From Candidatus Bathyarchaeota archaeon (GTDB lineage Archaea > Thermoproteota > Bathyarchaeia > Bathyarchaeales > Bathycorpusculaceae): a DNA stretch of 19,322 nucleotides. The DNA is taken from contig CAWEPZ010000004.1 in NCBI GenBank assembly GCA_963811105.1, positions 1 to 19,322 on the forward strand, written 5' to 3'. This document shows, piece by piece, positions 1 through 19,322 of the stretch; the first letter of the stretch is position 1; every line of letters begins with the position of its first letter. The position numbers and the translations under genes were made by a program. The notes beneath the pieces are model-generated. The model worked only from the letters and a program-made list of their open reading frames with translations. It was not told the DNA's origin and did not search any database.

Positions 1-101
1 GACTGATTTTAGTCAAATTTTCTTGACTCAGATCTTTAGTTCAAACATTTCTTTGTAGTCTCTTTCTAACTATAGCAACAGCAATTGGGATTGCGAGTAG
101 T

Positions 102-416
102 ATGGGTAGGATTGTTAACCAAGATAACTCAGGAACAGAAGGGAGTCGGTCAGTCCATAAAGTTAAAAGCAAAACTCTTTCATTAAAGTACGTGGAAAAA
201 GACCAGCTTTACCTTACTTTGACTATGTCAGGTATTATTCTTCTTTGTTTCGGAGTGTTTTTTCTAATTACCAGTCTTTTTACTAATTTCTATTACCTCA
301 CTTTGAGCAACAATCCAGTGTTGCTTATTTCGTTCAATGTTATTGGTGGTACTATGATTACCGTCGGGCTAATCGGCTTCAAATTTTATAAAAAAGCACT
401 ACAGGAAAAAACTTAG
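102..416 (+). CDS. Hypothetical membrane protein (2 TM helices; probably extends further 5')
   Basis: Two hydrophobic stretches (LYLTLTMSGIILLCFGVFFLITSLF; VLLISFNVIGGTMITVGLIGF). The in-frame upstream sequence SLFLTIATAIGIASS is also hydrophobic, so the true start may be upstream or outside the window. Confidence 0.5.
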   Translation: MGRIVNQDNSGTEGSRSVHKVKSKTLSLKYVEKDQLYLTLTMSGIILLCFGVFFLITSLFTNFYYLTLSNNPVLLISFNVIGGTMITVGLIGFKFYKKALQEKT

Positions 417-610
417 CCAATTTGCAAAAGAATCTTGACTTAGGCTAGTCAAAGTTTCTCTTATGCAAGAAAACGATCCAAGGTCAGTCCAAATAGACTT
501 CCGACTACCTTTTTACTTCACCTCATTCCTTCTTAAATTCCTTTCATTCTTGTATTTCAGACAACATTCTCTTATCAGCGAACAAAGTCGCCTACACCAT
601 TGATTGTCAA

Positions 611-1191
611 TTAGGGAAGCGGGAATTCTGGCAGATGGCCACATAAGACGTCGCCGTGGACCTTAGCGGCAAAACCCATCCGCTGCACCGCAAACATAAA
701 CAGGATATCCGGTGTAACACATGGATTAAATTTGAAACGGTAACCGCTCTCAAAGACACATCTTTTGATTAATAGACAGCTTGTTCCCGCCATAACCCAG
801 CCGCTAAGGATCTTGCCCTCAACAGCGTTTAACGGTAAATACCAAACAGTCATGTTTTCATCTAGGAAACCCGAGAATTAAGCCTTGGCCGTTATGTCGA
901 CGCACAAACCCACAAGCAACATCAACATTTAAGCCGAGCAGCTTCTGAAAAGAACTCAGGCGGAACCTGCACATCTAACTCCACAAGCCACAAATGACTA
1001 TAATCTCCGGAGAGAAACTTTTCCACAATGAGATTTTGGCACTCCACAAGACCTGCCCACGGAAGTTTTGCTGAAGGCGGAGTAACAAAAACCTCATGGT
1101 CCACACCTTGCAAAGCAGCCTCCACATACGATAGAGTCGACGGCAAATAGCCGTGATAGCGGTCTTTTTGATTAAGGCTTGGGATGCCCAC
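611..1191 (-). CDS. GT-A fold (GT2-like) viral glycosyltransferase, ~192 aa, interrupted by two +1 insertions (~950 and ~868)
   Basis: Removing one T at each site joins ORFs 922-1191 and 611-853 into ...FLSGDYSHLWLVELDVQVPPESFQKLLGLNVDVACGFV...MAGTSCLLIKRCVF...PDILF...GF...DVLCGH, matching the phage GT2-like pattern (ExD at the DxD position). In-frame KIRVLV precedes GIPS, so the start is uncertain. Confidence 0.65.
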
Positions 1192-1469
1192 TAAGACTCT
1201 GATTTTTTGGACGCTCTCTTTTTCAACCCTTTCGAGGTCTCTAAAGGGGCTTCTAAGGGATCTGCAGGCGCCTTAACTATTTCAATTGGAATAGGCTCAA
1301 AGCTTCCAGGAACGGCAGCCACAACCGGAACAGGATCCACACGCTCAAGCCATGCTTCACCCTCGTAATTTTCAGGCAAATCTACGACGTCACCGGGCTT
1401 GTAAACTGTGCCATTTGCGTCTGCAAATTCTTGGACACTTCCCTTTCCAGTTTTCAAACGAAACTTCAC
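1191..1469 (-). CDS. Small hypothetical protein downstream of the capsid gene (possible virion accessory protein)
   Basis: GTG start at 1469 preceded by an SD-like GGTGGTGA; YKPGDVVDLP motif, Pro/acidic linker and basic tail, typical of small post-MCP phage proteins. Confidence 0.6.
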   Translation of the reverse strand: MKFRLKTGKGSVQEFADANGTVYKPGDVVDLPENYEGEAWLERVDPVPVVAAVPGSFEPIPIEIVKAPADPLEAPLETSKGLKKRASKKSES

Positions 1470-1520
1470 TCTTCTCTCACCACCCTTCAAATATTACTGG
1501 ATTTTGATACTTTTGTTTAA

Positions 1521-1543
1521 CCCCGAAAAAAACAGGGGGAAAA
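1521..1543 (-). terminator. Putative oligo-T terminator after the capsid gene
   Basis: Minus strand reads TTTTCCCCCTGTTTTTTTCGGGG about 30 nt after the MCP stop; archaeal terminators are oligo-T tracts. Confidence 0.4.
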
Positions 1544-1574
1544 TAGATTACAGATTGCAGATACTGCAGATTTC

Positions 1575-2472
1575 TTAAGTTAGCCCTGTGAGTTCGCAGA
1601 TGCTTTCTGCACGTTTTATGCGTGGTGCAACAACTTCGAAGACTTTGCATTTCAGATTCATGTCGTCGTCTTCTATGGAGCGGACGTTCATGTCGCGGCC
1701 GATGACCATTTCGAAATTGTCTTTGCCCAGTTCAAGAACTAGTGCACTTGTGGTTAAGCCGGCGCTTGTGAACAGACTATCACTGGTGTAGATGCCTGCA
1801 GGGAACAGCGGGTTTGCACCCTGTATGACATCAATCCATTTGGTAGCTGAACCCGAAACGAGGCCTCTGTAGCTTCGCATTCCAAGCAGACCGCAAAACA
1901 CAAGCATAGTTCTGCTTGTTGGTAAAGCCGTCTTCCTCAAGTTTCCCAACTGCATTGCTTAGGTCAGCTAAGGACCCTGCAGGCCAAGCTGCGCCACTAC
2001 TTTGAGTATTTCTACCTGTAGCGGTGGCTAGACCCTCAATGCCTAAAGCTTTCCATCCAACGTATTCGCCTGTGATGAGTAGTTTGTCCTCTTCCTCGGC
2101 TACTTGTCTTGCTGCATCAATTGCTTCCTGTACATCAAGCGGCTGTCCACTGGCTCGGCTTGCCTCTAGATCTCTCCAGTTGATTTTGAAATTCTGATCT
2201 AGCACCGGCACAGTAATGTCAAAGGGTGTTTTCACTGAGCGGTCCTTGGACCCGCTTTGACCGTATAGGCTGATTCTTGCTTGCCCCTTACTTGTGCGCT
2301 TGTATCCGCGCATAGTTAAGAAGCCTGCGTGAGGTAAGGTCTCAACTGGGAACAGCTTACGACCGATCAATGCAGGTTGAACAGCTTCAGTTATCCGATC
2401 CTCAATGTACATTATTTCTTCGTCAGTTAGCTGAGCAGTATCCATATTTCCAACTCTTCTTAGAGATTGCAT
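1575..2472 (-). CDS. Major capsid protein, HK97 fold, encapsulin/Linocin M18-like (~298 aa; +1 insertion at ~1869)
   Basis: ATG 2472 with SD AGGAG. Motifs LTDEE..IE...AV.P.LIGRKLFPV, VPVL...F.I.WRDLEASR..GQPLD...A..AARQVAEEEDKLL..G, GIEGL, and C-terminal FEMVIGRDM...FEVVAPRIKRAESIC match family-1 encapsulin/HK97 shells. ORFs 1831-2565 and 1575-1955 join as AKL-RGLVSGSATKWIDVI when one base is removed. Confidence 0.85.
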
Positions 2473-2483
2473 GTTTAGTTCTC

Positions 2484-2960
2484 CTATGAGGCAGCAGCCG
2501 CGTCTGCAGCAGGCATCCAGTGCACTAGAATTTTGGCGTCTGTTGTTACGTTGCTTGACTCCCAAGCGTAGCCGATTACTCTACCCTGAGCACCCATAGC
2601 GCCAACTGCTAGTTTGGCAACTTTGCCATTTGCAGCAGTGACCAGTGGGTCGCCTCGAGTAACGTTCTCGGAAGCTAAGAGAGTTAGAACGCATATGCAT
2701 TCGCCAAAAATCACGGGTACTTGATCGCCAACTGCATAAGCTTCAGTTACTTGTTTGTCAGCAACTACGTCTAGAACACCACATTCGACACTTGCTTTAG
2801 CACCAGATTCCTTCACAGTTTGGTCAACAGCATCGAAGATAACAACGCGTCCAGGCAGCATATCTGCTGGAGTAGCAGCGGCGCCAACTTCCATCTCAAT
2901 CGTCAATGGATCGCCTGCGGCGACGATTTGGTTGCTTGGTTTAACGATACCTTGCGGCAT
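2484..2960 (-). CDS. Putative capsid cement/decoration protein (158 aa)
   Basis: Directly upstream of the MCP; Ala/Gly/Val-rich beta-type sequence with V..GD.L..AANG.V and IGYA.ES motifs typical of head decoration (DUF2190-like) proteins. Confidence 0.65.
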   Translation of the reverse strand: MPQGIVKPSNQIVAAGDPLTIEMEVGAAATPADMLPGRVVIFDAVDQTVKESGAKASVECGVLDVVADKQVTEAYAVGDQVPVIFGECICVLTLLASENVTRGDPLVTAANGKVAKLAVGAMGAQGRVIGYAWESSNVTTDAKILVHWMPAADAAAAS

Positions 2961-2962
2961 GG

Positions 2963-3379
2963 TTAAGCAGCTCCCTTGCGTCTTCGGGCAGTTACTACAC
3001 TTTGGTCGCCTATTGTCAGACCTTTTTCTCGGTCAGACATGTCAGCACCATGCACGCCATAGCGGACACTGTTAATTTTGGGAGGCATTGCCTGATCCAA
3101 CGTAGCCTTGATATTTTTCAAGTCGGCGATGCTTTTGCCTGCAAGATCAGCCACTTTGAATTGGCTCTTGGGCAAAATATCACCGATTAGCTTAGACTTC
3201 TCTTGGCTTTCCAAAACCTTGTTAACCTCTTCAAGTTGTGCAGTTAAATCGCGATTTAAGCCGTTAACGCGGTCTAATTCTTGTTTTTGACTCTCGATAG
3301 TACCTAATGCTTCGTCCAGATTCATTTGCATAACTGAGTTTTTTGGTTTTTTGTCGTCCACATTTGCTTCATTTGTCAT
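2963..3379 (-). CDS. Putative capsid scaffolding protein (138 aa, coiled coil)
   Basis: Located between protease and cement/MCP; heptad-like charged helix (LDEALGTIESQKQELDRVNGLNRDLTAQLEEVNKVLESQEK); probable start MTNEAN at 3379; C-terminal KGLTIGD motif. Confidence 0.65.
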   Translation of the reverse strand: MTNEANVDDKKPKNSVMQMNLDEALGTIESQKQELDRVNGLNRDLTAQLEEVNKVLESQEKSKLIGDILPKSQFKVADLAGKSIADLKNIKATLDQAMPPKINSVRYGVHGADMSDREKGLTIGDQSVVTARRRKGAA

Positions 3380-3408
3380 GTTTTTTTCCTGCCATTTATT
3401 TCCGCGAT

Positions 3409-4327
3409 TTATAACGCCCCGTCGTGGTGGCGAGTGCCCCATCCCGCACTAGTCATAACATTTTGTCGGCCTTTCGGCATGTTACTTAGAAGCCTACGCG
3501 AGTGCTCAAGCACATCACTAGGTTGAAGAATCTCCTTAGTTTTGGCAGTTTTATCTAGGTCACCTGTGTCGCTGTTTTCTTGGACCCAAGCTTGAGCCTT
3601 CTCAGGAGTCCAGCCCTTAGACACTTCAAAGAGGTATTCTCTTGTCGCAGCGTCTCCGGATGCGAAACCGGATGGCAAGAGAGTTTTTCTTGAGTTTGCC
3701 CACTAGGGCATAGACGCCTTCCTTCGCATTTACTGCCAAGGTGCTTAGGCGGCAAGCAAACAGAGACGGATCCAAAACATTTACTCGCAGGAAACCGTCG
3801 AAACTGTCCATCTGCAGACCGCAAAAAGGTGCAGGACATCGACCCTCAGGCACCCCGACAGCTACATGACCAAACATTAGGTTCGTCTGCTTAAAATCGT
3901 AGGGCTCACCGGCAAAAGTGCCAGGAACACAGACGTCATCGCTGTAGTATGCGCAGCTCACATCCTTGGAGAGTTCGCCTTTGCGAGCCCTCTCGAGCAA
4001 GGCCTCATCGCAGAGAGTCTTCATGAAGTAGACGTTCCCAAAGACGCTGTTAGTTTTTTCATCAAAGGCAATGTCTTTGACTTTGCCCCGAATTACCGCA
4101 CGCTTCCGGACTTCAATCGTTGGAACATGGTTGTAAACCACAACCCAAGCGCCGTCTAGAGTGAATGCAGCAGCCTTCAACTCATCAGCTGGTTTGAATC
4201 CGCGGCCATTGCAATAGCTGGAGACGCATTCCCGCGCAAGAATTGTCGGAACAATAACAGCGTTTTCTGTTTCTTGAATCTTCTTGGAAGAGTCAAATTC
4301 AGTTTGAGCCAAACGAAGGTTAATCAT
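3409..4327 (-). CDS. DUF2213-type putative prohead (maturation) protease, ~305 aa (+1 insertion at ~3686)
   Basis: ATG 4327 overlaps the portal stop (ATGA), SD AGGAGG. DUF2213-like motifs ILARE.V..Y, KP.DEL, NHVP, DVSCAY, G...GEPYD..Q.....HVAV...GRC. Removing one A joins a C-terminal domain ...GVYALVGKLKK...EYLFEVSKGWTPEKAQAWV, seen on phage head proteases. Confidence 0.75.
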
Positions 4328-5678
4328 TGCTTCTTTTTCCTCCTGAAGCGTTTTGCTAGCCATAAATAAGCAGAATCCGATGATTCAGACCCAGAACCAT
4401 TGGATGCCTTTGCATCAGTGCCCGTCTGTGTACTAGGCGGAGGCTGTGGAGGCGCTTTCAAGCCTAAGACAACTTTGCCTGCACCCTCGGGTAGAGGTAA
4501 CTTGCCTTCTTCAGCTCGTATCTCATCAATAGTGCACCAGGCAGTCTGTAGGTTGTGAGCCTGGGCTAGCTGATACTCAATGGTTGCTTTCGCGACTTCG
4601 TCAAGTTCGAAGCCGGATGGCCAAACAATCTGGTAGTCGTTCACTTTGCGGATCTGGCCTGTCTCCATGAGGCGGTCAATCAGGTTCCACAGAATAGGTG
4701 TAGGTCCTGTTTCCTGCAGGGCAGCTATTCCACCCCAATATTCACGGTCATTAACTTCGCTCCCGGCAGAGTGCTCCAGCGTTGGCGCCACGTAAATGAG
4801 AAACGGGAATCCTGGCTCCGCAACTCATGCTCTCCAGTGTGGACGTAATGTAGGGCTCAGGATTGACAGCTTTGCCGTTAATGCCCTTGAAATCTAAGGT
4901 TGATTTGTCGTCATGCACAAAATGAGTGCGAGCATTTAGGGCTCTGAATTGCTGACTATTCTCAAAATCATCTAGCTGTTTTTTCTTGGCACCGTTTAGG
5001 GTAATGTCAGGGAACCCAGACCCGTACCTAACAAGAGTTTCGCCTAGAGCCCAACGTTCATTGCGATAAACTGTTGAATCGTCGTAGATCACTTCTAGGC
5101 AGGATAAGCCTTTCCAGGGATGATCCAGCAGCCGAGTAGCGCAATGAATCGCCCTAGAATAATGGAACTTCTTTTCCAGCCCCATTGTTGTTGACCGCTT
5201 AAAGGTATACAGAACAGGCAGCCCAAACCGTGGGCTATTCTCGTCTTTATCCTCGTCGGAATAACCAACACTGCAGGTAAACGAGGTGTAAGGGACGAGC
5301 TCACGGATCTCCCTAGGAGACTCGACAGGTTGGCTTGGATCGGCTCCATAATCAACATAGGTTATGGCGAGGACTGCCCAGCCGAATAAACGCTCAAAAA
5401 TAAAGAGCTGCCTTATGGCTGCCGTCGCGTTTAAGTCATCTAGGACCTTGGCAACTTCGCGACTCCACTCTGGATCAGGCTTCTCAGCGACTTCCTCAAC
5501 AGTGAAGCCCTTGCTAAACATATCATAAGGAACGTCAAAAACTAACCGTTTAGAAACCGGTTCACGTTTAACACTGAAAAGCAAATCTTGCTCATTTAAG
5601 CGGCTGCCCAAAGCGAGCCTGCCAGGTAGCGCCAGAACCACGTATTCCATATCTGTCTGCTGAATTCCCGCTAACCAT
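4324..5678 (-). CDS. Phage portal protein, DUF1073/HI1409-like, ~450 aa (+1 insertions at ~5596 and ~4769)
   Basis: Motifs ERLFGWAVL, D..SPRFGLP.LY, FH.SR.IH, G.S.LE..YD, RIPVS.L.G..AG.LAGSE.ND.EYW, YQI.WP, IDEIRA. Reconstructed start MVSGNSADRY at 5678; joins ORFs 4751-5650 and 4324-4791; first gene of the head operon. Confidence 0.8.
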
Positions 5679-5743
5679 AATCAACCGCAAAAATAAGATC
5701 AATTAACTAACCACTAATAGTTTGTTAGCCCAAACGCGATAAT

Positions 5744-5756
5744 AACGAATTTAAGC
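5744..5756 (+). promoter_or_regulatory. Putative BRE/TATA box for a leaderless HTH gene
   Basis: AACGAA-TTTAAG about 27 nt upstream of the ATG at 5782, the expected archaeal spacing for a leaderless mRNA. Confidence 0.45.
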
Positions 5757-5781
5757 ATCCGTTGGCAAAAATAGCCTTGTA

Positions 5782-5973
5782 ATGAGCTTAACAGAAAGAG
5801 AGCGCTTAATTCTGCAATTAGAAACCAAGGGCTTCAGCGACTACAAAATAGCCCGCAAAATCAACACCGACCCACCCTCAATAACGCGGTCAAGGCAAAA
5901 TGCCCACAAAAAACTCAAACAAGCCCAAACAGACCTACAATACGCCAAGCAAATAGGAATAACAATAGATTAA
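5782..5973 (+). CDS. Small HTH DNA-binding protein (LuxR/sigma-70 region 4-like), divergent from the head operon
   Basis: LTERERLILQL..KGFSDYKIARKI..DPPSITRSRQNAHKKL fits the LuxR-type HTH pattern. Confidence 0.7.
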   Translation: MSLTERERLILQLETKGFSDYKIARKINTDPPSITRSRQNAHKKLKQAQTDLQYAKQIGITID

Positions 5974-6031
5974 GCCTTGGACCCAAAACTTTTAATCAAC
6001 TTTTAATACGTGAGACGATCACTAATAAAAC

Positions 6032-6259
6032 ATGGACATCGCTCTTTTTGCGATAGGCGTATTCTGCATTATCTGGGGTTTGCCATTTTGTTTCCCATGC
6101 CAAGTTATTGCGCTTTGGGAAAAAATGTCAAAAGATAAAACAAGCCAAACAAATCAAGAGCCATACCAACACGTAAAAAGCGTGAGGACTTTTGGTTTGG
6201 CTTTCATTTCTATTGGTGTTATTCTAATACTTCTCAGCTTCGCAGGTTTTGTGAAGTGA
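6032..6259 (+). CDS. Small membrane protein (2 TM helices)
   Basis: Hydrophobic N- and C-terminal segments; TTTTAATA TATA-like box about 25 nt upstream. Confidence 0.6.
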   Translation: MDIALFAIGVFCIIWGLPFCFPCQVIALWEKMSKDKTSQTNQEPYQHVKSVRTFGLAFISIGVILILLSFAGFVK

Positions 6260-6382
6260 AGACATCAATCTTCTTGTTTTCGTCCTTGAATTAAATCGCA
6301 GAGTCAAAAAACCACAGGCACCGACTTACAATCCAGTCACTTACGAAGCTCAGCCAAAACCTCAGGATCAATACCCAGAACC

Positions 6383-6955
6383 TTAGAATTCTTCTTTTTC
6401 ATGCTCCAAAGCCCCCTCAACCTCACCAACAGAAACCTCACTTAAGGGCTCAGTATAAGACTCAAAACCAAACCGAGTCAAAGCCCAATGATGCCCACGT
6501 TTCTCAAACAGAGTTTTACCAGTCTCAAAATGCATCTTCTTATTCAACCGGACGAGCCTACGGCTAACTTCGTAATACTTCAAGTTGTAGCCATTACGCT
6601 TGTTAACCTCGGCAGCCACATCCTTGGGCAACGCTCCGTTTACCCCAACCTCAAAAAGCCTCTGAACGATCTCTTTGTCTACATCATCCATCTTAGAATG
6701 GTACTCAATTTTTTCTGGAGAATATTTTGACTCGCTAGTTCTTTCCCTTTCAACCCGTGCCCAACGCAGCTCAGTCTTGATGTCTTCAATGCCTACTAGG
6801 CAACGTTTGATGAGTTGTTGATTATATTTGTTAGTGCCGACCTTGTCGGATTGGCTGCGCTTCTTTTTGGGCTTTTCAGCCTTGTTTTTGAGTGTTTGAA
6901 CAACCTCTTGACTTAGATCCTGCTTATTTTGTTCAGTCAAGGAATTCCACTCCAT
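6383..6955 (-). CDS. Hypothetical protein with coiled coil and C-terminal winged-helix domain
   Basis: 190 aa ORF; DDVDKEIVQRL...GALPKDVAAEV...YEVSRRLVRLN...FEKRGHHWALT resembles a wHTH. Confidence 0.65.
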   Translation of the reverse strand: MEWNSLTEQNKQDLSQEVVQTLKNKAEKPKKKRSQSDKVGTNKYNQQLIKRCLVGIEDIKTELRWARVERERTSESKYSPEKIEYHSKMDDVDKEIVQRLFEVGVNGALPKDVAAEVNKRNGYNLKYYEVSRRLVRLNKKMHFETGKTLFEKRGHHWALTRFGFESYTEPLSEVSVGEVEGALEHEKEEF

Positions 6956-7382
6956 TAACGTCCATTAAAATTAGTGTCTGGCAATCTACCCTAAGCAGCA
7001 TAAGAAAACTCAAAGCCAAAAAGCATGGACTTTTCCCATAGGTACCCACCAAGCCATAAAAGGACTTTAAACAGCCTTTATTATCCAAACCCTCAAAATC
7101 TTTCCAGCTGCTGACGTCTACAAATCTCCAATTATGACTATCAAACAGATCGTTATTCTGTGAACCACATTCACGTTTACTATCTGTTCCAAGTGTTCCA
7201 TCTGTTCCGACCTTTTCACTTAACTTTTCATAATTTAGCTTTTTTTGTACCTCGTTTTTTTTCGTTCCTGAAATAGTTGTATCAGAGGTCGGAACACCTG
7301 GAACAGCTGGAACAAAAGTAACGTATCTCCATGTTGCTTGGCAGGTCCTAACATTGTTTTTCTGTTGGTAGTAGATTATCAA
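6933..7382 (-). CDS. Hypothetical ORF spanning the putative origin (doubtful as annotated)
   Basis: Fills the operon gap, but its VPAVPGVP and GTDGTLGT repeats are simply the translation of the DNA iterons. Confidence 0.3.
   Translation of the reverse strand: MIIYYQQKNNVRTCQATWRYVTFVPAVPGVPTSDTTISGTKKNEVQKKLNYEKLSEKVGTDGTLGTDSKRECGSQNNDLFDSHNWRFVDVSSWKDFEGLDNKGCLKSFYGLVGTYGKSPCFLALSFLMLLRVDCQTLILMDVNGVEFLD
7185..7314. repeat. Inverted arrays of three 9-bp repeats (TGTTCCnnn) flanking an AT-rich spacer; putative replication origin
   Basis: 7185-7211 TGTTCCAAG TGTTCCATC TGTTCCGAC; 7288-7314 GTCGGAACA CCTGGAACA GCTGGAACA; inner 11 bp is a perfect inverted repeat (TGTTCCGACCT/AGGTCGGAACA); 72-bp spacer is about 72% AT with long T runs. 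Confidence 0.8.
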
Positions 7383-7383
7383 T

Positions 7384-7719
7384 TTAATTGTAAGCCTCCC
7401 GTTGTCTGCGTCTTATCTCTCGTCTTATCTCACGGATGCGAGGGATGACAGAAAAGAAAGGAGTGACAATTCTGAGAGTTTTGTAACCTTTGGCCGCTAA
7501 GAGGATCTGGTAGTCCGTTAAATATTCAACGTGACCCTCGTTTCTAAGGTAGACCAAAAGATCTTTCAGAAGTATACTGTTCAGGTTAGCCTGGTACATA
7601 ATATGAGTGGAGAACAAAGGACCCTTCCGCAACGCACTCAAAATATCAAAGACCTGCTCTCCGGTGCCGCGTTCATGAAAATTTATGCGGCCTCGAAGCA
7701 GGTGCCGTTTATGTGACAT
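7384..7719 (-). CDS. Archaeal winged helix-turn-helix transcription regulator (HTH_45/ArnR1-like)
   Basis: R...E..FDILSAL..GP...THIMYQANLN...L..LL..L...G.V pattern; ATG 7719 with GGAGG 8 nt upstream, overlapping the end of the previous gene. Confidence 0.7.
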   Translation of the reverse strand: MSHKRHLLRGRINFHERGTGEQVFDILSALRKGPLFSTHIMYQANLNSILLKDLLVYLRNEGHVEYLTDYQILLAAKGYKTLRIVTPFFSVIPRIREIRREIRRRQREAYN

Positions 7720-8728
7720 ATTCATTGCCTCCAATCTTAGGCGCCTTTTGGCCGTTACTGTCTAACCCGAAAATTTCTCTCAGAGTCGAGGTCATGAGGT
7801 TTACGTCTGATCTCAGCAAGGCAACCTCACTCTCCAAACCCTTCACCTTATCACCATCGGCAACCTTATGCTTGTAGAGAGCCTCGAGTAAACGCTCCAT
7901 TCCCAGCAGCCGAGAATTGGTAAACTTTAAAGCATCAGAGTTTCCCTTGACTTCCCGTCTTATCTCGAAATTTGCCTGAGAATTCGCTGAATCATTAAAG
8001 CCCTTGGAGATGGCTTCCTCAAACTTGTTAATACTCATCGGGACTACGGTTTTCTGTTCTTTGCGAACTAGGTTTTCCTCTTTCTGATAGATCCGCTCAA
8101 TCATCCCAAAAAGATCTGTCCTAGTGACACACTGCAGGCCATCAACGCGTACTCCATGGTAATCTTTGTTACACTCAAAAGTCAAAATCTGCAGGTCATT
8201 AAGCTGCCAGCCCAAGTGATCCTGGGTAATATCAAACCAACGATTCAACGCCAACAGACAAGCATCATGACTCATCCCGCCGACATCACAAGCAATGTAG
8301 CCAGAAATCTTTCTCCGCTCAGCACCAAAACAAACATGAATCTTCACCCCACCGATAAATTCGTCTTTCTCCCAAGACGCCACATCCTGACAAACAAACG
8401 ATCGCAGCGAAATGTTGTGCACGCAAAGCGGAATAAACCGCACCCCGTATGTGATTTTGTTACAGTATGCTCCGAGGTAAGGCTGCAGGATCATTCCTTT
8501 TTCTAAGAGTTTTCTGCAAAATATGCGCACAGACGTGTACTGGCCGCGTGTTGGCTGCTTGGGAACATGGAGTTTACGGGCAATTTCCGCTGGCCGCAAC
8601 TCAATTTCTGAATCATCGATAATGTGGAAAACTCTTGCTTCTACGCTCCAACTTTTCGACAAGTAACTGTTATAACTGGTGTTACTGTCCTTGTTTGTGC
8701 AGTTATCAGATTCAGATAAGGCAGCCAA
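7709..8728 (-). CDS. Hypothetical 339-aa protein: N-terminal wHTH, central domain, C-terminal coiled coil; candidate replication initiator
   Basis: TTG start with GGAG upstream; LRPAEIARKL...VR..CRKLLEKG.I...G.Y wHTH; longest early gene, upstream of the origin-like repeat. ORF is solid, function is speculative. Confidence 0.6.
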   Translation of the reverse strand: MAALSESDNCTNKDSNTSYNSYLSKSWSVEARVFHIIDDSEIELRPAEIARKLHVPKQPTRGQYTSVRIFCRKLLEKGMILQPYLGAYCNKITYGVRFIPLCVHNISLRSFVCQDVASWEKDEFIGGVKIHVCFGAERRKISGYIACDVGGMSHDACLLALNRWFDITQDHLGWQLNDLQILTFECNKDYHGVRVDGLQCVTRTDLFGMIERIYQKEENLVRKEQKTVVPMSINKFEEAISKGFNDSANSQANFEIRREVKGNSDALKFTNSRLLGMERLLEALYKHKVADGDKVKGLESEVALLRSDVNLMTSTLREIFGLDSNGQKAPKIGGNEYVT

Positions 8729-8774
8729 AAAATATAAACTCCGTTAGGGCGGGTCGTTTCTGTTTTTTAGTTTT

Positions 8775-9011
8775 TCAAGCCGGGTGGGGCATGAAGCAGT
8801 AAATGGAAGGGTCGCTGAAACTGGATTTGGGACAGAAGGTTCCATCGGCACCGGAACAGCTGCGAGCACCCAAAGAATACTCGAGCAGTGCACCTGCAAA
8901 CTCACAAGCATTCATAGGCAAAGATTCCTCAGGGCAAATACTGCAGCTAGCCGACTTTCCGACGTCAATCTCTTTATAGTATACATTCCAAAGAGGCACC
9001 CACTTAGGCAA
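8775..9011 (-). CDS. Small Cys-rich hypothetical protein (possible Zn-binding)
   Basis: TTG start with strong SD AAGGAGG; CSIC plus four more Cys and a His. Confidence 0.45.
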   Translation of the reverse strand: MPKWVPLWNVYYKEIDVGKSASCSICPEESLPMNACEFAGALLEYSLGARSCSGADGTFCPKSSFSDPSIYCFMPHPA

Positions 9012-9321
9012 ACAAGGCCCTCCTTAACCTGCACGTCGAAGTAAAATTACAGGAAAACTTTGCTTAATTTTCTGAGGACCTGTAAATCATCGCTTGAAAC
9101 TCCAGGTACGGCATGAACTTGTTGCCATGAAACTTAAAGAATACTGCAGGTTTGGGGAGTCGGTTAATTGATGTTGAATCTGCTCGGATTGTTCCAGTTA
9201 ATGATGAGCCAAACTCGATGAGATTGAATTGACTAGGTCATAGGCCTTCTTGCTTTCAGCCTCGACGATTCCAGGCTGCCGTATTTAGGAAGAGTAAACT
9301 CTCGTCAAGCTCAGCACTCAA
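9012..9321 (-). pseudogene. Fragmented hypothetical ORF
   Basis: SD AAGGAGG then TTG at 9321 (MSAELDESLLFL...) but the frame closes early; the gap lies in an otherwise gap-free operon. Confidence 0.3.
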
Positions 9322-9332
9322 CAGAAGCCTCC

Positions 9333-9566
9333 TTACCTTTCAGGGAATAACTTGAGCAATTGCCGCCCCTTCTCGGTTAATGTGTAGATTTTCTTGTTCC
9401 GTTTTTCTCAGAGATTTCATGCGAGATTAATCAAATTAGTTCTTGAGTTAAAGTTTCTTGACGGCTTTGTGACGCTCCGGAATAACAGCGCCACTTGCTA
9501 CACTTTGATATTTCGTAAACGTTTATGGGAGTTTGGAAGACCCGCAACAAGCCTAAATCAAATCAT
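9333..9566 (-). pseudogene. Frameshifted small winged-helix regulator (PadR/MarR-like wing)
   Basis: ATG at 9566 overlaps the upstream stop (TAATG); fragments read DLGLLRVFQTPINVYEISK, HKAVKKL and KKIYTLTEKGRQLLKLFPER*, the classic wHTH wing. Not in the ORF track. Confidence 0.55.
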
Positions 9567-9880
9567 TAGATGAACCACCTTAACTCTGCAGCAATTGTTC
9601 CAGTTGTTAGTGATTCCCGTAGCGGCAGCCCAATTCTCAAAATGTCGTTAAGAATTTGGTCCTTGGGCGCCCCCGATTTCTGACTAATTTTGGTTAAGAT
9701 AGCGTCTTTTTGTTCCTTCGAAAGCACACCCCAAGCAACCAAAACAACCCGCTCACGCTTACCTGCAGGTCCTAATTTGGTTTCTTGGAAAGACATTGAG
9801 GTCACGGGAATTTTGCTGTCTGGGAATATGTCGCCCCAAACCTTTTTTCCTTCATCGTTCAAGACATGCCCACATTTCAA
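9566..9880 (-). CDS. Hypothetical viral protein (~104 aa)
   Basis: Part of ORF 9566-9892; probable TTG start at 9880 overlapping the upstream stop (TTGA), with GGGAG upstream. Confidence 0.65.
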   Translation of the reverse strand: MKCGHVLNDEGKKVWGDIFPDSKIPVTSMSFQETKLGPAGKRERVVLVAWGVLSKEQKDAILTKISQKSGAPKDQILNDILRIGLPLRESLTTGTIAAELRWFI

Positions 9881-10044
9881 AGAATCTCCCATTTCTCTCT
9901 AAGAGTTTTTTCAATGAACCTTTGCAGCAGCGCTAATTCGCCAAAAGCTTTCACTTCATCAGAATCTTTCAGAACGTCCGTAGCGATATTGTCAACAGAG
10001 TTTTTTAGAGCCTGAATTATTTTCTCCCATTCATCTAGTTTCAA
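9877..10044 (-). CDS. Small helical hypothetical protein (55 aa)
   Basis: MKLDEWEKIIQALKNSVDNIATDVLKDSDEVKAFGELALLQRFIEKTLREKWEIL*; TTG overlaps the PolX stop, SD GGAGG; below the ORF-track cutoff. Confidence 0.6.
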   Translation of the reverse strand: MKLDEWEKIIQALKNSVDNIATDVLKDSDEVKAFGELALLQRFIEKTLREKWEIL

Positions 10045-10596
10045 AAGTTAGCCTCCCTGTTACTCGGCTCAACATACTCCAGTCCTAAAGCGGTGAAGAT
10101 CTCCTCTTCAGTTCTAGAGGCGATAATTTGGCCGAATCCGCCTTGGGTAACTAGGCCCTCAGAGGCGCTAAGTTTCAAGCCTTTCGAACGCGCCAAAGTG
10201 CAAAGTTTCACGTTATGTTCTTTGCTTCCAGTTCGTACAAGCAGAATCACTCCCCAGGTCTCTGGACGTGCCCGGTAAATGTCAACTTGGAATCCGTCGC
10301 CAAGAAAAGTGCAGCGCAGCAATTCTTGGCCAGACGCCTCCACCTTCAAACCGCACTTCTTGAGTCTTGCAGGAATAAGATCCTTCCAAACCCGAGATTC
10401 ATTAAAGGTCACGGTGCCGACGCCTAAAGGAGCAGGGAACTGTTAACGGCTTAGGCATGGCCACAATATCTATGTCGCCGACGTCAGCTTTTTTTCGCCT
10501 AATGCATCCCGCAACTTCAACGCGGGAACAAAACGGCTCAAGGGCGCAGCGGACCTCGTCAGCCAAAATCGAAGCTTCTTCAATTTTCACTATCAC
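10041..10596 (-). CDS. polX: Minimal family X DNA polymerase (palm + thumb only), ~184 aa; +1 insertion at ~10436
   Basis: VAGCIRR...GDIDIV (two catalytic Asp), QVD (third Asp), RTGSKEHN, EEEIF.ALGLEYVEP..R are PolX hallmarks. ORFs 10402-10596 and 10041-10412 fuse when one C is removed from a CCC run. Confidence 0.85.
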
Positions 10597-10751
10597 GAAG
10601 CCTCCAGTATTTTTTTGTTTTCATCTTCCTGGATCTGTCTTTCTCTACGCCTCTCAGCCTTAACTCTAAGCGATAAAATCGGCGTCACTGTACAGTTCGA
10701 GCTGAGTTGAATCTCCCACTCCGAATACAGTTTTCTTTTGCGACGATTCAC
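10593..10751 (-). CDS. Small basic hypothetical protein (52 aa)
   Basis: MNRRKRKLYSEWEIQLSSNCTVTPILSLRVKAERRRERQIQEDENKKILEAS*; GTGA overlaps at both ends, GGAGG upstream. Confidence 0.55.
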   Translation of the reverse strand: MNRRKRKLYSEWEIQLSSNCTVTPILSLRVKAERRRERQIQEDENKKILEAS

Positions 10752-10963
10752 CTAGAGGCCTCCAGGTGCTTTTCAACGGCTAACAACTCACTTTTTTCAG
10801 GCGGTTTATAGTCAGTGTTCACAACAAACCTACCGTGTTTAGAAAGCAAAGTGCGAATGGAAAGCCTGATCTCTTCCGCTCGATTAGGGTAGAAACCTAA
10901 ATCGATTAGCTCATCAAGAAGCTTAAGGTAAACCTCCGGGACATAGAGAGAAATTTGCTTCAT
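10748..10963 (-). CDS. Ribbon-helix-helix (CopG/Arc/MetJ) transcription regulator, 71 aa
   Basis: MKQISLYVPEVYLKLLDELIDLGFYPNRAEEIRLSIRTLL is a typical archaeal RHH; ATG 10963 overlaps the upstream stop (ATGA). Confidence 0.8.
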   Translation of the reverse strand: MKQISLYVPEVYLKLLDELIDLGFYPNRAEEIRLSIRTLLSKHGRFVVNTDYKPPEKSELLAVEKHLEASR

Positions 10964-11211
10964 CGTCTCTTTCTCCTGCCAGTAGTGATCCGGATAACCT
11001 TCAACAAACAAAAAATGCCCTTGCTGCAACTCCCCTCAAAATTGCAGGAAACCGGAGCCCCAGAAACAACACTGCCAAGAGGCTTCCTGGCTACACATAA
11101 ATCAAGCGTAACCTCGTCACGCCTTTGGCAGCAAAAAGTCTCAACATTCTCAAAAACTGGATCCTCCATAATCTGGGCTGTGGCTAAAAGTTTAGAGTCA
11201 TCTCTGGCCAA
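10960..11211 (-). CDS. Small Cys-rich hypothetical protein, first gene of the early operon
   Basis: TTG start with strong SD AAAGGAGGT; six Cys; stop overlaps the RHH start. Confidence 0.6.
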   Translation of the reverse strand: MARDDSKLLATAQIMEDPVFENVETFCCQRRDEVTLDLCVARKPLGSVVSGAPVSCNFEGSCSKGIFCLLKVIRITTGRRKRR

Positions 11212-11248
11212 TTAGAAATGAACCTCCTTTAGGTCTAAAAAGGTATTA

Positions 11249-11291
11249 AGGAAGAAGTTACCAGAAAAAAAAACTGGTAGTTTCTTCTCCT
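11249..11291 (-). terminator. Oligo-T terminator of tRNA-Asn inside an imperfect hairpin
   Basis: Minus strand: GGAGAAGAAACTACCAG-TTTTTTTTT-CTGGTAACTTCTTCC, with T9 about 25 nt after the tRNA CCA. Confidence 0.55.
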
Positions 11292-11297
11292 TTGAAG

Positions 11298-11374
11298 TGG
11301 CGCCGTCGAAAGGATTCGGACCTTTGACCGACTGGTTAACAGCCAGCCGCTCTACCGGGCTGAGCCACGACGGC
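11298..11374 (-). tRNA. tRNA-Asn (GTT), intron-less, CCA encoded
   Basis: GCCGTCG TG GCTC AGCCCGGTA GAGC G GCTGG CT GTT AA CCAGT CGGTC AAAGG TCCGAAT CCTTT CGACGGC G CCA folds into a full cloverleaf. Confidence 0.96.
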
Positions 11375-11413
11375 ACATCATAATGCTTCTGTCACTTTTC
11401 AGTTTCAGTATAG

Positions 11414-11428
11414 TATTTAAGTTTAGTC
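11414..11428 (-). promoter_or_regulatory. Putative BRE/TATA box of tRNA-Asn
   Basis: Minus strand GACTAAAC-TTAAATA about 40 nt upstream of the mature tRNA 5' end. Confidence 0.45.
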
Positions 11429-11572
11429 TTTGATAAAAAAGAGAAATGGCAACATTTGTTTCAGTAGTTAATATCATTTAAGAGAAGACCGTTTACATCA
11501 TGAAATCGCGATAGCTTATCCTATTTTATGGAAGAAGCTTTCAAAAAAACAAAAAAAGAAAAGTAGAGTTTT

Positions 11573-12364
11573 TTATTTTTTGCTTCTTTTCATGTATGCG
11601 AATGCTCCGAACGCAACTAGTACTATAACCAATACAACAGCTAGTGCTATGATTATTGCCGTGTCAGTTGAAATCCCCATTATTGTGCCTCCAGATGCAG
11701 GTGTTGGTGTTGGAGTCGTCACGTTGCTGTTTACTGGGACGAATACTGGCTGGTAATAATAAGTTGCTCCGTATCCGTGACCTACTGTGTATGGATTGTC
11801 AGTTGGGGTTAGTGTGTAGGGAAAATCGCCGTGGCCTGCATTTACGTCATTGCCTGAAATAACCCAGTACACGAATTCGTAGCCGCTGTTTGCAGTTGCA
11901 GTCAGTTTAAGTTGGGAAGCATCAGCTATGGCATATGTTCCTGGATTAGGGTTTGTGGTTCCTCCGGTGCCAGCTGCCAAGATAACCACTATAGCGTTAT
12001 TAGGTGAACTTACTGAGGCTGGGGCAATAAAACTTATTGGATTAAATATTGCCTGAATTGAGTAGCTGCTGTCGCTAACGGTGAATGTGAACGGGTTATC
12101 AGTAGCCGTGTTGGTTGCGGAAGTGCTAGAAACTGTCCAACTCACGAATTCGTATCCTACTGCTGGGGTTGCGGTCAATGTTATATCTATGCCGTCGTTA
12201 TAATTGTAAGTTCCATCGGTTGGATCGGTTGTTCCTCCTACTGAGGGTAAGATGTTGACTGTATCCTGGGCTTGTGCTTTCACGCTTGAGATAGCCGGTA
12301 GAAAAAGCGCTGATATCAACAGAATCAAAGCAAAAACTTTAAAGTATTTTAAAAACCTTGACAA
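11573..12364 (-). CDS. Secreted, membrane-anchored surface protein with two divergent InlB B-repeat-like domains
   Basis: Signal peptide; two repeats GGTT.P..GTY......LTAT...GYEFV.W...DNP.T; PT linker; C-terminal TM helix followed by KRSKK. Confidence 0.8.
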   Translation of the reverse strand: MSRFLKYFKVFALILLISALFLPAISSVKAQAQDTVNILPSVGGTTDPTDGTYNYNDGIDITLTATPAVGYEFVSWTVSSTSATNTATDNPFTFTVSDSSYSIQAIFNPISFIAPASVSSPNNAIVVILAAGTGGTTNPNPGTYAIADASQLKLTATANSGYEFVYWVISGNDVNAGHGDFPYTLTPTDNPYTVGHGYGATYYYQPVFVPVNSNVTTPTPTPASGGTIMGISTDTAIIIALAVVLVIVLVAFGAFAYMKRSKK

Positions 12365-12461
12365 ATTCTTTCACTCTCAAAAATTATCGCTTGCTTGCTA
12401 CTTTAATGAAAAATATGTTTCCCTATATTTACATTTGTGATTGTAGGAATACAGCAACAAC

Positions 12462-13922
12462 TTATTCTATCTGCCGAACTTTGCGCTTCGCTATAGCTGA
12501 GAAGCCTTTGTAAAACTCTTTCGTAATTCGCTGGTACCATTTGTCTGACCAAGACATATCAATCAAATCATCAATCCATCGGAAATCGTGCTCAACACAC
12601 TGAATCAGAAGTTTCTTGTGCAATTCGTTTAGTTTGGTTTTGGTGAACCAATCTTCACTTGTTAGTTTGCCCAATGGAACAAAAAATAAAGGGACGATTA
12701 GGCTGCGCATTTCTTTGAGGTCGTCAACTAAATCCATGGTTTTAAGGATGTCTGCTTCCGTTTCCTCAGGTAACCCAACAATCAAAGTGCAAGCAGGAAC
12801 AAGCATGTTATCATGCATTACGCCCATACCATCAACTACCACGTCATGCCAATTTTCAGCACTAAATGGTAGCGCCTTAGCAGGCATAATCTTCTTAGCT
12901 ATTTCTGGAGAACCGGTTTCAATGCCCACTTCTGCACCCCACCAAACCTGGTTCTGTAAGATAAGCTCCGACAACTTTGAGAGAAGTTTAGGTTGTGAGG
13001 CTACCGCTGCAATTGAACAGTGACTCCAACTTACGCCTGTGCACCTTTTCGTCACCAACTCATGCAACTCAACAATTTTATCGTTATTTGGCATAGCGTT
13101 TTTTGAGCCATAAAGCATTACATCTTCCGAATGAAGACAGACGCTGTTGTTGCCGGAGTCAATGTTAACACTTATTTCACGATCAATTTTTTCAATAGGA
13201 TACCAACGTAGCGGCCTCAAGGTAACATTACAAAACTGACAACCTCTACAGCAACCTCTGCCAATCTCAACTAAACCATTTACCGAAGGATGAACAATAT
13301 CAGGAATTTCACCTAAGACTGGTGTTTCATCAATGCCAACTTCATAATGCCTGGGAATTTCTTGTCCTTCAGCTGCCGCCCTGAAGATTTTTCCTATAAT
13401 GTTTTCTGCTTCGCCTTCAACTATGCAGTCAATACCTAAATCTTTAGCCGCCTTCTCTCGATATTGAAACTGCCACGCACCTGGACCACCGACAATAATT
13501 TTCAATCCATTTTCTTTCGCTTTTCTAACTGCAGGGCTTTTAAGCAAAACCTGAAAGTGTTTTGCAAGATAGGGTTCCTTTTTAAAAATTGACGCTAAGG
13601 TTGTAGAAGCTGGACCTAATCCAAATGGGTCCATAGTGTGAACACCAAGGACTTTTGCATTCTTAAGGTAATTGCCTAGATATTTTGGGCTTACGGTTTC
13701 AACTTGAAAGCCTTCTTTTAGCAGTTGAGCTTCAGTTTTTCTCAACCCGTATGGCGCTTGAGAAGGGTGGCCGTTGTTTGTTTTTACTGGGGGAAAGAAA
13801 AGATAGCTGTAGAGCCATTCTGGAATAAAATTTGGAGGGGCACAAGTACCAAACCCAAGGAATTCATTATTGTGATAATTGCTCATTAAAGTATTATCAG
13901 CTGTCAAGATGACTTCTGCCAA
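12462..13922 (-). CDS. Radical SAM protein with N-terminal B12-binding-like domain
   Basis: EIGRGCCRGCQFC (CxxxCxxC), IIVGGPG, GEAE, GIETGS, IVGLPEET. Confidence 0.9.
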   Translation of the reverse strand: MAEVILTADNTLMSNYHNNEFLGFGTCAPPNFIPEWLYSYLFFPPVKTNNGHPSQAPYGLRKTEAQLLKEGFQVETVSPKYLGNYLKNAKVLGVHTMDPFGLGPASTTLASIFKKEPYLAKHFQVLLKSPAVRKAKENGLKIIVGGPGAWQFQYREKAAKDLGIDCIVEGEAENIIGKIFRAAAEGQEIPRHYEVGIDETPVLGEIPDIVHPSVNGLVEIGRGCCRGCQFCNVTLRPLRWYPIEKIDREISVNIDSGNNSVCLHSEDVMLYGSKNAMPNNDKIVELHELVTKRCTGVSWSHCSIAAVASQPKLLSKLSELILQNQVWWGAEVGIETGSPEIAKKIMPAKALPFSAENWHDVVVDGMGVMHDNMLVPACTLIVGLPEETEADILKTMDLVDDLKEMRSLIVPLFFVPLGKLTSEDWFTKTKLNELHKKLLIQCVEHDFRWIDDLIDMSWSDKWYQRITKEFYKGFSAIAKRKVRQIE

Positions 13923-14184
13923 TGCCCTTCACCTTCGTTTCTTTGATTATTTTAAAGGCTTATTCATAGAGTCTACGTGGCAGATATAACTATATTCCCC
14001 ACCTGCTTGCCTTATTGCAATTTTTGAAAACAATGCTTATAATAATATTCAAGAGATAACTTTTGTCAACCTTTGAAAAGATAATTATTTACATTCAACA
14101 GAGAGTTTAAGACTTATTTAGGAAAATGTATATCAAGGTATTTGACTATTAAAATGAAAACACTCACGGGGAAGAGGAGTTTAT

Positions 14185-14748
14185 TTGAAAAACATGATAG
14201 AGTTTAGATGGCATGGTAGAGGCGGCCAAGGAGCATGGACTGCTAGCGAACTATTGGCAAGAACAGCCCTTGACGAAGGCAAATACATTCAATCATTCCC
14301 TGAATTTGGGCCCGAAAGAATGGGTGCGCCTGTCACAGCTTTCACCAGAATAAGCACTGAACCAATAAGATTACACTGCGCAATTTATAACCCAGATGTT
14401 GTCATCGTTTTAGATAACACCTTATTGAAATCTGTCCCAGTTATGGCTGGACTAAACCGCGATGAAGATATATTAATTATTAACTCAACCGAAGAACCAG
14501 GCAAATTAAAAGAAAACCTAAGAGTCACAAAAGGTAAAGTTTGGACCGTCCCAGCAACAGAAATTGCCTTAAGAATTTTGGGTGCTCCAATAACCAACAC
14601 AGCGTTGCTTGGCTGCGTCGCTAAGGCTACCAACATTGTCACCCTTGCAGGAATCGAGAAGACTTTGAAGGGACGTTTCAGACCAGATTTAGCAAAGAAA
14701 AACTTTGACGTTATCGAAGAAGCATATAAGGAGGCAAAATCGGAGTGA
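14185..14748 (+). CDS. porC: Pyruvate/2-oxoacid:ferredoxin oxidoreductase gamma subunit (porC, also called porG)
   Basis: EFRWHGRGGQGA, FPEFGPERMGAPV, NTALLG; SD GAGGAG before the TTG start. Confidence 0.93.
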   Translation: MKNMIEFRWHGRGGQGAWTASELLARTALDEGKYIQSFPEFGPERMGAPVTAFTRISTEPIRLHCAIYNPDVVIVLDNTLLKSVPVMAGLNRDEDILIINSTEEPGKLKENLRVTKGKVWTVPATEIALRILGAPITNTALLGCVAKATNIVTLAGIEKTLKGRFRPDLAKKNFDVIEEAYKEAKSE

Positions 14749-15032
14749 GCAAAGAAAAAAGCTGGAAGGAAGCTCCAATAGCTGGAGTATGCCAAAAATC
14801 AAGCATCGGCTTTATGACTGGTGACTGGAAAACATACATGCCAGTTAGAGACCTAGAAAAATGCACAACATGCCTGACATGCGTGATGGATTGCCCTGAA
14901 GGAGCAATTAAGTGGCGACCAGATATGGGCAAAATCGAGTTTGACTTTAGCTTCTGCAAAGGTTGTGGAATATGCGCTAATGAGTGCCCAACTAAAGCAA
15001 TAACAATGAAAATGCCCGATGAGGATGAATAA
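14745..15032 (+). CDS. porD: Pyruvate/2-oxoacid:ferredoxin oxidoreductase delta subunit (2x[4Fe-4S])
   Basis: TGDW...P; CTTCLTCVMDCP and CKGCGICANECP ferredoxin motifs. Confidence 0.93.
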   Translation: MSKEKSWKEAPIAGVCQKSSIGFMTGDWKTYMPVRDLEKCTTCLTCVMDCPEGAIKWRPDMGKIEFDFSFCKGCGICANECPTKAITMKMPDEDE

Positions 15033-15033
15033 A

Positions 15034-16266
15034 ATGATGAAAACAGCTAATCAGGATACGATGCCCCTGAATGGAGATGAAGCAGTAGCTTTAGCCGCTA
15101 AACAATGCGACGTTGACGTTCTCGCAGCGTACCCAATCACACCTCAAACAATAATAGTTGAAAAATACAGCGAATATGTAGCAAACGGTGAAGTGCAAAC
15201 TGAATATATCTGCACTGAATCAGAACATAGCGCTATCACTGCTTGTCTCGCAGCATCAGTCACAGGAGCAAGGACCTTCACCGCTAGTGCTTCAGCAGGT
15301 TTGGCGTTGATGCATGAGATGCTTTTTGTCACCTCAGGTTTCAGAGCGCCAGTTGTAATGGCTGTAGCTAACCGAGCTTTGTCTGCACCTCTAAATATTC
15401 ATGGCGACCAATCAGACAGCATGGCAGAGCGCGATAGCGGTTGGATTCAGATTTACGTTGAAAACGCTCAAGAGGCTTATGACGCAATTATCCAAGCCTT
15501 CAAAATCGCTGAAGATATCAACGTTTCATTACCTGTAATTATAGGCTTAGATGGATTTACAATTAGCCATACGCTTGAAAATGTAAACGTCCTTGCAGAC
15601 GATACAGTAGCGCAGTTCGTTGGAGAACGCCAGTTCCCAATGGTGTCAACTCATGAGGGAAAAACAGTACCTTTCAAACTGGATCCAGCAAACCCAATGA
15701 CAATGGGACCTAACGCATTGCAGAACTACTATTTTGAATTCAAGAGGCAACAAGAAGAAGGCATGAGAAAAGCATTACAGAAAATACAAGAGGTTAACGC
15801 TGAATACGGCAAAATAAGCGGCAGAAGCTATGGGAATGGACTCATAGATGCTTACCAACTTGAAGATGCTGAAATAGCAATCGTCTGCGTTGGCTCTACA
15901 GCTGGAACCCTAAAAGTCATCGTTGACGAGCTAAGAAAAGAAGGCATAAAAGCAGGAGTCCTGAGGCTTCGTACGTTTAGACCCTTGCCAGTTGAAGAAC
16001 TTCAAAATGCATTAAAGAACATCAAAACCGTAGCTGTTATGGATAAAAGCATGAGTTTCGGAGGCTTCGGCGGCCCTGTCTTCAATGAAGTAAGAAACTC
16101 CTTATACGACACAAAGCAGCACCCAACCATTGTAAACTACATTTTCGGTTTAGGTGGACGAGACACAAGTCCACGTAACCTTCGAAAGATCTTTGAAGAC
16201 CTACTGCGAATTAACAAAACTGGAAATGTCGAAACTTTAGTTCACTATTTAGGATTAAGGGAATAA
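15034..16266 (+). CDS. porA: Pyruvate/2-oxoacid:ferredoxin oxidoreductase alpha subunit
   Basis: AAYPITPQT, ESEHSA, NRALSAPLNIHGD, GLGGRD; start could be 15019, 15025 or 15034. Confidence 0.94.
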   Translation: MMKTANQDTMPLNGDEAVALAAKQCDVDVLAAYPITPQTIIVEKYSEYVANGEVQTEYICTESEHSAITACLAASVTGARTFTASASAGLALMHEMLFVTSGFRAPVVMAVANRALSAPLNIHGDQSDSMAERDSGWIQIYVENAQEAYDAIIQAFKIAEDINVSLPVIIGLDGFTISHTLENVNVLADDTVAQFVGERQFPMVSTHEGKTVPFKLDPANPMTMGPNALQNYYFEFKRQQEEGMRKALQKIQEVNAEYGKISGRSYGNGLIDAYQLEDAEIAIVCVGSTAGTLKVIVDELRKEGIKAGVLRLRTFRPLPVEELQNALKNIKTVAVMDKSMSFGGFGGPVFNEVRNSLYDTKQHPTIVNYIFGLGGRDTSPRNLRKIFEDLLRINKTGNVETLVHYLGLRE

Positions 16267-16280
16267 AGGGGAATAAGAAA

Positions 16281-17243
16281 ATGACAACTCAAGAATGGAA
16301 ATTTACAGCCAAAGATATAGCTAACAAACCAGACCTGTTCCTTTCAGGCCACAGAGCATGCGCAGGATGCGGACCAGCAGCAGTACTACGACTGATCATG
16401 AAGGCAACTCGCGGACCAACAATTGTAACCCAAGCAACCGGCTGCATGGAAATAGTCGGATCAATTTACCCATATACTTCATGGGCGATTCCATGGCTAC
16501 ACACAGCTTTTGAAAACGCTGCTGCAAACGCTTCAGGCATCGATGCCGCCTTAAAAGTGTTGACAAAGAAAGGTAAAGTGAAAGAGCATATTGACATAAT
16601 CGCAATAGCTGGCGACGGGGGAACCTACGATATAGGCTTGCAAGCATTATCAGGCGCGGTTGAACGTGGACACGACTTCCTCTTTATACTTTATGATAAT
16701 GAAGGTTACATGAACACTGGAATCCAAAGAAGCGGCTCAACCCCAACCGGTGCAGCAACAACAACCACCCCAGCCGGCAAAGTTAACCCAGGAAAACTTG
16801 AAAAGAAAAAACCAATCACAGAAATCATGTTAGCGCACGACATGGAATATGTCGCTACTGCTACACCCTATTACTGGAAAGACATGCTCACAAAAGTGCG
16901 CAAAGGCATAGAAGTCAACGGACCAGCATTCCTACATATATTTGCCCCATGCCCAAGAGGCTGGCGCACCGAACCAGCTAAAACAATGGAATACTCAAAA
17001 TTGTCAGTGGAATCATGCGTGTTTCCAATTTGGGAAGCAGTAAACGGCAAACGACAACTTTCAACACCAAGCAAACTAATTGCATTGGCACCGCAAAAGA
17101 AGAAACCAGTAAAAGATTACATTGCAGGTCAAGGCAGGTTCAGACACTTGTTTACTCCGCAAAACCAGCATGTGCTCGATGAGATGCAACGTTATACTGA
17201 TGAACATTGGGCTCGGCTTCTGCTAAAATGCGAGCAGGCCTAA
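16281..17243 (+). CDS. porB: Pyruvate/2-oxoacid:ferredoxin oxidoreductase beta subunit (TPP-binding)
   Basis: GHRACAGCG, TGC, GDGGTYDIG...YDNEGYMNTGIQRS, PCPRGW. Confidence 0.94.
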   Translation: MTTQEWKFTAKDIANKPDLFLSGHRACAGCGPAAVLRLIMKATRGPTIVTQATGCMEIVGSIYPYTSWAIPWLHTAFENAAANASGIDAALKVLTKKGKVKEHIDIIAIAGDGGTYDIGLQALSGAVERGHDFLFILYDNEGYMNTGIQRSGSTPTGAATTTTPAGKVNPGKLEKKKPITEIMLAHDMEYVATATPYYWKDMLTKVRKGIEVNGPAFLHIFAPCPRGWRTEPAKTMEYSKLSVESCVFPIWEAVNGKRQLSTPSKLIALAPQKKKPVKDYIAGQGRFRHLFTPQNQHVLDEMQRYTDEHWARLLLKCEQA

Positions 17244-17602
17244 ACTTTTCTCATTTTCTAATTTGTTTTTGACTGAATTAATAGTTTTTTTGGCCTTAGC
17301 TTTGTAGGTAATCTAGGAATTTTTCGAGTTCCGCCTAATCCATGTCTGCCAACACAGAGTGCTCCGCTTTCACATATTTACGAAAAGACACCAAACATTG
17401 GCACGCATTAATGTTGCATTTAAAGGTCCGTATTTGGTCGCTCAATTTTAATTTGATAAAGGGTACTATGAAAGTATCTAAAACAACAAGGGTATTGCAT
17501 ACTATGACGATTAATTGAAATATCAACCATTGATTTTCCCGCTTTCCTATCCGTACTAATAACTAGGTTATTTTCCCTTTCGCAAGAAATAAAAATAATT
17601 GT

Positions 17603-18835
17603 TTAATGGTTGTTATCTGGGAGGATTTTTAGTATGCGAAGGATTTTCTTGAATTCTTCCTCTTTTAGTGAAGCACGTCTGCCGTTGGTATAAATGTCTT
17701 TTACTCTTTCAACTACTAAGGATACGGTTTGGTCATCTGGGACGTTTCCTGCAAGCTCGGTGATTTTGTGTTTAATTATGCCTTTTCCTGATTGCTTCCC
17801 AACCGTTAATCGACGTTCGTTTCCGACAAGTTCAGGCGGGTAGGGCTCATAAGTCCATGGATCATTTAAGACGCCGTGGGTGTGAATTCCTGACTCGTGC
17901 GCGAAACCGTAATCTCCGACAATTGCTTTGTTCGGTGGCACTATGTAGCCTGTTGCTTTGCCGATATAATCTGCGGTTGCCTTGAGCTTCTCTGTTTTGC
18001 CTGCAAACTTTTGGACGCCATAATGCAAATACAAGTTTAATAGCACTTTTTCGGTTTCAGCGTTGCCTGCTCGTTCGCCGATGCCGAGATATGTTGTGCT
18101 GGCGTAAATTTTGCTCCATACCCCTGAAGCTGCCTTTATTGCCGCCATGGTATTTTCGACTGCGTTTCCAAAGTCGTCGTGTGCATGAATTTCTATAGCG
18201 TTAATTCTTGTTTCCTTCTTAATGGCCACTACTTTTGCGGGAATACCGTTTGGCAAAGGCGCTGCTGGATCAGATAACCCTATCCCGACTGTGTCACATA
18301 CACGGTAACATTCTGCTCCTGCGTCTGCGGCGGCGTTAATGAATTTTTTCTCGAAGTTCCAATCTGCACGTGTGCTGTCTTCGCCATGAACAAACGTTTT
18401 TAGTCCGCAGGTTTTAGTCGCGTATTCAACGACTTCAATCATGTTGGCTAAGATTTGTTCTTTGGTTTTTTCTGGCCATTTAGCCTTAAAATGTATGTCG
18501 GAAACGGGGTGTGATATGCCGATTTCTTTGAATCCGCATGCGACAGCGCTGTCGATGTCTTCTTTTACGGCTCTGCACCAACCGGCGACGCGGAGGTCAA
18601 GGTTTAAGTCTCCGATGAGTTTTGCTGCTTTTTTATCTGGTTCTTGATAATGGAATAGTTCGATACGTTCAACGCCCACTTCAGCGAGGAATTGGGCTAT
18701 TCTTGCTGCGTCTCTTGGTCCAGCGGCTAAGCCGGGCATTTGGATACCGTCACGAAGTGTAGTATCATCTATTATAGGTTCGGTTTTTAGTTTGGGTAGT
18801 TTGAAGAAGAAATCTTGTAAGTCCATTTTTTGCAC
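17603..18835 (-). CDS. Homocitrate/isopropylmalate/citramalate synthase family enzyme (DRE-TIM), without the C-terminal regulatory domain
   Basis: DTTLRDG.Q.PG, EDSTRAD, HAHDDFG, GIGERAGN, HESGIH, GKQSG; 410 aa. Confidence 0.88.
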   Translation of the reverse strand: MQKMDLQDFFFKLPKLKTEPIIDDTTLRDGIQMPGLAAGPRDAARIAQFLAEVGVERIELFHYQEPDKKAAKLIGDLNLDLRVAGWCRAVKEDIDSAVACGFKEIGISHPVSDIHFKAKWPEKTKEQILANMIEVVEYATKTCGLKTFVHGEDSTRADWNFEKKFINAAADAGAECYRVCDTVGIGLSDPAAPLPNGIPAKVVAIKKETRINAIEIHAHDDFGNAVENTMAAIKAASGVWSKIYASTTYLGIGERAGNAETEKVLLNLYLHYGVQKFAGKTEKLKATADYIGKATGYIVPPNKAIVGDYGFAHESGIHTHGVLNDPWTYEPYPPELVGNERRLTVGKQSGKGIIKHKITELAGNVPDDQTVSLVVERVKDIYTNGRRASLKEEEFKKILRILKILPDNNH

Positions 18836-19011
18836 TACTCTGTCGTTTTTCTAATGCTTTTCCCAAGCATTTGTAATGCTAACTAACGCCTATATGTGGT
18901 TGATAAACATTTCTCCAACACTTTTGTAAGATTGTCCAATAAATAATGAGACTTTAATACAAAATATCTTGTCAAAAAATAGCCAAATCTTTACACATAA
19001 ACAATCTAACG

Positions 19012-19322
19012 CTATTTAGCAGACGCGTAGAGGGCTTTAAGCGTGCCAGAAACAGATAAAACATGCACAGAAGCACTTCTCCCAACCAAACTGGTAATCG
19101 TAGTCAATGATGCCCTCACAAAGCACAGGGCAATCAGCGAAACGCGGACAACTGCAATTTTGCGTTCAATATCAAAGTCAATCAAAGACAAACCAGAGTT
19201 ACTCGCCCCAACTTCTCCATACAATTTAGTTACTGCCGCCCAAACTCCATCAATAAACTCGCGTTCAGTAGGCAGCACTTCGCATTCAAGTTGCAGGGCT
19301 AAATAGCGCCGTTTAACCCGCT
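19012..19322 (-). CDS. rnp2: Ribonuclease P protein component Rpp14/Pop5 (5' end outside the window)
   Basis: Frame continues to the window edge as RVKRRYLAL...; LYGEVGAS, VVRV, RASL, VSGTLKAL are Pop5 motifs. Confidence 0.88.
   Translation of the reverse strand, partial: RVKRRYLALQLECEVLPTEREFIDGVWAAVTKLYGEVGASNSGLSLIDFDIERKIAVVRVSLIALCFVRASLTTITSLVGRSASVHVLSVSGTLKALYASAK

What the first reader, a model, noticed from the sequence alone, without database searches (positions are those of the whole stretch)
2963..3025. Viral scaffold ends in a motif resembling an encapsulin cargo-loading peptide (KGLTIGD)
Seen: the putative scaffold ends ...SDREKGLTIGDQSVVTARRRKGAA, with KGLTIGD at 3005-3025, two genes upstream of an encapsulin-like shell gene. 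Known: family-1 encapsulin cargo proteins dock on the shell interior through short C-terminal peptides of the LTVGSL / GFTVGSL / SLGIGSL type, often followed by basic residues, and phage scaffolds bind coat proteins through their C-termini. Inference: this scaffold may use the same luminal pocket. That would be a direct link between viral scaffold-capsid binding and encapsulin cargo targeting. The motif is short and ends GDQ instead of GSL, so chance similarity is possible.
Basis: partly seen in the sequence, partly recalled or inferred. Interest (0 to 1): 0.8.

Follow-up and report, generated by a model that had tools for sequence, protein, structure and literature searches.

The report
Viral scaffold tail resembling encapsulin cargo tag
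A head-scaffolding protein of uncultured archaeal (Bathyarchaeia) viruses carries a strictly conserved tail peptide that closely resembles the address tag bacteria use to load enzymes into encapsulin shells, and its capsid protein is itself encapsulin-like, which suggests that the tag system derives from virus assembly.

Summary
KGLTIGD is encoded at 3005-3025 (- strand), 13 residues before the end of a 138-aa coiled-coil protein. That gene lies between a DUF2213 head protease and a decoration gene followed by a Linocin_M18-type capsid gene.

The motif is not chance. Of 115 close homologues, 111 carry x-T-[VI]-G-D. Two of the four exceptions are truncated and two have T replaced by A or S. The usual form is GLTVGDLS, which is closer to the encapsulin tag LTVGSL than the window's copy. 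In distant relatives this is the only block that survives, in three of them as exact LTVGSL. Some relatives carry it two or three times, and one carries it at the N-terminus as well.

An intact relative of the capsid protein matches M. xanthus EncA best among solved structures (E 4e-34). EncA's cargo tags are ...EKRLTVGSLRR.

A complex prediction scored 0.63 against a best control of 0.01, but one of the three runs scored 0.00. It places residues 123-134 of the scaffold on the N-helix/P-domain surface, and all five EncA tag-contact positions fall in that interface. This may reflect the model's memory of solved complexes, and binding has not been shown.

The window's element is a decaying provirus with frameshifted portal, protease and capsid genes. 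My searches found no paper describing this link. This scan has not found this motif before on other DNA.

The parts
2963..3379 (-). Scaffolding-protein gene (138 aa, P0001; stop codon at 2963-2965). Predicted architecture: long helix 13-71, short helices 76-80 and 84-97, a flexible tail 98-127 that carries the motif, and a terminal basic helix 128-136.
   Evidence: AlphaFold2: mean pLDDT 72, tail about 50. No Pfam or PHROG family matched. The scaffold role is inferred from its position between protease and capsid genes and from the coiled-coil prediction.
2975..3025 (-). C-terminal docking unit KGLTIGDQSVVTARRRK. The family consensus is (E)KGLTVGDLSVVTAxKRK.
   Evidence: The predicted interface covers the equivalent residues 123-134 of a relative.
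2484..2960 (-). 158-aa minor capsid / decoration-like protein, intact.
   Evidence: Pfam PF23982 XM1_gp53_minor_capsid, E 1e-08. PHROG hits phrog_673 and phrog_766. 72% identical to the L018 homologue.
1575..2472 (-). Major capsid protein of Linocin_M18 / family-1-encapsulin type, broken by one frameshift near 1867-1869.
   Evidence: PF04454 E 3.4e-21 for the N-terminal piece and 0.0099 for the C-terminal piece. tblastn with the intact L018 capsid protein aligns residues 1-201 in frame -3 and 201-297 in frame -1. There is a 1-base indel relative to the C3 copy at 1869.
3409..4363 (-). DUF2213 head-maturation protease, broken by one frameshift near 3682-3690. Its C-terminal piece (3409-3678) carries the family's own conserved motif VLxHSRRLLSNM...HHDGAL.
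   Evidence: PF09979 E 9.9e-10 and phrog_530.
4324..5666 (-). Portal gene (Phage_portal_3), broken by two frameshifts (about 5598-5611 and about 4766-4769).
11298..11374 (-). tRNA-Asn (GTT) at the boundary between virus-like DNA and host genes (radical SAM, 2-oxoacid:ferredoxin oxidoreductase, homocitrate synthase). A likely integration site; this is an inference.

Best explanation
The gene encodes the head-scaffolding protein of a family of tailed viruses and proviruses of Bathyarchaeia. Their major capsid protein is a close sequence relative of T=3/T=4 family-1 encapsulin shells. The scaffold consists of a coiled-coil body and a flexible tail. The tail ends in a portable docking unit, (E)KGLT[VI]GD[L]S-VVT-x-KRK. 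The hydrophobic residues of this unit sit at positions i, i+2 and i+5, followed by a basic cluster, as in encapsulin targeting peptides (M. xanthus EKRLTVGSLRR). The most likely mechanism is that the unit docks in the pocket formed by the N-terminal helix and the P-domain on the inner face of each capsid subunit, the site where encapsulins bind cargo tags, and so tethers the scaffold inside the assembling procapsid until it is released. Shown: the sequence, its conservation, its modularity, the gene order and the capsid-EncA homology. Inferred: the scaffold role, the docking and the site. The window's own copy lies in a decaying provirus and may no longer function.
For: (1) Conservation. 111 of 115 homologues at 51-99% identity carry x-T-[VI]-G-D in the tail; 2 of the 4 misses are truncated and 2 have T replaced by A or S. 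18 of 18 related loci carry GLTVGD, including scaffolds only 44-47% identical whose flanking residues have diverged. Among 12 divergent relatives (19-55% identity) the only invariant columns are one Lys and the T and G of the motif.
(2) Exact encapsulin-type forms. Distant relatives end in RLTVGSLF, TLTVGSLFGK or GLTVGSLLGK. L028 (NLTVGSLYG), L032 (TTVGSLYG) and L034 (RLTVGSLFAQPLRSK) lie in the same order protease-scaffold-decoration-capsid gene. 6 of 6 capsid proteins tested pass the PF04454 cut-off.
(3) Modularity. P0184 carries three copies and P0186 two. P0150 carries one copy at the N-terminus and one at the C-terminus.
(4) The motif lies in a low-confidence, non-helical tail in the AlphaFold2 model.
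(5) The best solved relatives of the capsid protein are M. xanthus EncA (E 4.2e-34, residues 14-290) and the Q. thermotolerans T4 shell 6nj8 (9.8e-32), against 1.8e-5 for the T. maritima T1 shell. Published tags of the first two are SHPLTVGSLRR/PEKRLTVGSLRR and TVGSLIQ (PMC10960027 passage; PMC10402063 passages).
(6) Complex prediction. ipSAE was 0.00, 0.63 and 0.63 (median 0.63); the best of 3 controls was 0.01. In the tool's calibration this mark was reached by 58 of 80 solved complexes and 2 of 110 mismatched pairs. The runs agree in at least 3% of contacts, and the partner's pLDDT was 31, 55 and 59. The interface is scaffold 120 and 123-134 with capsid protein 23-44, 185, 187, 219-220 and 242-256. 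It contains the aligned equivalents of all five EncA tag contacts.
(7) R37 and D254, the equivalents of EncA R34 and D243, are invariant in 19 of 19 viral capsid proteins from three clades.
(8) Chance. In the host genome the motif occurs near a C-terminus only in the two scaffold copies.
Against: No binding or structural data exist. The complex score can come from the model's memory of solved EncA-tag complexes, so it shows likeness and not binding; one of three runs gave 0.00, and the partner's pLDDT fell below 50 in one run. The motif differs from encapsulin tags. Asp is invariant where tags have Ser (111 of 111). The i+5 position is variable (L 84, M 12, Q 5, I 5, R 3, C 2), and the window has Q. 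The unit sits 10-14 residues from the C-terminus, not at the very end, and the basic cluster is displaced. Two of the five polar EncA contacts are not conserved (D38 becomes P, D213 becomes A). The predicted interface columns are no more conserved than the rest of the capsid protein (mean entropy 1.163 vs 1.157, Mann-Whitney p = 0.86). The protease tails do not carry the motif. No second tagged protein was found in the held parts of 25 loci. Cultured relatives with weaker capsid similarity (Brevundimonas MaInes, Klebsiella KpV2811, Halorubrum Hardycor1) lack the motif on their protease-scaffold fusions. In the window the portal, protease and capsid genes are frameshifted.
Confidence: 0.6

Rival explanations
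1. The conserved tail is mainly a recognition or cleavage site for the DUF2213 maturation protease, or a contact for the portal or protease. Under this reading its likeness to encapsulin tags is coincidental.
For: A protease gene lies directly upstream. In the closest clade the residues before the motif (S-D-R-E-K) are also invariant or nearly invariant. Scaffold release by cleavage close to the capsid-binding end is known from herpesviruses (recalled, not checked here). The interface-conservation test gave no extra support for a capsid pocket.
Against: In scaffolds of 44-47% identity the S-D-R-E-K flank is replaced while GLTVGDLSVVT is kept. The motif occurs in 2-3 copies and at an N-terminus in relatives, which suits a docking unit better than a single cut site. 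The closest solved relatives of the capsid protein are the shells whose cargo tags read LTVGSL. The two roles do not exclude each other.
Confidence: 0.2
2. The tail does bind the capsid protein, but the likeness to encapsulin tags is convergent. It would then be a short hydrophobic-Gly-hydrophobic peptide that fits any HK97-fold inner groove, and the binding site or register would differ from that of encapsulins.
For: Asp replaces Ser in all members, the i+5 residue varies, and two of five polar pocket contacts differ. Outside the tag, scaffolds and encapsulin cargo are unrelated. The scaffold profile finds only coiled-coil noise in the PDB (10 hits at E up to 10, none an encapsulin cargo).
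Against: The capsid protein and EncA are homologous over their full length (E 4e-34), with R34/R37 and D243/D254 conserved. Some relatives carry exact RLTVGSL with the same i, i+2, i+5 spacing. The predicted site coincides with the tag pocket.
Confidence: 0.15
3. The similarity is chance in an unconstrained tail and has no function.
For: The motif is short, and the window's copy ends GDQ instead of GSL.
Against: It is near-invariant across 111 of 115 homologues and 18 of 18 loci, and it is the only invariant block in divergent relatives. The genome-wide background is 6 other LT[VI]G[SD] hits in 1.15 million residues, none near a C-terminus.
Confidence: 0.02

Closest known systems
Myxococcus xanthus EncA shell with the EncB/EncC/EncD targeting peptides (SHPLTVGSLRR, PEKRLTVGSLRR)
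   Same: The shell is the best solved homologue of this virus family's capsid protein (E 4.2e-34, full length). The peptide core E-K-x-L-T-V-G-x-L matches the viral consensus EKGLTVGDLS at 7 of 10 positions, with hydrophobic residues at i, i+2 and i+5. The predicted docking site coincides with the N-helix/P-domain pocket.
   Different: The viral peptide sits on a coiled-coil scaffold within a portal-protease-scaffold-decoration-capsid module, not on a ferritin-like enzyme. It has Asp instead of Ser, lies 10-14 residues from the C-terminus, and its basic cluster is displaced. EncA D38 and D213 are Pro and Ala in the viral protein.
Quasibacillus thermotolerans T=4 encapsulin (6nj8) with the IMEF cargo tag TVGSLIQ
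   Same: It is the second-best group of solved homologues of the capsid protein (E 9.8e-32). The tag contains TVGSL (PMC10960027 passage).
   Different: It is a cellular iron-storage compartment with no portal, protease or terminase.
C-terminal coat-binding ends of phage scaffolding proteins (P22 gp8 helix-turn-helix; 80alpha scaffold and SaPI1 CpmB; recalled from general knowledge, with Dearborn 2017 seen only as a reference entry)
   Same: A helical scaffold whose C-terminal end anchors it to the inner face of the HK97-fold coat protein, and a transferable end piece.
   Different: Those ends are helical motifs with no sequence likeness to encapsulin tags. Here the anchor is a linear peptide of encapsulin-tag type.
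Cargo/scaffold switch model of Nat Commun 2026 (PMC13669383), and the Sulfolobus solfataricus encapsulin in a defective provirus cited by Andreas and Giessen 2021 (PMC8346489)
   Same: Both propose that encapsulins and HK97 viruses interconvert and that the internal protein (cargo or scaffold) sets the role of the shell. The 2026 paper groups family-1 encapsulins with a few viral capsid proteins that carry Linocin_M18 domains (passages).
   Different: The terms 'targeting peptide' and 'cargo-loading' occur 0 times in the main text of PMC13669383, where the cargo-scaffold comparison rests on a shared helical hairpin and 4-18% global identity. The term 'scaffold' occurs 0 times in PMC8346489. 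Neither paper reports a shared docking peptide. Their supplements could not be read.

Membership tests
Family-1 encapsulin targeting peptide (TP/CLP) | [quoted passage not shown] | tested here: inconclusive
   The family consensus LTVGDL has the same i, i+2, i+5 spacing, but Asp is invariant in place of Ser (111 of 111). The window has LTIGDQ. Three distant relatives have exact LTVGSL. Published tags are from passages read.
Family-1 encapsulin targeting peptide (TP/CLP) | Located at the extreme C-terminus after a flexible linker, followed by one or two basic residues | tested here: inconclusive
   The motif lies in a low-confidence, non-helical tail (residues 98-127, pLDDT about 50). It ends 10-14 residues before the C-terminus. 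A basic cluster (RRRK / KRK) follows after a 5-6 residue spacer.
Family-1 encapsulin targeting peptide (TP/CLP) | The partner is a PF04454 shell protein with an N-helix/P-domain pocket | tested here: met
   PF04454 is matched over its cut-off in the window and in 6 of 6 relatives tested. EncA homology is E 4e-34. The EncA contacts R34 and D243 are conserved as R37 and D254 in 19 of 19 viral proteins, while D38 and D213 are not conserved.
Family-1 encapsulin targeting peptide (TP/CLP) | Carried by an enzymatic cargo in a cargo-shell operon without virus genes | tested here: not met
   The carrier is a coiled-coil protein with no enzyme domain. It lies between protease and capsid genes next to a portal gene. 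A terminase (PF03237) is present in 4 of 5 related virus records, including 3 of 3 rated 100% complete.
Family-1 encapsulin targeting peptide (TP/CLP) | Peptide-dependent loading into the shell | not testable with these tools
   Only a prediction is available: ipSAE 0.63 (median of 3 runs, one run 0.00) against a best control of 0.01. That mark was reached by 58 of 80 solved complexes and 2 of 110 mismatched pairs.
Caudoviricetes head-scaffolding protein | A gene between the portal/protease genes and the major capsid gene, encoding a small, largely helical protein | tested here: met
   The gene order is conserved in the window and in 24 distinct related loci. AlphaFold2 predicts a helix over residues 13-71 with pLDDT 79-91.
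Caudoviricetes head-scaffolding protein | Present in procapsids, absent from mature virions, and required for correct assembly | not testable with these tools
   No isolate and no proteomic or structural data exist.
Family-1 encapsulin shell (considered for the capsid gene) | A PF04454 HK97-fold protein that forms a cargo compartment and is not part of a virion module | tested here: not met
   The PF04454 criterion is met. However, the gene sits in a portal-protease-scaffold-decoration module, and complete relatives carry a terminase and, in one case, direct terminal repeats. Public records nevertheless name such proteins 'family 1 encapsulin nanocompartment shell protein' or 'linocin/CFP29 family'.

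The most novel reading that the evidence does not exclude
The targeting-peptide/pocket system of family-1 encapsulins is a direct relic, or a molecular mimic, of scaffold-to-capsid docking in HK97-fold viruses. This Bathyarchaeia virus group still uses the ancestral pair: a scaffold tail L-T-V-G-[DS]-L that docks in the N-helix/P-domain pocket of an EncA-like capsid protein. Cargo enzymes would have become encapsulin cargo by acquiring the scaffold's tail. If so, viral tails and encapsulin tags could be partly interchangeable between capsids and encapsulins.
Probability: 0.4. Interest if true: 0.9.

Novelty: new variant of a known kind. Interest (0 to 1): 0.78.

Why it matters
How encapsulins arose from virus capsids is an open question. 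In particular, it is unclear where their cargo-loading system came from. The papers I read argue from fold and phylogeny and compare cargo and scaffold only at the level of a helical hairpin. Here there is a viral scaffold with a conserved, portable tail of encapsulin-tag type, paired with a capsid protein about 30% identical to EncA. That turns the question into a bench experiment: load a reporter with the viral tail, swap tails between systems, and solve a procapsid structure. It would also give a natural handle for packing proteins into HK97-type capsids. Finally, it flags that many database entries named 'family 1 encapsulin' from Bathyarchaeia are virus capsid genes.

Tried and rejected
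I used the search for related loci instead.
- The scaffold profile searched against PDB sequences gave only coiled-coil noise and no encapsulin cargo. A short tag cannot be found that way.
- AlphaFold2 of the capsid protein with a 15-row alignment was poor (mean pLDDT 49.3). I therefore ran no fold search and make no structural claim from that model.
- Test that predicted interface columns are more conserved than other columns: negative (p = 0.86).
- Test that the protease carries the same tag: negative. Protease tails have their own motif, VLxRSRxLL.
- Search for other tagged proteins in the held parts of 25 loci: the pattern matched each scaffold, plus 5 other hits that lie 35-308 residues from a C-terminus.
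- Cultured phages. The capsid protein hits only 4 records with the L017 query and 11 with the L034 query. The scaffold hits none at E up to 1. The three protease-scaffold fusions I read lack the motif.
- L027, found with P0155, was a coiled-coil-only match next to an unrelated capsid gene and was dropped.
- Complex prediction: run 1 of 3 scored 0.00.
- 'Head-only element': not supported as a property of the family. A terminase is present in 4 of 5 related records. The window is a whole 19.3-kb contig that ends 1.5 kb beyond the capsid gene. Terminase-like genes lie on other contigs of the genome.
- Literature. Searches found no paper linking a scaffold tail to encapsulin tags. Supplements were closed, so tag lists and the identity of the 'Bathyarchaeota encapsulin' in PMC13669383 could not be checked.

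Full report
**Observation.** On the - strand, window:3005-3025 translates to KGLTIGD. The last 24 residues of the ORF read SDREKGLTIGDQSVVTARRRKGAA. The ORF as listed is 2963-3442 (159 aa). Homologues align from the ATG at 3379, which gives a 138-aa protein, P0001. On the - strand the order of genes is:
- a portal gene (PF06381);
- a DUF2213 head protease (PF09979; PHROG 'head maturation protease');
- this gene;
- a 158-aa XM1_gp53-like minor capsid/decoration gene;
- a capsid gene that passes the Pfam cut-off for Linocin_M18, the family-1 encapsulin family (E 3.4e-21).

**Setting.** The window is a whole 19.3-kb contig of a 3.49-Mb genome of 15 contigs. From about 11.5 kb onward it carries ordinary archaeal-type host genes, and a tRNA-Asn lies at 11298-11374. 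Compared with an intact relative, the window's capsid gene has one frameshift, the protease one and the portal two. A second copy, 95% identical, lies on contig C3 and is broken at different places. The two copies differ by 17 gapped stretches in the aligned 5.1 kb, 16 of one base and one of two, the last at the very end of the alignment, mostly outside homopolymer runs. The host genes are intact. The element is therefore best read as a decaying provirus. The scaffold and decoration genes are intact in both copies. The two scaffold copies differ at 12 synonymous and 4 non-synonymous codons.

**The family.** A database search found 115 homologues at 51-99% identity. Related loci come from IMG/VR viral contigs of 12-44 kb and from Bathyarchaeia MAGs. 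They all share the order portal, DUF2213 protease, scaffold (136-170 aa as called), 158-aa decoration protein, capsid protein (291-300 aa). A large terminase subunit (PF03237) is present in 4 of 5 related virus records, including all 3 rated 100% complete, one of which has direct terminal repeats. An integrase was found in L008. These are real viruses with an encapsulin-like capsid protein. Public records name such capsid proteins 'family 1 encapsulin nanocompartment shell protein [Candidatus Bathyarchaeota archaeon]' or 'linocin/CFP29 family protein'.

**Conservation of the motif.**
- Of the 115 close homologues, 111 have x-T-[VI]-G-D in the tail. Two of the four exceptions are truncated and two have T replaced by A or S.
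- In those 111, G before L occurs in 110, L in 101 (Y in 9), T in 111, V in 98 (I in 13), G in 111 and D in 111. The next residue is L in 84, M in 12, Q in 5, I in 5, R in 3 and C in 2. S follows in 109.
- The majority form, EKGLTVGDLS, is closer to the encapsulin tag than the window's GLTIGDQS.
- All 18 related loci carry GLTVGD. Scaffolds only 44-47% identical keep GLTVGDLSVVT while the residues before it diverge.
- A profile search of 1.84 billion representative proteins gave 107 hits. I examined 104 that were new to the session. Thirty carry LT[VI]G[DSN] in the last 40 residues, and three carry exact LTVGSL.
- In an alignment of 12 divergent members (19-55% identity) the only invariant columns are one Lys and the T and G of the motif.
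- Six loci of these distant clades keep the same gene order. Their scaffolds end in NLTVGSLYG..., RTTVGSLYG..., RMTIGDLYG..., RTTVGNLFG..., RTTVGDLYG... and PRLTVGSLFAQPLRSK.
- All 6 capsid proteins tested pass the PF04454 cut-off.

**Modularity.** P0184 carries three copies of the unit and P0186 two, in both cases after a copy of the protease-tail motif. P0150 carries one copy at its N-terminus and one at its C-terminus. Variation in copy number and independence of position are what one expects of a portable docking peptide. AlphaFold2 of the window's protein predicts a long helix (13-71), two short helices, a low-confidence non-helical tail (98-127) that holds the motif, and a short basic terminal helix.

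**The partner.** An intact capsid protein (L017) has only encapsulin-type shells and nanocages among its 26 PDB sequence hits at E up to 0.01. The best are M. xanthus EncA (E 4.2e-34, residues 14-290) and the Q. thermotolerans T4 shell 6nj8 (9.8e-32). The T. maritima T1 shell scores only 1.8e-5. According to passages I read, the tags of exactly these two systems are SHPLTVGSLRR/PEKRLTVGSLRR and TVGSLIQ, whereas T1 systems use GSLxIGSLK or GGDLGIRK (PMC10960027; PMC7925596). In EncA the modelled tag EKRLTVGSLR places L, V and L in three hydrophobic pockets and contacts R28, R34, D38, D213 and D243 (PMC10402063). In the alignment these map to R31, R37, P41, A219 and D254 of the viral protein. 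The PDB chain index is one higher than the paper's numbering, and this offset is consistent for all five residues and for N105. R37 and D254 are invariant in 19 of 19 viral capsid proteins from three clades. P41 is found in 18 of 19.

**Complex prediction.** I submitted the capsid protein (292 aa, 15-row alignment) with scaffold residues 96-142 (37-row alignment). The ipSAE scores were 0.00, 0.63 and 0.63 (median 0.63), and the best of 3 controls was 0.01. In the tool's calibration this mark was reached by 58 of 80 solved complexes and 2 of 110 mismatched pairs. The runs agree in at least 3% of contacts, and the partner's pLDDT was 31, 55 and 59. The confident interface is scaffold 120 and 123-134 (KGLTVGDLSVVT) against capsid residues 23, 26-27, 30-31, 34, 37-42, 44, 185, 187, 219-220, 242-244, 249, 251 and 254-256. 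That is the N-terminal helix and the P-domain, and it includes all five mapped EncA contacts. Because EncA-tag complexes have been solved, this pass may come from memory. It shows that the pair resembles a tag-shell pair. It does not show that the pair binds.

**Results against the reading, or neutral.**
- The predicted interface columns are no more conserved than the rest of the protein (p = 0.86).
- Asp replaces the tag's Ser throughout the close family.
- The i+5 residue varies.
- The unit is sub-terminal, not at the very C-terminus.
- EncA D38 and D213 are not conserved in the viral protein.
- The protease tails carry a different motif.
- No other protein in the held loci carries the tag near an end.
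- Cultured phages with weak capsid similarity lack the motif.
- The scaffold itself matches no Pfam or PHROG family, so its role is inferred.

**Chance.** In the 5470 ORFs of at least 80 aa in the host genome, LT[VI]G[SD] occurs 8 times. Only the two scaffold copies have it near a C-terminus.

**Literature.** Five full-text searches found no paper that links a scaffold tail to encapsulin tags.
- PMC13669383 proposes a cargo/scaffold switch. The terms 'targeting peptide' and 'cargo-loading' do not occur in its main text.
- PMC8346489 argues for a phage origin of encapsulins. The term 'scaffold' does not occur in it.
- The preprint on Bathyarchaeia viruses mentions neither encapsulins nor scaffolds.
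- For all of these I read only term-matched passages. Supplements were closed.

**Verdict.** The most likely mechanism is that the scaffold tail docks in the encapsulin-type tag pocket of the capsid protein (confidence about 0.6). The main rival is a protease or other partner site, and that role could coexist with docking.

Noticed in passing
window 600-5750 and G000:C3:27141-32245: There are two copies of the head module, 95% identical. They differ by 17 gapped stretches in the aligned 5.1 kb (16 of one base, one of two), the last at the very end of the alignment. None falls between 2412 and 3563, the stretch that holds the scaffold and decoration genes. About 3.6 would be expected there at the overall rate (my own arithmetic, roughly p = 0.03). 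This may be chance, or it may mean continued selection on these two genes.
   Followed up: partly
window 3409-3678 (-), and the protease genes of L005-L020: The protease C-termini share their own conserved motif, VLxRSRxLL(G/S), often followed by NMPKGR..MTSAGWG.RHHDGAL. In P0184 and P0186 this motif is followed directly by 3 and 2 copies of the GLTVGDLSVVT unit.
   Followed up: partly
P0150: A scaffold relative that carries the unit at both ends: an N-terminal MSDNLTVGDLSVVTEK and a C-terminal LSIGDLSVVTQKRK.
   Followed up: no
P0296 and the L022 contig; Capsid proteins of this virus group are named 'family 1 encapsulin nanocompartment shell protein' (NCBI) or 'linocin/CFP29 family protein' (JGI). 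The 'archaeal encapsulin from Bathyarchaeota' that groups with a haloarchaeal virus in PMC13669383 may be such a viral gene. I could not check this because supplements were closed.
   Followed up: no
G001 (L010 record), G003, G005; In complete relatives the large terminase gene lies more than 10 kb from the portal gene instead of directly upstream of it. The window holds no terminase gene, but terminase-like genes lie on contigs C7, C6, C12 and C3 of the same genome.
   Followed up: partly
window 3380-3470 (-) and L019:8600-9919: The frame that runs into the scaffold start is open for about 28 codons upstream (MGHSPPRRGVINRGNKWQEKN). The same peptide ends the frameshifted 439-aa protease ORF of L019. 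This is probably a by-product of the conserved protease tail read in another frame. I did not examine a protease-scaffold fusion by frameshifting.
   Followed up: no
window 7164-7336, 5781-6297, 8757-9149 and others: Short stretches of the early region recur at 81-97% identity on contigs C2, C3, C6, C8, C9, C10, C11 and C15. The genome therefore holds several related provirus remnants.
   Followed up: no
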